From assembly GCF_041563495.1 (NCBI RefSeq), contig NZ_JBFFMZ010000011.1, positions 11,108-75,107 on the forward strand: 64,000 bases of DNA, in the 5' to 3' direction. Positions within the stretch are counted from its first letter, which is position 1; each line of letters begins with the position of its first letter. The notes under the pieces were generated by a model that searched no databases, was not told where the DNA came from, and saw only the letters and a list, made by a program, of their open reading frames with translations. Origin of the DNA: Sulfurimonas sp. GTDB taxonomy: Bacteria; Campylobacterota; Campylobacteria; Campylobacterales; Sulfurimonadaceae. The position numbers and the translations under genes are program-made. Below, piece after piece: positions 1 through 64,000 of this stretch.

Positions 1-113
1 CTTCTAAAAAATTTAGCTACTTCTACCATTGTACTAGGAAGTTTATCGGGACCTAGAAACAAAATGGCGATAACAGCAATGATGAGTATCTCTGTAAAGC
101 CCATTCCAAACAT
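1..113 (-). CDS. Twin-arginine translocase TatA/TatB-family protein, N-terminal part (gene runs off window start)
   Basis: Reverse complement from ATG at 113..111 reads MFGMGFTEILIIAVIAILFLGPDKLPSTMVEVAKFFR. This is one TM helix followed by the FLGPxKLP hinge typical of TatA/B/E. Absent from the ORF track because it is truncated. Confidence 0.6.
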   Translation of the reverse strand, partial: MFGMGFTEILIIAVIAILFLGPDKLPSTMVEVAKFFR

Positions 114-174
114 ATTTAACCTTCAAAATTATTATTAAGTCCAAGAGTTTAGCTAAAGAATGATTAAATTTTCT

Positions 175-1230
175 TCAACTGCTCAAGAAAAGTGTAATCT
201 CATCAGCTAAAAGATACTCATGGTTATATAATGTATCATTTTTAAGTGTGAGTTTTTTTTCATCAACTAAAATATCAGCTCTTTTTTGTTCATCATTGTT
301 AAGAATTGCGTACTTTACTCCTACACAAGAACGAAGACCTAAAAATATTTGTTCAATTTTTTTATCTTCAAGACTTAACTCTTCAACTCTGATATTTACA
401 GGATTGATTATGTAATCTTCAACAATTGTAGTTGGATAAAATCTTTTAAGCCCAAGTTTTCCAACTGCACCGCTTCCTAGACCAATATAATCTTTATATT
501 CCCAGTATCCCAGATTATGAGTGCTTTGGTATGATCCGAAGTTACTTATTTCATACTGCTTAAATCCAGAGTTTTGTACTGTTTTAAAGAGCCAGTTTGT
601 TAGATTTAGAGTCTCTTTTGACATATGAGGCTTTGACTCAAAAGGTGTACCCTCTTCTATGGTTAAGGCATAAGCACTTAGGTGATTTATAGGTAAACTA
701 AATGCCGTTTTTAAATCATGATTTAACAATTCTTTTGTATCACCCAAAGTGGCATATATCAAATCAAGTGAAATGTTTTTAAAGCCTATTTCCTTTGCAT
801 CTAGGATGGCTTTTTTTGCATCTGTTGCATCATGAGCACGATTTAGAAGTTTTAATTTCTCTTTGTTAAAACTCTGCACGCCAAAACTTATACGGTTGAC
901 CCCCAAGTCAAACATTCCCTGCAACCAAGCTTTTGTGGCGCTGTTTGGGTTTGCTTCGCTTGTTATTTCAATGTTGTTTTTTAGGTACGGTCTTATTGAT
1001 TCAAATATCGGTTTATATAATTCAGGAGCAACGGTAGATGGTGTTCCTCCACCTATAAAAACCGACTCTATAGTCTGTTTTTTCGCTTCAAACCTTTTAA
1101 GCTCAAAATCCAGCTGAATTAAAAGGGCTTGCATATATTTTTCTTTTAGATGAAACTTGTCAACATAAGAGTTAAATGAACAATATGAACATTTTGAATC
1201 GCAAAACGGGATATGGATGTAGAGTAGCAT
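175..1230 (-). CDS. hemW: Radical SAM heme chaperone HemW / HemN-like oxygen-independent coproporphyrinogen oxidase family
   Basis: 351 aa. Radical-SAM cluster motif IPFCDSKCSYCSF (CxxxCxxC) and GGGTPS motif. The size fits HemW rather than full-length HemN. Confidence 0.85.
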   Translation of the reverse strand: MLLYIHIPFCDSKCSYCSFNSYVDKFHLKEKYMQALLIQLDFELKRFEAKKQTIESVFIGGGTPSTVAPELYKPIFESIRPYLKNNIEITSEANPNSATKAWLQGMFDLGVNRISFGVQSFNKEKLKLLNRAHDATDAKKAILDAKEIGFKNISLDLIYATLGDTKELLNHDLKTAFSLPINHLSAYALTIEEGTPFESKPHMSKETLNLTNWLFKTVQNSGFKQYEISNFGSYQSTHNLGYWEYKDYIGLGSGAVGKLGLKRFYPTTIVEDYIINPVNIRVEELSLEDKKIEQIFLGLRSCVGVKYAILNNDEQKRADILVDEKKLTLKNDTLYNHEYLLADEITLFLSS

Positions 1231-1344
1231 GCTTAATAGTCCTTGTTAAGGATGAAAGTATAGCAAAAGTTTATTTTTTTAAAAGAAAAGAAGAATATAA
1301 TATAGTCATTGTATATTGTGATAAAACAACTAAGAGCGTGGTCT

Positions 1345-3900
1345 ATGAGCAAAGATATAAAGTTCACGAAAAATATAAAACTTTTATACGTTGAAGACAA
1401 CGATGAGCTTAGAGAAGCAGTGCTTGAGATTTTAAAATATTATTTTAATAATATTACAACAGCCGAAAATGGAAAAGAGGGTCTTGAGTTTTACGAAAAT
1501 CATCACAGCTCAAAAAAAACATATTTTGACATAGTCATCAGTGACATCAAAATGCCACATATGGATGGCGTTGAGATGTGTAAAAAAATCAAAGATATAA
1601 ATTCAAATCAAATAATTGTACTCCTCACTGCGCATGATTCTAATGAATATCTAATGGATGCAATAAATATCGGCGTTGACAAATTTATTATAAAACCCAT
1701 TGTTGACGCAAATGAGTTTATATCTTCACTTATAAAATTATCAAAAAAAATATTATATGAACTTGAGTTCAAAAAGAAAGAATTTTTATTAAAACAAAAA
1801 AATAAGATTATTGATGAAAATATTTTTATGACAGTTTCTGATTTAAGTGGAAAAATTGTTGAAATATCACAGGCATATCTTAATTTTACTGGTTATACGA
1901 GAGATGAAGTAATCGGTCAAAATCACAGCATATTTAGAGATGAAGGCGCTAACCCTGAGATTATAAAAAATCTTTGGGAAACGATTTTAGCGGACAAAGA
2001 GTGGTTTGGTGAACTCAAAAATAACAAATACAGCGGTGAAGAGTATTGGATAAGTTCAACTATCAGCCCTTTGTATAACATTAAAAATAAAAAGATAGGC
2101 TATACCGCAATAGTAGAAGATATAACAAATACTAAAAGATTGGAAGCTCTGTCTATTACCGATTCCCTGACAAATATTCATAACAGGCGCTATTTTGACT
2201 ACTCTTTAAAAAGAGAGTTTAAAAGTGCGACATGGAGAAAAGAAAATTTTGGACTTTTAATAATCGATGTTGATTTTTTCAAAGAGTATAATGATATCTA
2301 CGGTCATGTAAAGGGTGATAAAATCTTAAAGACAATAGCATCTGAGATAAAAAAATATGTAAATAACTCTATAGAAGACGTTTTTAGAATCGGCGGGGAA
2401 GAATTTGCCGTATTTATCTCGAACAAATCTGAACGCACTGTACAAAGAATAGCCCTAGAATTAGTCACAAATATAGAGTTGTTGGAGATAAAACACGAAA
2501 AAAGTGCAGTCTCAGACTTTGTGACTATATCGATTGGTGCCGTTAATATAGACGGTTCAAAAAACCCTGTCTCAAATGAGGACCTTTATAATCTTGCAGA
2601 TAACAATCTCTATAAAGCAAAACAAAGCGGCAGAAACAGAGTCGTATTTGATATAGACATATCTTCTATGGAAACACTGAAAAATTTAGACGTAATAACA
2701 AAGCTGCCAAATAGACAATCTCTGATTCAGGATTTATCCATTTTACAAGAAGAAGCGATGCTTATACTGCTTCATATAAATCAAATCAATTCTATAAAAG
2801 ATTTGTACGGCATTGAAGCAGTTGAAGATATCGTCTCACAAAAAGCAAAACAATTAAGTCAGATAATAATAGACAACGGTGCTACTCTCTATAGTCTAAA
2901 TATGCAAGAGTTCGCGATTTTAGTTACTTCAAGACCTATGTTTGAAAAATATATGGCGCTGTTAAAATATTCTATATTAACAAACAGTGATGAAAATGTT
3001 TATTATGCCGATGATGATAATTATTTTATATCCGAGTTCACTGCGGGTGTGTCCTATGGAATGTTAAATATATTTAACCAAGCGGATATCGTTCTTCAAG
3101 AAGCCATAATATCTAAAAAGAATATGCTGATATATAAAAACAACCAAACCACTCTTGAACTTCAAAAAGCTACATTAAACAGGTTGAGAGTTTATAAAAA
3201 AGCACTTCATAGCGGAAATATAATCCCATATTTTCAACCTATCATAGATGCAAAAGATAACTCTGTGATGAAATATGAAGCCTTGGCGAGGCTCATGACT
3301 GATACAGGGGAAATTGTAACTCCTTATTATTTTCTCGATTCTGCAAAACAGGATAATACATTTGAATTTTTTACAAGACAGATGATGCAAAAAGTCTTTA
3401 ACATCTATGCAAAAAGAAAAGCAGATATATCCATAAATATAACCTATGAAAACATAAACTCTCCGAGTATGCAGGATTATATAAAAAACAGACTGGATAA
3501 GTATGGTGGGGATGGTATAACATTTGAAATTGTCGAATCTGAAGATATTGAAAACTATGCGTTGATTGAAGATTTTATATTGATGCTTAAAAAGTACAAC
3601 TGTAAAGTTTCCATAGATGATTTTGGTTCAGGTTATTCTAATTTCACAAATATAATTAAATTAAATATTGATTATATAAAACTTGACGGTTCTTTAATAG
3701 AAAAACTCAATATTGATAAAAATGTAGAGCATATGATTAAAGCACTTTTAGACTTTGCAAAAAATGCGAATATAAAGACAATAGCCGAGTTTGTAAGTAC
3801 AAAAGAGTTAGACGATAAAGTCAGAGAACTTGGAGTAGACTATATTCAAGGTTATTTATACGGCGAACCAAACACAGCAGAAAGTTACGGACTGATATAG
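1345..3900 (+). CDS. Receiver(REC)-PAS-GGDEF-(degenerate GGDEF-like)-EAL c-di-GMP signalling protein
   Basis: Start moved to ATG 1345 (MSKDIKF). REC segment (LLYVEDNDELRE..ISDIKMPHMDG..KP), then PAS (GYTRDEVIGQN). GGDEF domain with RIGGEEF. A second GGDEF-like module carries NMQEF in place of GGDEF. EAL domain with EALARL, DDFGSGYSN and QGYLYG. Confidence 0.85.
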   Translation: MSKDIKFTKNIKLLYVEDNDELREAVLEILKYYFNNITTAENGKEGLEFYENHHSSKKTYFDIVISDIKMPHMDGVEMCKKIKDINSNQIIVLLTAHDSNEYLMDAINIGVDKFIIKPIVDANEFISSLIKLSKKILYELEFKKKEFLLKQKNKIIDENIFMTVSDLSGKIVEISQAYLNFTGYTRDEVIGQNHSIFRDEGANPEIIKNLWETILADKEWFGELKNNKYSGEEYWISSTISPLYNIKNKKIGYTAIVEDITNTKRLEALSITDSLTNIHNRRYFDYSLKREFKSATWRKENFGLLIIDVDFFKEYNDIYGHVKGDKILKTIASEIKKYVNNSIEDVFRIGGEEFAVFISNKSERTVQRIALELVTNIELLEIKHEKSAVSDFVTISIGAVNIDGSKNPVSNEDLYNLADNNLYKAKQSGRNRVVFDIDISSMETLKNLDVITKLPNRQSLIQDLSILQEEAMLILLHINQINSIKDLYGIEAVEDIVSQKAKQLSQIIIDNGATLYSLNMQEFAILVTSRPMFEKYMALLKYSILTNSDENVYYADDDNYFISEFTAGVSYGMLNIFNQADIVLQEAIISKKNMLIYKNNQTTLELQKATLNRLRVYKKALHSGNIIPYFQPIIDAKDNSVMKYEALARLMTDTGEIVTPYYFLDSAKQDNTFEFFTRQMMQKVFNIYAKRKADISINITYENINSPSMQDYIKNRLDKYGGDGITFEIVESEDIENYALIEDFILMLKKYNCKVSIDDFGSGYSNFTNIIKLNIDYIKLDGSLIEKLNIDKNVEHMIKALLDFAKNANIKTIAEFVSTKELDDKVRELGVDYIQGYLYGEPNTAESYGLI

Positions 3901-3982
3901 AACAGGTTTTCTTTTTTTGAAATTATCTTGTTTTAATAGCAGATTTAGTATAATCGCGATTATTATAATACAGAGTAAATAA

Positions 3983-4450
3983 ATGAAAAAAGATTTATAT
4001 CGTCCTAATGTGGCAATGATTATTGTATCAAATAATTATCCGCTGAAAAAAGAGATCTTTATAGCACAGCGAAATGACCTTACTGACGTATGGCAGTTTC
4101 CTCAGGGTGGCATTGATGAGGGTGAAGAGGTGCATGAAGCACTTTTTCGTGAGCTAGAAGAAGAGATAGGTACTGATGAGGTTAAAATCGTGGCTGAATA
4201 TCCTGAGTGGATAACATATGATTTTCCTTCTAAAATAGCTGTGAAAATGAAACCTTACAAGGGACAAAAGCAGAAATATTTTTTAGTAAAATTAAAAAAA
4301 AGTGCAAAGATAGATATAAACACTGCTCATCCTGAATTTAGTGATTATAAATTTGTTGGAGTAGATGAGGCTTTAGGTTTAAGCGCCTCTTTTAAACAGG
4401 TAGTCTATAAGACTGTGATTGGACATTTTAAAAATGAAGGTTATCTTTAG
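3983..4450 (+). CDS. rppH: RNA pyrophosphohydrolase (Nudix hydrolase)
   Basis: 155 aa. Nudix box GGIDEGEEVHEALFRELEEEIG. Sits directly upstream of lysC, as in Campylobacter. Confidence 0.85.
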   Translation: MKKDLYRPNVAMIIVSNNYPLKKEIFIAQRNDLTDVWQFPQGGIDEGEEVHEALFRELEEEIGTDEVKIVAEYPEWITYDFPSKIAVKMKPYKGQKQKYFLVKLKKSAKIDINTAHPEFSDYKFVGVDEALGLSASFKQVVYKTVIGHFKNEGYL

Positions 4451-5662
4451 ATGTTAATAGTACAAAAATTTGGTGGAACGAGCGTTGGTGATTTGGAGCG
4501 TATTCAAAATGTGGCAAATCGTGTGGCTGAAACTAAAAAGGCCGGTAACGACGTAGTTGTAGTTGTTTCGGCAATGAGCGGAGAGACTAACAAACTAGTG
4601 GAATATGCAGAGCACTTTTCTGCTACTCCTGCAAGAGCTGAAATGGATATGTTGCTTAGTTCAGGGGAAAGGGTAACCGCATCTCTTTTATCTATTGCCT
4701 TAAATGAGATGGGATATGAAGCAGTTTCTATGACTGGTAGAAAAGCAGGGATAGTTACGGATTCGCTTCACACAAAAGCACGCATAGAAGAGATAGACCC
4801 TACAACTATGAACACTGCTCTTAAAAATGGCAGAATTGTTGTTGTAGCTGGTTTTCAAGGTGTCTCTTTAGAAGGAAATGTGACAACTCTCGGTCGTGGT
4901 GGAAGTGATTTGAGTGCTGTTGCCATTGCCGGGGCCGTAAAAGCTGATCTTTGTGAGATTTACACGGATGTCAGCGGTATTTACACAACTGATCCTCGTA
5001 TTGAGCCAAAAGCAAAAAAACTTAATCAAATATCTTATGATGAGATGCTGGAGTTGGCATCTCTTGGTGCAAAAGTACTCCAAAACCGCTCTGTAGAGTT
5101 GGCAAAAAAATTAAATGTAAATCTAGTAACCAGAACAAGTTTCTCAAATGAAGAAGGAACATTAATAACAAAGGAAGAAAATATCATGGAAAAACCATTA
5201 GTAAGCGGAATAGCATTAGATAAGAATCAAGCTCGCATCTCTTTAATGGGAGTGATTGACAGACCTGGAATAGCATCTGATATCTTCGGTAAACTAGCTG
5301 CCAGTGATGTAAATATTGACATGATTATTCAAAATAAAGCGCATGATGGAACAACAAACATAGATTTTACCGTAGCAAAAGGTGATTTGTATGATGCAAA
5401 AAGTGTTGTGGACGATTTCGTAAAAAGCGGTGATATAAAAGATGATTCATATAATGAGAAAATTTGTAAGGTTTCCATTGTCGGTGTAGGTATGAAATCT
5501 CATACCGGTGTCGCTGCAAAGGCTTTTGCTACTATGGCTGATAATAACATAAATATAAATATGATATCAACATCGGAGATAAAAGTCTCTATGGTTATAG
5601 ATGAAAAATATGCAGAGCTGGCTGTCAGAAGCCTGCATGATGCGTATGAGTTAGATAAGTAA
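4451..5662 (+). CDS. lysC: Aspartate kinase
   Basis: 403 aa. N-terminal MLIVQKFGGTSV kinase signature and two C-terminal ACT-like repeats. Confidence 0.95.
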   Translation: MLIVQKFGGTSVGDLERIQNVANRVAETKKAGNDVVVVVSAMSGETNKLVEYAEHFSATPARAEMDMLLSSGERVTASLLSIALNEMGYEAVSMTGRKAGIVTDSLHTKARIEEIDPTTMNTALKNGRIVVVAGFQGVSLEGNVTTLGRGGSDLSAVAIAGAVKADLCEIYTDVSGIYTTDPRIEPKAKKLNQISYDEMLELASLGAKVLQNRSVELAKKLNVNLVTRTSFSNEEGTLITKEENIMEKPLVSGIALDKNQARISLMGVIDRPGIASDIFGKLAASDVNIDMIIQNKAHDGTTNIDFTVAKGDLYDAKSVVDDFVKSGDIKDDSYNEKICKVSIVGVGMKSHTGVAAKAFATMADNNININMISTSEIKVSMVIDEKYAELAVRSLHDAYELDK

Positions 5663-5668
5663 CAGTAT

Positions 5669-6217
5669 ATGCAGGATTTTGCACAATGGAGTTTGGATAT
5701 TATTAGAGAAGAGGGGGCAAGTCTTAGTTGGCTCGAAGAGCAGCGCTTTGACTGGACAAATCCTCTTTCTCTGGCATTAGAGCAGATATTAAACGGTAAA
5801 ACAATCATTCTCATCACTGATGAGAAACGAAAATGGTTAGAGACCTATATTTTGTGCTCAATAAACTCTATGAATTTAGATAGACCTCTTTTGCCTATTG
5901 TCAGTATGGACAGTCTCTATCAACATTATAGAAATGTAAGCGGCGGAGAGATGATAGACGTAGTCGAAGATATGATATCTCTTTCATACAAAGATGACTA
6001 CTTTTTTTGGTATATAGGTAAAGGTGACGATAAACGCGCTGATATAGCAAAAAGAAAAGATACCAGTTATTTTTGGATTTTTGATGAAGAGTTCCATAAT
6101 GGTTTTACGCTAAAGTCATATGACCCTATTATAGATATAAAACTTTTACAATTATATAAACTATTTGACGCTTCACTCAATGCTACAATATTTGGAGAAG
6201 TGGATGTTAACTCGTGA
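5669..6217 (+). CDS. Hypothetical protein occupying the conserved slot between lysC and holB
   Basis: 182-aa ORF with coding-like composition and tight spacing to both neighbours. No motif recognised. Confidence 0.55.
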   Translation: MQDFAQWSLDIIREEGASLSWLEEQRFDWTNPLSLALEQILNGKTIILITDEKRKWLETYILCSINSMNLDRPLLPIVSMDSLYQHYRNVSGGEMIDVVEDMISLSYKDDYFFWYIGKGDDKRADIAKRKDTSYFWIFDEEFHNGFTLKSYDPIIDIKLLQLYKLFDASLNATIFGEVDVNS

Positions 6218-6821
6218 AGAAGTAAAAAGTCATATTTTAATATCTAGCGATATTGAAGCAGAAGTAGAAAAATTAAAATCTTTATTGCAACCAAACAGAG
6301 TTGTTACTTTTATTGAAGAAAAATTTCTTATTGAACACGCAAAAGCAGTCGTTGCGGAAGCTTATATAAGCGAATCCCAAACAAAATACATTATTCTTGG
6401 AGCATTGGAGTTTAATGCTGTCTCTCAAAACTCTTTGTTAAAAGTTTTGGAAGAACCGCCAAGAAATATAGAATTTATAATTATTTCTCCTACAAAATCA
6501 AATCTTCTTCCGACTGTACGCTCAAGACTCCCAATCCTAAAAGGTGAAACTTTTCATACTGCGCATGAGTGTGAACTTAATCTTGCAAAACTGGATTACT
6601 CAGACGTGTTTACGTTCTTAAAGACAAATGCAAGAATAAAGAAAAATGAAGCAAAAGCTATAGTCGAAGCTCTTTACTACAGAGCAACGGTCGTAGATAT
6701 GCTAATACTGTCTCAAAATCAATTAGACAATTTTGACAAAGCATACAGACTCTTGGAGTTAAACTCAAGACCACAAAGTGTTTTAGCACTTATTTTAATG
6801 GGGTTCATAGATGCAAATTGA
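6204..6821 (+). CDS. holB: DNA polymerase III delta-prime subunit (short form)
   Basis: Start moved to ATG 6204, preceded by GGAGAAG. Clamp-loader motif SQNSLLKVLEEPP and SRLP-type sensor motif (VRSRLPIL). Confidence 0.7.
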   Translation: MLTREEVKSHILISSDIEAEVEKLKSLLQPNRVVTFIEEKFLIEHAKAVVAEAYISESQTKYIILGALEFNAVSQNSLLKVLEEPPRNIEFIIISPTKSNLLPTVRSRLPILKGETFHTAHECELNLAKLDYSDVFTFLKTNARIKKNEAKAIVEALYYRATVVDMLILSQNQLDNFDKAYRLLELNSRPQSVLALILMGFIDAN

Positions 6822-7953
6822 AAAACTCTCAAACAACATAGATGTTTCGCATTATTTAAAAGAGCTGGGAGTAGATAGCGGCGGTATTGGCATCTTGGCT
6901 TCAAAAATGACTCATCATATTATCTACATAAGAGACCTGCATGTCGGTGCTGCAAATATTTTAAAGCAAGATGCACTTTCTATAGGAGCTGATTTGGCTG
7001 TACCTCGTGGAACGGTTGTCGCAGCAACTTCTCAAGTAGACTGCATTTTGTGTGCTACAACCAAACAGTTGAATCTTCTTAGTAAAAAAGAGCTTGCACA
7101 GCCGTTTGGACTTAAAGAGTTGGCAAAAAAGTTAGCACAGATAGCAAAAACCAAAAAACCAAAATCCACACAAATTATGGGTGTTTTAAATGCGAATGAA
7201 GATAGTTTTTTTTCCGGAAGCAGGTTTGTAGACAGAGATGCTATCTTTGCAATAGAGAAGATGATAGAAGATGGTGCTGACATAATAGACATAGGCGGAG
7301 TCTCTTCTGCTCCAAATGCAAAGTCTGTAGATGCCAAAGAAGAACTTGAACGAGTTAAGCCGATATTGGATGTTATCAAAGAACAAAAGCTTAATGAAAA
7401 CGTAAACTTCAGCATAGACAGCTATGAACCTACGGTTGTAGATTATGCTCTTAAGAGCGGTTTTAAGATAGTTAACGATATAACGGGATTAGGCAATGAT
7501 GAAATCTGTAAACTATGTGCGAGTTACGATGCAAAAGCGGTAATTATGCATATGCAGGGAACACCATCAACCATGCAAACAGCACCTAAATACAATAATC
7601 TTTTAAGTGATATATATTCGTTTTTTCAAGAGAGAATTGAAAAAGCTGAGAGTTTTGGTGTAAAAGACATAGTTTTAGATGTAGGTATAGGATTTGGAAA
7701 AACACTTGAGCATAATCTGAAACTGATTAAGCACTTAGAACATTTTTTGACTTTAAACAAAGAATTATTAGTAGGTGCTTCAAGAAAGTCAATGATAGAT
7801 AAAATATACCCTTCTCTGCCGCAAGACAGATTGGCAGGAACACTTGCCTTGCACCTAGAAGCTATGAAAAACGGTGCATCTATTATCCGTGCACATGATG
7901 TTATGGAACATCTGCAGGCCATAAAAATTCAAAAAGTCTTGAACGAAATATAA
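6811..7953 (+). CDS. folP: Dihydropteroate synthase with N-terminal extension
   Basis: 380 aa. The C-terminal ~260 aa form a pterin-binding DHPS domain (GVLNANEDSFFSG, DIIDIGGVSS, GASRKS, IRAHDV). About 115 extra N-terminal residues. Confidence 0.9.
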   Translation: MQIEKLSNNIDVSHYLKELGVDSGGIGILASKMTHHIIYIRDLHVGAANILKQDALSIGADLAVPRGTVVAATSQVDCILCATTKQLNLLSKKELAQPFGLKELAKKLAQIAKTKKPKSTQIMGVLNANEDSFFSGSRFVDRDAIFAIEKMIEDGADIIDIGGVSSAPNAKSVDAKEELERVKPILDVIKEQKLNENVNFSIDSYEPTVVDYALKSGFKIVNDITGLGNDEICKLCASYDAKAVIMHMQGTPSTMQTAPKYNNLLSDIYSFFQERIEKAESFGVKDIVLDVGIGFGKTLEHNLKLIKHLEHFLTLNKELLVGASRKSMIDKIYPSLPQDRLAGTLALHLEAMKNGASIIRAHDVMEHLQAIKIQKVLNEI

Positions 7954-7962
7954 AGGAGTTTT

Positions 7963-9297
7963 ATGAAGTTTCCAAATATATATGAAATCGCAACCACATC
8001 AGTAGTCTCAATAGATATAAACAGCACCTTTGCTCAGGCAATGGAAAAAATGCTTGCTAATAATCACAGAAATATTGTTATTGTGGATATAAATGACTTT
8101 TATATTTTAAGCATTATAGATATTTTAAATATTCAAGCCAACTCAATTGATTTTAATACACCGCTTCGTGATTTGCAACTTTTAAAAATACCCATAATAA
8201 AAAAAGATAAAAACATTTTAGAAACCTTAGAATATTTAAACAACTCGATAGAGTATATTTGCGTAGTAAATGATGACCACTCACTATATGGACTTGTCAC
8301 TCATACAGATATAACTACAAATATAGACCCTGATACATTAATGGAAAACTACCGCCTACAAGACTTTTTGAAACTTGGACGTAGAATGAAATGGGTAAGA
8401 AGAGATGAAAAAATATCTACCTTGATTAAAGATATGATTGATAACTCTTACGACAATGTAGTAGTCGTAGAGGATTTAAAGCCTATCGGTATTTTTACAA
8501 CAAAAGATATTATGAGATTAATGAAAAATAAAACCAATTTGGATGTAGAGATACAAGAACATATGACGACACCTGTTGAGTCAGTGCATAAAAATGCTTC
8601 AATAAAAGAAGCATTAGAGTTTATAAAAGAGAGACACTACAAAAGAGTTATAGTCGTGGATGATAATGGTTCGTTATCTGGAATTATTTCACAAAAAGAG
8701 TTGATATCTCTGACTTATTCTAAATGGTCGACTTTGATGAAAGAGTATCAAGCAGAGTTACATGAAATAAACTTAATGCTTCAAAATAAAAATATTGAGT
8801 ATGAAAATATTGCATCAACAGATTCTTTAACAGGACTATACAACAGACACAAATTTTCTCAACTCTATCTATCGGCATATACATCAATGGTTCAAAGACA
8901 TAATGATATGTCACTTATACTTTTAGACATAGATCACTTTAAAAAGGTAAATGATGATTTTGGACATAATGTAGGTGATAAAGCTCTTGTTCAAGTCTCA
9001 CATGCTCTTTTAAAAAACCTTAGAAATATTGATATAGTGTGTAGATGGGGCGGAGAAGAATTTTTGATATTATTACCGACAGTAGATTTGGAGCATGCTA
9101 TGCATATTGCTCAAAAAATAAGACAAGCAATAGAAATATTAGACATAGACATTATTGGTAACGCTACTGCAAGTTTTGGAATAGCTCAGGTTATTGAAGG
9201 TGAAGAGATGAAAGAGGTTATAAATAGAGCCGATAAGGCTCTATATCTGGCAAAAGATTGTGGAAGAAATTGTGTAAAGAGTGAGATAGATATTTAA
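7963..9297 (+). CDS. CBS-pair(x2)-GGDEF diguanylate cyclase
   Basis: 444 aa. N-terminal CBS-like repeats, a coiled linker, and a GGDEF domain with RWGGEEF and upstream DSLTGLYNR. Confidence 0.85.
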   Translation: MKFPNIYEIATTSVVSIDINSTFAQAMEKMLANNHRNIVIVDINDFYILSIIDILNIQANSIDFNTPLRDLQLLKIPIIKKDKNILETLEYLNNSIEYICVVNDDHSLYGLVTHTDITTNIDPDTLMENYRLQDFLKLGRRMKWVRRDEKISTLIKDMIDNSYDNVVVVEDLKPIGIFTTKDIMRLMKNKTNLDVEIQEHMTTPVESVHKNASIKEALEFIKERHYKRVIVVDDNGSLSGIISQKELISLTYSKWSTLMKEYQAELHEINLMLQNKNIEYENIASTDSLTGLYNRHKFSQLYLSAYTSMVQRHNDMSLILLDIDHFKKVNDDFGHNVGDKALVQVSHALLKNLRNIDIVCRWGGEEFLILLPTVDLEHAMHIAQKIRQAIEILDIDIIGNATASFGIAQVIEGEEMKEVINRADKALYLAKDCGRNCVKSEIDI

Positions 9298-10940
9298 AGC
9301 ATAATACCTTTGATCATAAAAAACAAAACAGCGGCAAGCACTGCAGCGGCCGGTACAGTTACAATCCATGCCGTGATAATTTTTTTGATTGCATCTCTTT
9401 TTACAAATTCAACTTTTTTAGATCTTTTAATACTTTTTTTAGCTGATTTAATCTGTTTTTCTTCATATGCAATCTGCTTATAGAGCTCAACAACTCTTTC
9501 ATAATCAGCCTGTGTCTTTTCATCTTTTGCTTCTAAAGTTTTTAGTTCTTCAGTATAGGCATGAAGATTCTCTTTCTCATCAATAATAGTCTGTTTGTCA
9601 TCTTCTATTGTTCTGCCCATGTCATTCAGGTGTAACCATTCTCTTAAGAAACCAACACCAAATACACCACCGATAGCGATGTGAGTCGAACTTACAGGAA
9701 GACCAAGTTGAGAAGCTATAATTACTGTAATAGCAGCAGCCATGGCAATAGAGAATGCTCTTATTTGGTCAAGTTCTGTAATTTCACTACCTACAGTTTT
9801 GATTAGATTCGGTCCATATAGAGCAAGACCAAGAGCTATACCAAGAGCACCGATTGCCATTACCCAGAATGGAATAGAAGCTTTGGAAGAGATACCGCCG
9901 TTTACTACCGCATCGTTGATGGCAGCTAATGGTCCGATAGCATTTGCAACATCGTTTGCACCGTGAGCAAAACTTAAAAGTGCTGCAGCAAAAATAAGAG
10001 GGATAGTAAAGAGAGTATTTACGGAGGCTTTATTGTTTTCAAGCATTGTTGTGTTTGAACTTACTTTACTTTTAACAAAAAAGTAAACTATTACGGCAGT
10101 AATCAGGCCAAAAGTAATAGCAGTCATAAGGCTTGGTTTTTTAGTCATTTCTATAGCTACAAACGGTAGCATGTTTAATAGCTCAACAACTTGTGGCCAA
10201 ATCTTTTTAAGACCTTTTAGTGTTAGATATGTAATAAATGCCCATGACATTATTGCAACAAAAATAGGAACATATTTTTTGGCAGCTTCAACTTTATCAT
10301 CTTTAAAAACAATTGATTTTTTAATCGCAAAAAGAAAAGCAGCAGCAATAACCCCACCTAATACAGGAGAAATAACCCACGAAGCGGCAATTTTACCCAT
10401 TGTGCTCCAAGAGACTATGCTAAACCCTGCAGCGGCAATACCTGCACCCATGACACCACCGACTATTGAGTGAGTTGTTGAAACGGGAGCACGCATCATC
10501 GTAGCAAAATTAAGCCACAATGCGGCTGCAAGAAGTGCTGCCATCATAGCCCAGATAAAAGGATCTGCATTTCCGCCAAAAGCAGAGATGTCAATAATAC
10601 CTTTTTTAATGGTTTTAACAACTTCTCCACCCGCAATAAGAGCACCTGCAGCTTCAAATATAGCGGCTATGATGATAGCAGTGGTAAGAGTAAGTGCTTT
10701 TGAACCAACGGCAGGACCAACGTTATTGGCAACGTCATTAGCACCAATATTCATAGCCATATATGCACCAATTAGCGCAGCAACTGCTAGGAACATATTG
10801 TTTGAAATTCCACCATTGCTTAAAAAGCTAAAAGTCAAAACACCTATCATAAAAAATAGTGCGAAACCTAATCTAGTAAAATCTGTTCCGCTCTTTTTAA
10901 GCGCCTCTTTTTCAAGCTTTTTTATAGTCTGAATTTCCAT
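9294..10940 (-). CDS. Inorganic phosphate transporter, PiT family
   Basis: 548 aa, polytopic. Two GANDVAN signature repeats (GANDVANNVGP, GANDVANAIGP) and a large charged loop before the last TM helix. Confidence 0.9.
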   Translation of the reverse strand: MEIQTIKKLEKEALKKSGTDFTRLGFALFFMIGVLTFSFLSNGGISNNMFLAVAALIGAYMAMNIGANDVANNVGPAVGSKALTLTTAIIIAAIFEAAGALIAGGEVVKTIKKGIIDISAFGGNADPFIWAMMAALLAAALWLNFATMMRAPVSTTHSIVGGVMGAGIAAAGFSIVSWSTMGKIAASWVISPVLGGVIAAAFLFAIKKSIVFKDDKVEAAKKYVPIFVAIMSWAFITYLTLKGLKKIWPQVVELLNMLPFVAIEMTKKPSLMTAITFGLITAVIVYFFVKSKVSSNTTMLENNKASVNTLFTIPLIFAAALLSFAHGANDVANAIGPLAAINDAVVNGGISSKASIPFWVMAIGALGIALGLALYGPNLIKTVGSEITELDQIRAFSIAMAAAITVIIASQLGLPVSSTHIAIGGVFGVGFLREWLHLNDMGRTIEDDKQTIIDEKENLHAYTEELKTLEAKDEKTQADYERVVELYKQIAYEEKQIKSAKKSIKRSKKVEFVKRDAIKKIITAWIVTVPAAAVLAAVLFFMIKGIML

Positions 10941-11060
10941 ACTTCCCTCTTGTAATCGTATTGTAATAATTTTGCGAATTATATCTTCATTAAGGTTACA
11001 AGAATATTACAGACATCTAAAGTACCATTTAACAGCAGTTTGGTTTGTATGGTTGATATC

Positions 11061-11603
11061 CTAGTTTTTAATATATGCTTTTATTATTTCTTGTCTCTCT
11101 TGAGGTCTGTCCGCACCGCTTCTGCCAAATGTAGCTACATTGTTAAGCTTCATAATCGTTATCATCGAATCTTTTGTAGCTTCACCAAAAATAGTATGTC
11201 TGCCGTTAAGCCAGGGAGTTTTATTGGTAGTAATGAAAAATTGGCTTCCATTCGTGTGAGGTCCTCTGTTAGCCATTGCCAAAATGCCTGCTTTATCAAA
11301 AGTTTTGCCTTTAAACTCATCTTTAAAATCTTTGTTCCAGATGCTATTGCCGCCTCTGCCGCTCTCAGTCGGATCACCGCCTTGAATCATAAAGTCTTTT
11401 ATGATTCTGTGAAAAGCAACACCGTTATAGTAACCTTTTTTTACATGTGTAGTGAAGTTCTCCACTGCAAGCGGGGCTACTTCTGAAAAGAGTACAAGTT
11501 CTATATTTCCCTGCGTAGTCTCTAGTAGCACATGGGGATTTTTATCGTTAGCCTCTAAATTAACAGAGATAAATAATAAAAGTGTGAGTAGTGTTTTAAT
11601 CAT
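11061..11603 (-). CDS. Periplasmic cyclophilin-type peptidyl-prolyl cis-trans isomerase
   Basis: 180 aa. Signal peptide, then cyclophilin motifs FHRIIKDFMIQGGDP and GPHTNGSQFFIT. Confidence 0.9.
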   Translation of the reverse strand: MIKTLLTLLLFISVNLEANDKNPHVLLETTQGNIELVLFSEVAPLAVENFTTHVKKGYYNGVAFHRIIKDFMIQGGDPTESGRGGNSIWNKDFKDEFKGKTFDKAGILAMANRGPHTNGSQFFITTNKTPWLNGRHTIFGEATKDSMITIMKLNNVATFGRSGADRPQERQEIIKAYIKN

Positions 11604-13095
11604 ATTTTTCCTTTAATGTTTTTATATTTTTGGATTCTTCTTCATAAAGAACATAAGCTTTTTCTTCAGCCAGATTTATTGCATGTTCTATTTCGTTTAG
11701 TGAAGTGTCTGCAATGTCCATTAATATGACAAATTTTGAGTTCATCGAACTGATTTGTGAGTATGAACATAGCAGTAAATTGTCTAAATCTTGAGATAGT
11801 AAATTATTGGAACTATCTAATAAAACGGTCTTATCCTTAATAAAAAATTCTAAGTCATCATGTAATTGTCTTTTACTTATATTGTCACTTACGACTAAAA
11901 TATCTTGAGAAGAGTTTTCTTTGAGCAAATTAGAAATAATCTGCAGTGCTTTTGCATGCTGATTTGCTTGTTTGAAAATAATTTTTAATTTTTTTGGTTT
12001 AAAACTTTTTTCAAATCTGTAGGTCGCATCTTCATCGCCATACTCATTAACTAAAATGAGAGAAGATTTTTTTTGTATATGCTTTAAATAATCTATAAAC
12101 TCAATAGGGAGTAGGTTGGCATTATCACAAATAATTAGGTCAGCGATATCAAAACTTTTGCGCATAAGCTTTTCATCAATATTTAGAACAACTTCTAATG
12201 GTGGTTTTTTTAACTTGTTCAGGTGCCTGTTCACCAGCTCAATAGGGGTTATTATCTCAATAGAACTGAAATCAACTTCAATAATAGCGTATTCTATGAT
12301 ATCAAGTAATTTCTGTTTTAAAATATCGCAAGACAGAGTTGTAGGCTCAATAATAACAATATCTATTTCAGGATTTCGCAGAGTCTCTAAAATGGCTTTT
12401 AAAATAATTGAGTTGGTCTTACCCGAATGTGCACTACCGCTTAAAGTCTCAACTCCATCAGTAGTAGATTCAATAAACTCAATCTGTTCGTCAGTGGCTA
12501 GATTCATGCTCCCATCTTTTGAAAAGATAAGATACTGAACAAGTAAGTTCCCCATTATATGAACTTCATCAGGCATTCTTGATGTAGGCAGCGGCAAATT
12601 TTTTAGTTTTTGTAATATTTCTGATTCTAAAGAGTCATTAAACATAATTTTTTGATAAGGGAGTAACTCTTTTATAGAATCATTTAAATGTTGGTATTCA
12701 TCACTATTTAAATTTTCCATCAAAAGGTAGTTATATATTGGTACTCCGTCATTGTGCGTAAGCTCATTAAACTTTTGTTTTATAAATTCATGTGTTTTTT
12801 CAAAAGCAAGACTTTTTTCACTGGAGTCCTGATTTGTTGCTTTTGATATTGTTGAATTTTTTAAATCATCATATGACCACTCTTTATATTCAAATAAGCA
12901 GATTCCTCTGTTGGGATTTAAGATTAAAAGAGGAATAAAAAAGTTTTGAGTATGATGATATATAGTTATATTTTCGTAGATGCTAAAGGAGTTTTTTTTA
13001 CAAACTTCTTTTAATTTTTTGATTAATAATGAATCTGGAAGACTTAGAGTTTTTGGTTTTTTTCTGAAAATTGAGAAGAATGAAAATATATTCAT
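11596..13095 (-). CDS. NERD-like nuclease domain fused to P-loop (SF1-helicase-like) NTPase
   Basis: 499 aa. N-terminal NERD/PD-(D/E)xK-like segment (FIPLLILNPNRGICLFEYKEW). Walker A GSAHSGKTNS, Walker-B-like DLIICDNANLL, and a UvrD_C-like tail (KFVILMDIAD). Motif reading only. Confidence 0.55.
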   Translation of the reverse strand: MNIFSFFSIFRKKPKTLSLPDSLLIKKLKEVCKKNSFSIYENITIYHHTQNFFIPLLILNPNRGICLFEYKEWSYDDLKNSTISKATNQDSSEKSLAFEKTHEFIKQKFNELTHNDGVPIYNYLLMENLNSDEYQHLNDSIKELLPYQKIMFNDSLESEILQKLKNLPLPTSRMPDEVHIMGNLLVQYLIFSKDGSMNLATDEQIEFIESTTDGVETLSGSAHSGKTNSIILKAILETLRNPEIDIVIIEPTTLSCDILKQKLLDIIEYAIIEVDFSSIEIITPIELVNRHLNKLKKPPLEVVLNIDEKLMRKSFDIADLIICDNANLLPIEFIDYLKHIQKKSSLILVNEYGDEDATYRFEKSFKPKKLKIIFKQANQHAKALQIISNLLKENSSQDILVVSDNISKRQLHDDLEFFIKDKTVLLDSSNNLLSQDLDNLLLCSYSQISSMNSKFVILMDIADTSLNEIEHAINLAEEKAYVLYEEESKNIKTLKEKYD

Positions 13096-13102
13096 AAAAA
13101 GA

Positions 13103-13136
13103 AAAAATCCATTGCCTTAAAATGCAATGGATTTTT
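13103..13136 (-). terminator. Rho-independent terminator downstream of hup
   Basis: Perfect 13-bp stem AAAAATCCATTGC / GCAATGGATTTTT with an 8-nt loop. On the minus strand it is followed by a TTTTTTCTTTTT tract. Confidence 0.75.
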
Positions 13137-13140
13137 GAGA

Positions 13141-13425
13141 TTATTTGCCAGCAGCAACGCGGTCTTTAAGACCTTTACCAGCTTTAAATTTAGGAACCAT
13201 CTTGTCCTGAGTAGTATAAGTTTTACTTGTACCTGGAACTTTACCACTTTTGCCTTTTTGAAGGTTTGCAGAAAAACTACCAAAACCAACTAAAGAAACA
13301 TCTTCTTTTTTTACTAGAGCTGCCGTTACAGCTTCTGTAAATGCTTTAATTGCAGCTTCTGCTTCAACTTTAGTTTTGTACTCACCACTTGCTTGTACTA
13401 ATTCAACGAATTGAGCTTTGTTCAT
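13141..13425 (-). CDS. hup: DNA-binding protein HU
   Basis: Start moved to MNKAQFVELV (ATG at 13425). Typical HU fold sequence (GFGSFS .. PKFKAGKGLKD). Confidence 0.9.
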   Translation of the reverse strand: MNKAQFVELVQASGEYKTKVEAEAAIKAFTEAVTAALVKKEDVSLVGFGSFSANLQKGKSGKVPGTSKTYTTQDKMVPKFKAGKGLKDRVAAGK

Positions 13426-13522
13426 ATATTTACCCTTAGATTCATAAAGATTTCCGAGATTATTCAGCATAAGCACCAGACAGCCTTGTGCTAAAATAAT
13501 TCAGCTACGGATACTTTATAAT

Positions 13523-13756
13523 TTATTTGCTTAAATTTTTCTTCTTTTTGATGAAAAGTGTGATAAATTGCGATAATTTTGACTCTTTAAGTCCTATTTT
13601 AGCCATTTTCAAGAACTTAGAAGTGTTTAAACTAATATTCTTAGACATTAGTAAAGATGAAAATTCTTTCATTTTTTCATATTTAGTATTGTCTGTGCTA
13701 ATAGATAAAAATATATCTTCTAAACCATCTCTTTCTTGTTTAGTCAGTGCGCTCAT
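13523..13756 (-). CDS. Small hypothetical protein with a Lys-rich C-terminus
   Basis: 77 aa. Only a 3-nt gap from the upstream HTH gene. No recognisable family. Confidence 0.45.
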   Translation of the reverse strand: MSALTKQERDGLEDIFLSISTDNTKYEKMKEFSSLLMSKNISLNTSKFLKMAKIGLKESKLSQFITLFIKKKKNLSK

Positions 13757-13759
13757 TTA

Positions 13760-14002
13760 CTATACCTCTTCAAGTCTGTTGATTTTTCTTACAGCTCTAA
13801 TAATCTCATCATCATCTAATTTACCCAACATTTTCATTACCACAGAAGCAGCTTGAGGTTTAGCTCTAGCTAGTTTCCAGTCCTGATATGTACGCATAGA
13901 GATCCCAAGAGAATTAGCCATATCTTTAAGGGATATTTTTTTTCCATTGTTTTGAGACTCTAACGAGTTATGAAGAATATTAAACAGATCATCAATTTGC
14001 AT
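13760..14002 (-). CDS. XRE/Cro-type helix-turn-helix protein (antitoxin-like)
   Basis: 80 aa. ISLKDMANSLGISMRTYQDWKLARAKPQAASVVMKML resembles the HTH of HigA/MqsA/NadS-like small regulators. Confidence 0.6.
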   Translation of the reverse strand: MQIDDLFNILHNSLESQNNGKKISLKDMANSLGISMRTYQDWKLARAKPQAASVVMKMLGKLDDDEIIRAVRKINRLEEV

Positions 14003-14224
14003 AAGGAGAAGTATACGGATTTAATACTTAAATATACATTTAATATTAGAAATTAAGATATTTATATACTTAATAGCACCAATTAGTTTGTTTTATATAT
14101 TTAAAATATACTTTTTAGATATAATTATTTTATATTAAATACGGAATACCGTGTATTAAATATATAAAAATATCACTAAAAATAAGAAGTTGAAAAAAAA
14201 TTATTTAATATTTAATTTTTACGA

Positions 14225-15898
14225 TTAGAGAGAGATTGATTTATTTACAGGTAGCAGAGTTATTTTATCTTCAGATATTTTTAGGTGGAATGGCTCATAG
14301 CTTTGTGCATCTGTCTTGTAAATGATTTCATTATCATTATCAAGTGTGAATACTATGTTGTTTAAACCTTTGAGCGGTTTTTCTATGCTTATTGTTGCTC
14401 TAAAAACAGAACTCTTGATGTCATCTACTAGATTTTTTAATTTTTTTAGCTCATTTTTTATATTTTCTACTTCGGATTTATTGTGTCTCTGTGCTTCTTC
14501 AAGAGAAAATTTTAAATCTTCCATATCTTCTTTTATAAAATCTATTTTAGAGTTCAAAACAGGGATATCTTTATAGTTGATTTTAAAGAGATTATCTTCA
14601 CCGCTTACAAGCCTTATGCTAATAGATTCACTGGCGTAAACTTTCAGGTTGCTCTTTACATGTCCGATTTTTGCATTTTGAGCATATACAACTCCGCCAA
14701 GACAAGCTTCAATTTCTACATTTGTAGCGTGAACGGTACCACCTTCAAGAAGTGCTATTTTTGCATTGTGGCATCTGAGTGTACCTTTGTGTCTGTTTAT
14801 TTTTGCTATTCTTGCAAATTGTGCAGAATCTTGATGTGTCGCTCCATCTATTTGCATGTTTACAGCTTCTAAGATGCTGTTTGCACCAATATGACCGTTG
14901 ACATGTATTGTCTCACTCTTTAACTCAACTCCTTCACCGATACTGTCTTTAGTGGTATCATTTTGAGAGATGTGCACTTCTATATTGTTGTTTTGTTCTT
15001 TTGCCAAAGAGTCTTCTACTCTCGATATCTTGGCTACTTTTAGTTTATTGTTGACACTGAGTTTAGTTTTACTAAAGTTGACAAAGCCCTTGACTTTACT
15101 TTTGTAGAGTTTTTTGTCATCATTCTCTTCTATATAGATGCTGTCTGTATCTATTTGTGTTTGAAGATCATCAGCATTATGAGCATAGTCTTTGTCTAAT
15201 TGCTTTCCATGAGAGTTAAAGCCGCTTTTTCCGTAAACAGGTTTTTTATACTCTACTAAAATTTCATCTTTTTCAACTTCCGTAATCTGATGCTTATGTT
15301 GAGACTCTTTGTGTTTAAACCATAGTATTAATTTTCCGGCTCTGGTTATTTTGGGTTCTATTCCTTCAAAAAGTGGAATTCTAATCTTTTTTTTGAACTT
15401 GCCTTCATAGAGATGTTTTGTAAAAGCTTTTAGGCTCTTGATCATTTTTTCATCAAATAAGTCTATTAGAATCCCATTTTTGGCTTTTATCTTATTTACC
15501 TCCCGAAGTAGAAGTTTGTATGTTTCTATCGGCTTATGTGTTTTGTAAAGTATGTGTGAATCAGGATGTAATATCAATTTTGGATTACATTCAAATTCAT
15601 CCATTTCCAAGGAGTAGTTGAGTTTAATCTCTACATTTACAGGCTTAACCGCCAATATAGTGTATATTTGTTGAAATTCTACATGTCTGTTTATAATATC
15701 GTTTTCATTTTTATAATGTTCATTGAGTTTTTCATTAAACTGTATAAATTCATCGTCTGAATTTGTTTTTACGTAAGTCACTGTATTTAAAATAGTGAAG
15801 TCACACTCATTTAAAGGTGTAAAGTTGTCAGATGCAAAGTTAATCATTGCATTTTTAATATTTTTAGTTTTAATGGTTGTGTCTTGAATTTCAGCCAC
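14225..15898 (-). CDS. DUF342 (FapA-like) protein
   Basis: 557 aa. Conserved glycine-rich loop KPVYGKSGFNSHGKQL, then degenerate beta-helix-like repeats (IHVNGHIGANSILEAVNMQIDG...VHATNVEIEACLGGVVYAQNAKIGHV) and a C-terminal coiled coil. This is the usual DUF342 layout. Confidence 0.7.
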   Translation of the reverse strand: MAEIQDTTIKTKNIKNAMINFASDNFTPLNECDFTILNTVTYVKTNSDDEFIQFNEKLNEHYKNENDIINRHVEFQQIYTILAVKPVNVEIKLNYSLEMDEFECNPKLILHPDSHILYKTHKPIETYKLLLREVNKIKAKNGILIDLFDEKMIKSLKAFTKHLYEGKFKKKIRIPLFEGIEPKITRAGKLILWFKHKESQHKHQITEVEKDEILVEYKKPVYGKSGFNSHGKQLDKDYAHNADDLQTQIDTDSIYIEENDDKKLYKSKVKGFVNFSKTKLSVNNKLKVAKISRVEDSLAKEQNNNIEVHISQNDTTKDSIGEGVELKSETIHVNGHIGANSILEAVNMQIDGATHQDSAQFARIAKINRHKGTLRCHNAKIALLEGGTVHATNVEIEACLGGVVYAQNAKIGHVKSNLKVYASESISIRLVSGEDNLFKINYKDIPVLNSKIDFIKEDMEDLKFSLEEAQRHNKSEVENIKNELKKLKNLVDDIKSSVFRATISIEKPLKGLNNIVFTLDNDNEIIYKTDAQSYEPFHLKISEDKITLLPVNKSISL

Positions 15899-15916
15899 TA
15901 TAATAAGCCTCTTTAA

Positions 15917-16570
15917 TTAATATGAAAGTAAGTCACTGTAATCATATTTTGAAAAATCTAAATATAATTTGCCGTCTTTGTGCAGGACTCTTATATCATT
16001 GTCATAAACAGATAAAAATCTTCTTTTAATAACTTTTCTTTGATATGATTTTAAATTCAATGTCTTAAGATAATCTTTTAGTTCTACTATTCCTGGTTCT
16101 GGAACATTTTTTTGTTTATCTTCTTCTATTGTTTCTACTTCGTGTATAGTCTGCCCTTGATGTTCTAGCATCATCTTTGTGTTTACAAGTTCCAGTATAT
16201 TTTTTAACTGCTCATCTTTTTTACTATAGAGTTGCTCAATTTTATCACGTTCATCACGGAGCATCTGCTCTTTATCACCTATTAGTTTATCTATTTTCAA
16301 CTCGAGCTGCATGATCTTTTCTTTGAGCTGTGTATTTTCTCTTTGGTATAAAGCTATGACAGTTGCAACTGTTGTCTTTGGTTTGAGTATTGCTTTTTTC
16401 TCAGTAACCGCTTCCTTTTTTATATCAGTGTCAATAGGATTCTCTTTTACCATTATGTATGTTATGGAATCTTCAATTATATAGTCTAGTTTTTTTGATT
16501 TTAGTTTTGAGCTGATCATCTCTTTTGACATTTTAAACTGTTTTGAGTATTCGTCTATTGTTAGTCTCAT
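15917..16570 (-). CDS. Excisionase/MerR-like HTH plus coiled-coil protein
   Basis: 217 aa. N-terminus LTIDEYSKQFKMSKEMISSKLKSKKLDYIIEDSITYI resembles an excisionase-type HTH. Central heptad-rich segment (QLKEKIMQLELKIDKLIGDKEQMLRDERDKIEQL). 1-nt gap from the upstream cyclase-like ORF. Confidence 0.5.
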   Translation of the reverse strand: MRLTIDEYSKQFKMSKEMISSKLKSKKLDYIIEDSITYIMVKENPIDTDIKKEAVTEKKAILKPKTTVATVIALYQRENTQLKEKIMQLELKIDKLIGDKEQMLRDERDKIEQLYSKKDEQLKNILELVNTKMMLEHQGQTIHEVETIEEDKQKNVPEPGIVELKDYLKTLNLKSYQRKVIKRRFLSVYDNDIRVLHKDGKLYLDFSKYDYSDLLSY

Positions 16571-16571
16571 A

Positions 16572-17258
16572 TTATGTCCTTATAAGCATAGAATTAAAAT
16601 TTGTATTTGGCGGGTTTATTATACCAGCCTTTCGTAGCCACACAAGGCGACCTTCTTTTTTATTACCGTGTTTATCTTCAAAAATATAGGGTGATGAATA
16701 TTTAAACTCTCTTTCTATTAAAAGTGAATTAAAGTTTTTGTATCTATCTAAAAAAACTTTTAAACTTTCATATGCGGTATCTGAAACCATTATTGTAGAT
16801 ATTGTATAATCTTTTATCTCCAAATATCTGGCACAATCATTTAAACCGTCCCCTATGTAGTTTTTATGTCCCAATATATCTATAAACTCATATATTTTGC
16901 CTGTATGAACAGCAATCCTAATACCTTGAAAATATGAATATTTTTTAGAAATATATTCTGACATATAGTTAAAACTAAGTCCTAAAATGGTTCCGTAACC
17001 TTTTAGCTTAGGGTTTAATATGCAGTAAAAACCGTCACCTGTCGAGATATATCCTAGTATCAAACTACTCAAGGGCATCTTTGAGCTTTCTAACATCTTC
17101 TCTATCATGTTTGTATATGTCTTAGTCAAGAAGTTGATAATCTCCAATTGATATTTTACTTCAAGTTTAGAAAAATTGATGATATCAATGAGGACAATAT
17201 CAGTTGTCCACTCACTATTTTTTTTTCTAGTCATGCAAACTCTATGTTTTTTAACCAT
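16572..17258 (-). CDS. Minimal class III nucleotidyl (adenylyl/guanylyl-type) cyclase-like protein
   Basis: 228 aa (alternative start M9 at 17234). Ordered motifs IVLIDIINFS (metal Asp 1), STGDGFYCIL (metal Asp 2), IRIAVHTGKIY and GDGLNDCARYLE (Asn..Arg pair). No sensor or TM domain. Confidence 0.55.
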   Translation of the reverse strand: MVKKHRVCMTRKKNSEWTTDIVLIDIINFSKLEVKYQLEIINFLTKTYTNMIEKMLESSKMPLSSLILGYISTGDGFYCILNPKLKGYGTILGLSFNYMSEYISKKYSYFQGIRIAVHTGKIYEFIDILGHKNYIGDGLNDCARYLEIKDYTISTIMVSDTAYESLKVFLDRYKNFNSLLIEREFKYSSPYIFEDKHGNKKEGRLVWLRKAGIINPPNTNFNSMLIRT

Positions 17259-17343
17259 TTTAACATAAAAAGTTTATAAAAAAGTTATTTCAAATAAAGC
17301 TTGTAATATAATCACGAATATAATAAAAAATATAGGAAGAGTA

Positions 17344-18423
17344 ATGAGCAAAGGCATATTAGATATTGTAAAACCGGGTGTCCTTTTTGGAGATGATGTA
17401 CAAAAAGTTTACAACATGGCAAAGGAGGTTGGTTTTGCTATTCCTGCAGTTAATGTTGTATCAACTGATTCTATAAATGCAGTGTTGGAAGCTGCAGCAA
17501 AAGTGAAATCTCCTGTAATTATTCAGTTTAGTAATGGCGGAGCTTCATATTATGCAGGTAAAGGTTTAAGTAACGAGAATGAAAAAGCTGCAATTATCGG
17601 TGCAGTATCCGGTGCTAAACATGTTCACATGATGGCAGAGGCTTACGGGGTTGCTGTAATACTTCACACAGACCACGCGGCTAAAAAACTACTTCCTTGG
17701 ATAGATGCGCTTTTAGAAGCAGGTGAGAAGCATTTTGCTCACACGGGTAAAGCACTTTATTCTTCACATATGTTAGACCTTTCAGAAGAACCGTTGGAAG
17801 AAAATATCTCAATATGTAAAGCATATTTAGAGCGCATGAGTAAAATAGGCATGAGCATAGAGATAGAACTCGGGGTAACAGGCGGAGAAGAAGACGGTGT
17901 TGACAATACTAACATCGATAATGCTCTTTTATATACTCAGCCAGAAGAAGTCGCTTATGCATATGAGGAGTTAAGTAAAGTATCTCCAGATTTTACAATC
18001 GCTGCTTCATTTGGAAATGTACATGGCGTTTATAAGCCGGGTAATGTAATGCTTACACCTAAAATATTGGATAATTCTCAAAAATATATTCAAGAAAAAT
18101 TCAATACAGAAGCTAAGCCTGTAAACTTCGTATTTCACGGTGGTTCTGGTTCACTTCCAAGTGAAATAAGTGAAGCAATCAGTTATGGTGTTATTAAAAT
18201 GAATATAGATACTGATACTCAGTGGGCTACCTGGGTCGGGACAAAAGAATATATTGAAAAATACAATGCTTACCTACAAGGTCAAATCGGTAACCCTGAA
18301 GGTGAGGATAAACCAAATAAGAAATATTATGACCCTAGAAAGTGGTTAAGAGCAGGACAAGAGACTCTGGTTGCTCGTGTAGAGGAAGCCTTCGCTGACT
18401 TAAACGCACTAAACAGAAACTAA
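17344..18423 (+). CDS. fba: Class II fructose-bisphosphate aldolase
   Basis: 359 aa. Full-length match in pattern to FbaA-type class II aldolases (AVNVVSTDS.., HTDHAAKK, FVFHGGSGS). Confidence 0.95.
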   Translation: MSKGILDIVKPGVLFGDDVQKVYNMAKEVGFAIPAVNVVSTDSINAVLEAAAKVKSPVIIQFSNGGASYYAGKGLSNENEKAAIIGAVSGAKHVHMMAEAYGVAVILHTDHAAKKLLPWIDALLEAGEKHFAHTGKALYSSHMLDLSEEPLEENISICKAYLERMSKIGMSIEIELGVTGGEEDGVDNTNIDNALLYTQPEEVAYAYEELSKVSPDFTIAASFGNVHGVYKPGNVMLTPKILDNSQKYIQEKFNTEAKPVNFVFHGGSGSLPSEISEAISYGVIKMNIDTDTQWATWVGTKEYIEKYNAYLQGQIGNPEGEDKPNKKYYDPRKWLRAGQETLVARVEEAFADLNALNRN

Positions 18424-18436
18424 GATTTGAAGGCTT

Positions 18437-18793
18437 TTAGGCCTTTAAATCGTGATATATATCTTTTATACAGCTTGTATGAGAATTTTCTAAATGATAA
18501 TAATTTATAAGTTGGTTTAGCCTGTTTTGGTTAAATCTCCAAAATCTTTTCCCATCAAAATTTTCGTCACTCTTTACCTTTTCAAAAAGCTCGCTATGAC
18601 TTAACTCTCCTTTATTCTCTTTTATTACCTTTAGTATTACTTTTAAAAGTTCTTCCTGTGATTCTTTTGTTGTGTCATCATCTGCCAACGGTTTATTTGG
18701 TAAAAAGGCATAAATTTTCCAGACGCTTATTATGAAGAGCAGAACAAAAAATATCAGCATCCATGTAGAAGTAGTCATTGTGTATTCTCTCAT
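18437..18793 (-). CDS. Small membrane-anchored hypothetical protein
   Basis: 118 aa. One N-terminal TM helix (WMLIFFVLLFIISVWKIYAF) and a charged soluble domain. Confidence 0.45.
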   Translation of the reverse strand: MREYTMTTSTWMLIFFVLLFIISVWKIYAFLPNKPLADDDTTKESQEELLKVILKVIKENKGELSHSELFEKVKSDENFDGKRFWRFNQNRLNQLINYYHLENSHTSCIKDIYHDLKA

Positions 18794-18835
18794 TACTTAT
18801 TTATTAATTGGCAACATTTTAGCTAAAATACGATT

Positions 18836-19543
18836 ATGAATGATAAAGTTTTTACAAAACCAATAAAAAAACAATTTGAGTTTGATGAAGAGGTCGCTGC
18901 AGTATTTGACGATATGCTTGAGAGAAGTGTGCCCTTTTATAAAGAGTCGCAGAAGATTACGGAATTTTTTGCATTAAAACATCTTAAAGAGGAATCTGTT
19001 CTTTATGACCTAGGCTCATCGACAGCATCTCTTCTTATTAATATCAGCAGAAAACTCAGCTGTGATGCAAGACTTGTAGGCTTAGACAACTCAGAAGCCA
19101 TGCTGGAACAAGCCAGAAAAAAATGTGTTGCATTTGGTGCTGATATAGAGTTACAAAATGCTGACATACTTGAATATGATTATAAAGAAGCGGATGTTTT
19201 TATAAGCAACTATACTTTGCAGTTCATTCGTCCGCTTGTTAGAGAAGAACTGGTTAAAAAGATAAACGCGTCACTAAAAAAAGATGGTGTCTTTATCTTC
19301 AGTGAAAAGGTTATAAGTCATCACTCAAAACTAAATAAAGACCTTATAGAATGCTACTATGATTTTAAAAAAGAGCAGGGCTACTCAGAATATGAGATAA
19401 TGCAAAAAAGAGAAGCTCTGGAAAATGTTCTGGTTCCATACAGTGAAGATGAGAATATTAAGATGGCTAAAAATTGTGGTTTTTCACACTGTGAGGTAGT
19501 CTTTCGCTGGGCAAATTTCGCCACATTCATAGCTATAAAGTAA
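18836..19543 (+). CDS. cmoA: Carboxy-S-adenosyl-L-methionine synthase
   Basis: 235 aa. Class I methyltransferase fold ([10 protein letters not shown]) with the CmoA-like N-terminus [20 protein letters not shown]. Confidence 0.8.
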
Positions 19544-19560
19544 ACTTACTTCATATTTCT

Positions 19561-19606
19561 GCATTAGTTTATTTCAATTGGCTACAGCCAATCTTCAATA
19601 AACTGC
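19561..19606. repeat. Nested-hairpin intergenic element, copy A
   Basis: Outer stem AGTTTATT(19566-73)/AATAAACT(19597-604) plus GC/GC closure across a 3-nt ATT bulge. Inner stem ATTGGC/GCCAAT (19577-82/19587-92). The flanks CTGC..GCCTTG.AACTA are shared with the copy at 38913-38977. Confidence 0.5.
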
Positions 19607-19654
19607 CTTGAACTATTTTGTAATTTTAATTTCTAGCAACAAATGGCACTTCCT

Positions 19655-19918
19655 TTACCAGACATTGCCTTTTGGTTTTTCTTTTTTACCTGTCCAAACA
19701 TCTACAATTTTTCCACCGGCTTCACCTATCTCTTTGTAAGTGATTATATCGTCCTGACCGCACTCTTTATGGTAGTAGCCTTGCAGGTCGTAGTACTCTT
19801 TGCAGTCGCTGTAGTATTTTGCTGATATTCCGTGTTTATTCACACATCCGCTGAGTACAAGTGTAGTTGAGATAATGCTTAGAATAAGTAGTATAGTTTT
19901 TATCATAATCTTATTCAA
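19655..19918 (-). CDS. Small lipoprotein
   Basis: 87 aa. Signal peptide with lipobox LSGC. Confidence 0.6.
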   Translation of the reverse strand: MNKIMIKTILLILSIISTTLVLSGCVNKHGISAKYYSDCKEYYDLQGYYHKECGQDDIITYKEIGEAGGKIVDVWTGKKEKPKGNVW

Positions 19919-19931
19919 GCATTTTTTATGC

Positions 19932-20573
19932 CTAAACTTTGAAAGTCTCTTTAGTTTTGCAAAATTCTGTTAAAAAACACTCATCACACTTTGGGTTTTT
20001 GGCAGTACAAACATATCTGCCAAAAAGAACCATTCCCTGATGCAGAGCGTGAAGGTCGTTTTTAAATTTTTTTACAAGCGTTGCTTCTGTTTTTATGGCA
20101 GTTTTGTCATCACTTAGTCCAAGTCTGTGAGAAACTCTAAACACATGCGTGTCAACAGCCATAAGGTTAGCTCCCGTGTATTCTATCATCACGACATTTG
20201 CCGTCTTTTGTCCTACACCTGCAAGTGTTATCAGCTCTTTTTCACTCATAGGTATTTCACCATCATAGACTTCAACTACTCTTTTGGCCATTGCTATAAT
20301 GTTTTTAGCCTTGTTGTTGAAAAATGAACAACTGTTAATTAGTGCTTTTACTTCATCTATATCCGCAACTGCCAGTTCTTTGGGACTTGGATATTTGGTA
20401 AATAGCTCAGGTGTAAGCATATTTACTCTTTTATCAGTGCATTGTGCCGATAGCGCAACAGCGACTACCAGCTCATAAGCGTTCTTGTATTCCAGCTCCG
20501 TTACAGCATCGCTGTATCTCTCAATAAAGCGTTTATGGATTTCTAAAATCTCTTTTTTTGTTGCTTTTTTCAT
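19932..20573 (-). CDS. nth: Endonuclease III
   Basis: 213 aa. HhH-GPD motif (LAGVGQKTANVV) and C-terminal 4Fe-4S ligands CTAKNPKCDECFLTEFC. Confidence 0.95.
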   Translation of the reverse strand: MKKATKKEILEIHKRFIERYSDAVTELEYKNAYELVVAVALSAQCTDKRVNMLTPELFTKYPSPKELAVADIDEVKALINSCSFFNNKAKNIIAMAKRVVEVYDGEIPMSEKELITLAGVGQKTANVVMIEYTGANLMAVDTHVFRVSHRLGLSDDKTAIKTEATLVKKFKNDLHALHQGMVLFGRYVCTAKNPKCDECFLTEFCKTKETFKV

Positions 20574-20624
20574 GGACGGTATTTTAGCAACTTATATGAT
20601 ATAATCAAAACAATTATTTTAAAG

Positions 20625-22571
20625 GTGCGCAGGATGGGCATATTTTCGTTTTTCAAAAAACCGCAAGAAGAGATGGAAGAAAAGTACTATTATGGTGATT
20701 ATTTTACAAAAGAATTAATTTGGGATATTGTAGATTCAAACAGTTCGATGATGCTGTTTTTTACAAAAAAAGATGGATGGATTGGGGCAAACAAGCTTTT
20801 TTTCAGAACTTTCGGTTTTAAAAATATAGAAGAATTCCGTCATAGGTATGAGAGTGTAAGAGAACTTTTTCTAAATGAAAGCGAAGAGATATTTACAGAG
20901 GATGATAGAAGTTGGCTCGATTATATAAAAAAATATAAACGTGATGGTTATCACATTTCTGTTTCAACGATTGATGATGTGATGCTGACAATAAATGCCA
21001 AGTGCCATACAGTGCCTAGAGCAAAAGGTTTTTATATCTTAGAGTTAGAAGATATTACAAAACTCCACTTAGCAGAGTTAAAGATTAAAGAGGTTGAAAA
21101 ACTAAAATCAAAATTTTTGTCAAATATCGGTCATGAATTTAGAACACCTATGAATGGAATACTGGGATTTGTCGAACTGCTGCAAGAAACAAATCTAGAT
21201 GCACAACAGGCAGAATATTTGCAGATGATTAGCCGTTCTTCTAAAAACCTTATGTCAAATATAGAGTCACTTTTAGATCTCTCTCAAATGCAAGGTGGAA
21301 GATTAAAGCTTAATCCTTCTGTCTTTTCTATTTCTGCTGAGATGGAAAAAATAGCTTATAACTACTGTATAGTAGGAAGAGATAAGGGTGTCAGTGTTCT
21401 CTCTTTTATAGATCCAAAGCTTCCGAGTGAGTTGAATGCAGATTTTAGAAAAATCAAACAGGTAATGAACTCACTTATTCAAAATGCCATAAAATTTACT
21501 CCAAGAGGCGGCAGAATAGTTGTTGAGGTAAAATTGTTAAAAAGACAGCCTAATGGAGATTGCAGTATAAGTTTTAGTGTAAAAGATAACGGCAGAGGAA
21601 TAGCAAATGAGCAAATAGCACTTATTACTGAGCCGTTTATTGCAGGCAGTCAAGCGGATGAGAGACTTGGTGTAGGGTTGAGCCTTTCTCATGGTTTAGT
21701 AAGTTTACTTGGCTCTGAACTCAAGATTCATAGTGAGGAAGGTTATGGAAGTTATTTTAATTTTACGCTTAATTTTAAAGCTTCAAAAGGTCAATCGTAT
21801 AAGATGATGCCTAAAAAAAGAGTCAAAATTCTACTTCTTGATCCAGCTAGAGTTGACGAAGCGAATTTTCTGACTATATATCTTCGCTCTTTTGCCATAG
21901 ATGTTGTAAAATCAAATATTTTAGATGAGGATGTTTACAGCGGGATTGAGACACTTTATATTGTAGCGGATCAAAAAGATTCGTCATGGATGCTAAAACT
22001 TGGAACATATGCTAAAAAAGCACCTGTGATACTTTTGCTTGATGAGAATGAAAAACTTCAAACAAAACTTACTCATATTGTCGATGGTGTGTTTAGAAAA
22101 CCTCTGCTTCCAAGTTCTGTTGCAAGACAGTTAAATGAAATATATAAGAATAAATTGGAGATAAAAAGAGAAAAAAAAGATGTCTTGAGAAATAACACAT
22201 ATGCATTGGTCGTTGAAGATAATTTGATAAATCAAAGATTGATTCAAATACTTCTTCAAGAGTATAATATTTCAGTCTCAACGGCATTAAATGGAAATGA
22301 AGCAGTAAGTATGTGTGAAAAAAACAAGTATGATATTGTCTTTATGGATATAGATATGCCTGAAAAAAACGGAATCATTGCCACAAAAGAGATAAAAGAA
22401 CAGATAGACCTGAACGGTAAAACACCTATAGTCGCTCTGACCGCAATGGCAATGCAAGGTGACAAAGAAATGTTGTTAAATGAAGGTCTGGATGATTACA
22501 TATCTAAGCCTCTTACACGTGAAAAATTGGAAAATATACTAAATAAATACCTCAAAAGTGTATCTGTTTAA
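20625..22571 (+). CDS. Hybrid sensor histidine kinase (PAS-like, HisKA, HATPase, C-terminal REC)
   Basis: GTG 20625, or ATG 20634 as an alternative start. H-box SNIGHEFRTPMNGILG; ATPase boxes NAIKFTP, KDNGRGI, GVGLSLS. C-terminal receiver ALVVEDN..DIVFMDIDMP..KPL. Confidence 0.85.
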   Translation: MRRMGIFSFFKKPQEEMEEKYYYGDYFTKELIWDIVDSNSSMMLFFTKKDGWIGANKLFFRTFGFKNIEEFRHRYESVRELFLNESEEIFTEDDRSWLDYIKKYKRDGYHISVSTIDDVMLTINAKCHTVPRAKGFYILELEDITKLHLAELKIKEVEKLKSKFLSNIGHEFRTPMNGILGFVELLQETNLDAQQAEYLQMISRSSKNLMSNIESLLDLSQMQGGRLKLNPSVFSISAEMEKIAYNYCIVGRDKGVSVLSFIDPKLPSELNADFRKIKQVMNSLIQNAIKFTPRGGRIVVEVKLLKRQPNGDCSISFSVKDNGRGIANEQIALITEPFIAGSQADERLGVGLSLSHGLVSLLGSELKIHSEEGYGSYFNFTLNFKASKGQSYKMMPKKRVKILLLDPARVDEANFLTIYLRSFAIDVVKSNILDEDVYSGIETLYIVADQKDSSWMLKLGTYAKKAPVILLLDENEKLQTKLTHIVDGVFRKPLLPSSVARQLNEIYKNKLEIKREKKDVLRNNTYALVVEDNLINQRLIQILLQEYNISVSTALNGNEAVSMCEKNKYDIVFMDIDMPEKNGIIATKEIKEQIDLNGKTPIVALTAMAMQGDKEMLLNEGLDDYISKPLTREKLENILNKYLKSVSV

Positions 22572-22621
22572 TAATGGTTAGTATAAAGCCACTAAAATTT
22601 TTTAACTATAAAGGAATATAT

Positions 22622-23452
22622 ATGATGAAAATGACTAAAATCGTTGCTACATTTCTATTGACGAGTACGTTAGTAAGTGCTGCGACGTTGATTACCGTAA
22701 ATGGGACAAAAATCACTCAGCAAGATGTTGATACTGCACTTATGAATGCAACACAAGGCAGATTCAATCAAGTTCCGGCCGATAAACAAGCAGAGTTTAG
22801 AAAACAAGTGTTAGAGCAGCTAATAGCAAAAGAGTTGGTCTTTGGCGATGCAAAAGATACAGGCGTATTAAAGACTAAAGAGTTTAAAGATGAATTTGTA
22901 AAAGTACAAGAGAGAGTTAAAAAAGAACTAGCTATTCAAGTTTGGCAAAAACAACAACTTGATAAAGTGAAAGTTTCAAACAAAGAGCTAAAAAATTATT
23001 ATGACAAAAATAAAGAAGAGTTTAACGAAAAGGCCAGTGTTCACGCTCGTCATATTCTAGTTAAAACGGAAGATGAGGCTAAGAGTATTTTAAAAGATTT
23101 AAAATCTTTAAAGGGTGATGCACTTAAAAACAAGTTTATTGAGCTGGCAAAATCAAAATCAACTGGACCTAGCGGACCAAAAGGTGGAGATTTAGGATAT
23201 TTTGCTAAAGGTCAAATGGTACCTGAATTTAATGATAAAGTATTCAGTATGAAAGTTGGAGAAGTATCAGAGCCGGTTAAAACACAATTTGGTTACCATG
23301 TCATTTATTTAGAAGATAAAAAAGCTAAAAAAACTTTGGCATTTACGGAAGTTAAATCTTTTATCGAACAAAGACTTAAAATGGAAAAATTTAAAGTTGT
23401 AATGCAAGGTAAAATGTTAGAACTTAAAAACAAAGCAAAAATCGAACAATAA
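22622..23452 (+). CDS. Periplasmic parvulin-type PPIase/chaperone (SurA/PEB4-like)
   Basis: Start moved to ATG 22622 (MMKMTKIV, SD AAGGA). Signal peptide. PpiC domain HARHILV..GGDLGYF..GYHVIYL. Confidence 0.85.
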   Translation: MMKMTKIVATFLLTSTLVSAATLITVNGTKITQQDVDTALMNATQGRFNQVPADKQAEFRKQVLEQLIAKELVFGDAKDTGVLKTKEFKDEFVKVQERVKKELAIQVWQKQQLDKVKVSNKELKNYYDKNKEEFNEKASVHARHILVKTEDEAKSILKDLKSLKGDALKNKFIELAKSKSTGPSGPKGGDLGYFAKGQMVPEFNDKVFSMKVGEVSEPVKTQFGYHVIYLEDKKAKKTLAFTEVKSFIEQRLKMEKFKVVMQGKMLELKNKAKIEQ

Positions 23453-23455
23453 AAT

Positions 23456-24310
23456 ATGATTAACTCTCCTATCTCTAAGATTAGATTAGAGGGGAGAGAC
23501 TTTTATGTTAAAAGAGATGATCTCATAGATCCTTTTTTAGCAGGAAACAAGTACAGAAAACTATACACTCTTTTAAAAACACCATCAAATAAACTCAGTA
23601 AAATAATCTCTTACGGCGGAACTCAGTCCAATGCTATGCTTGCAATCGCAGCTATGTGCAAAAGAAAAGGATGGAAGTTTGAATATTACACAAAACCTCT
23701 AAGTATTACGCAGAAAACTTCTAACGTAGGAAATTATTATCACTCCATAAATCTGGGAATGAAGCATATAGAAATAGAGGAAGCTTTATATAGAGATTTT
23801 ATATCTTCACTGTCATTAACGATAGACACCCAAACATTTATAATAGATCAGGGCGGGGCAGTTGAAGAGGCACAAAAAGGGTTGGAAGTTCTGGCACAAG
23901 AGATTACACAAGCAAACGTCAATGTCAAATCTTTAGCAACACCGTCCGGTACAGGAACAACAGCCCTTTTTTTGGCTCTGTCGCTTCCTGAGTTTAAAGT
24001 TTATACAACACCATGTGTAGGAGATGTAAAATATCTAAAAGAGCAGATGCAGGCTCTTCATAAGATACCGGATAATTTAGTCATACTGCAGCCTTCAAAA
24101 AAGCACCATTTTGCAAAACCGTATCCGGAGTTTTTAGAGATTTATAAAAAACTTTTGGCAAGCGGAATTGAATTTGATTTATTATATGCACCGGGCATGT
24201 GGGAAGCTCTTTTGGCTCAAACTGATGAGGAAGTACTATATATTCACAGCGGCGGTGTAAGCGGAAATGAGAGTATGCTAATAAGGTATGAGCAAAAAGG
24301 TTTTAAATAA
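23456..24310 (+). CDS. PLP-dependent ACC deaminase / D-cysteine desulfhydrase family protein
   Basis: 284 aa. RDDLIDPFLAGNKYRKL (PLP lysine motif) and a glycine loop GGVSGN. Confidence 0.7.
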   Translation: MINSPISKIRLEGRDFYVKRDDLIDPFLAGNKYRKLYTLLKTPSNKLSKIISYGGTQSNAMLAIAAMCKRKGWKFEYYTKPLSITQKTSNVGNYYHSINLGMKHIEIEEALYRDFISSLSLTIDTQTFIIDQGGAVEEAQKGLEVLAQEITQANVNVKSLATPSGTGTTALFLALSLPEFKVYTTPCVGDVKYLKEQMQALHKIPDNLVILQPSKKHHFAKPYPEFLEIYKKLLASGIEFDLLYAPGMWEALLAQTDEEVLYIHSGGVSGNESMLIRYEQKGFK

Positions 24311-24980
24311 AAATTATATTATCTTCTAAGGGTACTCTTGAAGGCTGATATGAGTTTATTTTTGCATTCTCATCTGCATAACCTATAACTACGCTGTATA
24401 ACAGTGCGAGGTTCTCTGGAATATTTAAAACATCTGCAACAACTTTTCCATACTCGGTAGTCGAACCTTGCGGACAAGTGTCTAGTCCAAACTCTTTGGC
24501 ACTCAGCATAAGACTTTGCATATATGCTCCGCAATCTATTAGCGCACCTTGAGCATTGTCTATGAGATCCTTATCTGTAAATACAAAAAATACAGTTGAA
24601 GCTCCGAACCATCTAAAATTATCATGCCACATCTGTCTTCTTTTTTCTACGTCTTTTCTATCTACTTCCATTAGGGTATAGAGTCCGACACCGGTTTCGA
24701 TGCGACGTTTTTTATAAGGGTTTTTCCATTTTAAAGGGTAGTATTGTATAAACTGGTCGTGTTCTACTCCGGAATTCATTTTCTCAATTATGGCATCTCC
24801 AATGTTTTGAAGAACATCTTTATCGCTGATGGCATATACAACCCAAGGCTGCATATTTGCCCCGCTTGGTGTCATAGCAGCCGCATTTAGGATTTTTTCT
24901 TGAATCTCTTTAGGTACAGGTTTTGGAAGATATGCTCTCTTTGACGACCGATTTGTAATAGCTTCTAAAATACTTGGCAT
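24303..24980 (-). CDS. Nitroreductase family protein
   Basis: 225 aa. N-terminal RSSKRAY motif and a PSGANMQPW segment typical of NAD(P)H nitroreductases. Confidence 0.8.
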   Translation of the reverse strand: MPSILEAITNRSSKRAYLPKPVPKEIQEKILNAAAMTPSGANMQPWVVYAISDKDVLQNIGDAIIEKMNSGVEHDQFIQYYPLKWKNPYKKRRIETGVGLYTLMEVDRKDVEKRRQMWHDNFRWFGASTVFFVFTDKDLIDNAQGALIDCGAYMQSLMLSAKEFGLDTCPQGSTTEYGKVVADVLNIPENLALLYSVVIGYADENAKINSYQPSRVPLEDNIIFI

Positions 24981-25068
24981 AATGACATTCCTAAGATTTT
25001 TTTAGATTATATGATAAATTAACTAATTTAGATATAAATTGTCTTCTAATGATGAATGACTAAACTAA

Positions 25069-25099
25069 CTTGACACAGGTCGACTCAATTAGATATAAT
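25069..25099 (+). promoter_or_regulatory. clpB promoter with overlapping HspR-type (HAIR-like) inverted repeat
   Basis: CTTGACA-N7-ACTCAAT at 25069-25089, versus the HAIR consensus CTTGAGT-N7-ACTCAAG. -35 TTGACA at 25070-75 and -10 TATAAT at 25094-99 (18-nt spacer). ATG at 25126. Confidence 0.6.
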
Positions 25100-25125
25100 A
25101 ACTACATATTAACTAAGGATATTTT

Positions 25126-27702
25126 ATGAATAACATTTTTGAAAAATTAACACACAATATGACAGAGGCGATAGAGTCTTCTGTCTCTTTAGCATTACAC
25201 AATGAAAATCAAGAGGTGGTTAGCGTACACTTTTTATGGGCACTTTTAACAAACTCAAATTCGGTGCTAAATCAGATGTTTAACAAAATGAACATCGATA
25301 AGGTGGCTATCGAGTTAGATGTAAAAAGTATGAGCGAAAAACTACCAAAGTCTTCTACAGTTTCAAAAGAAAATGTGAAACTCTCCAGAGAGTTTGTGCA
25401 GACACTTGAAAATGGTGTAGGGCTTATGACAAAAAACGGGGATTCGTTTTTAGCAGTAGACACTTACATTCTTGCAAATCTAAAGAATGAACCGTATGCC
25501 GGTATACTTAAAAAATATATTGACGTATCAGAGTTGGCTAAAAACTTAGAAGCTTCACGCGGTGGAGCTAAGATAGACTCACAAAGTTCTGATGAGACTT
25601 TGGAATCGCTGGCTAAGTATGGTATAGATTTGACTGCTGAGGCGGCTGAGGGGAAACTTTCACCTGTTATCGGGAGAGATGAAGAGATTACCCGTATGAT
25701 GCAGATACTTATACGTAAAACAAAAAACAATCCAATGCTCTTAGGTGAACCGGGAGTCGGTAAAACGGCTTTGGTTGAAGGTTTGGCACAGCGTATCAGC
25801 GATAATAAAGTACCTACTTCTCTTCAAAACAAAAGAGTTGTGGCTCTTGACATGAGCGCACTAATAGCTGGTGCTAAATATAGAGGTGAGTTTGAAGACA
25901 GACTTAAGGCTGTAATAGATGAAGTAAAACAAAGCGGGAATATAATCCTTTTTATAGATGAGATTCATACTATCGTCGGTGCCGGGGCTAGTGAAGGAAG
26001 TATGGATGCTGCAAATATTTTAAAGCCGGCGCTTGCTCGTGGTGAGCTTCATACAATCGGTGCTACAACTCTAAAAGAGTATAGAAAGTATTTTGAAAAA
26101 GATATGGCACTTCAAAGAAGGTTCTTGCCGATTAACCTGGATGAGCCGACGGTAAATCAGTCATTACAGATTTTACGCGGGATTAAAGAGCGTTTGGAGA
26201 CACACCACAATGTAACTATCACTGACAGTGCTCTTGTGGCTGCGGCAAAACTCTCTGACAGATATATCGCAGATAGATTTTTACCGGATAAAGCAATCGA
26301 CCTTATTGATGAAGCTGCGGCAGAACTTAAGATGCAGATAGAGTCAGAACCGAATGCTCTTGGCTCTGCAAAAAGAAAAAGCTCTGAGCTTCATGTTGAG
26401 AGAGAAGCTCTAAAGATGGAAAAAACACCTGCAAATGAAAAAAGACTCGGTGAAATAGAAAAAGAACTGGCAGATGTTGATGAAGAAGTCAGAGCTCTCG
26501 AATCACAATTTGCTACTGAAAAAGAGGTTTTTGAGAGAATATCAGGCATTAAAAATGATATTGAGAAAAAAAGAAAAGAAGCTCATACTGCTAAATCAAA
26601 TTCAGAATTTAATCGTGCAGCGGAGATAGAGTACGGTGAGATACCTGCTCTTTTAGAAGAAGAAAAAAAGATAAATGAACAATGGACTAAGTTACAAGAA
26701 GCGGGAACACTGCTAAAAAACAGTGTTGATGAAGAAGCTATCGCATCTATTATTTCAAGATGGACAAAGATTCCTGTAAACAAGATGCTCCAAGGAGATA
26801 AAGAGAAGATTTTAAATGTTGAAGATGAACTAAACCGTGATGTAGTCGGACAGACAAAAGCAACTCATGCAGTCTCTCGTGCCATCAAAAGAAACAAAGC
26901 AGGACTCTCGGATGCTAACACTCCTATAGGAAGCTTTCTCTTTTTAGGACCAACAGGAGTCGGTAAAACACAAACTGCCAAAACATTGGCAAAGTTCTTG
27001 TTTGACAGTGAAGATGCGATGATTCGTATAGACATGAGTGAGTATATGGAGAAACATGCGGTTTCGCGTTTAGTAGGTGCTGCTCCCGGGTATGTCGGTT
27101 ATGAAGAGGGTGGACAGCTCACAGAAGCCGTAAGAAGAAAACCTTACAGTGTAATACTTTTTGACGAAGTAGAAAAAGCACATCCGGATGTTTTTAATAT
27201 ATTACTTCAAGTTCTTGATGATGGAAGACTTACTGACAACAAAGGTGTCACGGTTGATTTTAGCAATACGATTATAATTTTAACATCTAACATCGCAAGT
27301 GATAAAATTATAAATAACCAGGCATCTGATGAGCTAAATGAGATGGTAATGGGTGAATTGAGACAGGCATTTAAACCTGAATTTTTAAATAGACTTGATG
27401 ACATAGTTATCTTTAATGCTCTTGGTCGTGAACAAATAATAGGTATAGTTGATATCTTCTTCAAAGAAATAAGCAAAAAAGTTGAGCAAAGGGATATTGA
27501 ACTAACTTTAAGCAAAGATGCAAAAGCTTACATAGCAGAAGCAGGGTTTGATCCTGTTTACGGAGCAAGACCGCTTAAACGTGCATTGTATGAGATTGTT
27601 GAGGATAGACTTGCGGAGTTGATTTTAGAAGGTAAGGTAGTTGAAGGTTCAAAAGTTTTATTTGATATTAAAGACGGTGAGATAGAAGTTAGCGTGAAGT
27701 AA
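25126..27702 (+). CDS. clpB: ATP-dependent chaperone ClpB
   Basis: 858 aa. Two AAA+ modules ([16 protein letters not shown]) separated by the long coiled-coil middle domain. Confidence 0.97.
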
Positions 27703-27727
27703 ATAAAACAGAGGTTATAATTTTGCC

Positions 27728-28081
27728 ATGAAATATTTTACGCTAATACTACTTTTGTCATACTCTCTTTTAGCTTGTACGGGTGACTGTTTAACATGTC
27801 ACCCGAAGCTTGTCCCTACGATAAATGAAGATTTAAGACATAAACCGATGCTTGGCTGTATAAAGTGTCACTCGGCAGAACCGAATAAGATGGCGGAGTG
27901 TGGAGATGACTGTTTTTCATGTCATCCGATCTCAAAAATCAATAAAGCAAATGTAAGAGAACATGATGTTATTCAAGGGTGTCGTGATTGTCACGTTGGA
28001 GCAGATGAGAAGATATTTGACAACTCAATCTCGTTTGAGCAATCAACAAAAGAGTCATTGAAAGATTTTTTAACTAAATAG
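27728..28081 (+). CDS. Small tetraheme c-type cytochrome (possible lipoprotein)
   Basis: 117 aa. Signal peptide ending LLAC. Four CxxCH motifs (CLTCH, CIKCH, CFSCH, CRDCH) arranged as an internal duplication. Confidence 0.7.
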   Translation: MKYFTLILLLSYSLLACTGDCLTCHPKLVPTINEDLRHKPMLGCIKCHSAEPNKMAECGDDCFSCHPISKINKANVREHDVIQGCRDCHVGADEKIFDNSISFEQSTKESLKDFLTK

Positions 28082-30067
28082 ATATGGAATGTGTCTCTCT
28101 ATGTCTTCCGGCTTTCCAATATAGTAACCTTGAGCATAATCCACATTTAATCTTTTAACCACATCTAAAATCTCTTTAGATGAAACAAACTCTGCTATAG
28201 TCTGAATATTCAGCTTATGAGCTAATCCGACGATAGTCTCAACCATAATTTGTGAATTTGTATCTCTGTCAATATTTGATATGAGTGAAGAATCTATCTT
28301 AATATAATCAATAGGCAGGTTTAGTGCATGTGAAAAGTTTGAATAACCGGACCCAAAGTCATCAAGAGCTATTTTAATACCATATGAGCGGACTTTTATA
28401 CAAAAGTCGTATACACGTTTATAATCTTTAAAATGTTCAGTTTCAAGAAGCTCGATTGTTAGGTGGTGATTGTATTCAAACTCATCAAATAATGAATAGA
28501 GCATCTGAATTGTTCTGTCATTTTCAATATCTTCCATAGATACGTTAAAAGAACAAGGAATGTCATACTTTGCAATAGTGTTTAGTGTATTGTTCACAAC
28601 TGCTTGAGTAAGTTTATGATAGACACGGTTTTGTTTTGCAACCTCAATAAATTTAAGCGGTGATATAACATTACCGTCATCTTCTATTAGTCTTGCAAGA
28701 GATTCATACTTAATACTTAGTGAAGAGTCTTGTATAGGAGCTATAGGTTGAAAGTGTGATGTAATTTTTTTATGCTCAAATGCATGCATTAATTTTTTAT
28801 GACACTCTATATCTTCTTTGTGAAGTTTTTCAAGCTCTTTATCGTCGTTAAATATGGATAATTGGACATTTCTTTTTTTAGCATCTTTTAATGCCATGTC
28901 GGCATAAGCTAACATTTTTCTCGATCCGCTAAAAGCTAAACCGGCACTCATCATGAAGTTAAATGTTTTATCTTCATATATAAAAGTCTCTCTTCTGTAT
29001 ATCTTTAAAATATCTTCTATTTTTTCCACAAAGTAGGTATTGTTGAGTCTGGTCGAGTCTTTTACGGCAATAACAAATTCATCGCCGCCTATATGGTAAA
29101 GAAGAGTGTTGTTATCATCGATTTGCGAAGCCAAAAAATCTGCAGTGAGTTTTAATGCGATATTACCGACTTCTTCTCCATAGACATCATTGAACTTTTG
29201 AAACTTATCCATATTTAGCAAAGCCATTTGTTTGAAATGGTAAATGTATGAGTCTTCGATAAGCTTATTTCTGTTTGGCAACCCGCTTAAAAAATGCGTA
29301 TAGATTTTTTGATGCAGCTCTTTTGATTTTTTAGCTATTTCTTCTTCTAAATCATCATTATATTTTAGAAGTTGAGACTGGAGTTTCTGCTGTTCTTTTT
29401 CTGCTTTTTCCGCACGAACAAGCTCTTTTTTAGATATGTTATGCAGCTCGAGCAGTTTATATACAGAAAACAGTATTAAAAGTGTAGCAAGTAAAAATGT
29501 ATACAATGTGTCTTTTTGACTATCGTTATTTGTATTTTTTAGTATCTGTATGTTTTGTTTTAAGTTGTCATCGACAAGTTTTACGAGTTTGCTCATATCA
29601 TCAGAGAATTTAAGCGTAATAGCATTAAATCCTACCAATGCATCTTGTATATCTTCATTCTCTTTGGTTCTTATAGCTTCTATTAATGACTCTTCAACTG
29701 CTTTATATCCTACCATTCTTCTTTTGATGATATCAATTACTTTGTCGATGCCTTTTACTTTGATTTTGTCATCTAATATAAAATTTTCCAGGTCATCAAG
29801 CGTTTCTTGGAGTTTGTTAAATGAAGTATATATATTATTAACTGAGTTGGTGTTTTTTAGTATTATAGCTTGAAGAATATTAGATTGATTTTTTTCTACT
29901 TCATGGTCAAGTTTAAAAGTCAATTTTGAGAGTCTTAACTGTTTATTCTCAATTTGATCAATCATAGCACTTGTTGAGTTAATACTTTTAGAACTAATAT
30001 ATAAAGAGAAAAATAAAAGAGCAAAGCTTATTATTAATGTAATATATATTTTGTTTTTAAAATGCAT
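28070..30067 (-). CDS. Membrane sensor GGDEF-EAL protein
   Basis: 665 aa. N-terminal TM helix, helical periplasmic region, second TM helix and a coiled coil. GGDEF domain (HIGGDEFVIAV). EAL domain (YESLARL, DDFGSGYSN, QGYYIGKP). Confidence 0.85.
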   Translation of the reverse strand: MHFKNKIYITLIISFALLFFSLYISSKSINSTSAMIDQIENKQLRLSKLTFKLDHEVEKNQSNILQAIILKNTNSVNNIYTSFNKLQETLDDLENFILDDKIKVKGIDKVIDIIKRRMVGYKAVEESLIEAIRTKENEDIQDALVGFNAITLKFSDDMSKLVKLVDDNLKQNIQILKNTNNDSQKDTLYTFLLATLLILFSVYKLLELHNISKKELVRAEKAEKEQQKLQSQLLKYNDDLEEEIAKKSKELHQKIYTHFLSGLPNRNKLIEDSYIYHFKQMALLNMDKFQKFNDVYGEEVGNIALKLTADFLASQIDDNNTLLYHIGGDEFVIAVKDSTRLNNTYFVEKIEDILKIYRRETFIYEDKTFNFMMSAGLAFSGSRKMLAYADMALKDAKKRNVQLSIFNDDKELEKLHKEDIECHKKLMHAFEHKKITSHFQPIAPIQDSSLSIKYESLARLIEDDGNVISPLKFIEVAKQNRVYHKLTQAVVNNTLNTIAKYDIPCSFNVSMEDIENDRTIQMLYSLFDEFEYNHHLTIELLETEHFKDYKRVYDFCIKVRSYGIKIALDDFGSGYSNFSHALNLPIDYIKIDSSLISNIDRDTNSQIMVETIVGLAHKLNIQTIAEFVSSKEILDVVKRLNVDYAQGYYIGKPEDIERHIPYLFS

Positions 30068-30077
30068 TAATACCTCT

Positions 30078-31541
30078 TTAAAACTTTGCGTCTATACTTA
30101 GATAACTGACGCTTTGTGTCGCATCTTTACTGGCTGGTTCGGCAAAATGCCATCCGCTGCCGGTATAGTTTTCATGCATGTTGATAAAACCGAGTTTACT
30201 TTGCAAGTTTTTATGAAATTTCCAGATAGCGTAAATCTCTTCTGCATGACCTCGAACAGCTAATTTGTTGTACATATCTTCTGCTCCCTGCGTCGCTGAG
30301 AACCAGTATTTACTTCCGTAGTTAAACTCTGCACCTACATTTAGAGTGTTTGTTATATCATATTTAGTACCTAGGTATACGGAGTGGCCATTACTGCTTA
30401 GCATCTCTCCTCTTGCATAGTCAGCTTCTGAAAAACCTGTTTTTCCACCGGCAGTTAATCCGGAACTGTAAGGAGCCGCAATCTGATAATCATCTATCTC
30501 CCCGTTACCATGAGGATTTGAGAGAGCAGTATGAATAAATATGGTTGCATCGCTCTGTGCCACATTTTGTATATCTAAGCCAATGCCAAATGTTACCATA
30601 TTTCCGAGAATATGTGCATCTTCGGAGCTAACATCAGGACCTAGATATGGATGGGCTTTTAAATCAAGAAGGACATTCACACCAAATGATAGTAGTGATT
30701 TTCCAAGAAAGTTGAATTTTGTATCTCCGTATAAGCCGACTATGTTAGCATTGTCAATATTTTCTCTGTTACATTGATAAGGATAGAAATTTGGTCTCAT
30801 TGTATAAGCTTTTGCAAAGATTGCTCTTAAATACGTGTCCTTTGCAAGTTTTTGGGTTCCTATGATTCCATAGCTGTTCATATCAAATACTAAAGCTGGG
30901 AACATAGAATTTCTTTGTCTGTTTTGTGCAAACTGCATCGGTGTTCCGCCCGCTGTAGGAAGTAGACCGAATGAGAAAGTAAAGGCATAATCTGAACCTT
31001 TGTTTGGACTATAGTCTATATATGCACGATCAACATCAAATGCACTTGAAGATTCAGCAGATTTGATATCACGGCTTAAGATGCAGAGTCTTTGATTAGA
31101 TTGAGTTGAATTCATATAAACCAGTCTACCATGAAAGTTTACACTCTTGTCAACTTGATAATCCATGTTTAATCTAAAACGAATAGAAGCTGCAGCGTCG
31201 AAATCTTTTGTGTACTCATCTCTTCTTTGTAGACCATTAAGCGATGCATCTGCATTGTTGTATATTTTTGTGTTTTCTCCCGCTATCTCACCTGTTGTGT
31301 AGTTCATCTTATCGAAGCGAAGAGTTAATTCAGGAGAAAAATTGATCTTGTCTAAGATGCTTTTTTTCTCTACTGCCTCCAAGATAGGGGAACTTTCTTC
31401 AATATCAGCAGAGTTCATCTTAACTTGTTCTTTTAAAAGTTTAAGTTCATTTTCAAGAGAGTTTATTTTATCTTCAATAGAATCTGAAGAAGCAAATATA
31501 ATCATGGGAATCATTAGTAGTAGAGTCTTTTTCATTATCAT
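30078..31541 (-). CDS. Putative outer-membrane beta-barrel porin with N-terminal coiled coil (DUF3373-like, from memory)
   Basis: 487 aa. Signal peptide, coiled coil DKINSLENELKLLKEQVKMN, alternating beta-strand pattern, and a C-terminal aromatic residue (..IDAKF). ATGA start/stop overlap with the upstream ORF. Confidence 0.6.
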   Translation of the reverse strand: MIMKKTLLLMIPMIIFASSDSIEDKINSLENELKLLKEQVKMNSADIEESSPILEAVEKKSILDKINFSPELTLRFDKMNYTTGEIAGENTKIYNNADASLNGLQRRDEYTKDFDAAASIRFRLNMDYQVDKSVNFHGRLVYMNSTQSNQRLCILSRDIKSAESSSAFDVDRAYIDYSPNKGSDYAFTFSFGLLPTAGGTPMQFAQNRQRNSMFPALVFDMNSYGIIGTQKLAKDTYLRAIFAKAYTMRPNFYPYQCNRENIDNANIVGLYGDTKFNFLGKSLLSFGVNVLLDLKAHPYLGPDVSSEDAHILGNMVTFGIGLDIQNVAQSDATIFIHTALSNPHGNGEIDDYQIAAPYSSGLTAGGKTGFSEADYARGEMLSSNGHSVYLGTKYDITNTLNVGAEFNYGSKYWFSATQGAEDMYNKLAVRGHAEEIYAIWKFHKNLQSKLGFINMHENYTGSGWHFAEPASKDATQSVSYLSIDAKF

Positions 31542-31825
31542 AGTCCTGGTACCATTGGTTGTTCTGAATCAGCTGCATGTTTAATTAGGTAACTCTTTAA
31601 ATCATTTCTAAGTTCTTTAGAGAGTTTGTCAAGATTGTATTTTTGCATTCTTCGTTGTGATGAAAAAATTCTTTCCCATTGTATACTTGCTTTGGTTCCT
31701 GCATATAAGTCCAGCTCAATTGCAAGTATTGCCATATCTTTAGCAAATAAAGTGGTAAACAAAGTAGAGGAGATTAAAACAGATAATATAAATTGAATGG
31801 TTTTTCTCCCCTGAATGTTATACAA
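31538..31825 (-). CDS. Small secreted hypothetical protein
   Basis: 95 aa. N-terminal signal-like helix. Translationally coupled (ATGA) to the porin gene. Confidence 0.45.
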   Translation of the reverse strand: MYNIQGRKTIQFILSVLISSTLFTTLFAKDMAILAIELDLYAGTKASIQWERIFSSQRRMQKYNLDKLSKELRNDLKSYLIKHAADSEQPMVPGL

Positions 31826-31947
31826 GTCCGGTGATTATAATATTAAGAGTGTTAAATTGCCTTTAAATCATTTCAATATAAACCTTAACCGCACTTTAAG
31901 TAATTTTTCTGTAACATTGCGGACTTAATTTTAAATAAGGATATGTC

Positions 31948-32082
31948 GTGAAAAGAACATACCAGCCTCATAATACACCGAGAAAAAGAACTCATGGTTT
32001 TAGAGCTAGAATGGCTACAAAGAATGGTCGTAACGTAATAAACCGTCGTCGTGCTAAAGGTCGTAAAAGATTGACAGTTTAG
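31948..32082 (+). CDS. rpmH: 50S ribosomal protein L34
   Basis: GTG start, 44 codons: (M)[43 protein letters not shown]. Below the ORF-track size cutoff. Confidence 0.95.
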
Positions 32083-32096
32083 GCGGTTTCTCTACA

Positions 32097-32420
32097 CTGA
32101 AACAACACAAAGAGTTTCAGTACATATACAAAAAAGGAAAGAACATTCACACTCAAAGTGTGGTGCTTTTCTCTCTCCCAAAGCAAACAATTCACAAAGT
32201 TGGTTTTACTGCTACTAAGAAGATTGGTAACGCAGTAAAAAGAAATAGAGCTAAAAGAAGACTCAGAGCTCTATTTTGTGAATACTCTGCATCACTACAA
32301 GACGGCACATATATTTTTGTCGCAAAACAATCAATCAATGAAGTTACACATAAACAGCTAAAAGATGACTTTGAAAAAATTCTTAGCAAGTCTAAAAGTT
32401 TTAAGGCAGATTCTCAATGA
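32097..32420 (+). CDS. rnpA: Ribonuclease P protein component (start codon uncertain)
   Basis: The track ORF starts at GTG 32160, but the in-frame upstream sequence LKQHKEFQYIYKKGKNIHTQS is the conserved RnpA N-terminus. The only start candidates are CTG 32097 and ATT 32070. Confidence 0.8.
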   Translation: MKQHKEFQYIYKKGKNIHTQSVVLFSLPKQTIHKVGFTATKKIGNAVKRNRAKRRLRALFCEYSASLQDGTYIFVAKQSINEVTHKQLKDDFEKILSKSKSFKADSQ

Positions 32421-32743
32421 TAAGAAAGTTTTTACTTAAGCTTTTATGGTTATATCAGAAGTTTTTTACGTTAATAGGCTTTGGAAGTTGTAGATACTAC
32501 CCCACTTGTAGCGAATTTGCAAGAATAAACTTTGAAAATAATTCCATTTCAAGTGCTTTTTACCACACTTTGATTAGAATACTTCGTTGTAATCAATTAT
32601 TCGACGGTGGCATAGAGTATCCATTACTCGATAAACTGTCTGTAAAGCCCGCAAAACTGGGGGTTGATTCTATAAAATATTGGTTGGTTCCAAATAAAAA
32701 AAACCGTTTTCATATAATAAAAAATTTTTCTTTTAAAGGGTAA
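32417..32743 (+). CDS. yidD: Membrane protein insertion efficiency factor YidD (with C-terminal extension)
   Basis: CRYYPTCSEFA .. RILRCNQLFDGGIEYP signature. ATGA overlap with rnpA. Confidence 0.85.
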   Translation: MIRKFLLKLLWLYQKFFTLIGFGSCRYYPTCSEFARINFENNSISSAFYHTLIRILRCNQLFDGGIEYPLLDKLSVKPAKLGVDSIKYWLVPNKKNRFHIIKNFSFKG

Positions 32744-32745
32744 TC

Positions 32746-34449
32746 GTGTTAGATAAATTGACACCAAATCAGAGACTAATGTTAGCAGTAGCATTGTCAG
32801 TAATTTTTTTCGTAGCATATACAGCTATTTTTCCACCGGTTGAGCCAGAAAATACAACGGCCAAAAAAACACAACAAGTACAAGATGTTGCTCTAAAGCA
32901 AGAGACAAAAGCACAAACTTCTACCAATATTTCAAATGTAGAACAGACTACGGGACATGCAATTTCTGAAGTAGAAAAATATGGTGCAAGTGATGTAAAT
33001 ACTATTTTAACTGTAACAAACAAAGATTTTATTTTAAAGATTGATACACTTGGTCGTATTAGTTCAAAAGAATTATTGCAGGCAAAATTTAACACTAAAG
33101 AAAATGGACATGCACAGCTAATACCTTCTACAGGGATGAAACCACTGTTTGTCAGATTTTTAGATGAGGTTTTAAATAATGAAGCTACAAGAGTTGCTTA
33201 TACTGCAAGTGTTGATAAGATAGCCTTAGACGGACAACCTCAAAAAGTAACACTGACTCAAAAACTCTCTTCGTTAGTTGTTACAAAAGAACTTACTTTT
33301 TATTCTGATGGACATTATGACGCAAAGATTTCACTTTCACAAGATAAAAGATATTTTGTATATTTAGGACAAAGACCAAAAGTAAATGAAACAGAGCAGA
33401 TGATGGCTGCAACGGGTGCTCTGGTCTATACCGATGATGAATTAGTGACTATTATAGAAGATGGAGATGCGGAAGGTAGAAAAACTTTTACGGGCGTTGA
33501 GCTGATTTCGGCATTTGATCAATATAATGCTTCTGTTATGTATGGATTTAAAAAAGATTCCAATATCATAATTGAGAGAGACAGAGATGATAATCCGGTA
33601 GTCTATTTTGATGGTACGCAAAATATGGTGTTTAACGGTTATGTAGGTCCAAAAGAGTATAAAGTACTTAAAAATATTAAACCTGTACTTACTAATGTTA
33701 TAGAGTATGGCTGGTTTACTTTTGCTTCTAAGCCGCTTTTTCAACTTTTATCTTGGTTACATGGCATCTTTGGAAACTGGGGTTGGTCAATTATTGCACT
33801 TACTCTTATGATTAGAGCAGTACTTTATCCTTTGACTTACAAAGGTATGGTCTCTATGCAAAAAATCAAAGAGATCTCTCCTAAGATTAAAGAGCTTCAA
33901 GCAAAATACAAAGGCGATCCGCAACGTATGAATGCTGCCGTCATGGATATGTATAAAAAGCACAATGCAAACCCGCTTGGCGGATGTCTGCCTATGATAC
34001 TGCAAATACCTGTTTTCTTTGCCATTTATCGTGTACTTTTAAATGCGGTTGAGCTTCAAGGTGCTCCGTGGATGTTATGGATTACAGACCTTTCTCGTAT
34101 GGATGATTACTATATTCTTCCTATTTTGATGGGTGCTTCGATGTATTTCCAACAGAGACTTACACCAAACAACTTTACTGACCCGATGCAAGAAAAAGTG
34201 TTTAAATACTTACCGGTAATTTTTACATTTTTCTTTTTAACTTTTCCATCAGGTTTAGTTCTTTACTGGTTCGTAAATAACCTTTTCTCAATTGCTCAAC
34301 AATTTATAGTAAACCAGCAATTTAAAAATGCTAAAGAAGCTGAAATAGCTGTTAGTGACCATGCACATAAGATGGAGCATAAAGAGATGGAAAAAGATAA
34401 ACTAGAAAAGAAAAATTCAAAAAAATCTACTGGAAGAAAAGATGATTAA
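32746..34449 (+). CDS. yidC: Membrane protein insertase YidC
   Basis: 567 aa, GTG start. Large periplasmic P1 domain. Conserved C-terminal core (MQKIKEISPKIKELQAKYKGDPQRMN, NPLGGCLPMILQIPVFFAIY). Confidence 0.95.
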   Translation: MLDKLTPNQRLMLAVALSVIFFVAYTAIFPPVEPENTTAKKTQQVQDVALKQETKAQTSTNISNVEQTTGHAISEVEKYGASDVNTILTVTNKDFILKIDTLGRISSKELLQAKFNTKENGHAQLIPSTGMKPLFVRFLDEVLNNEATRVAYTASVDKIALDGQPQKVTLTQKLSSLVVTKELTFYSDGHYDAKISLSQDKRYFVYLGQRPKVNETEQMMAATGALVYTDDELVTIIEDGDAEGRKTFTGVELISAFDQYNASVMYGFKKDSNIIIERDRDDNPVVYFDGTQNMVFNGYVGPKEYKVLKNIKPVLTNVIEYGWFTFASKPLFQLLSWLHGIFGNWGWSIIALTLMIRAVLYPLTYKGMVSMQKIKEISPKIKELQAKYKGDPQRMNAAVMDMYKKHNANPLGGCLPMILQIPVFFAIYRVLLNAVELQGAPWMLWITDLSRMDDYYILPILMGASMYFQQRLTPNNFTDPMQEKVFKYLPVIFTFFFLTFPSGLVLYWFVNNLFSIAQQFIVNQQFKNAKEAEIAVSDHAHKMEHKEMEKDKLEKKNSKKSTGRKDD

Positions 34450-35395
34450 GATAGAGTCTGCAACGTTAGAGGGAGCATATAAAGATGCTGCTTCTACGTT
34501 GGATTGTTCTGTAACACAGCTTAAGATAGAAGTTGTTCAATACCCAAGTAGCGGATTTTTGGGACTATTTAAAAAATCTGCAATAATTGTAGCGATTAAA
34601 GAAGCTGATTCTGAGAGTTCGGCCAAAGAAGAAAAAACTACAGAAGCATATAAATCTGAAAAATTATCAGACGAAAAACAAAAGACACAAGAAGCTAAAA
34701 AAGCAAAGTCTCAAAAGCAAAAAAAAGAAGAAAAAAAGAGTAATAAAGCAGAAGTTAAAAAAGAAACAATTAAAGAAGAAACTCACAAGCATACAATTTT
34801 AAACGATACAATCATGCCTCAATCTTTTGTCAGTACACAAGATGAGGAAGATGAAGAAGATGATGATATCACCTCTTATCTTGCTGATTATGATGATGAG
34901 TTTGATAATCCAGATAGTGAAGATTTAAAATCAACTGCAGAAATAGCAAAGATTGTTCAAGAAGACATAAATAAACTCTTCAGCTTTATATGTTTTGACA
35001 TAGATAACATAGAAGTCAGTGTTTATGATGAGAACACACTTCTAATAGAATTTAAAGGTGAAGATGCAGCACTTCTTATCGGGAAAGAAGGTTATAGATA
35101 CAAAGCACTTTCATACATGATCTTTAACTGGATAAACACAAAGTACCAGCTGCAGCTTCGTCTTGAGATAGCAGAGTTCTTGAAAAATCAAGAAGAATCG
35201 GTTTCAAGATACTTAAGCGGTGTTAAAGAGAGCGTAGATAGAGACGGCAGAGCGCAGACCAAAGTACTCGACGGTGTGCTTGTACAGATTGCTCTGAGAG
35301 AGCTTCGTGAGATTTACCCTGATAAATATGTTGCTATCCGCTCAACTCGTGATGGGCTAAAATATATCATTATAAATGATTACCACTCAAATTAA
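34442..35395 (+). CDS. Jag-like RNA-binding protein (Jag_N plus KH) with a long charged low-complexity linker
   Basis: 317 aa. Jag_N-like start (..VQYPSSGFLGLFKK..) and a KH GxxG motif (LLIGKEGYRYKAL). Sits in the yidC-jag-mnmE position. Confidence 0.7.
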   Translation: MIKIESATLEGAYKDAASTLDCSVTQLKIEVVQYPSSGFLGLFKKSAIIVAIKEADSESSAKEEKTTEAYKSEKLSDEKQKTQEAKKAKSQKQKKEEKKSNKAEVKKETIKEETHKHTILNDTIMPQSFVSTQDEEDEEDDDITSYLADYDDEFDNPDSEDLKSTAEIAKIVQEDINKLFSFICFDIDNIEVSVYDENTLLIEFKGEDAALLIGKEGYRYKALSYMIFNWINTKYQLQLRLEIAEFLKNQEESVSRYLSGVKESVDRDGRAQTKVLDGVLVQIALRELREIYPDKYVAIRSTRDGLKYIIINDYHSN

Positions 35396-35398
35396 ATC

Positions 35399-36739
35399 AT
35401 GGATAATGACACAATAAGCGCCATTGCCACAGCAAATGGCATAGGCTCTATCGCTATTATCCGCATAAGCGGAGATAGAGCTCTGGAAATTGCTAAAAAA
35501 CTTACACAAAAAAAAGAATTTTCTCCCAGATATGCAACACTAACAACTATTCATGATAAAGAAAATGAACTTATTGATGAATCTATAGTCATTTATTTTA
35601 AATCTCCGTATTCATTTACCGCCGAAGATGTAGTTGAGATTCAATGTCACGGCGGTTTTATTGTTGCGCAAAGCATACTTAAAGCTACTATAGACGCAGG
35701 AGCAAGACTTGCAAACGCAGGCGAGTTTTCAAAGCGGGCTTTTTTCAACGGCCGTATCGACTTGAGTGAAGCAGAGGCAATTGCCCAGTTGATAGAAGCT
35801 AAAAGCGAAGATGCAGCTAAGATATTGGCGCTTCAAATGAAGGGTTCACTAAAAGAATATATAGAGCAGATCAGAGATGAGATAATTCATATACTTGCAT
35901 ACTCTGAAGTAAGTATTGATTATGCAGAAGAAGATTTACCGGAGGACTTGGTTAAACAGATAGAAGCAAAGCTAAGCGAATTGAACACTTCCCTGCAATC
36001 AACTCTTATGGCATCTAAAGCCAGAGAAGGTTTGATGCAGGGCTTTAAAGTTGCTATTGTCGGAAAACCTAATGTTGGAAAAAGTTCTTTGCTTAACTCT
36101 CTTCTTAACTACAATCGTGCAATTGTGAGTGATATAGCCGGAACAACAAGAGACACGATTGAAGAGCAGGTTAAGATAGGAACGCATCTTATTCGTATAG
36201 TTGATACTGCGGGCATAAGAGAAGCAAATGATGAGATAGAGCGAATCGGGATAGAACGTTCTTTAGAAGCTATCCAAGAGTCAGACATAGTCGTAGCGCT
36301 GTTTGACAGCTCAAGAGCTATAGATGCAGAAGATGAGCAAATACTCTCGTTGATAGATGAGCATGCTAAAAATAAGCATGTGATATATGTAAAAAACAAA
36401 ATAGACTTAGAAGAGAAGTTTTTATCAAAAGATATAGATTTTGATTTGGAATTAAACTCAAAAGAGAGTGTAAACTCACTTATAAATGCCTTGCAAAATA
36501 TCATGGACAGAAGTAACAGTTCTGATGAGATAATGCTGATATCTCAAAGACAGATAATGGCAGTGCAAAATACTTTAAATAATATCGAAGAGGCACTTCT
36601 TCCACTGCAAGACCAAGAGCTTGAGATATTTTCCTTTCATCTCAATGAAGCTGTAAAAGAGATGGCATCTATAACTAGACCATTTGAAAATGATGAGATG
36701 CTAGACAAGATGTTCGGCTCTTTTTGTTTAGGAAAATAA
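35399..36739 (+). CDS. mnmE: tRNA modification GTPase MnmE
   Basis: 446 aa. G1 motif GKPNVGKSS, G3 motif DTAGIR, C-terminal FCLGK motif. Confidence 0.95.
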   Translation: MDNDTISAIATANGIGSIAIIRISGDRALEIAKKLTQKKEFSPRYATLTTIHDKENELIDESIVIYFKSPYSFTAEDVVEIQCHGGFIVAQSILKATIDAGARLANAGEFSKRAFFNGRIDLSEAEAIAQLIEAKSEDAAKILALQMKGSLKEYIEQIRDEIIHILAYSEVSIDYAEEDLPEDLVKQIEAKLSELNTSLQSTLMASKAREGLMQGFKVAIVGKPNVGKSSLLNSLLNYNRAIVSDIAGTTRDTIEEQVKIGTHLIRIVDTAGIREANDEIERIGIERSLEAIQESDIVVALFDSSRAIDAEDEQILSLIDEHAKNKHVIYVKNKIDLEEKFLSKDIDFDLELNSKESVNSLINALQNIMDRSNSSDEIMLISQRQIMAVQNTLNNIEEALLPLQDQELEIFSFHLNEAVKEMASITRPFENDEMLDKMFGSFCLGK

Positions 36740-36742
36740 CTG

Positions 36743-37141
36743 TTGAAATATATTGCAATAGATTTGGGTTTAAAGAGAATAGGTCTTGCATATTCTGCCC
36801 ATAAAGATATAGTAACTCCATTACCTGCAGTTCAAAGAAAAAACAGAAACCAGGCATCTGCCGAAGTAAAAAAAGTTCTTGATGAGTGGGAAGTAGATGC
36901 TGTAGTCATCGGTATTCCATTAGGTGGAAGTTCTGAAGATGAGATGCAAAGACGAATAGAACACTTTATGAATCTTGTTGATTTTAAAGGCGATATTTTT
37001 TATCAGGATGAGGCACAATCATCACTTGAGGCTGAAAATATGATGAAGGGTGAGATAAAGTATATTCGCGACGGGCGGATAGACTCTATCTCAGCTATGA
37101 TTATTTTACAGAGGTATCTACTTACTATTAAAAATAGATAA
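36743..37141 (+). CDS. ruvX: Holliday-junction-resolvase-like pre-16S rRNA nuclease YqgF/RuvX
   Basis: TTG start. N-terminus KYIAIDLGLKRIGLA is typical of YqgF. Confidence 0.85.
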   Translation: MKYIAIDLGLKRIGLAYSAHKDIVTPLPAVQRKNRNQASAEVKKVLDEWEVDAVVIGIPLGGSSEDEMQRRIEHFMNLVDFKGDIFYQDEAQSSLEAENMMKGEIKYIRDGRIDSISAMIILQRYLLTIKNR

Positions 37142-37142
37142 A

Positions 37143-37763
37143 TTACACAATCTTAAAAAATTTTGCAGCTTCTTCTTCGTCATCTGTCAGCTCTTCTCTT
37201 TTAAAGTCAGGATCATTCTCAATCATATCTTTTACTTTAGACTGACAGAATTCAAACAGAACTTTTTTAGCTGACTCATTATCGCTTAAAAAACCAAGAC
37301 CGCTAAACTGATAAGGTTCTTCTTGTTCGATGCAGAGTAAAGTTCCTGCGCATTTTTCTTCTAAAAGTTCAACTAAAGTTCTGTAGCTAATATTAAACTC
37401 AGTTGCATGCCAACCAATATCTTCAAGCTCTGAGTTTGAAAACTCAGCTACACCGTCTGCCGTAGTGTCATCATAAGAAGCTCTTGGAGTATTTACAGCG
37501 ATAAGCTCCTGCCAGTTTGAGAAAGCTTTAATAAGAACTCTTTCTCCGTCTTCAACAAGTTGATAGTTTTTACCAAGTACTGTTTTGAAATCTTCTACTA
37601 TTTCTGGTTTGCCTTTATAAATAAGAATATCACTACTCTCAAATGGTTCGTATCTGATATTTCCGTTTATATCAATTCCAAATATTTTTGACGTGTTTAT
37701 AGCTTGTAGTAAAGTTGCTTTTTCTGTTATGATTATCTCATTAAAAAGATTGAATTTTTTCAT
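37143..37763 (-). CDS. Acidic hypothetical protein
   Basis: 206-aa ORF with coding-like composition. No family recognised. Confidence 0.45.
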   Translation of the reverse strand: MKKFNLFNEIIITEKATLLQAINTSKIFGIDINGNIRYEPFESSDILIYKGKPEIVEDFKTVLGKNYQLVEDGERVLIKAFSNWQELIAVNTPRASYDDTTADGVAEFSNSELEDIGWHATEFNISYRTLVELLEEKCAGTLLCIEQEEPYQFSGLGFLSDNESAKKVLFEFCQSKVKDMIENDPDFKREELTDDEEEAAKFFKIV

Positions 37764-37827
37764 GGTTTCCCCGCATATTTATAAATATTTGTCACATTAT
37801 AAAAGTTTTTGCTTTATTTTAGTATAA

Positions 37828-38901
<1,074 letters not shown>

Positions 38902-38912
38902 AAAACATCAAA

Positions 38913-38977
38913 ATAAGCGCGCATTTACTGCGTTGCTTATCTCGTCACATACTAATGTATGCTTCCTCAATAAGCGC
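38913..38977. repeat. Nested-hairpin intergenic element, copy B, with an alternative upstream pairing arm
   Basis: Outer stem GCTTAT(38935-40)/ATAAGC(38970-75) plus GC/GC closure across a GTT bulge. Inner stem CATAC/GTATG (38948-52/38957-61). An upstream ATAAGC (38913-18) can pair with the same GCTTAT instead. Confidence 0.5.
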
Positions 38978-39017
38978 CTTGTAACTACACACTTCTTTTA
39001 ATTTTTATTTAATAGAC

Positions 39018-40154
39018 CTAAATATCTCCAAAAAACAATTCTAAATTAGCACGAAATATATAGTTGGCATTGTAATCATATTGCTGAGAAAATTCTACTA
39101 ACGGATGTAGCTCGTAAAATATATATTTTTTAAAGAACTGTTGTTTCCAAACTATTCCTGTATCATAATTGTAGATTCCCGGAGCTGGTGTAATATTGTA
39201 TTTTGTATTTGCAGGCGTGCTTGTTTGAGTTTGTGTCTGCCCTTGAAACCCTGTGTATATTTGAAGACCTACAGAGTGTTTTATGGTGCTTAAATAAGAT
39301 AGTTGTGCTGAATAATTCATGCCATCTAGATATGTCTGGGTATATCGACCGAGGGAAAGACGTATTAGCTCTTTTTTATTTTTTAATCGATGGTCAAAAT
39401 AAAGCTTTGTCTCTTCTTTAAACTCATCTTCATAAGAATACTCTACATACTGTATAGGTCGAAAGAGGAGATACTTAAAAGCTATCGGGTATTGCATACG
39501 TAATTTCATGAAAGGGTTGGTTATACCTTTAAAACCGCCAAATACACTCACGTTTAGAACGTCTAAATTATCAAGGACATACTTCACACCGACACTTGTA
39601 GATTTTTCTACATTGCCGTTATTTATTGTATTTGTCTCATCATCTTCATCATCACCGATAAAAAGATAAAGAGCATCTTCTGTTTTTGGGAGTCTTAAAT
39701 TTACACGTATGTTGTTAAAATAATCAAATCCTTCCTTCTGATTTTGTTCAATACCCCATCTTAGCCTTATGTAACTTTTATTTGTAGTATTTAGATATGT
39801 CTCATCTTTGAAAAAATCATCGTATAGGCTTACCATTGAGAAAAGAGAATATGCTTCTTTTTCTTCTTCAATACATTTTTTTACTTCTTTTACGGAGGTG
39901 TTTGTGTCATCTTTTACCCAGTTCTTTACAGTATGGTCCAAATTGCTTGAAAAAATAAGAACTTTTTGCGAAATACTCTTTTGAATATAGTCTAAAGATA
40001 AAAGTCTCTCATATATAGATGGTTCTTTTTTTAAGGCGGCGTCTAAAACTTTAGGGTTTGTGGTACAACTGTTTTTTTGGGATTGAGCGAATAGACTTAT
40101 TGAAAAAAACAAGGTAATTATAACAAGTCTGATCACTAAGCAACTCCCATACAA
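39018..40154 (-). CDS. Secreted hypothetical protein, possibly an outer-membrane beta-barrel
   Basis: 378 aa. Signal peptide (..SISLFAQS). Tyr/Phe/Gly-rich alternating pattern. Confidence 0.45.
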   Translation of the reverse strand: MYGSCLVIRLVIITLFFSISLFAQSQKNSCTTNPKVLDAALKKEPSIYERLLSLDYIQKSISQKVLIFSSNLDHTVKNWVKDDTNTSVKEVKKCIEEEKEAYSLFSMVSLYDDFFKDETYLNTTNKSYIRLRWGIEQNQKEGFDYFNNIRVNLRLPKTEDALYLFIGDDEDDETNTINNGNVEKSTSVGVKYVLDNLDVLNVSVFGGFKGITNPFMKLRMQYPIAFKYLLFRPIQYVEYSYEDEFKEETKLYFDHRLKNKKELIRLSLGRYTQTYLDGMNYSAQLSYLSTIKHSVGLQIYTGFQGQTQTQTSTPANTKYNITPAPGIYNYDTGIVWKQQFFKKYIFYELHPLVEFSQQYDYNANYIFRANLELFFGDI

Positions 40155-40172
40155 AAATAATTATTTCTTATT

Positions 40173-41135
40173 TTACAATAATTTCTGAATCCTGATGATG
40201 GTGGACAATAAAATTGCACCTTTATCAACACCTGAACTTTTCATCTTCAGTTCACTATCGAGTAATAGTTCATGCAGTTTGTAGTAAGTATTTGGTTTAT
40301 ATTTTAGAGATAGAGCAGCTTTTTCATCAACCACGAATTTTGGAGCAGGGTATCCGAGTATCTCAAGAGCGTTTGGTGCTCCATTTACTCTTATGTAGAT
40401 GTTGAACATATAAAGTTGTGTTAAATATGCTGTGAGCGCCGTAATTATTCTTATCTCATCTTCACCATGTTCTAGTATGTTGTTCAAATCTTGAGTAAAA
40501 TCTTTTTTTGAAAGTATCTTTTTAATCATGTCATCCATACTGATTTCTGCAAGACCGGATACCAGTTGCTCTATATCTTTAGTAGTAATAACTTTGTCAT
40601 AAACTTTAAACTTATCTATCTCGTTATATGCAAGTGCCACATCACCGTTATGAATGGTTAAGAGATGCGCTATAGAGTATTTATCCATGTTAACGTTTTT
40701 TTCTTTTACCGCTTCAGATATGATATTTATAGATTCGTGTTGATTAGGATTGAAAAACCTTACACTCATAGTACTTTTTTTACTAAATGCTTTGTTATAA
40801 GTCTTATAATCACTTCCGTAGTAAGCGTAAATAAAAAGATTGTCTTGATTTTTTTCACACAAATCTATAAGGTCATCAAGTTCTTTTTTAGGGACCTTTT
40901 TTTCACTCTTTACAACTAAAATGTTTACCCCGCCAAAAAGTGAAGCCTGTGATAGATGCGCTTTTGCACTTTTAAAGTCATATTCATCATAGTAAAATGT
41001 AAGAGCTGAGGCATCTTCAATGTTACTGAGTTTTTTAGTGTAGTTATCGATAAGAAAACTACTCTCTCCAAAGAATACAAAGCTGTTTGAGATGCTGGAA
41101 TTTTGTATATGCTTGTCTAGCTCAGCTTTATACAT
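40173..41135 (-). CDS. holA: DNA polymerase III delta subunit (putative)
   Basis: 320 aa. The size and N-terminal pattern (SFVFFGESSFLID) fit short campylobacterotal HolA. 8-nt overlap with rnr. Confidence 0.6.
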   Translation of the reverse strand: MYKAELDKHIQNSSISNSFVFFGESSFLIDNYTKKLSNIEDASALTFYYDEYDFKSAKAHLSQASLFGGVNILVVKSEKKVPKKELDDLIDLCEKNQDNLFIYAYYGSDYKTYNKAFSKKSTMSVRFFNPNQHESINIISEAVKEKNVNMDKYSIAHLLTIHNGDVALAYNEIDKFKVYDKVITTKDIEQLVSGLAEISMDDMIKKILSKKDFTQDLNNILEHGEDEIRIITALTAYLTQLYMFNIYIRVNGAPNALEILGYPAPKFVVDEKAALSLKYKPNTYYKLHELLLDSELKMKSSGVDKGAILLSTIIRIQKLL

Positions 41136-43068
41136 CTATATCCTTAATAACATGACCGAATATTTTAGCTTTAGGAATATCAACTTTATCTATAGAGATT
41201 ATGACATCTTGAAAAAGCTGAGCATTCTCTGCTGAAGTAATAAGTACTCTTGCTCCCATAATCTCATCATGTATTTCGGCTTTGTATTCCGGTTCTGTCG
41301 CTGTTATTCTTGCTTTAAACTCTTTGTTTAGATTTTCATTAGCCCAGCGGGCAAATTTTCTATGTTGAAACTCAACTTCAATGCTGCTGGCTTCTCTCTC
41401 TTTTTCACTAATTGTCATACTAAGGGCTTCTATATTTCTAAGAACGTAAGAGCCTTCTTCGGTGTCATTGTTATTTATAGCTTTTAGAAGTCTATGGACG
41501 ATAAGATCTGAGTAACGTCTAATAGGGGAAGTAAAGTGAGTATATGCTTCAAAGCCCAGTCCAAAGTGTCCTGAGTTAAGAGGAGCATATCTTGCTTGCA
41601 TCTGTGAGCGGATAATCAGAGTATCGACTTCTGCTTCTAAACCCATATCTTTTGCTTGTCTCTGTATATCTGAAATAGTCTCTTTTATAGAGTTTTTTAT
41701 ATCGATTGACATGCCGATGCCTGCTAGTTCTTGGTACAATATCTGAAGTTTGGACTGATTTGGTTCTTCATGGATTCTAAAGATTCCTCTGCTGTACTGA
41801 CTTGCAGCCTCTTTGTTTGCTAAGAGCATACAGTCTTCGATAAGAGCATGTGAAGGAGTCTCCTCGGCAAAAGAAGTTGAGACTATATTAGAGTTTTCAT
41901 CAATTTCCATTTCCAATTCAGTTGAGCGGAAATCATAACCTACTTTTAATCTTTTTTCTTTTAGTGCATCGGTAATGGGTCGTAGTTTCTTTATCCAGGC
42001 AAATATCTTTTTTTCTGTATTATTCTTAGCGTCTAGTTTACTATCAAAAAAATCATCTATCTCTTCATAATTAAATCTTCTTTGAGAATGAATAATCGCT
42101 TCATATACTTTAGATTTGGTCACCTCAAGAGAGTCTAAATCAAGCTTCATCTCAAAGACATAAGAGAGTCTATCTACATGAGGCTGAAGTGAACATAGAG
42201 TCTCACTTAGTTGACGCGGAAGCATAGGAATAGAACGATGAGGAAGATATATAGAAAAACTTCTGTATATCGCTTCATTATCAATGGTACCAAAAGGTTT
42301 TACGTATTCACTAACATCTGCAATTGCTACGTAGAGAGTAGTGTTTTCATCATCCCAGTATATAGCATCATCATAATCTTTTGCAGTTATAGGATCTATC
42401 GTGCAAAACAATAATTTTCTTAGATCAACTCTATTTGGATACTTGGAAGCATCTACTTCTTCAAATGAGGTAGCCACTTTTAAAACTTCTTCATCAAATT
42501 CGTCATGTTTGTTAAATTGTGCAAGAACAATCTTTTCATCAACCAAAGGATCTTTTAAATTTCCAAGTTTTTCCATTATAAAATTTTCTTGATTGTTGAT
42601 TTTGAAAACATCGTCTTCCTCGTAAGAGTCCAGTTCTTTTTGAGTAAGTTCAACTCCGGCAGGGTAATCAGTCTTTAAATCAACTAAAGCCTTTCTTCCA
42701 TCCTTTAAGATAATATATCCTACGCTGTAAGTTTGTGCTCGACCTACTATTTCAGCAATTTTTGCACTAGGAGTTCCACGTTTACCAAGAAGTCTTTGGG
42801 CAATAATGAGATCACCCTCTTTGGCATCTCCTAAATCACCTTCACCTATAAACAAGTCTCGGACATTTTCACCGATGACATTTAAATATGCTGTGTCTTT
42901 TTGAACAAGGCCAAGTGTACCCGCACGATATTTAGAATTGAATTTATAGATATTACCTTTTTTGGTAATATATTTTTTTGTCAGAAAATTGTTTATGTGT
43001 TCTTGTTCATCAGGGCTTATGTCTTGCTCACTCAAACCGAGAGTGAGCCGAATTAGTAGAGATTTCAA
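41128..43068 (-). CDS. rnr: Ribonuclease R (RNB family exoribonuclease)
   Basis: 646 aa. RNB catalytic region (TIDPITAKDYDDAIY, SPIRRYSDLIVHR) and a C-terminal S1-like domain. Confidence 0.9.
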   Translation of the reverse strand: MKSLLIRLTLGLSEQDISPDEQEHINNFLTKKYITKKGNIYKFNSKYRAGTLGLVQKDTAYLNVIGENVRDLFIGEGDLGDAKEGDLIIAQRLLGKRGTPSAKIAEIVGRAQTYSVGYIILKDGRKALVDLKTDYPAGVELTQKELDSYEEDDVFKINNQENFIMEKLGNLKDPLVDEKIVLAQFNKHDEFDEEVLKVATSFEEVDASKYPNRVDLRKLLFCTIDPITAKDYDDAIYWDDENTTLYVAIADVSEYVKPFGTIDNEAIYRSFSIYLPHRSIPMLPRQLSETLCSLQPHVDRLSYVFEMKLDLDSLEVTKSKVYEAIIHSQRRFNYEEIDDFFDSKLDAKNNTEKKIFAWIKKLRPITDALKEKRLKVGYDFRSTELEMEIDENSNIVSTSFAEETPSHALIEDCMLLANKEAASQYSRGIFRIHEEPNQSKLQILYQELAGIGMSIDIKNSIKETISDIQRQAKDMGLEAEVDTLIIRSQMQARYAPLNSGHFGLGFEAYTHFTSPIRRYSDLIVHRLLKAINNNDTEEGSYVLRNIEALSMTISEKEREASSIEVEFQHRKFARWANENLNKEFKARITATEPEYKAEIHDEIMGARVLITSAENAQLFQDVIISIDKVDIPKAKIFGHVIKDIDV

Positions 43069-43075
43069 AGAAGGG

Positions 43076-43876
43076 TTATCTAGCGTTTTCTATAGCTTTA
43101 TCAAAGCTTTCCATATCAAGGTCATATTTTATAACCAACTCTTTAGCTGCTTGAACACTTTCGTCTGTAATAACTCCGTTAATCGGAACTACAGTACGAA
43201 CAACATGTAAGATTTTTGCTGCTCTTTGATCTTCTTCATCTGCTTTTTCAGGGTTTAGACAGTTAGCAATAGTATCAACTAACCCTTCTTCAAATCTCCA
43301 ATGTTTGAAGATTGTAGCACTGACTTCCGGTGTATCTGCGCCTACAACTTTTCTCTCGGCAGCTTCAACATCTTGAAGTTCTACAAGAGCATCTCTAAAA
43401 GCTTGCTGAGCGTTTTCTGCAATGATTTGTTGGGCAATTAGAACTTTGCCGATTTCAACAAGAAATGCAGCAGGAGATAAAACACCTAATAGTTTGTTTT
43501 CTTTTCTAATGCACCATGCAGTCATGATACCATGCTGTTTTTTGGACAATGCCGAAAACATGTCGTTGTCAATTCCGTAAGGAGAAAGGTCAAGCGCAAA
43601 ACTCTTTTTTACAATACTAGCAAGCGCAAAACCACGAACCGTACCCATACCAAATAAACCAACAGCCTGAGAGATAGCATTTATTTCACGGGAAAAACCA
43701 TAAAGCGGAGAATTTGCAGCTTTTAAAATATCGGCAGTCAAAAGAGGATCTTTTTCTAAAATTTTAACCATATCGTTAAAACTGCTGTCAGGGTCTTGAT
43801 AAACAGCCTCAATTTGCATAGCAGATTCTGGAAGTGGCGGAAGTTGTTTGATTTTTTTTAGTATATCATCAGTCAT
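43076..43876 (-). CDS. HDOD domain protein
   Basis: 266 aa. LPPLPESAMQI..ILEKDPLLTADILKAANSPLYGFSREINAISQAVGLFG is a typical HDOD signature. Confidence 0.85.
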   Translation of the reverse strand: MTDDILKKIKQLPPLPESAMQIEAVYQDPDSSFNDMVKILEKDPLLTADILKAANSPLYGFSREINAISQAVGLFGMGTVRGFALASIVKKSFALDLSPYGIDNDMFSALSKKQHGIMTAWCIRKENKLLGVLSPAAFLVEIGKVLIAQQIIAENAQQAFRDALVELQDVEAAERKVVGADTPEVSATIFKHWRFEEGLVDTIANCLNPEKADEEDQRAAKILHVVRTVVPINGVITDESVQAAKELVIKYDLDMESFDKAIENAR

Positions 43877-43975
43877 AGTACTCTCTTTGTTTGATATTAA
43901 GTTATTCTCATAATTATAACTTAATATTTACAAAAAACTGTTATTATTTTCTCATAAATATGAAAAAGGACGAAC

Positions 43976-44302
43976 ATGCAAAGAGAAGCAATGCTCACAC
44001 AATTAGGTTATGCACCAAATGGTGCTCTTGTTAACCAACTGGAAAGAATAGAAAAGAATACATCGGGGTATGAGAAGATTCAGAAACATATAATGGATTT
44101 GCATGATCATTTAAAAGTTGACGGTTCGTATGTGGCTTTATCAAACTCAAACGATTATTTTAAAATAAAAGTAGAAGCTCCAAGTGTAGAGATTGCTGAA
44201 GAAGCGCATGAAAAAATAAAGCACTTTAGCGATAAATTTAAAGTTACTTTGAATAAATTAGAAAATAAAGAGACTTACTATATTCTAGGTTTTCATCATT
44301 AA
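43976..44302 (+). CDS. Hypothetical protein
   Basis: 108-aa ORF directly upstream of greA. No family recognised. Confidence 0.45.
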   Translation: MQREAMLTQLGYAPNGALVNQLERIEKNTSGYEKIQKHIMDLHDHLKVDGSYVALSNSNDYFKIKVEAPSVEIAEEAHEKIKHFSDKFKVTLNKLENKETYYILGFHH

Positions 44303-44311
44303 GGCTATTGC

Positions 44312-44836
44312 TTGAAAGAGCCGATGAGTATAGAAGGTTACGATCTTTTGGTGGAAGAGTTTAAGTTCTTGCTTGAAGTTGAGAAACCTAAGACTGCAGA
44401 AGAAAAACTTGTAGCGGCAGCGCAGGGTGATAGAAGTGAAAATGCTGACTATCATGCTGCTAAAGAAAAACTGCGTTTTATAGATAGAAGACTTTTTTAT
44501 CTTAACTCTATGATTCAAAAATCACAAATCATAGACCCGTCGTCTTATGAACATACCAAAGTCAGTTTTGGAAGTACGGTTAAAATATTAAACATTGAAA
44601 CAGACAAAGAAGAGGTGTATACCATTTGCGGTGTTTTGGAAAGTGAACCGGAAAATGGACTTATTTCCATACATTCTCCTATAGCAAAAGCTTTGATAGG
44701 AAAAGAAGTTGATGATGATTTTAAGATAAAGCTTCCAAAGGGTACAAAAGAGTATGAAATCCTTGAAATAGAGTATAAAAACATCTTTAGCCTGAAGAAA
44801 AATATACGCACAAAAGAAGACTTTGCCTTTCATTAA
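44312..44836 (+). CDS. greA: Transcription elongation factor GreA
   Basis: TTG start. KEPMSIEGYDLL N-terminus, GDRSENADYHAAKE acidic-finger motif, C-terminal FKBP-like domain. Confidence 0.9.
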   Translation: MKEPMSIEGYDLLVEEFKFLLEVEKPKTAEEKLVAAAQGDRSENADYHAAKEKLRFIDRRLFYLNSMIQKSQIIDPSSYEHTKVSFGSTVKILNIETDKEEVYTICGVLESEPENGLISIHSPIAKALIGKEVDDDFKIKLPKGTKEYEILEIEYKNIFSLKKNIRTKEDFAFH

Positions 44837-44907
44837 AATTCTTATTAGAACAAATTAGATATAATCCCCCTTTAAAAACCAAAAAATTTAATTTTTAGGA
44901 TTCATCC

Positions 44908-47124
44908 GTGAGCCAACAACTAGAAAACATCGAAGAACAATTAGCAAATCATAAGCTTTCCTCAGAAGATTATGCACATATCAAAGAGATTTTAAAACGT
45001 GAACCAAATTTGGTAGAGCTAGGCATCTTCTCAGCAATGTGGAGTGAACATTGTAGTTACAAATCATCTAAGATTCACTTGAATGGTTTTCCGACTAAAG
45101 CTCCGTGGGTTATCCAAGGACCCGGTGAAAATGCCGGTGTAATTGATATTGGTGATGGATATGCAGCTGTATTTAAGATGGAGTCACACAATCATCCAAG
45201 TTTTATAGAACCTTATCAAGGTGCTGCTACAGGTGTTGGCGGAATAATGCGTGACGTATTTACTATGGGTGCCCGTCCGGTTGCAAACTTGAATGCTCTT
45301 AGATTCGGTAATGTTTTAAATGATGACAAGACTTCTGCTCATCAACGTTATTTGGTACGTGGTGTAACTGAGGGAATCGGTGGTTACGGAAACTGTATGG
45401 GTGTTCCTACTATTGGCGGTGAGACAAGTTTTGATGAGTGTTACAATGGAAATATCCTTGTAAATGCTTTTACACTAGGTATTGCAAAATCTGATGAGAT
45501 CTTTTACGGAAAAGCTGAAGGTACAGGAAACCCCGTAATGTATGTCGGTGCAAAAACTGGTAGAGACGGACTTGGCGGAGCTGTGATGTCGTCTGATAGT
45601 TTTACAGAAGAGTCAAAATCTCTTCGTCCTACAGTTCAGGTGGGTGACCCGTTTACGGAAAAACTTTTACTAGAAGCTTGTTTGGAGCTTTTTAAAACTG
45701 ACCATGTTATAGGTATTCAAGATATGGGAGCTGCCGGTCTTACTTCTTCTTCATTTGAGATGGCAGGTCGTTCAGGTTCAGGGATGATTATGCATCTGGA
45801 TAAAGTTCCTGCTCGTGAAGAAAATATGACTCCTTATGACTTTATGCTTTCAGAGTCTCAAGAGCGTATGCTTCTTTGTGCTAAAAAAGGCTCAGAACAG
45901 GCAATTATAGATATTTTTGAAAAATGGGACTTAGATGCTGCAGTGGTAGGTGAAGTTACTGATACAGGAAATATGGAACTTTTCTGGCACGGTGAGAAGG
46001 TCGCTGAGGTTCCTGTTGACCCTGTCAGCGAAGAAGCCCCTGTATTAAACCGTCCTATGAGTAAACCTGCATACTTAGATGCACTGCAAAGCGTTACTAT
46101 AAACGATTTTGACAAAGTCTCAAATCAAGAAGCATTTGAGACATTGACTAAGTCTATGGAAGTTGTGGATAAAGCCTGGATATATACTCAGTATGACTCA
46201 ATGGTACAGACAAATACTATTAAAAACGGCGGTATGTTGGACGCATCTGTTATTCGTGTAAAAGAAAACGGAAAAGCTCTTGCTATGAGTGCTGATTGTA
46301 ATGTTCGTTATTGTTACATAGACCCTAAAGGCGGCGGTGCTGCTGCTGTAATTGAGAGCGGTAGAAATGTTGCGATGAGTGGAGCAAGACCTTTAGCTAT
46401 TACAGATTGTCTTAACTACGGTAATCCTGAAAACCCTGAAGTTATGTGGCAGTTTGGTCAAGGTTGTCTGGGTATCAAAGAAGCTTGTGCCGAACTTACG
46501 ACTCCGGTTATCGGCGGTAACGTTTCACTTTACAATGAGACAAACGGCGTATCTGTTTTCCCGACACCTTCAATTGCTACGGTCGGTGTAAACGATGATC
46601 AAAATAATGTTTTGATGTCATCTTTTCAAGGTGAGGGTAATGCACTTTACTTAGTAGGTGAGTCTAAATCAGAATTTGGCGGGTCACTTTATATGAAAGA
46701 GATTTGCCATACTGTTGCAGGAACTCTGCCTGAGATTAATTATAAAAATGAGCTAGCTCTTTGGGATTTAGTAATCGAAGGTAACAAGAAAAACTTACTA
46801 GAGTGTGCTAAAGATGCAAGCAGTGGCGGTGTTGCAATCGCACTGGCTAAAATGTCTGCTACATCAGGTTTAGGTTGTGATGTTGAGATGAGTGTATCTG
46901 ATGAGAGAGATATTTTTGCAGAATCTATGTCAAGAGCAATCATAGAAGTTAAACCTGAAAATTGTGAAGCTTTTGAATCAATGCTTGATGAGTCAATGGC
47001 TTGTGAAAAAATCGGGACTGTCGGTGGAGATACTATCAGAGTAAATGATGTAGCTATGAGCATGGATGAGTTAAAAGATAACTATTTCAACACATTTAAA
47101 AGAGTTATTGAGAGAGATCTGTAA
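44908..47124 (+). CDS. purL: Phosphoribosylformylglycinamidine synthase subunit PurL
   Basis: 738 aa, GTG start. ESHNHPS motif and duplicated AIRS domains. Confidence 0.95.
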
Positions 47125-47131
47125 GCTCTCT

Positions 47132-48415
47132 TTACATTATTCTACCAAGAGAAAAAGGGAACTCACTCTCTTTGTTCTCTTGAGCTTCTCCCTTGGCAAT
47201 TTCAAAACACTTTTCACTGTTTTTTTCTACAACTTTAACTATATTTTCATCAAGTTTTCCACTATCGGTAAATTCATTAAGTATGTCTAAAACTTTTTCT
47301 AATGTCATGCCTTTTCTGTATGGTCTGTCTTGAACTAATGCCTGAAATATATCTGCGACAGCTATAATACGTGCTTCAACACTTAAATCTTTTTCACTTG
47401 GATGAAATGGATAGCCTGCTCCATTTAGCCCTTCATGGTGAAAAGCAGCCCAAGATGAAATCTCGCCTAAACCATCTATATGACGTAATATTTCATATGT
47501 TTCATAGCTGTGTTGGTCCATTATAGAACGTTCTATATCTGTTAGTTTTCCAGGTTTTTCCAAGATATCGTCAGGTGTTCTTAGTTTGCCGATATCGTGT
47601 AAAAATCCGGCAATTTCCACTTTTTGGCACTGCTCATCAGATAGACCGTATATAGAAGAGATATATTTTGCCAAGCTGCCGACTCTGGCTGAGTGTTGAG
47701 CTGTAAAAGGACTTTTTTGGTCTACTATATATGCCAGTATTAACGAGAGCTGTTTTATCTGAGATATAGTTATTATACTGCTACTTTCAAATTGCCCCAT
47801 GTCCCAAGTATAACGTGTAATATGTCTATCTTCTAGTGCTATCCAAAATGCTTCCGATCTTTCAATTTTTAAAAATGCATCCACCAGTTTAGGATCAAAA
47901 AATGTACCGCTGCAATCTTGGATATGCTTTACTATTGTTGTTTTTGCTAATAGTATGTCTGAACCGTAATGTGAAGCGGCAGTTACATCAATTCTGTCAG
48001 AGAGAAATATGAGGTTTGCCATTCTTGCATCATATGTGCTAATATTTATATTTTTTAACTCTTCAAAAAAAGTATGATGATAACGAATGGGTATGGCAAA
48101 CTTTGAAAGAGGATCAAAGTTTTTTAGCAGGTTGTAACCTATTTCGCAGTGTATATGTGCATCTTCCCAGTCAAAGTGATTTACAAGGCTGCTATGCATC
48201 TGTTGTGTTGAAACACCACAGTCATGCAAAAGACCAAGCTCAAATATATATTGGGTGTCTTGTTCGCTGAATCCTAGATTATGTGCGATCTGACTTGCTA
48301 TATAAGCGACACGTTTGCCGTGGTTAGTATCATTCATGCCTACTAAATCAACAGCTGTCTCAATTGCTAAAATCATTTGCCTGAGATCTATTTGTAATTC
48401 TTTGAAAGACTTCAT
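47132..48415 (-). CDS. Tandem HD-domain protein with a C-terminal HD-GYP c-di-GMP phosphodiesterase domain
   Basis: 427 aa. N-terminal HD-like domain (GLLHDCG). C-terminal HD-GYP domain (GFLHDIGK, HHEGLNGAGYP). Confidence 0.85.
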   Translation of the reverse strand: MKSFKELQIDLRQMILAIETAVDLVGMNDTNHGKRVAYIASQIAHNLGFSEQDTQYIFELGLLHDCGVSTQQMHSSLVNHFDWEDAHIHCEIGYNLLKNFDPLSKFAIPIRYHHTFFEELKNINISTYDARMANLIFLSDRIDVTAASHYGSDILLAKTTIVKHIQDCSGTFFDPKLVDAFLKIERSEAFWIALEDRHITRYTWDMGQFESSSIITISQIKQLSLILAYIVDQKSPFTAQHSARVGSLAKYISSIYGLSDEQCQKVEIAGFLHDIGKLRTPDDILEKPGKLTDIERSIMDQHSYETYEILRHIDGLGEISSWAAFHHEGLNGAGYPFHPSEKDLSVEARIIAVADIFQALVQDRPYRKGMTLEKVLDILNEFTDSGKLDENIVKVVEKNSEKCFEIAKGEAQENKESEFPFSLGRIM

Positions 48416-48581
48416 TTTGATGCCTTTTTATAGATAAATTTAGAATATAATATCATAAAATATTATATAATGTCTATATTATCATAGTTTTAATAGCATA
48501 TTTTTAAGGTGGGCAAGGGTGACTCTATGTAGTTTTTGAGTCAAAATCTAAGTTTGTAGGGTAACTTTATATAAAAGAGTT

Positions 48582-48806
48582 TTAGCCGACTCTTTGTAAA
48601 TTTACATACCAGTCATCATTGAAATATCTTAGTTTAGTAGATAGTTTTATGTCTACATAGTTGTCATACACTTTTAGTGATTCTATGCATTCTTGTGGTA
48701 CTTCGAGATCTTCTAAGACATATTCTTCTATTAAATTCATATTTAGATTATCATCATAATCAAGATTAAGATAATCTGTGTGTATCTTGAACTCTCTTGT
48801 TTTCAT
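48582..48806 (-). CDS. Small acidic hypothetical protein
   Basis: 74-aa ORF in an intergenic-sized gap. Weak support. Confidence 0.35.
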   Translation of the reverse strand: MKTREFKIHTDYLNLDYDDNLNMNLIEEYVLEDLEVPQECIESLKVYDNYVDIKLSTKLRYFNDDWYVNLQRVG

Positions 48807-48879
48807 GTTATATATCCTTACTTCTTTGGTTGCGTGATTTTAGTATTAAAATATAACAATATAATTACAAAATATGATA

Positions 48880-50592
48880 TCACTCAATATATCTTTTTCT
48901 TTGTGAAGACTTTATCTTTGAGATATCAACGACAATAAGACTGTCTACACAGTTTGAAAAAGATGGGTCAATGTTATAAGCACAAAATCTTATTCCACCT
49001 TCATCACACAGGTCACTATACTGTTTATAAAGAGTTGGTACGCTGGTTCCCATAACTCCAAGTGCTTTTTTTAGGTTTCTGAAGTTTTCTTTATATTCTA
49101 CATCACTAAACTCATTTCGTAGATTCCTAATCAAGTCCGCATCTGTTTTAAAGTTGTACGGAATTTTTGGAGTTACAAGATTTTCATCATCTCTAAAGTT
49201 TTTATCGTAAAAATAAAGGATGGTGTCTTTAGCAATTTTTGGATATGCTCCACTAAGGGATACAGGACCAAAAAGGTATTTTATATCAGGGTTGTTTCTA
49301 ATATATGCACCTATTCCATACCATAGATAATCAAGTGCTCTGCTTCCCCAATACTTTGGTTGTACAAAGCTTCTGCCAAGTTCTATGGCACTATCGAGAT
49401 ATTTGTCAAAATCATCATTAAAGTTGAAAAGAGTAGTAGTGTAGATGGCATCTTTGCCAAGGTTTTTTATAATATCTCTGCACTCTGCTATTCTGTAAGC
49501 TCCTACTATCTCTAAATCTTCATCATCCCATAGAACTATGTGTTTATAGTATCTGTCATATTTGTCGGTATCCCTTTTTTTATTTATACCTTCTCCTACT
49601 TTTCTAAAAGACAATTCTCTTAGACGACCGATTTCATTTATTAGGATTGAATTTGGATTTGCACTGCTGTATAGATATATCTTCTTATTGCCTTTAGTAG
49701 TTCCAAGAAGAGGAGAATTTTTTAACTCTTTCTTTATGTCTCGTCTATCTTCGGGATGAGCAATTGCTTTTTGTGTTAAAAAAAAATTTTTAGAATTTTT
49801 TAGGTTGTATACCTGCTTTTTATAAAGTTCTACTATTTTGTTTTGTTTTAGCCCTTTTGGAACAATATTTTCATTTGAAATTATTTCTCCTATACTAATG
49901 TCTATGGTCTTGCCTTTTTGTTTAAACATCTCATTTGGCAGAAGCAGTGTGGATAATTTTTTATTTATAGTAGATATCGAGTAAAATGTTTTAGAGTTTT
50001 TTCCTCCAATAAATATAGGAAGTATAGGAGAAGTGCTTCTATATGCAAATTTTAAAAATCCTTTTTGCCATGTTTTGTCTTTTATTCCTGTTGAACTCGC
50101 ACGGCTGACTTCACCTGAAGGAAAGATTATAAGAGCCATATCTTTGTCAAGTGAGTCATATATCTCTTGTATGGCTTCTTTTTTTTGTCTAGCGACAAAG
50201 CTGTTTATGTGAATGAGTAAAGAGTCTAACGCTTTGAATTCTTTTAAAAAATCATTTGCAACAATTTTAATGTCTTTTCTTACTCTGCTAAGCAGTTTGA
50301 TGAGAGCAAAAGCATCTAAAGCTCCAAGAGGATGATTCGCTATTATTACGACTCTTCCTGAAGATGGTATATTTTCAATGTCTTTATCAGAAACTAAAAA
50401 ATTAAAGTCAAAATATTCCAAAACATTATCAATAAACTCAAAACTGCCGATGTGAGCGTTTTTCTTAACAAATCTGTTTATCTCATCTTGGTGTATTACG
50501 GAATCTGAAAACTTGGAAATAGTACTTTTAATTATTTTATTGTTTTGCAGTTTTGGATACTTGTCGGCAATTATTTTTTCTATATCAATCAT
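48880..50592 (-). CDS. Bifunctional acyltransferase (PlsC-like O-acyltransferase plus GNAT-like N-acyltransferase), OlsF-like
   Basis: Start probably MIDIEKII (ATG 50592; the track start is 50643). N-terminal IANHPLGALD and IFPSGEVSR acyltransferase motifs. The C-terminal ~250 aa are GNAT/hemolysin-like. Confidence 0.6.
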   Translation of the reverse strand: MIDIEKIIADKYPKLQNNKIIKSTISKFSDSVIHQDEINRFVKKNAHIGSFEFIDNVLEYFDFNFLVSDKDIENIPSSGRVVIIANHPLGALDAFALIKLLSRVRKDIKIVANDFLKEFKALDSLLIHINSFVARQKKEAIQEIYDSLDKDMALIIFPSGEVSRASSTGIKDKTWQKGFLKFAYRSTSPILPIFIGGKNSKTFYSISTINKKLSTLLLPNEMFKQKGKTIDISIGEIISNENIVPKGLKQNKIVELYKKQVYNLKNSKNFFLTQKAIAHPEDRRDIKKELKNSPLLGTTKGNKKIYLYSSANPNSILINEIGRLRELSFRKVGEGINKKRDTDKYDRYYKHIVLWDDEDLEIVGAYRIAECRDIIKNLGKDAIYTTTLFNFNDDFDKYLDSAIELGRSFVQPKYWGSRALDYLWYGIGAYIRNNPDIKYLFGPVSLSGAYPKIAKDTILYFYDKNFRDDENLVTPKIPYNFKTDADLIRNLRNEFSDVEYKENFRNLKKALGVMGTSVPTLYKQYSDLCDEGGIRFCAYNIDPSFSNCVDSLIVVDISKIKSSQRKRYIE

Positions 50593-50725
50593 TTTAATCC
50601 CATTTATATTGTTTGAGAAAATTATAATCTTTGCTTGTTGCAAAATGGTTACAACTAAAATATTAATTTTTATTTAAAGAAAATAGGAGTATATTGTAAT
50701 GTCTTGTATTATAAGAGGAGTTGAT

Positions 50726-51226
50726 ATGTCGAATATTACACAAAGATATTTTTTTAAAATATTAGCTCTTTTATTTTTTTTAGGAACTGTCATATCATCG
50801 TCTGCTATTAACTATGGCGGGAAAAAATCTTATATAATTAAGTTGCCTTATAAGCAATGCTTGACTCCTCCTATTCCAAGTAAAGCGATTGAAGAGGGTA
50901 TAATTCCAGTAAATACTCAAAAGGCAAAGGAGCTTTTTATTGAAGGAGCTTTTTTTTATGATGCACGCAAGAAGCTTGATTATGATAAAGAGCATATACA
51001 AGATGCGAAACTTGTGATGTTTGATAACTCAAAAGCAAAATATACTATTATAAGTCTTCCAAAATCTTTAAATAGTAAATTGATTTTTTATTGTAATGGA
51101 GGTAATTGTTCACGTTCATATGAAGCAGCACTGGCAGTACGTAAACGTGGTTATAAAAATGTTTTTTGGTATATTAATGGGTTTGATGATTGGCAAAAAA
51201 AAGGATATCCGGTTGAATCAAAGTAA
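50726..51226 (+). CDS. Periplasmic rhodanese-domain protein
   Basis: Start moved to ATG 50726 (strong SD AAGAGGAG). Signal peptide. Rhodanese active-site loop region FYCNGGNCSRS. Confidence 0.75.
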   Translation: MSNITQRYFFKILALLFFLGTVISSSAINYGGKKSYIIKLPYKQCLTPPIPSKAIEEGIIPVNTQKAKELFIEGAFFYDARKKLDYDKEHIQDAKLVMFDNSKAKYTIISLPKSLNSKLIFYCNGGNCSRSYEAALAVRKRGYKNVFWYINGFDDWQKKGYPVESK

Positions 51227-51235
51227 GTATAACGA

Positions 51236-51547
51236 TTAAAACTCTTCTATTTTAAAAACCTCATAAGCGACTTCTTCGTAAGGGTGAGCTTCTTTTAACA
51301 AAGTAACGGCATCTTTTATGAGATCATCATTGCAAACCATTTCAACCTTATATTCCTGAACTTCTTCTACTTTATTTAATTCACCAATGTGTGGATTTGC
51401 ACTTTTAACAGGCTTGAACTGCCCGACTCCCAAACTCTCAAAACTACAGCATTCATAGTTTTCATATCTGCCTACACCTATGTCAAAGAGAGCCTGTTTG
51501 GTCTTTTCTTTAGCATCTGCTGGTACAAAATAATTTAGTTTATACAT
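51236..51547 (-). CDS. Stand-alone YqfO-insert (PII/CutA-like, COG3323-type) protein
   Basis: Start moved to MYKLNYFVP (ATG 51547). The pattern ..GRYENYECCSF...GQFKP...NPHIGE...EEYKVEMVC...HPYEEVAYEV matches this family as I recall it. Confidence 0.65.
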   Translation of the reverse strand: MYKLNYFVPADAKEKTKQALFDIGVGRYENYECCSFESLGVGQFKPVKSANPHIGELNKVEEVQEYKVEMVCNDDLIKDAVTLLKEAHPYEEVAYEVFKIEEF

Positions 51548-51551
51548 TTTA

Positions 51552-52508
51552 TTATTTTTCCAAATATGATAGCATCTCGGTATCAAGCTCTTTTGTTTTA
51601 CTTGTTACCTCTTCAATGCTTTTAAATTCAAATCCGCTTTTTGCATAGCAAATTACACTTTCATCTCTGCCTTGAAGCAGACCGTCAACAGCTTTAGTGA
51701 CAAACTTATATGCCATAAGTCTGTCATATATAGTAGGGTTGCCGCCCCTTTGAATATGTCCTAAAACACTTACTCTGGACTCCATGCCTATTTTATCTTC
51801 AAACCACTTTGCTATCTCTTTTGAGTCTTGTTTAATCCCTTCTGAGACAATTGCTATGAAATATTTTCGTCCGTTTTTAATCTGCTCTTTGAAACTCTCT
51901 TCGTATGATTTCAGGTCGTACTCTTTTTCAGGTATTAGACAAAGTTCCGAACCAGATGTCAGATGCGATACCAAAGCCAAATAGCCGCAGTCTCTTCCCA
52001 TTGTCTCAATTACAAAAGCTCTTTTGAACGATGAAGCAGTATCGCGGATAGCATCTATGGAAGTCTTGATGATATTTAAAGCAGTATCGACGCCCAAAGA
52101 GTAATCAGTTCCGTTTATGTCGTTGTCTATAGTAGCTGGGATACCGCAGAATTTTATGCCTGTTTCTTTGTAAAAAACATCGAGTCCTCTAAACGAGCCG
52201 TCTCCTCCAAGGACAACCAGCATCTCTATGTTTAGAGCTTCCAGATTTTGTTTTGCAATTTTTCTATGTTCTTGAAGCATAAATCTTTGGCTTCTTGCAC
52301 TGCCTATTTTTGTCCCGCCTCTGTTGATGATGCCTGCCACATCACAATAACTGGTTAGTTTAATGTTATTGTCAATCAAACCTTCATACCCGTCATAAAC
52401 AAAGTAGGGGTTCAGATTTTTCTCAAGTGCATACTCGACAAAGTGTTTGAGTGCGGGATTCATCCCAGATACATCTCCACCGGAACACAGTATTGCAATA
52501 TTGTTCAT
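51552..52508 (-). CDS. pfkA: ATP-dependent 6-phosphofructokinase
   Basis: 318 aa. SGGDVSGMN, GGDGSF, PATIDND, MGR and HIQRGG motifs. Confidence 0.9.
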   Translation of the reverse strand: MNNIAILCSGGDVSGMNPALKHFVEYALEKNLNPYFVYDGYEGLIDNNIKLTSYCDVAGIINRGGTKIGSARSQRFMLQEHRKIAKQNLEALNIEMLVVLGGDGSFRGLDVFYKETGIKFCGIPATIDNDINGTDYSLGVDTALNIIKTSIDAIRDTASSFKRAFVIETMGRDCGYLALVSHLTSGSELCLIPEKEYDLKSYEESFKEQIKNGRKYFIAIVSEGIKQDSKEIAKWFEDKIGMESRVSVLGHIQRGGNPTIYDRLMAYKFVTKAVDGLLQGRDESVICYAKSGFEFKSIEEVTSKTKELDTEMLSYLEK

Positions 52509-52590
52509 AAAAATCCTTTTGCTTAAATTTTACCATCATCTAAACTCAATTTAGATAAAATCCCGTAATTTATTTTTAAGAGGAAATGTT

Positions 52591-54129
52591 TTGGCAAAAA
52601 GAGCATTGGTTAGTGTTAGCGATAAAGCAGGTGTAGTAGAGTTTTGTACGTCATTAGTAAAGAACGGTTATGAAATAATTTCTACAGGTGGGACTTATAA
52701 AAAGTTAGTAGAATCCGGTATAAAAGCTATTGAGATTGATGAGGTTACAAAATTTCCTGAGTGTTTTGAAGGTCGTGTTAAAACTCTTAACCCATATGTT
52801 CATGGTGGAATTTTACACCGTCGTGATAAGCAGTCACACTTAGAGCAAGCAAAAGAATTAGGCGTAGAGTCTATTGATTTGGTTTGTGTAAATCTCTATC
52901 CTTTTAAAGAGACTATCGAGAGAACTGATGATTTCGATGATATTATAGAAAATATAGATATCGGCGGACCTGCTATGGTTCGCTCAGCTGCAAAAAACTT
53001 TGATAGTGTAATCATAGTTACAAATGTAGCAGATTACGATGAAGTCATAGATGCTATAGAGAATGAAAAAAATACAAAAGAGTTCCGTCGCGGCTATATG
53101 ATAAAAGCGTATGAGCACACTGCTGCGTATGACTCGATGATAGCTAACTACATGAACGAGCGTTTCAACGGAGGTTTCGGTGAAAAGCAGTTTGTTGTAG
53201 GAAATAAAGTTATGGATACACGTTACGGTGAAAATCCTCACCAAAAAGGTGCACTTTATGAATTTGACAAGCACTACTCAAACAACTTCAAAACTCTAAA
53301 AGGTGAAGCAAGTTTCAATAACCTAAACGATTTGAGCGGTGCTGTTAAGATTGCATCTGCATTTGGTAATGAGAATGCCGTATGTATTACTAAGCATGGT
53401 AACCCTTGTGGATTTGCTATTAAAGATACACTTTTAGAAGCTTATGAAGAAGCTCTTAAATGTGATCCTGTGTCTGCATTCGGCGGTGTTGTCGCAGTAA
53501 ACGGTGTAGTGACAAAAGAACTGGCTGAGAAAATGAATGAGATTTTCTTAGAAGTCGTAATTGCAGGTCGTATCACTGAAGAAGCTCAGGAAGTATTTGC
53601 TGCTAAGAAGCGTATCAAGTTATTTGACATGGGAAGTGACAAGTTACTCCTTGCAAATGATAAAAAAGACTTTAAACACATTGACGGCGGTTTTGTATAC
53701 CAAGATGCTGACAAAGTGGGTGAAGATGAAGTTAAAAATGCAAAATTGGTTTCTAAAAATGCAGCTGCGGCACAGGATATGAAAGATTTGGAGATAGCAT
53801 ACAAAGTAGCATCTCTTACAAAGTCTAACTGTGTTGTATATGTTAAAGACTCTGCGATGGTAGCAGTAGGTATGGGGATGACTTCTCGGGTAGATGCAAG
53901 TCAATGTGCATTGAAAAAAGCTAAAGAGATGGGACTTGATGTAACAGGTGCAGCCCTTGCATCTGAGGCATTTTTCCCATTCCGTGACTCCATCGACGCA
54001 GCGGCAGCAGCAGGTGTTAAAAATGTAATCGAGCCTGGTGGAAGTATTCGTGATGATGAAATCATAGATGCGGCTAATGAGTTCGGTATGTCTCTTTATT
54101 TTTCTGAGGTACGTCATTTCCTTCATTAG
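52591..54129 (+). CDS. purH: Bifunctional AICAR transformylase / IMP cyclohydrolase
   Basis: 512 aa, TTG start. MGS-like N-terminus (ALVSVSDK) and a C-terminal transformylase ending EVRHFLH. Confidence 0.97.
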
Positions 54130-54137
54130 AACTATCT

Positions 54138-54167
54138 CATACTTTTTTTCTCTGCAAAAAAAGTATG
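54138..54167 (+). terminator. Hairpin downstream of purH (weak terminator candidate)
   Basis: Perfect 12-bp stem CATACTTTTTTT / AAAAAAAGTATG with a 6-nt loop. Almost all A/T and lacking a 3' T-tract, hence low confidence. Confidence 0.3.
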
Positions 54168-54338
54168 CAAAAAAGTTCTGCTTGTGCTTGTAAAAAAGAA
54201 TAACCTCTAACTCATTTATATACAATAGTGAGAAGATGCTAAGCTAAGTAAAACCCCTGCAGTGGAAGGGTCAAAATCTTTGATTTTGGGGTACCAACCA
54301 TGAAGCCGTTTTATCTGCTTGGCATTTTTGAACGAAAC

Positions 54339-54373
54339 CTTGATTGACTTCCACTCAACCCTTATGATATAAT
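54339..54373 (+). promoter_or_regulatory. cbpA-hspR promoter with overlapping HspR-type (HAIR-like) inverted repeat
   Basis: CTTGATT-N7-ACTCAAC at 54339-54359 (one mismatch per half-site against CTTGAGT-N7-ACTCAAG). -35 TTGACT at 54344-49. Extended -10 TGaTATAAT at 54365-73. Confidence 0.65.
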
Positions 54374-54422
54374 ACCACTTAGATAATTAACTATTATAAT
54401 ATATAAATTTTAGGACAAAACG

Positions 54423-55301
54423 ATGGCAAAATCATTATATGATACTCTTGAAATAAGCGAAAACGCGAGTGAGAGTGAGATTAAAAAAGCATATAGAAAA
54501 CTAGCAAGACAATATCACCCGGATGTAAATAAAGATAAGGGTGCAGAAGATAAATTTAAAGAGATTAACGCTGCTTATGAAATATTAAGCGATAAACAGA
54601 AAAAACAGCAATATGACATGCACGGTGACAGTATGTTCGGTGGGCAAAATTTCCACGATTTCTCTCGTTCACATACTAGAGGTTCTAACAGTGATTTAGA
54701 TGAAATCTTACGTCAAATGTTCTCAGGTGGCGGGGGCGGTTTTGGCGGCGGAGGCTTCGGCGGTTTTGGCGGAGGCTTCAGCCAGCAACAGCAACAACCA
54801 AACTTAGACATTGAGACAAGTGTCACTATACCATTTAGCGTATCTATTCTTGGCGGCTCACACTCTGTATCGGTGAACGGTGAAAGATTTGACATTAAAA
54901 TTCCTGCCGGAGTTAAAAGCGGTGAGAAGATGCGTGTTAAAGGAAAAGGCCACGCTCAAGGCGGAAGAGCAGGAGATCTGTTTTTAAAAATAACTGTTGC
55001 TCCAAGTCCTGAATATGTCAGAGAAGATGATGACCTTGTTAAAACTTTTGACGTTCCGCTTTACGCGGCACTATTTGGTGAAAAGATAGCTATTAAAACT
55101 CTGGAAAAAGAGATAAAGTTAAAAGTTCCAAGCAACACTAAAAACGGACAGAGATTTCGTGTTAAAGAGATGGGTGCCATGAACCGTAAAACAAAGGTTC
55201 GTGGAAATCTATACCTTGAAGCAAATATAGTCTTACCTAAAGTTGATGATTTAGATGCCGACCTAGTTGAAATCATGAAAGAAAAACTACCTAAAGAGTA
55301 A
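54423..55301 (+). CDS. cbpA: Curved-DNA-binding co-chaperone CbpA (DnaJ homologue without zinc finger)
   Basis: 292 aa. J domain (YRKLARQYHPDVNK), G/F-rich region, no CxxCxGxG repeats. Followed by hspR. Confidence 0.85.
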   Translation: MAKSLYDTLEISENASESEIKKAYRKLARQYHPDVNKDKGAEDKFKEINAAYEILSDKQKKQQYDMHGDSMFGGQNFHDFSRSHTRGSNSDLDEILRQMFSGGGGGFGGGGFGGFGGGFSQQQQQPNLDIETSVTIPFSVSILGGSHSVSVNGERFDIKIPAGVKSGEKMRVKGKGHAQGGRAGDLFLKITVAPSPEYVREDDDLVKTFDVPLYAALFGEKIAIKTLEKEIKLKVPSNTKNGQRFRVKEMGAMNRKTKVRGNLYLEANIVLPKVDDLDADLVEIMKEKLPKE

Positions 55302-55313
55302 AAGGAGCTAATT

Positions 55314-55688
55314 ATGATACATCAATATGACGAACCTGTTTATTTGATTAGTATAGTTGCTAAGATTTTGGATATTCATCCACAGACTCTTAGACAGTAT
55401 GAACGTGAGAATCTTATCTGCCCGTCGCGCTCGAACGGTCGAATAAGACTTTATTCCCAAAGAGATATAGATAAAATTAAACTTATTCTTAGATTGACAC
55501 GAGAGCTTGGAGTGAATCTGGCAGGTGTTGATATAATACTAAGACTTAAAGAGAATGTCGATGATATGGAGACAGAAATCGCAGAACTTCGTCATGAAGT
55601 AGCACGTGCCCAAAACACACACTCAGTATCTCCTGACAAAGCCTTAGTAACAAAAAAAAGTATTTATGAGATGATTATTTTCGAGTAG
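55314..55688 (+). CDS. hspR: MerR-family heat-shock repressor HspR
   Basis: 124 aa. MerR HTH (YLISIVAKILDIHPQTLRQYERENLICPSRSNGRIRLYS). cbpA-hspR operon arrangement as in Helicobacter and Campylobacter. Confidence 0.85.
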   Translation: MIHQYDEPVYLISIVAKILDIHPQTLRQYERENLICPSRSNGRIRLYSQRDIDKIKLILRLTRELGVNLAGVDIILRLKENVDDMETEIAELRHEVARAQNTHSVSPDKALVTKKSIYEMIIFE

Positions 55689-55697
55689 AAACGACTT

Positions 55698-56960
55698 CTA
55701 CTCTTTTAATCTTTTAACATTTGCTCCAACTGCTTCGAGCTTTTTTTCCAAAGAATCATAACCACGGTCTAAATGATAGATGCGATGAACATCTGTAGTA
55801 CCATCAGCTACTAAGCCAGCTAAAACAAGAGCACTAGAAGCTCTTAAATCTGTTGCCATTACATCAGTACCGCTCAATTTTGTACCACCGTTTATTGTTG
55901 CTACATTACCGTTTAAAGATATATCTGCGCCCATTCTTTGAAGTTCGCTAACATGCATAAATCTATTTTCAAATAGTCTTTCTTCGATAATGGAAGTCCC
56001 GTTTGCCTGAGTTGCAAGTGCTAAAAACTGAGCTTGCATATCCGTCGGAAAAGCAGGATACTCCTGAGTTACAATTTTTACGGCTTTGATTACTTCAGAG
56101 GGATGAATAGTTATAGTGTTTTCTGTGATAGTAAAAGTACTTCCCATCTCTTCAAGTTTTGCTATAACAGAACCAAGATGATGAGCATTTACATCGGTTA
56201 AGGTAAGTTCAGAGCGGCTAATAGCTCCTGCACAAAGATAAGTACCTGCTTCAATACGGTCTGGTATTACAGAAAATTCTTCTATTTTTATCAGTTTGCC
56301 GTTAGTTCCGTGTATTGTTAAAACAGCAGTTCCGATGCCGTCTATTTGTACTCCGCTTGCATTAAGAATCTCACAAAGTTGAACTACTTCAGGTTCTCTT
56401 GCGGCATTTGTAATAGTAGTTTTTCCAGATGCTAAAGCTGCTGCCATTACTATGTTTGCTGTTCCTGTCACTGTTATTTTATCAAAGATTATATCATGGC
56501 CCTTTAAGCCATCAGGAGCAGTTGCCTGAATGTATCCTGCTTGAATGTTTATCTTTGCACCCATCTGCTCCAGTGCTTTTAAGTGAAGGTCAACAGGTCT
56601 TTGACCAATAGCGCACCCACCAGGAAGAGAGACTTCACAATGCCCAAACCTGGCAAGTATAGGTCCTAAAACAAGGATAGAAGCCCTCATTGTTTTGACT
56701 ATGTCATAAGTTGCTTTTGTCTGGGTAAGAGTTGATGTGTCTACTACGACTTTATCATCATGAAAATCACATTTTGCTCCAAGATTTGACAAAAGTTTTA
56801 AAAGAGTGTTTATGTCTGCTACATGAGGTAAATTTTTAATTGACACGCTGTTATTTGCAAGAATCGTCATTGCAATTAATGGTAGGGATGCATTTTTTGC
56901 ACCAGAGATTTTTATATTTCCGTTTAGAGAATCAACTCTTTTTATCTGTAAGTAGTCCAT
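55698..56960 (-). CDS. murA: UDP-N-acetylglucosamine 1-carboxyvinyltransferase
   Basis: 420 aa. [11 protein letters not shown]-terminus, active-site loop [15 protein letters not shown]. Confidence 0.97.
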
Positions 56961-57003
56961 CAGTATCTTTTATTATTTAATAATGAAATTATATCTTAAT
57001 ATG

Positions 57004-59388
57004 TTATTGATTAGGCATATAATCTTGCATAAATTTCGTAAACTCATTCTTAGGAATAGGTTTTGAAAAATAGTATCCTTGAAGTTGGTCACAATACATG
57101 CTTTGGAGCAGTTTTACATGTTCTATGGTCTCCACTCCTTCTGCTACCGTGTTAAAGCCTAAAGAGTGAGCCATGGAGATAATTGTTTGGACAATTATTC
57201 TGTCTTCTTCGTCATCTATGATATCGAGTACAAAGGATCTGTCTATTTTTAATGTGTTAATAGGAAACTTTTTAAGGTAAGCAAGAGATGAGTGTCCCGT
57301 ACCAAAATCATCAATGGCAATAGAAACTCCGATCTTTTTTAATTCTGTGAGTATACGAAGAGTATTAGTCATATTTGTCATTGAGATAGTCTCTGTGATC
57401 TCAAACTCTATTTGTGATGGGTTAATTCTATATTTTTCTATCATGGATGTGGTAAAAGTCAGTAAACTTGAGTCTTGAAACTGTCTGGCAGAGAGGTTAA
57501 TTGCGATTCTAAGTCCTGAAAATCCAAGTCTGTTCCACTCCTGGAGCTGAAAGATAGATTCTTCAATAATAATGTTTCCAAGTTCAATCATCAAACCTGT
57601 ACTCTCGGCAATATGAATAAATTGATCAGGAAATATTATACCTTTTGTGGGATGATTCCATCTTGCAAGTGCTTCTGCACCGGATATAAAATTATTCATT
57701 GAATCGATTTTGGGCTGGTAGTAGACTTCAATCCCAGTTTTATTTTTAACCGCCTGAATAAGGTCTTGTTCCAGATGCAACTGCTGGTCAATATAGTTAC
57801 CCATGGATTTTGAATATATTCTAAAGTTGTTCCTACCGCTGTTTTTTGCCTCATACATCGCGGTGTCAGCATTTCTGATTAGCTCTTCGCTGTCTTCTCC
57901 GTGCTCTGGATATAGTGAAATTCCTATACTTGATGTGATGTAGAGTTGATGGTCACCTATGTCATGTTTGAGTTGCAGAGTCTTTTGAATTTTAGAAGCT
58001 ATTGTCTTTGCATCTTCATGAGAATTTACAGAAGGCATAAGAATAACAAATTCATCTCCACCGTGTCTTGAGAGTGTGTCTGACTCTCTGATATGAGTTT
58101 TTAAAATTTCTGCAATATAGATTAAAAGATCATCACCTACGCTGTGACCTAGAGTGTCATTGATAAGTTTAAAGTGATCAAGGTCTAAAAACATAACAGC
58201 CAGGTTTGTTTTTTCTCTTTTTGCATATTGGATTGCTTTATGCATCCTGTCTTTTAGAAGTGTTCTGTTTGCAAGACCTGTTAGAGAATCATAATAAGCC
58301 AGTTTCTCAATGGTCTTTTTGTTCTTTATGTCGTTAGTGATATCCATACTAACAGCAGTTATCCTTACATGCCCGCCTTGTTTTTTACGAACTTTTCCTC
58401 TGGTTTGCACATATATTTGGTTGTTGCTTTTAAGTGTAAGTGCATACTTGATATTAAATTTTGAACCATGTTTTATGGCATCTTCGAGTATTTTTATAAC
58501 TCTGTCATGGTCCTCTTGCGAGATAAAACTTAAAAAATCGTTCCATTCTATAGAGGTGCCGAATTTTACTCCCAATATACGATAAACTTCATCACTCAGC
58601 AAAAGAGTCTGATCAACCAGATTATACTCCCAGCTTCCTACTTTAGCGATTCTTTGAGCCTCTCTTAAGTGAGCCTCCTTTTGCAAAATCGCTTCATGCA
58701 ATTGTTGAGTCTTTACTATGTACTTATTGAGTTTAGCCACCATAATATTTGCGGATCTGTTAATTCTTCCAATTTCATCATTCGTTTTAGTGTCAAATAG
58801 TAAATTGTTTGGTTTGTTAGGATTGAACTTTTCAAAAGATGAAGCTAAAATAGTTAATCGTTTAAGAGCATTATATATGAAAAAACCAAGTACTATTATG
58901 GACATTGTAAATATAAATACTCCGCTACCAAACCAGAGATAGAAGTTTTTCATATATGTTTTATATGATTTATTTGAATAAACAAGAGTTATTTCTCCGA
59001 TTTTACTAGAACTTGCATGATCTATGATATCTTTTGTAGATACAAAATGTCCTTCATCACTTAACTCTTGTATGGATTTATTCAGTTTTGAAGAGATAAT
59101 TGCTTTTTCAGAGGTAATTGAGTCTATCTTCAAAAGCAGGATTTTTTTATTTTTGAGTTGATTTTTTATTATTTCTTGAAGCGCGTCATCAAGTCCATAG
59201 CTTAAGTTTAGAGCAATTGAGGGCATTATATTTTCTTCTATAGAGCTAATGTCTTCCTGTATAAGATAAGTGTATCCCTCAGAAAAAGATTGTTTGGCAA
59301 TAAAGACAATGAAGATTATAAATACAAAGGATGATAAAAAAAGAAAAAATAGAGTTTTAAATGTTAAAGAAGTAAAAGAAATTTTCAT
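57004..59388 (-). CDS. Membrane sensor (HAMP-like)-PAS-GGDEF-EAL protein
   Basis: Start moved to MKISFTS (ATG 59388). Two TM helices flank a periplasmic region. PAS domain. GGDEF domain (RHGGDEFVIL). EAL domain (GAEALARW, DDFGTGHSSL, QGYYFSKP). Confidence 0.85.
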   Translation of the reverse strand: MKISFTSLTFKTLFFLFLSSFVFIIFIVFIAKQSFSEGYTYLIQEDISSIEENIMPSIALNLSYGLDDALQEIIKNQLKNKKILLLKIDSITSEKAIISSKLNKSIQELSDEGHFVSTKDIIDHASSSKIGEITLVYSNKSYKTYMKNFYLWFGSGVFIFTMSIIVLGFFIYNALKRLTILASSFEKFNPNKPNNLLFDTKTNDEIGRINRSANIMVAKLNKYIVKTQQLHEAILQKEAHLREAQRIAKVGSWEYNLVDQTLLLSDEVYRILGVKFGTSIEWNDFLSFISQEDHDRVIKILEDAIKHGSKFNIKYALTLKSNNQIYVQTRGKVRKKQGGHVRITAVSMDITNDIKNKKTIEKLAYYDSLTGLANRTLLKDRMHKAIQYAKREKTNLAVMFLDLDHFKLINDTLGHSVGDDLLIYIAEILKTHIRESDTLSRHGGDEFVILMPSVNSHEDAKTIASKIQKTLQLKHDIGDHQLYITSSIGISLYPEHGEDSEELIRNADTAMYEAKNSGRNNFRIYSKSMGNYIDQQLHLEQDLIQAVKNKTGIEVYYQPKIDSMNNFISGAEALARWNHPTKGIIFPDQFIHIAESTGLMIELGNIIIEESIFQLQEWNRLGFSGLRIAINLSARQFQDSSLLTFTTSMIEKYRINPSQIEFEITETISMTNMTNTLRILTELKKIGVSIAIDDFGTGHSSLAYLKKFPINTLKIDRSFVLDIIDDEEDRIIVQTIISMAHSLGFNTVAEGVETIEHVKLLQSMYCDQLQGYYFSKPIPKNEFTKFMQDYMPNQ

Positions 59389-59488
59389 ATAAAACAACCT
59401 ATATTTATTAGATAGGATTATACTCTTTAATATATAAAAGAATTCTTTTTTGATATACTTATACAATAATGACACAATAGGAAATGCG

Positions 59489-59917
59489 ATGAGTTCAGCA
59501 CTTGATAGACTGAAAAATCTTACAAATAAAATCTCTTCTTATGAAACGGCAAGAAAAGAAAATTTAAAAAAACTAAAAAATTTATTTACTCAGATAGGAG
59601 TAAATGAAAAGGTAGAAGATTTTTCAGATTTGTTTGATTTTAAAGCTATCAATCTTTCAGGTGCTTCTCTTGCAAATGAGAGTTTAGGTGAGATTAAAAA
59701 AGGAAAATATCTTCAAATCCTTGCTATAAGCTATGATAAAAATGCAATTCAAAAGAGCAAAAACAGCTCTTTGGCATATTTTGGAAAAGTAGAAAATGTA
59801 GATAGCGCTTTAAAAGATATGGTTGTGGAGTTTATCATCAGATACAGGTTTGAGAAAAGTTTTATAACTCTTGAAAACTACTACGATATGATCGGCACGT
59901 TTGAGCCAGATGAGTAA
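59489..59917 (+). CDS. Hypothetical protein
   Basis: Start moved to MSSALDRL (ATG 59489, SD AGGA). First gene of a chain of overlapping ORFs. Confidence 0.5.
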   Translation: MSSALDRLKNLTNKISSYETARKENLKKLKNLFTQIGVNEKVEDFSDLFDFKAINLSGASLANESLGEIKKGKYLQILAISYDKNAIQKSKNSSLAYFGKVENVDSALKDMVVEFIIRYRFEKSFITLENYYDMIGTFEPDE

Positions 59918-60449
59918 GTTTTACTTTTTACTATGGCTTAGATGGTCTCTTAGAGTAACGCTTTGCAGTACTGTTTTTGCATCTGTACTCGCAGCTTTTG
60001 TTACACTCTACATTTATATAAGTCAAGGAATGCCGACCTTTGGCAGTGAAGTTGTTAAAGCACTTGTAGATGTTTTTATTTTTTGGTTTCCTATTTTTTG
60101 GAGTTTTACGCTGCTTTTAGCACTTTTTAGAAGCTTGAAGTATATTTTTAACACTTGCATCTCCGGATATGAACTTAAACTTTATACGTGTGATTTAAAA
60201 GAGTTGATAGATAATATCGGTTATGGGGACTTAGTAAAAGTTTGGAGAAAATGGTTCATGTTGATCATTTGGCTGGTTGGCTCTTTAATGGTCTTATCGT
60301 TAGCTTATACATATATATTTACATCTTACAACGGTGTGTTTGAATGGTTTGATATCTACTGGTTGTTTGGTTTTATTTTGATAAGCGGATATTTTTCGTT
60401 CATAATGATGTCAGCCAGATGCAAGAGAGTGAAAGTAGCAAAATGTTGA
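59910..60449 (+). CDS. Hypothetical integral membrane protein (about 4 TM helices)
   Basis: ATG 59910 overlaps the upstream stop by 8 nt. Hydrophobic segments rich in Trp and Phe. Confidence 0.5.
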   Translation: MSKFYFLLWLRWSLRVTLCSTVFASVLAAFVTLYIYISQGMPTFGSEVVKALVDVFIFWFPIFWSFTLLLALFRSLKYIFNTCISGYELKLYTCDLKELIDNIGYGDLVKVWRKWFMLIIWLVGSLMVLSLAYTYIFTSYNGVFEWFDIYWLFGFILISGYFSFIMMSARCKRVKVAKC

Positions 60450-61138
60450 TTTTTTTAGATGTAGAGACTACAGGTTTAGAAGAAAAAGACAGAGCATGTT
60501 CTGTTGGCATTATAAGCGTTGAAGATGAAAAAAACAGGACTATTTACGAACTGATAAATGAAGGCAAAAAAATCTTACCGCAGGCATCGAGCATAAATCA
60601 TATAACAAATGAGATGCTAAAAGACAAGCCCAACTTTAAAGAGAGCCAGGCGTATGAATTTCTTACAAGACATAACCGTGAAAGTACGACTATCGTGGGA
60701 CATAATGTAAAGTTTGATTTGGCAATGCTGGAAAAATCAGGCTTTGATTTTAAGGGCGAGATAATAGATACACTCAGGGCGACCAAGCATCTTATTCCTG
60801 AGTGCGAACAATTTTCTTTGCAGTTTTTAAGGTATGAGTTAAAACTTTACAAAAAAGAAAAAGAAGAGCTTCAAGCTCACCATGCCTTAAGCGATGCAAC
60901 GATAGTTAAAAACCTATATGAATACCTTTTAGAGATGAGTACAAAGGAAAGACTCGCAAATCTAAGTTTTAAAAAAGTGTTGATTGCAAAATTTGGGTTT
61001 GGAAAATACAGCGGTCGCTATATTGAGGAAATAAGTATGATTGATAGAGGATATTTAGAGTGGATGCTGAGTAATATTCTGGATTTAGATGAAGATTTGC
61101 GCTATAGTATCGAATATTATTTGGGAGAGATTTCATGA
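60443..61138 (+). CDS. DEDDh 3'-5' exonuclease (DnaQ-like) with C-terminal DUF3820-like domain
   Basis: Start MLIFLDVETTGL (ATG 60443, ATGTTGA overlap). ExoI DVETTG, ExoII GHNVKFDLAML, ExoIII HHALSDA. C-terminal FGFGKYSGRYIEEI..YLEWM. Confidence 0.8.
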   Translation: MLIFLDVETTGLEEKDRACSVGIISVEDEKNRTIYELINEGKKILPQASSINHITNEMLKDKPNFKESQAYEFLTRHNRESTTIVGHNVKFDLAMLEKSGFDFKGEIIDTLRATKHLIPECEQFSLQFLRYELKLYKKEKEELQAHHALSDATIVKNLYEYLLEMSTKERLANLSFKKVLIAKFGFGKYSGRYIEEISMIDRGYLEWMLSNILDLDEDLRYSIEYYLGEIS

Positions 61139-61503
61139 AAATAGCAGTTGAGTGCAAATCACCACTACTACAAAAATCATTAGAAATATTTTTATCTTCA
61201 CATCTTAGCTCTTTAAAACATTGTGACATAGTCGTTCGTGACTTTAAAGCACTTAACGATGAGAGAACCTTCTATATAGGAAAAGACAAAGAATCCGATT
61301 TGATTAAGCCTTTTTCAAAGTCAGCTCTTATCTTGGCATTGGAAAAAAGGTATGAAAGTATCAATCCTAAGCTTGAACAAAATTACGAATCCATAATCAG
61401 TGACTCGGATAACTTTGAGATACTAGAAAAACGAATAGATATACTTACTCAAGAGTACAAAGAAAATATTTTAAAGGCAGTTAGAGCATTTTATGAAGAA
61501 TAG
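61135..61503 (+). CDS. Hypothetical protein
   Basis: 122 aa. ATGA overlap with the exonuclease gene and an 11-nt overlap with rsmD. Confidence 0.45.
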   Translation: MKIAVECKSPLLQKSLEIFLSSHLSSLKHCDIVVRDFKALNDERTFYIGKDKESDLIKPFSKSALILALEKRYESINPKLEQNYESIISDSDNFEILEKRIDILTQEYKENILKAVRAFYEE

Positions 61504-62101
61504 TGGTAAAAGTAAATCCTTGACAAAAAAAATAATATCCGGAAAATTTAAAAACAAAGTTTTAAAACTCCCATCCAAAACAACTACGCGTTCATCTAAG
61601 TCAATAGTAGTAGAGTCTTTTTTTAATACGATACAGTTTGACATCATAGACGCTACTTTTGTTGAGGTATTCTCAGGAAGCGGTTCTATAGGACTTGAAG
61701 CACTTAGCCGCGGAGCAAAGAACATACTTTTTATGGAAAGAGACAGAGATGCGATTAAAGTCCTAAAAGAAAACATAGCAAATACGGACCCGTCTGCGTG
61801 TGAAGTGTTTAGCGGAGACAGTTTTACAAATATCAATGCGGTCATCTCAACTCTAAAAAGAAATAACAAAAAAGCATACTTCTACATCGACCCTCCATTT
61901 AGCATCAGAGAAGGCATGGAAGATATCTATGACAAGATGATTTCTATGATAGCATCTATACCTCCGGAGCTTACAGAGCTGATAATCATAGAACATATGA
62001 CAGGTCTGGAAATACCTGAGAATATAGGTGCATTCACAAAGAAAAAATCTAAAAAATTTGGAAATACTTCAATTACTTATTTTGAGGAAAATGTGGAATA
62101 G
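61493..62101 (+). CDS. rsmD: RsmD-family 16S rRNA (guanine-N2) methyltransferase
   Basis: 202 aa. IISGKFKNKVL..TRSSKSIVVESFFN, SAM motif VFSGSGSIGLEALSRGA, and the DPPF catalytic motif. Confidence 0.8.
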   Translation: MKNSGKSKSLTKKIISGKFKNKVLKLPSKTTTRSSKSIVVESFFNTIQFDIIDATFVEVFSGSGSIGLEALSRGAKNILFMERDRDAIKVLKENIANTDPSACEVFSGDSFTNINAVISTLKRNNKKAYFYIDPPFSIREGMEDIYDKMISMIASIPPELTELIIIEHMTGLEIPENIGAFTKKKSKKFGNTSITYFEENVE

Positions 62102-62109
62102 GAATTGCT
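62094..62109 (+). promoter_or_regulatory. Candidate sigma54 (RpoN) promoter for flgI
   Basis: TGGAATAGGAATTGCT matches TGG-N9-TTGC-W with correct -24/-12 spacing. It lies ~28 nt upstream of the flgI ATG, with SD AAAGGA between, and overlaps the rsmD stop codon. Confidence 0.55.
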
Positions 62110-62136
62110 GAGTAATAGCCAGTTAAAGGACTAGCT

Positions 62137-63183
62137 ATGAAAACAATTATTTTACTTTTACTTACTCTTACTTCTATTTACGCTACAAAAATCAATGATG
62201 TTGCCAACATCGTCGGTGTCCGTGAGAATCAGATTATCGGTTATTCACTTGTGGTCGGTCTTAAAAAAACCGGTGATGGAACTACTTCTAAATTCACGCT
62301 TCAATCAATCTCTAACATGTTAAAAGCCATGAACATTGATATGAACCCAATCGATATAAAATCAAAAAACGTTGCAGCCGTTGTTGTAACTGCAAACCTT
62401 AAACCGTTTGCCAGACAGGGTGATAAGTTTGACATTACTGTCTCTTCTATCGGAGATGCAAAGTCACTCGAGGGCGGAACACTTCTTATGACTCCTTTAA
62501 AAGGGGTTGATGGTAAGATATATGCACTTGCACAAGGTCATATAAGTATAGGCGGTAAAAATAGCAGAGGTGCAGGAAGTGAGTCGCATCCTACTGTAGG
62601 TATCGTTTTTGAGGGCGGTTTTGTAGAGCGTGAAATAAACATCGACCTTTACAATCAAGAGTACGCTACGCTATCGTTAAAAGAATCAAATTTTAAAAAC
62701 AGTGTTGCCATTCAAAAAGCTGTCAACGATTTTTACAACACACAAGTCGCAGTTGCGATGGACCCAAGAACAATAAAACTAAAATGCCCGCAAAACAGAA
62801 GTATGATAGAGTTTTTAGCAGAAGTTCAAGATATAGATATGAATTATAGGCCTAAAAATAAAATCATCATAAATGAGAGAACGGGAACTATAATTGCTGG
62901 TGTAAATATAGAGGTCAAACCAATAGTTTTGACTCATGGAGATATAACCATAAAGATACTATCTCAAAATACTCCGTCTCAGCCTGAAGGTTCTATGGCG
63001 GTAGATAAAGATTTGGTAATCGGATTAAATCAAAATGAGCTTTATACTACAAAGGGAACCACGACTGTGGCAAATATAGTTCGTTCTCTGCAAAAACTTG
63101 GAGCTTCTCCAAAAGATATTATATCTATCCTGGAAGCTATGAAAAGTGCTGGTAGTATCTCAGCAGACCTAAAAGTAATCTAA
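62137..63183 (+). CDS. flgI: Flagellar P-ring protein FlgI
   Basis: 348 aa. Signal peptide. Conserved RENQLIGYGLVVGL-type motif (RENQIIGYSLVVGLKKTGD). Confidence 0.95.
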   Translation: MKTIILLLLTLTSIYATKINDVANIVGVRENQIIGYSLVVGLKKTGDGTTSKFTLQSISNMLKAMNIDMNPIDIKSKNVAAVVVTANLKPFARQGDKFDITVSSIGDAKSLEGGTLLMTPLKGVDGKIYALAQGHISIGGKNSRGAGSESHPTVGIVFEGGFVEREINIDLYNQEYATLSLKESNFKNSVAIQKAVNDFYNTQVAVAMDPRTIKLKCPQNRSMIEFLAEVQDIDMNYRPKNKIIINERTGTIIAGVNIEVKPIVLTHGDITIKILSQNTPSQPEGSMAVDKDLVIGLNQNELYTTKGTTTVANIVRSLQKLGASPKDIISILEAMKSAGSISADLKVI

Positions 63184-63198
63184 GAAAAAGGAGACATC

Positions 63199-63501
63199 AT
63201 GTACGGTTCAAATTCTATAAATATGCAAGCTCAATATATGTCACAGAACCAAAGTGTTCCAAAGATAGACGCAAATGCAGAGGATAGTAAACTCAGAGAA
63301 CAGACAGATGCATTTGAATCAATAATTATCAAGATGGTCATGGATAATGCAATGAAAGATGAGAAAAATCTTTTTTCACAGGAAAATGATCCTGGAGATA
63401 AAATATACAAATCAATGTATAGAGATGAACTGGCAAAAGCAAGTTCTGGAGGCTTTGGGTTTTCTCAGATGCTTTTTGATTTTCTAAGTCGAAAAGGTTG
63501 A
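63199..63501 (+). CDS. Rod-binding protein (FlgJ N-terminal-domain-like)
   Basis: 100 aa. FESIIIKMVMDNAMK and GGFGFSQML motifs typical of the rod-binding domain. Sits in the flgI-flgJ-flgM position. Confidence 0.7.
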   Translation: MYGSNSINMQAQYMSQNQSVPKIDANAEDSKLREQTDAFESIIIKMVMDNAMKDEKNLFSQENDPGDKIYKSMYRDELAKASSGGFGFSQMLFDFLSRKG

Positions 63502-63519
63502 AGTTTTTTCTTTTTTTGT

Positions 63520-63536
63520 CGATATAGCTGTATAAT
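63520..63536 (+). promoter_or_regulatory. Candidate promoter elements upstream of flgM (sigma28-like CGATAT and/or sigma70 TATAAT)
   Basis: CGATAT at 63520-25 resembles the sigma28 -10 core. TGTATAAT at 63529-36 is a possible sigma70 -10. No clear -35 in either case. Confidence 0.35.
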
Positions 63537-63568
63537 GTAAAGTCTATAGAGACGATGAAGGATAGATT

Positions 63569-63775
63569 ATGATTTCTCAAATTAATAGTTCTGCGATTCG
63601 CAGTGCTTATGCCAGTAACTTTGGAGAGTCTAAAGAAACTGACAAAGCAACGACAAGTGTTTCAAAACAAGGCGATACGAGCAAGATAGAGCAGATAAAA
63701 GAAGCTCTTGAGTCTGGCGAGTATAAAATCAATCTGCAAGCTCTTTCGGAAAAGATAGCTGAAGAGTTGTTGTAG
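63569..63775 (+). CDS. flgM: Anti-sigma-28 factor FlgM
   Basis: 68 aa. C-terminal KIEQIKEALESGEYKINLQALSEKIAEELL is typical of FlgM. Confidence 0.7.
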   Translation: MISQINSSAIRSAYASNFGESKETDKATTSVSKQGDTSKIEQIKEALESGEYKINLQALSEKIAEELL

Positions 63776-63804
63776 GTTTACAATAAACAAGACAGGGGTT
63801 AAAG

Positions 63805-64000
63805 ATGTTGTCTCACCATTTAGAAAGTGCCTTAAAAGATTTAAGGGATTTAATTAAAATTACTGAGTCTGATATAGCAGATATTAAAGAAGCTAAGAAT
63901 GATCCGCAATTTGACAGGTTGTCGTTAAAAGAAGAGAAACTTAGGGGTTTTGAATCTAAAAAAGCTATGATTGATCATGAGATTTCATCTTTAATGACTG
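63805..64000 (+). CDS. FlgN-like flagellar chaperone, N-terminal part (runs off window end)
   Basis: ATG 63805, with an open frame to the window end (MLSHHLESALKDLRDLIKITESDIADIKEAK...). The call rests mainly on its position after flgM and its helical character. Confidence 0.4.
   Translation, partial: MLSHHLESALKDLRDLIKITESDIADIKEAKNDPQFDRLSLKEEKLRGFESKKAMIDHEISSLMT

Follow-up and report, generated by a model that had tools for sequence, protein, structure and literature searches.

Three closely packed genes on the minus strand of the window (the whole stretch of Sulfurimonas sp. DNA that was analyzed, 64,000 nucleotides) raise the question of whether they encode one signaling system. An earlier note had proposed that a sensor-less cyclase, a DNA-binding coiled-coil adaptor and a large DUF342 protein act in this order as signal generator, adaptor and effector, or else form a cyclase-based defense module. 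The best explanation found here, to which we give an even chance, is an operon of housekeeping type, passed on vertically within the Sulfurimonadaceae, whose core is the cyclase and its ORF2 partner, the DUF342 gene being an accessory.

Organization of the locus and its promoter region

The three minus-strand open reading frames were verified in the ORF listing of the window. The locus comprises the following features:

17235 to 17343: divergent fba/cyclase promoter region, from sequence and alignment; putative function
17307 to 17312, plus strand: TATAAT for fba
17281 to 17302: conserved near-palindrome, degenerate here; family consensus AAAGTTCATTT.AAAAGAACTTT
17257 to 17265, minus strand: extended -10-like element of the cyclase operon, TGTTAAAAT (TGnTAnAAT)
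16572 to 17258, minus strand: ORF1, stand-alone class III nucleotidyl cyclase homology domain (AF2 model, Foldseek, profile of remote relatives)
16572 to 17234, minus strand: probable real coding sequence of ORF1, 220 aa, starting at Met9
15917 to 16570, minus strand: ORF2, partner protein of 217 aa (AF2 model, Foldseek, adjacency to the cyclase)
14225 to 15898, minus strand: ORF3, FapA/DUF342-family protein of 557 aa (match to PF20250, FapA_N)
14003 to 14224, minus strand: AT-rich spacer of 222 bp, with the operon on one side and the conserved hth80/p77 gene pair on the other

ORF1 (228 aa as listed) and ORF2 start with ATG and ORF3 with GTG. The TAA of ORF1 is separated by 1 nt from the ATG of ORF2, and AAGGA lies within the end of ORF1. 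The TAA of ORF2 is followed by 18 nt that include AAGAGG and then by the GTG of ORF3. The fba gene (17344-18423, plus strand) diverges from the cyclase operon, with 85 bp between them. The ORF list and the reading of the junctions thus bear out the description of a packed trio, with its 1-nt and 18-nt gaps and its divergence from fba. Separate terminators would have spoken against a single unit, and a scan of positions 13000-17500 found no terminator-like site between ORF1, ORF2 and ORF3. The sole clear terminator of this interval is located at 13103-13136, 3' of the HU gene. The spacer 14003-14224 contains only a weak hairpin (-12.5 kcal/mol, z -1.8) and no terminator-like site in the scan; a spacer upstream of hth80 (124-425 bp, mostly 200-330 bp) is kept in nearly all loci devoid of DUF342. 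Composition is uniform. This layout suggests that the three genes would be co-transcribed as one operon and that ORF1 and ORF2 are probably translationally coupled across their 1-nt gap.

Promoter motifs were counted, and their consensus derived, in an alignment of 107 non-redundant intergenic regions. Of these 107 loci, 91 have the TGnTAnAAT element upstream of the cyclase, which suggests a sigma-70-type promoter for the operon, and no sigma-28 or sigma-54 motif was seen by eye in the promoter region. The window contains no second copy of the palindrome, the one other match, with 3 mismatches, being within chance expectation. The start of ORF1 is probably Met9 (ATG at 17234) because most homologues, which are mostly 215-220 aa long, begin at a Met aligned there, some gene calls being longer. 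The position of the upstream ATG (17258) inside the extended -10-like element is a further ground for this start.

ORF1 and the class III cyclases

Direct scans of Pfam, NCBIfam and PADLOC with ORF1 gave zero matches, for Pfam and PADLOC at E up to 1, and its sequence did not directly match the PDB cyclases. The AF2 model of the protein (pLDDT 87.7) was compared to the PDB with Foldseek, and the top 50 of 50 matches were adenylyl, guanylyl or uridylyl cyclase catalytic domains (E 4e-9 to 6e-7, probability 1.0, TM ~0.6-0.7 on target). The profile of remote relatives matches PDB cyclases with an E of 3.6e-8. In alignment A2, made of ORF1 and 102 remote relatives that the family profile had retrieved, PF00211 is matched by 21 of 103 sequences (best E 2.5e-12). 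The homology between ORF1 and PF00211 is transitive, since it passes through the A2 relatives and ORF1 itself has no PF00211 match. By its predicted structure and these profiles, ORF1 has a class III cyclase fold and lacks a sensor domain. The earlier identification was upheld by both and by the catalytic residues. The hundreds of sequences in this cyclase family carry the annotation 'hypothetical'.

The catalytic residues of ORF1 align with those of AC9 and RhGC. The metal-binding aspartates, D25 in LIDIINFS and D75 in STGDG, align with ADIVGFT and TLGD of AC9 C1, and GLNDCAR, with the transition-state Asn and Arg, aligns with TVNTASR of RhGC. From its motif position, K196 in the DKH motif would correspond to the phosphate-binding lysine of KGKG. 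D25, D75, N140, R144 and K196 do not vary among 30 close relatives, and the catalytic residues are at least 90% conserved across 52-103 close and remote relatives. The canonical base-selecting pair (Lys with Asp/Thr for ATP, Glu with Cys/Ser for GTP) is absent from the corresponding alignment positions of ORF1. The position before TGD is occupied by Ile71/Ser72, for which the family has Ile/Val/Leu and Ser/Pro, and the equivalent of RhGC C566 is Asn133, which is nearly invariant. As this pair (Ile/Ser and Asn) is non-canonical, the product base is not predictable and ORF1 might not be a conventional cyclase. An inactive cyclase-fold pseudo-enzyme, or a nucleotide-binding regulator with a structural role alongside ORF2, would account for the replacement of the purine-selecting Lys/Glu by Ile71/Ser72 and for a family too diverged to match PF00211 directly. 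Such conservation of every chemistry residue is unexpected for a pseudo-enzyme, however, and this possibility is judged very slight. ORF1 is predicted to be enzymatically active.

The same palm fold is found in Ma1120 of Mycobacterium avium, which is among the Foldseek matches, and in the CyaC, Cya2 and RhGC cores. Minimal class III cyclases and ORF1 share the metal Asp pair, the Asn/Arg, the C-terminal Lys and the absence of a sensor or regulatory domain, and ORF1 carries all catalytic residues in one chain, like homodimeric enzymes. Compared with these enzymes, ORF1 lacks one residue ahead of the second metal Asp (xTGDG where they have KTIGD), has Ile/Ser and Asn in place of Lys/Asp(Thr) or Glu/Cys(Ser), and shows a family-specific invariant Gln37 and the DKH motif. 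In contrast to the minimal enzymes, its gene has a coiled-coil partner gene in every case. ORF1 would thus be a minimal class III cyclase, most likely acting as a homodimer to make a cyclic mononucleotide.

Domain architecture of ORF2 and ORF3

The following domains were delineated in the two other proteins, both encoded on the minus strand:

ORF2, residues 1-41: predicted N-terminal Xis/MerR-like winged HTH (AF2, Foldseek)
ORF2, residues 68-141: 74-residue helix or coiled coil (AF2), with a disordered linker before it and a second linker after it
ORF2, residues 161-215: predicted C-terminal winged HTH-like domain (AF2)
ORF3, first 119 residues: N-terminal extension
ORF3, residues 120-277: FapA_N domain (PF20250)
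ORF3, residues 222-234: glycine loop YGKSGFNSHGKQL, its glycines invariant or nearly so in 26 homologues
ORF3, residues ~296-440: putative degenerate beta-solenoid
ORF3, residues ~443-500: C-terminal coiled coil (coiled-coil-type matches at 443-503)

The AF2 model of ORF2 has a pLDDT of 79, exceeding 90 in the helix, and the beta-alpha-alpha-beta-beta topology of winged HTH domains occurs twice in its secondary structure, at residues 2-40 and 161-205. The HTH and long coiled coil read from the sequence are in keeping with AF2 and Foldseek; the second, C-terminal winged HTH of the model had been missed. The best domain-level Foldseek matches, which include BldC and the Xis proteins of Tn916 and Pukovnik, have an rmsd of 1.3-2.5 A and a probability of 0.8-0.94 but are non-significant at E ~1, and PF12728 was matched by 1 of 30 ORF2-family members (E 0.025). 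RacA, KfrA and BldC are DNA organizers that combine a MerR/Xis-type winged HTH with a coiled coil. ORF2 is analogous to them in its predicted N-terminal Xis/MerR-like winged HTH followed by a long dimerizing helix. It differs from them in that neither its sequence nor its whole-chain structure gave a significant match, and in its extra C-terminal winged HTH-like domain. ORF2 probably binds DNA. It would be a dimeric protein with the order winged HTH, coiled coil, winged HTH and most likely serve as a regulator or scaffold that partners the sensor-less ORF1 by direct interaction.

Two close homologues of ORF2 bear the UniRef label DUF3972. DUF3972 (PF13118) of Helicobacter and Campylobacter is similar in size (~200-220 aa) and, like ORF2, restricted to Campylobacterota; the likeness concerns the N-terminal ~40-80 residues and is weak (E 0.02-0.1). 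PF13118 gave zero matches to full-length ORF2 at E up to 1. The N-terminal 45 residues of ORF2 scored 14.8 bits and the best homologue 15.8 bits, below the gathering threshold of 26.2 bits, and the similarity spans only profile positions 1-79 of 125. These scores and their N-terminal confinement do not support membership of ORF2 in DUF3972. The genomic context of DUF3972, in which cheZ is followed by a U32 peptidase gene and then by DUF3972 (PMC12887009), is also unlike that of ORF2, the cyclase being absent from it.

The FapA_N profile PF20250 matches ORF3 with an E of 6.6e-9 (35.8 bits, cutoff 27) and is matched by 26 of 26 ORF3 homologues. The FapA/DUF342 assignment of the earlier note therefore stands for this domain, above the Pfam threshold, and for the glycine loop. 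The beta-helix is unconfirmed: PF03961, the FapA beta-solenoid, had zero Pfam matches in ORF3 and the 26 members, and residues 296-440 read as ~8 degenerate repeats of 15-19 residues with a weak lag-17 signal, ~2.4 sd over the mean. FapA/DUF342 proteins include the flagellar assembly protein A of Vibrio and BB0267 of Borrelia. ORF3 resembles FapA in its FapA_N domain with a glycine-rich loop and in its plan of N-domain, repetitive middle and coiled coil. It departs from FapA in its unmatched PF03961 region, in its 119-residue N-terminal extension and in the setting of its gene, which is far from flagellar genes, 3' of cyclase and winged HTH genes, and missing from many relatives. By analogy with other FapA proteins, the product is probably a polar or flagellar-type scaffold. 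No flagellar genes were found within ~8 kb on either side of the locus, which lies between fba and hup, so the supposed flagellar tie fails at the level of the locus.

No CNBD or GAF domain, as cNMP receptor, was found in ORF2, in ORF3 or within ~8 kb on either side in S. aquatica. It is conceivable, with a low probability, that the sensor-less, non-defense housekeeping cyclase, with its unusual Ile/Ser and Asn base pocket, makes a product other than cAMP or cGMP (e.g. a cyclic pyrimidine) that the co-translated, CNBD-less ORF2 reads directly, autoregulating the operon via the fba/cyclase palindrome. If true, ORF2 would be a new class of cNMP receptor and transcription factor.

An anti-phage module resembling Pycsar or Pucsar would use a cNMP made upon infection to activate an unconventional effector, either DUF342 or ORF2. 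The cyclases of these systems, PycC and PucC, are also small, sensor-less and of class III type, with non-canonical base pockets (PMC11224242). The two- or three-gene operon, the non-canonical base-selecting residues of ORF1, the uridylate cyclase 8jsz at rank 38 among its structural matches and a NERD-type ORF ~1 kb downstream of ORF3 that scores weakly in PADLOC are all compatible with such a module. The PADLOC library should include the Pycsar cyclase, and PADLOC matches are absent for all three proteins. CNBD, TIR and TM-effector domains were not found in ORF2, ORF3 or their neighbours, in contrast to the CNBD-TM and CNBD-TIR effectors of Pycsar and Pucsar, and no equivalents of the specificity residues reported for PycC (F100/R142/Q144 or Y50/D94/R97) are evident in ORF1. 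The locus keeps its core-genome position between fba and hup across family members at 55-88% identity. Such a pattern is that of a vertically transmitted housekeeping locus rather than of a patchy or mobile island. Composition is uniform, and no viral-contig relatives or phage copies of the locus were found. The defense alternative is hence hardly credible.

Conservation of the cyclase-ORF2 pair in the Sulfurimonadaceae

The cyclase and ORF2 genes are adjacent in 141 of 141 non-redundant Sulfurimonadaceae loci, the flanking genes differing in some, and this recurrence places the arrangement far beyond chance. The gap between them has a median of 12 nt (-20 to 56, 140 non-redundant loci). Where DUF342 is present, it follows ORF2 at a median distance of 7 nt (range 1-17, n=35) and the three genes are co-directional. 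Median identities of 66% for the cyclase, 61% for ORF2 and 52% for DUF342 indicate that the cyclase is more constrained than the other two. Among 70 informative species-level genomes, 43 have a full-length DUF342, 24 lack it and 3 retain a remnant; remnants are seen at loci L010, L022 and L056. On the cyclase-ORF2 tree, DUF342 was inferred to be 'present' at the root and to have changed state at least 8 times. The absence or decay of DUF342 in ~40% of the informative loci thus points to at least 8 independent losses.

A three-component pathway, in which the cyclase signals via ORF2 to a DUF342 effector of polar or flagellar positioning, would fit the co-directional genes, the short ORF2-DUF342 gap, the absence of a terminator between the genes and the ancestral presence of DUF342 at the locus. 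Elsewhere, FapA genes lie within flagellar superoperons (PMC11607428), and DUF3972-annotated genes are located 3' of cheZ in other epsilonproteobacteria (PMC12887009). This pathway is nevertheless rather improbable. An intact DUF342 is missing from ~40% of the informative loci, the cyclase and ORF2 remaining intact and conserved there, and unrelated genes occupy its slot in some genomes. The locus is outside a flagellar cluster and has a sigma-70-type element, sigma-28 and sigma-54 motifs being unseen, and the match of ORF2 to DUF3972 is below threshold. Moreover, S. hongkongensis, listed as non-motile (PMC12029903), has a full-length DUF342 gene. An obligate system of signal generator, adaptor and DUF342 effector is not supported, given the absence or decay of DUF342 in 27 of 70 genomes, the cyclase and ORF2 never being separate. 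The DUF342/FapA-like gene would rather have been the third cistron in the family ancestor, dispensable for the pair and repeatedly lost. Such a gene is best seen as a co-transcribed accessory, not as an obligate effector of the cyclase, and the locus as a lineage-specific signaling pair, not a three-part system.

The block fba, cyclase-ORF2-(DUF342)-hth80-p77-HU-NERD-PPIase is collinear across the Sulfurimonadaceae, and adjacency alone could therefore reflect slow rearrangement. Three unrelated genes might be neighbours only because this part of the chromosome is seldom rearranged. At least 8 neighbouring genes are indeed collinear across the family, none of the three genes is linked to the others outside it, and DUF342 is cleanly deletable. 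However, the cyclase-ORF2 pair outlasts every rearrangement on either side. In a deep clade the upstream fba is replaced and the pair is kept. It is likewise kept in L132, where the genes 3' of it are replaced by a GNAT/pta/ackA set, and in L044 and L047, where a gene for a 642-aa membrane protein stands in place of the downstream genes. The gaps are also consistently tiny or overlapping, and two independent relatives couple the same cyclase domain to a helical partner. In 7 of 7 loci of a sister clade, a gene for a DUF6781 helical protein has its end overlapping the cyclase start; in P0368, P0374 and P0377, the cyclase carries a fused C-terminal coiled coil of 120-150 aa. No sequence similarity was found between the fused coiled coils of these remote relatives and ORF2. 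Mere synteny is accordingly considered unlikely, though a serious possibility. The expected conservation of the gene neighbourhood held within the Sulfurimonadaceae and not beyond, the nearest cyclase relatives outside the family adjoining neither ORF2 nor DUF342.

For annotation, ORF1 should be renamed a class III cyclase-domain protein with its start moved to Met9, and a functional tie between the DUF342 gene and the cyclase should not be taken for granted. The usual understanding of class III cyclases is built on their fused sensor domains, and we know of no studies of cNMP signaling in the abundant sulfur-oxidizing Campylobacterota. The cyclase of the preferred housekeeping operon belongs to a well-conserved family of sensor-less cyclases that invariably come with a partner, helical or coiled-coil, either in trans (ORF2 in the Sulfurimonadaceae, DUF6781 in a sister clade) or in cis (fusion in others). 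If this partner governs dimerization or localization, it would represent a distinct mode of regulation for a minimal cyclase.

Operon layout and the fba/cyclase promoter region

The three closely spaced ORFs described in the earlier note lie exactly where it placed them on the ORF listing, and fba is indeed divergent from ORF1, with 85 bp between the two genes. Each of the three proteins has a 100% identical database entry, all on a single NCBI contig of a Sulfurimonas sp.

16572-17258, minus strand: ORF1, candidate small cyclase, 228 aa as listed
15917-16570, minus strand: ORF2, winged-HTH (wHTH)/coiled-coil partner, 217 aa
14225-15898, minus strand: ORF3, DUF342/FapA-like protein, 557 aa
17281-17302: near-palindrome of about 22 bp, flanked by the divergent -10 elements, one for fba and one for the cyclase operon
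13103-13136: bidirectional terminator-like hairpin with a perfect 13-bp stem, between the HU gene hup and a NERD-like ORF

The ORF1/ORF2 junction reads as a stop codon, a single base and an ATG, with AAGGA upstream, and at the ORF2/ORF3 junction 18 nt with AAGAGG precede a GTG. A scan of 13000-17500 detected no terminator-like site between the three ORFs; the hairpin 3' of hup is the sole clear terminator of this interval, and the hairpin computed 3' of ORF3 is weak. Only sub-threshold matches on the hup terminator, to the sRNAs STnc240 and SpR14, were returned by an Rfam scan of 12900-17500, and these identities are regarded as spurious. The GC content of the operon (0.23-0.36) is the same as that of its flanks.

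Since most ORF1 homologues are 215-220 aa long and have their first residue aligned with Met9 of ORF1, and the upstream ATG at 17258 falls within the extended -10-like element TGTTAAAAT (17257-17265), the real coding sequence is probably 16572-17234, with Met9 as start. This element is kept in the form TGnTAnAAT in 91 of 107 non-redundant loci. A promoter is proposed because of this conservation and not because of a consensus scan, whose matches were no commoner than in shuffled sequence. No sigma-28 or sigma-54 motif was seen by eye in the fba/cyclase promoter region, which is predicted to be of the sigma-70 type. The near-palindrome has the family consensus AAAGTTCATTT.AAAAGAACTTT (as a whole, AAAGTTCATTTAAAAGAACTTT) and is conserved across Sulfurimonadaceae, most positions reaching at least 70% in the anchored consensus of the collected loci; the window's own copy, AAGCTTTATTTGAAATAACTTT, is degenerate. 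The pattern is unique in the window, save one three-mismatch match of the kind expected by chance. A dimeric regulator may use it as its operator, with ORF2 or the product of hth80, a conserved gene located beyond ORF3, as suspects.

The three encoded proteins

Direct scans of Pfam, NCBIfam and PADLOC gave no match for ORF1, nor did phmmer against the PDB, and the sole yield of a close-homologue profile against the PDB was spurious matches to ribosomal protein S17. As these direct searches were empty, the assignment needed a structure model and remote representatives. Three independent lines (structure model, transitive homology, profile against the PDB) establish ORF1 as a class III cyclase-fold protein, bearing out the earlier proposal. 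The AlphaFold2 model (pLDDT 87.7, pTM 0.86; alignment of 30 homologues) has as its 50 best PDB matches 50 adenylyl, guanylyl or uridylyl cyclase catalytic domains (E 4e-9 to 6e-7, probability 1.0), including RhGC, sGC, CyaC, Cya2, Ma1120, Rv1900c and AC C1/C2. With 1.84 billion representatives searched exhaustively by profile, 211 relatives were retrieved. PF00211 is matched by 21 of 103 sequences (ORF1 and 102 of these relatives; best E 2.5e-12), and a profile including remote relatives finds cyclases in the PDB at E 3.6e-8.

In ORF1, D25 and D75 align with the two metal-binding aspartates, and N140 and R144 with the transition-state Asn and Arg. These four residues and K196 are invariant in the cyclase family; K196, in a DKH motif, is putatively equated here with the phosphate-binding lysine. 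Judged by these conserved residues, ORF1 looks catalytically competent. The base-selecting pair is non-canonical, with Ile71/Ser72 at the Lys/Glu position, where a one-residue deletion is found family-wide, and a nearly invariant Asn133 at the Asp/Cys position, so that the product of ORF1 is not predictable. The residues reported for pyrimidine cyclases (PMC11224242) are not matched by this base pocket either.

The HTH and long coiled coil previously read from the ORF2 sequence are seen in its structure model (pLDDT 79), which consists of:

residues 2-40: winged HTH, beta-alpha-alpha-beta-beta
residues 68-141: single 74-residue helix (pLDDT above 90), with linkers on both sides, the first disordered
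residues 161-205: second wHTH-like domain of the same topology

The closest domain-level structural neighbours are BldC, Tn916 Xis and mycobacteriophage Xis (rmsd 1.3-2.5 A, probability 0.8-0.94); with E values of about 1, these matches are suggestive only. Two close ORF2 homologues are named 'DUF3972' by UniRef. This identity was rejected, ORF2 and its homologues scoring at most 15.8 bits against the PF13118 threshold of 26.2, over the N-terminal part only. In other epsilonproteobacteria, DUF3972-annotated genes are reported to lie downstream of cheZ and a U32 peptidase, without a cyclase (PMC12887009); because of the poor PF13118 match, this synteny was set aside as a weak functional lead.

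For ORF3, the DUF342 call stands: FapA_N (PF20250) is matched above threshold by ORF3 and by 26/26 homologues tested, the glycine loop is conserved and a C-terminal coiled coil is visible. The PF03961 beta-solenoid model found no match in ORF3, and a test for beta-helix repeat periodicity is only weakly positive.

Conservation of the locus within Sulfurimonadaceae

The neighbourhood sample comprised 80 species-representative genome loci (the best 80 out of 167 relatives, every one from Sulfurimonadaceae), 80 metagenome loci and two direct look-ups, in which nine window proteins were located by tblastn. When the count is restricted to loci in which the cyclase shares 55% identity or more with ORF1, an ORF2 homologue stands 3' of the cyclase on the same strand in 141/141 non-redundant loci, with a median gap of 12 nt (range -20 to 56). 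The pair is kept in a deep clade without fba upstream, as well as where the downstream genes are swapped (L132, L044, L047). Such adjacency through rearrangements argues for a functional link. That the genes are neighbours through synteny alone is a serious rival, which we nevertheless consider rather unlikely; it stays serious because Sulfurimonadaceae share one gene order over the entire block from fba to PPIase. In median identity to the window proteins, the cyclase reaches 66%, ORF2 61% and DUF342 52%, compared with 84% and 91% for fba and HU.

Of 70 informative species-level genomes, 43 have the DUF342 gene in full length; it is missing from 24 and reduced to a remnant in three. The remnants, at the expected position in L010 (9317-9421, 6% of length), L022 (3363-4085, 43%) and L056 (9367-10056, 41%), represent DUF342 decay in progress. 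In the complete genome of S. aquatica the gene is cleanly absent from the locus. On a cyclase+ORF2 neighbour-joining tree, the DUF342 root state is 'present', with at least 8 changes. These repeated losses weaken the proposed path from cyclase through ORF2 to DUF342 as third, effector component, as do the non-flagellar context of the locus and the promoter region, predicted to be sigma-70-type. S. hongkongensis, listed as non-motile (PMC12029903), keeps DUF342, a further point against this path; the same single counter-example undermines DUF342 presence as a motility proxy. The three-part logic, which has the operon organisation itself in its favour, thus appears improbable.

Several features of the surrounding loci were also recorded. 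In L132 (9319-13267), the gene of a GNAT acetyltransferase directly adjoins the stop of ORF2, with pta and ackA next in order. The DUF342 slot is occupied in L044 (9482-11410) and L047 by a membrane protein of 642 aa. In the deep-clade loci L031, L039 and L065, about 600 bp separate ORF2 from DUF342, with a 198-aa ORF in L031 (9373-9969). Three minus-strand ORFs lie beyond ORF3:

13760-14002, minus strand: hth80, 80-aa Xre-like HTH protein
13523-13756, minus strand: p77, 77 aa
11596-13095, minus strand: 499-aa ORF with weak NERD similarity (Pfam E 0.004; PADLOC 'C3a187 NERD+UvrD', E 2.5e-5)

The position of hth80 is the same with or without DUF342, the spacer between operon and hth80 measuring 222 bp in the window and, in most DUF342-less loci, 200-330 bp. 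The identity of hth80 (median 86%, up to 96%) is strikingly high, above that of cyclase, ORF2 and DUF342. The NERD-like ORF is syntenic across the family, fast-evolving (21-79% identity) and missing from some loci.

Cyclase relatives beyond the family and the role of the pair

A metagenome scan seeded with outgroup sequences recovered the sister clades. In one of them the cyclases are 44-53% identical, and beside these both ORF2 and DUF342 are absent. In all seven loci of this clade (L130, 6848-8609; L109, L129, L133, L143, L147, L152), the gene encoding a 368-aa helical protein (DUF6781) overlaps at its end with the start of the cyclase gene; the minimal cyclase is the same, its partner another. 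The pair is flanked by moaC/DUF493; a Tll0287-type histidine kinase and a DUF3369 response regulator follow downstream in 3/7 loci, and the kinase alone on a fourth, at a truncated contig. Some remote relatives stand alone (L083-L086). Three others (P0368, P0374, P0377) carry a fused C-terminal coiled coil of 120-150 aa behind the cyclase domain, by analogy the arrangement in cis that corresponds to a coiled-coil partner encoded by its own gene. The coil of P0374 has no sequence similarity to ORF2, and a Rosetta-stone link was therefore rejected; only the architectural parallel stands. The co-occurrence of the three genes expected by the earlier note thus holds within Sulfurimonadaceae and fails beyond; given the sister, remote and DUF3972 contexts, the three-gene combination is confined to this family. 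What recurs more widely, as far as gene arrangement indicates, is a minimal cyclase plus a helical partner.

A cyclase-based defence-like module, the other alternative raised earlier, is very unlikely, to the point of being hardly credible: the cyclase setting suggested it, but it has no PADLOC match and no CNBD/TIR/TM effector, the pattern is vertical and core-genome, and no cyclase relatives were found on viral contigs. Neither the operon nor its surroundings contain a recognisable cNMP receptor. One long shot has the cyclase making an unusual cNMP outside any defence role, with a wHTH coiled-coil protein that lacks a CNBD acting as receptor for this signal at the conserved promoter palindrome.

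Best supported is that cyclase and ORF2 form a signalling pair with a housekeeping role, a reading held at about even confidence because the evidence is comparative (adjacency through rearrangements, parallel partners) and not physical. The two would probably be translationally coupled; the ORF2 coiled-coil protein, probably binding DNA via its two wHTH domains, may set the activity, dimerisation or location of the sensor-less cyclase. Where it occurs, the DUF342 gene would share the transcript of the pair without being required by it.

Cyclase fold, wHTH and FapA_N are each known already. The new elements are a sizeable, unannotated subfamily of minimal class III cyclases that is divergent and has a base pocket of non-canonical type, the obligate partnership of this subfamily, within one bacterial family, with a wHTH-coiled-coil-wHTH protein, and the parallel partner arrangements among its relatives.

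Follow-up and report, generated by a model that had tools for sequence, protein, structure and literature searches.

The window analysed here is a 64,000-nt stretch of a Sulfurimonas genome in which clpB, encoding an ATP-dependent disaggregase with the Pfam domains Clp_N, two AAA modules and ClpB_D2-small, lies divergent from a nitroreductase gene (Table 1). The clpB gene is preceded by a promoter that matches the sigma-70 consensus at 12 of 12 positions, the sole such match in 24300-28200, and that ends 27 nt before the gene, counted from the -10 TATAAT to the ATG at 25126. Superimposed on this promoter is a HAIR-type candidate operator (25069-25089, forward strand), CTTGACA-N7-ACTCAAT, with CAGGTCG as its spacer. 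Direct reading of positions 25069-25099 confirmed the original prediction that this repeat lies on the clpB -35 element and is followed by TATAAT 18 nt downstream; the right half of the repeat ends 4 nt before that TATAAT. Beyond clpB, a 117-aa multihaem cytochrome c7-like ORF (27728-28081) starts 26 nt past the stop codon, and no terminator-like hairpin was seen in the gap between the two (27703-28081 region). This ORF may be co-transcribed with clpB and hence share its control.

The window also holds the cbpA-hspR operon, a gene order typical of Campylobacterota. CbpA shows no zinc-finger domain among its Pfam matches. HspR scores 118.1 bits against the NCBIfam equivalog NF047375 (cut-off 105), is 96% identical to the HspR of Sulfurimonas sp. 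CS5, and is encoded by a single-copy gene, the only one in the genome to match NF047375. A search by sequence found no solved HspR structure, the nearest being those of GlnR/TnrA and CadR. The original prediction placed a site of the same architecture upstream of this operon. A second HAIR is indeed present there (54339-54359), but its architecture is not the same: 8 nt separate the right half from TATAAT, so that the operator stands 4 nt further from the -10 than at clpB, and the -35 element falls inside the HAIR spacer.

The true architectural twin of the clpB site is found outside the window, at grpE-dnaK. The promoter of this operon, which has no hrcA in front, carries two HAIRs (G000:C1:355575 and 355624, together 355575-355644; L002:1318-1387) that lie 49 nt apart, start to start. 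The proximal one, CTTGACA-TTGTTAC-ACTCAAT, overlaps the -35 element exactly as at clpB and is followed by TGTATAAT, with a promoter spacer of 17 nt.

Table 1. Features of the clpB and cbpA-hspR loci, in window coordinates
Feature	Position	Strand	Remarks
Nitroreductase gene	24303-24980	-	Divergent, upstream of clpB
Conserved ACTAAA element	25059-25064	+	Conserved core ACTAA 25059-25063; 10 nt upstream of candidate operator
Candidate operator, left half CTTGACA	25069-25075	+	
clpB -35, TTGACA	25070-25075	+	Identical with core of left half-site
Candidate operator, 7-nt spacer CAGGTCG	25076-25082	+	
Candidate operator, right half ACTCAAT	25083-25089	+	
clpB -10, TATAAT	25094-25099	+	18 nt after -35
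clpB ribosome-binding site, AAGGA	25115-25119	+	6 nt before ATG
clpB, ATP-dependent disaggregase	25126-27702	+	TIGR03346, 1160.6 bits, full length
Second HAIR, cbpA-hspR promoter	54339-54359	+	CTTGATT-GACTTCC-ACTCAAC
cbpA -35, TTGACT	54344-54349	+	Inside HAIR spacer
cbpA-hspR extended -10, TGATATAAT	54365-54373	+	Conserved
cbpA, DnaJ-class co-chaperone	54423-55301	+	Pfam DnaJ and DnaJ_C; first gene of operon
hspR, MerR-family heat-shock repressor, 124 aa	55314-55688	+	NF047375

The clpB site agrees with the Streptomyces consensus CTTGAGT-N7-ACTCAAG at 11 of 14 arm positions (three mismatches) and has exactly the 7-nt spacing. As an inverted repeat it is weak, true symmetry being limited to TTGA/TCAA. 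Moreover, its left half is indistinguishable from a plain -35 element, so that only the right half is diagnostic. The strict Streptomyces consensus proved non-discriminating and was rejected as a detector: at three mismatches 100 genome positions equal the clpB site, and the best match is intragenic. The closest canonical HAIR in the genome (G000:C2:110819-110839; L184:320-340), TTTGAGT-ATTGACT-ACTCAAG, lies outside the window and matches 13 of 14 arm positions. It sits inside a 262-aa ORF without a Pfam domain that occurs in 7 of 24 congeners at just 30-36% identity. This is comparable to the intragenic HspR site in Helicobacter pylori speA, which has no apparent regulatory role (PMC6102357).

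Within the 64-kb window, a degenerate HAIR search allowing up to three mismatches returned 24 sites against 26 expected. Across the 2.40-Mb genome, the core CTTGA-N9-ACTCAA occurs five times, compared with a mean of 3.05 (range 0-8) in Markov-1 simulations, and enrichment by raw count was dropped on this ground. The number of HAIR motifs is by itself not above chance, and the case therefore rests on location and conservation instead. Of the five core matches, four lie between genes and read in the sense direction, 37-97 nt upstream of clpB, cbpA-hspR and grpE-dnaK (two sites), a location at chaperone operons that is far above chance.

Two matrices were used to examine location. The first was trained only on the clpB sites of 15 other Sulfurimonas species, in order to avoid circularity. 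Over ~4.8 million positions, its top three matches are the grpE-dnaK proximal site (23.5), the clpB site (19.5) and the grpE-dnaK distal site (18.5). All 13 positions at ranks 4-16 fall inside ORFs, leaving the top three as the only intergenic ones among the top 16, where coding and intergenic calls come from a crude ORF map by which ~94% of the genome is coding. The second, a symmetric half-site matrix, was built from the clpB, grpE, cbpA and groES sites of relatives. Seven of 2.4 M positions reach a score of at least 16.7; clpB, cbpA and the two grpE sites account for four of these, the cbpA-hspR site being the best genome-wide, and no further intergenic position occurs among the top 27. Three other high scorers were set aside as chance matches: C6:75330, located within a PAS-domain gene that precedes an MCP gene, and C3:229151 and C2:187642, which precede coaBC and a ModE-like gene, respectively, and score within the noise of coding hits. 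A genome-wide matrix scan had been predicted to find sites at both groESL and dnaK; dnaK was found, with two sites, whereas groESL was not, the best score in the groES upstream region being -2.8.

Next, the clpB upstream regions of relatives were compared. In Sulfurimonas, 16 of 21 clpB loci carry (A)CTTGACA-N7-ACTCAA followed by TTGnTATAAT, although related genomes are not independent and such counts overstate the number of independent observations. One more locus is truncated by the end of its contig and shows the right half together with the -10. In the column profile of 16 species, information is confined to ACTTGACA, ACTCAA, the extended -10 (mostly TGnTATAAT in congeners) and an upstream ACTAA; both half-sites are invariant, and the 7-nt spacer and the flanks are otherwise unconstrained. 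The ACTAA is the sole conserved block before the operator. In the present genome it forms part of an ACTAAA element equal to the variant right half-site used elsewhere in Sulfurimonas. No acceptable left partner is found for it at N7 spacing (matrix score in that register, -2.9), and an auxiliary, low-affinity HspR contact is a possible role.

The other chaperone promoters are similarly constrained. The grpE proximal HAIR is present in 24/24 congeners, and the distal one in 19/24 by search pattern or 23/24 when the position 49 nt upstream is read directly; the 49-nt spacing is invariant. At cbpA, a block CTTGATTGACAT..ACTCAAC...TGATATAAT is near-invariant in 49 of 62 Sulfurimonas loci (stretch searched), with unconserved flanks. 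In other families of the order, clpB keeps CTTGACA-N7-GACTAAA, and its 5' UTR often holds a CIRCE element too. At L029, L032, L033, G035 (L118) and G032 (L117), a core-promoter HAIR is combined with a CIRCE-like element in the 5' UTR that in some cases overlaps the ribosome-binding site. This suggests that clpB is under dual HspR/HrcA control in other families, unlike the C. jejuni clpB, which is reported to be controlled by HspR only.

The gene for HspR is present in 24/24 congeners and in 14/16 other families of the order. The two HspR-less genomes of the order lack the clpB right half-site; in one of them TTGACA is retained at clpB, along with an A-rich spacer and a CIRCE element. With n=2 only, this fits a right half that is specific to HspR. 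Conversely, clpB lacks a HAIR in five hspR-bearing genomes, four of congeners and one of another family, and so the link between hspR and the site is not obligatory. The grpE HAIRs are intact in the four congeners. Upstream of clpB in L013, L017, L022 and L023 (G004, G001, G015 and G020), a TGCAAC-N4-GT(T/C)GCA palindrome replaces the HAIR, ~20 nt upstream of a -10, while L014, L020 and L028 have the HAIR promoter, with the palindrome forming an additional promoter-like unit downstream of it. The palindrome could bind an unknown regulator or fold into an RNA hairpin; between genes of the present genome, TGCAAC-N4-GTTGCA does not occur.

The independent-matrix scan, the phylogenetic footprinting and a bona fide hspR, an NF047375 equivalog, within the window together support the original prediction of an HspR operator at clpB, by which clpB would belong to an HspR regulon. 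Judged from these sequence data, the probability that 25069-25089 is the operator for the HspR encoded at 55314-55688, and that it controls clpB, is put at about 85%.

One alternative would be that the site is just a strong sigma-70 promoter, with ACTCAA kept by descent or by a preference of the promoter context and with no repressor involved. The perfect promoter match and a genome-wide motif count no higher than chance would both fit, and the 14 perfect TTGACA-N16-19-TATAAT promoters in the genome indicate that consensus -35 elements are in use elsewhere in this organism. Among those 14, however, ACTCAA lies within the promoter spacer only at clpB and grpE and is absent from the other 12. 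Moreover, ACTCAA is invariant at clpB though the adjoining 7-nt spacer and both flanks have fully diverged, and at three unlinked chaperone promoters a constant 9 nt separates it from CTTGA. The cbpA promoter has the hexamer in another register with respect to the -10, yet its spacing from CTTGA is preserved, so that ACTCAA is tied to CTTGA rather than to polymerase contacts. A fixed ACTCAA-CTTGA distance is the behaviour that would be expected of an operator, and a plain promoter appears very improbable.

It is very unlikely that the repeat serves a regulator other than HspR, for instance another MerR-family protein. The genome does contain a second, weak MerR-type match (G000:C4:203372-203599, 24.7 bits), and the four congeners that keep hspR without the clpB site would be compatible with such a regulator. 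Yet the motif fits the HspR sites established by experiment in Streptomyces, H. pylori and C. jejuni, it recurs on the operon of hspR itself, as an autoregulated HspR predicts, and its right half is missing from the two HspR-less genomes. That HspR itself acts here as a MerR-type activator, realigning the -35 and -10 elements by distorting the spacer instead of occluding the promoter, would be in keeping with its family and with an operator placed between and over the promoter elements. Promoters activated by MerR have an over-long spacer of 19-20 nt with the dyad centred in it, whereas the spacers here measure 18 nt (clpB and cbpA) and 17 nt (grpE proximal), and the dyad centre at clpB (25079) lies 5-6 nt upstream of the spacer centre. 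With both hexamers at consensus, activation would be unneeded, and the characterised HspRs in the papers cited are all repressors (PMC7464140, PMC6102357). Activation can thus be considered extremely unlikely.

In the favoured reading, that of an HspR operator, an HspR dimer would bind the imperfect inverted repeat CTTGACA-N7-ACTCAAT. Its left arm is the -35 hexamer and its right arm would occupy the spacer between the -35 and the -10. Since the arms cover the -35 and the spacer, bound HspR would occlude polymerase and so keep sigma-70 RNA polymerase off a clpB promoter of consensus strength. Transcription of clpB is predicted to start near 25106, ~7 nt past the -10; the operator would then span approximately -37 to -17. 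Proteotoxic or heat stress would then release HspR, leading to derepression of clpB. HspR would also control grpE-dnaK, through two sites, and its own cbpA-hspR operon, giving a three-operon regulon.

This arrangement closely resembles that of C. jejuni. In that species, footprints of purified HspR extend over +18 to -63 at Pclp, the clpB promoter, and over -20 to -65 at the cbpA promoter, both of them overlapping the core promoter region; repression of the two genes is stated to need no regulator besides HspR (PMC7464140). The two systems share the order, the target gene, the repressor family and a HAIR-like repeat over the core promoter; in addition, the cbpA-hspR operon is autoregulated in C. 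jejuni and carries a HAIR on its promoter here. Pclp has a high-affinity and a low-affinity HAIR, compared with one clear site and the upstream ACTAA half-element in the present genome. At groESL and hrcA-grpE-dnaK of C. jejuni, HspR binds further upstream and cooperates with HrcA (PMC7464140), whereas here neither HrcA nor CIRCE was found in the genome, grpE-dnaK has two core-promoter HAIRs and groESL has none. Of the known systems, C. jejuni Pclp is the closest to the clpB site. The arrangement is expected for Campylobacterota and is unsurprising, because it repeats what experiment established in C. jejuni.

Likeness to the other known systems is more partial. The original prediction counted clpB among the reported HspR targets in Helicobacter, Campylobacter and Streptomyces. 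This holds for C. jejuni (PMC7464140) and for Streptomyces albus, the clpB of which carries a HAIR (Grandvalet 1999, as cited in PMC6102357), but not for H. pylori, where the direct HspR regulon excludes clpB (PMC6102357). Streptomyces shares the 7-N7-7 geometry and an essentially identical right half, ACTCAA(G), and its HspR regulon includes clpB and dnaK. The left half differs from the Streptomyces CTTGAGT, CTTGACA being adapted to double as a -35 element, and hspR, which there lies in the dnaK operon, here follows cbpA. Each of the H. pylori operators (Pcbp, Pgro and Phrc) has a single central HAIR-like repeat, as at clpB here, and the site at Pcbp likewise overlaps the core promoter; mutating either HAIR arm abolishes HspR binding (PMC6102357). 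In H. pylori the operators extend over 70-80 bp and include flanking determinants, whereas the flanks in Sulfurimonas are little conserved apart from ACTAA.

The other known heat-shock regulators were then sought. HrcA was not found in the genome with the TIGR00331, PF01628 and NF003033 profiles, nor by tblastn with four HrcAs that other families of the order encode in hrcA-grpE-dnaK operons. PF01628 was rejected as a detector, because it found HrcA in 0/41 genomes, even in families with obvious CIRCE elements; in a six-frame search it gives false negatives for Campylobacterales HrcA. Its negative is thus unreliable, and NF003033 and tblastn were used in its place. Across genomes, NF003033 detects HrcA in 11/16 other families of the order and in 0/25 Sulfurimonas genomes. 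No CIRCE element (TTAGCACTC-N9-GAGTGCTAA, up to three substitutions) occurs in the genome. No rpoH was found either: the best TIGR02392 match, to an RpoD-sized frame of 628 aa, reaches 143.7 bits where the cut-off is 323. A sigma-32 (RpoH) promoter at clpB was ruled out on this basis.

The groESL upstream region (L001, G000:C6:103476-103700) contains neither a HAIR nor a CIRCE element. In most congeners, the groES -35 is closely preceded by a HAIR variant of the form TTTAGTC-N5-GACTAAA or TTGAGT-N7-ACTCAA. In the groES promoter region of the present genome, a direct repeat AATTTACC occurs twice, beside TATAAT.

With regard to the signal that releases HspR, C. jejuni HspR is described in PMC8533110 as not temperature-sensitive, and no HrcA was found in this genome. 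Should the Sulfurimonas HspR behave likewise, release would probably be brought about by chaperone feedback through DnaK or CbpA.

Sulfurimonas is an environmentally important genus of sulfur oxidisers in which we know of no experimental heat-shock work. The present analysis proposes a regulator and a mechanism for clpB, grpE-dnaK and cbpA-hspR in Sulfurimonas, together with a genus-specific operator consensus, CTTGA(C/T)(A/T)-N7-ACT(C/A)AA, that is usable for annotation. More tentatively, HspR may be the only dedicated heat-shock regulator in this Sulfurimonas lineage, with groESL uncoupled from every known heat-shock repressor, given that HrcA/CIRCE and RpoH are absent across the genus, as far as its genomes were searched, and that groESL has here lost the HAIR that most congeners keep. 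If so, heat would be sensed without the HrcA thermosensor, presumably via chaperone feedback on HspR, and the dual HspR/HrcA circuit of Campylobacter and Helicobacter would here be reduced to HspR alone.
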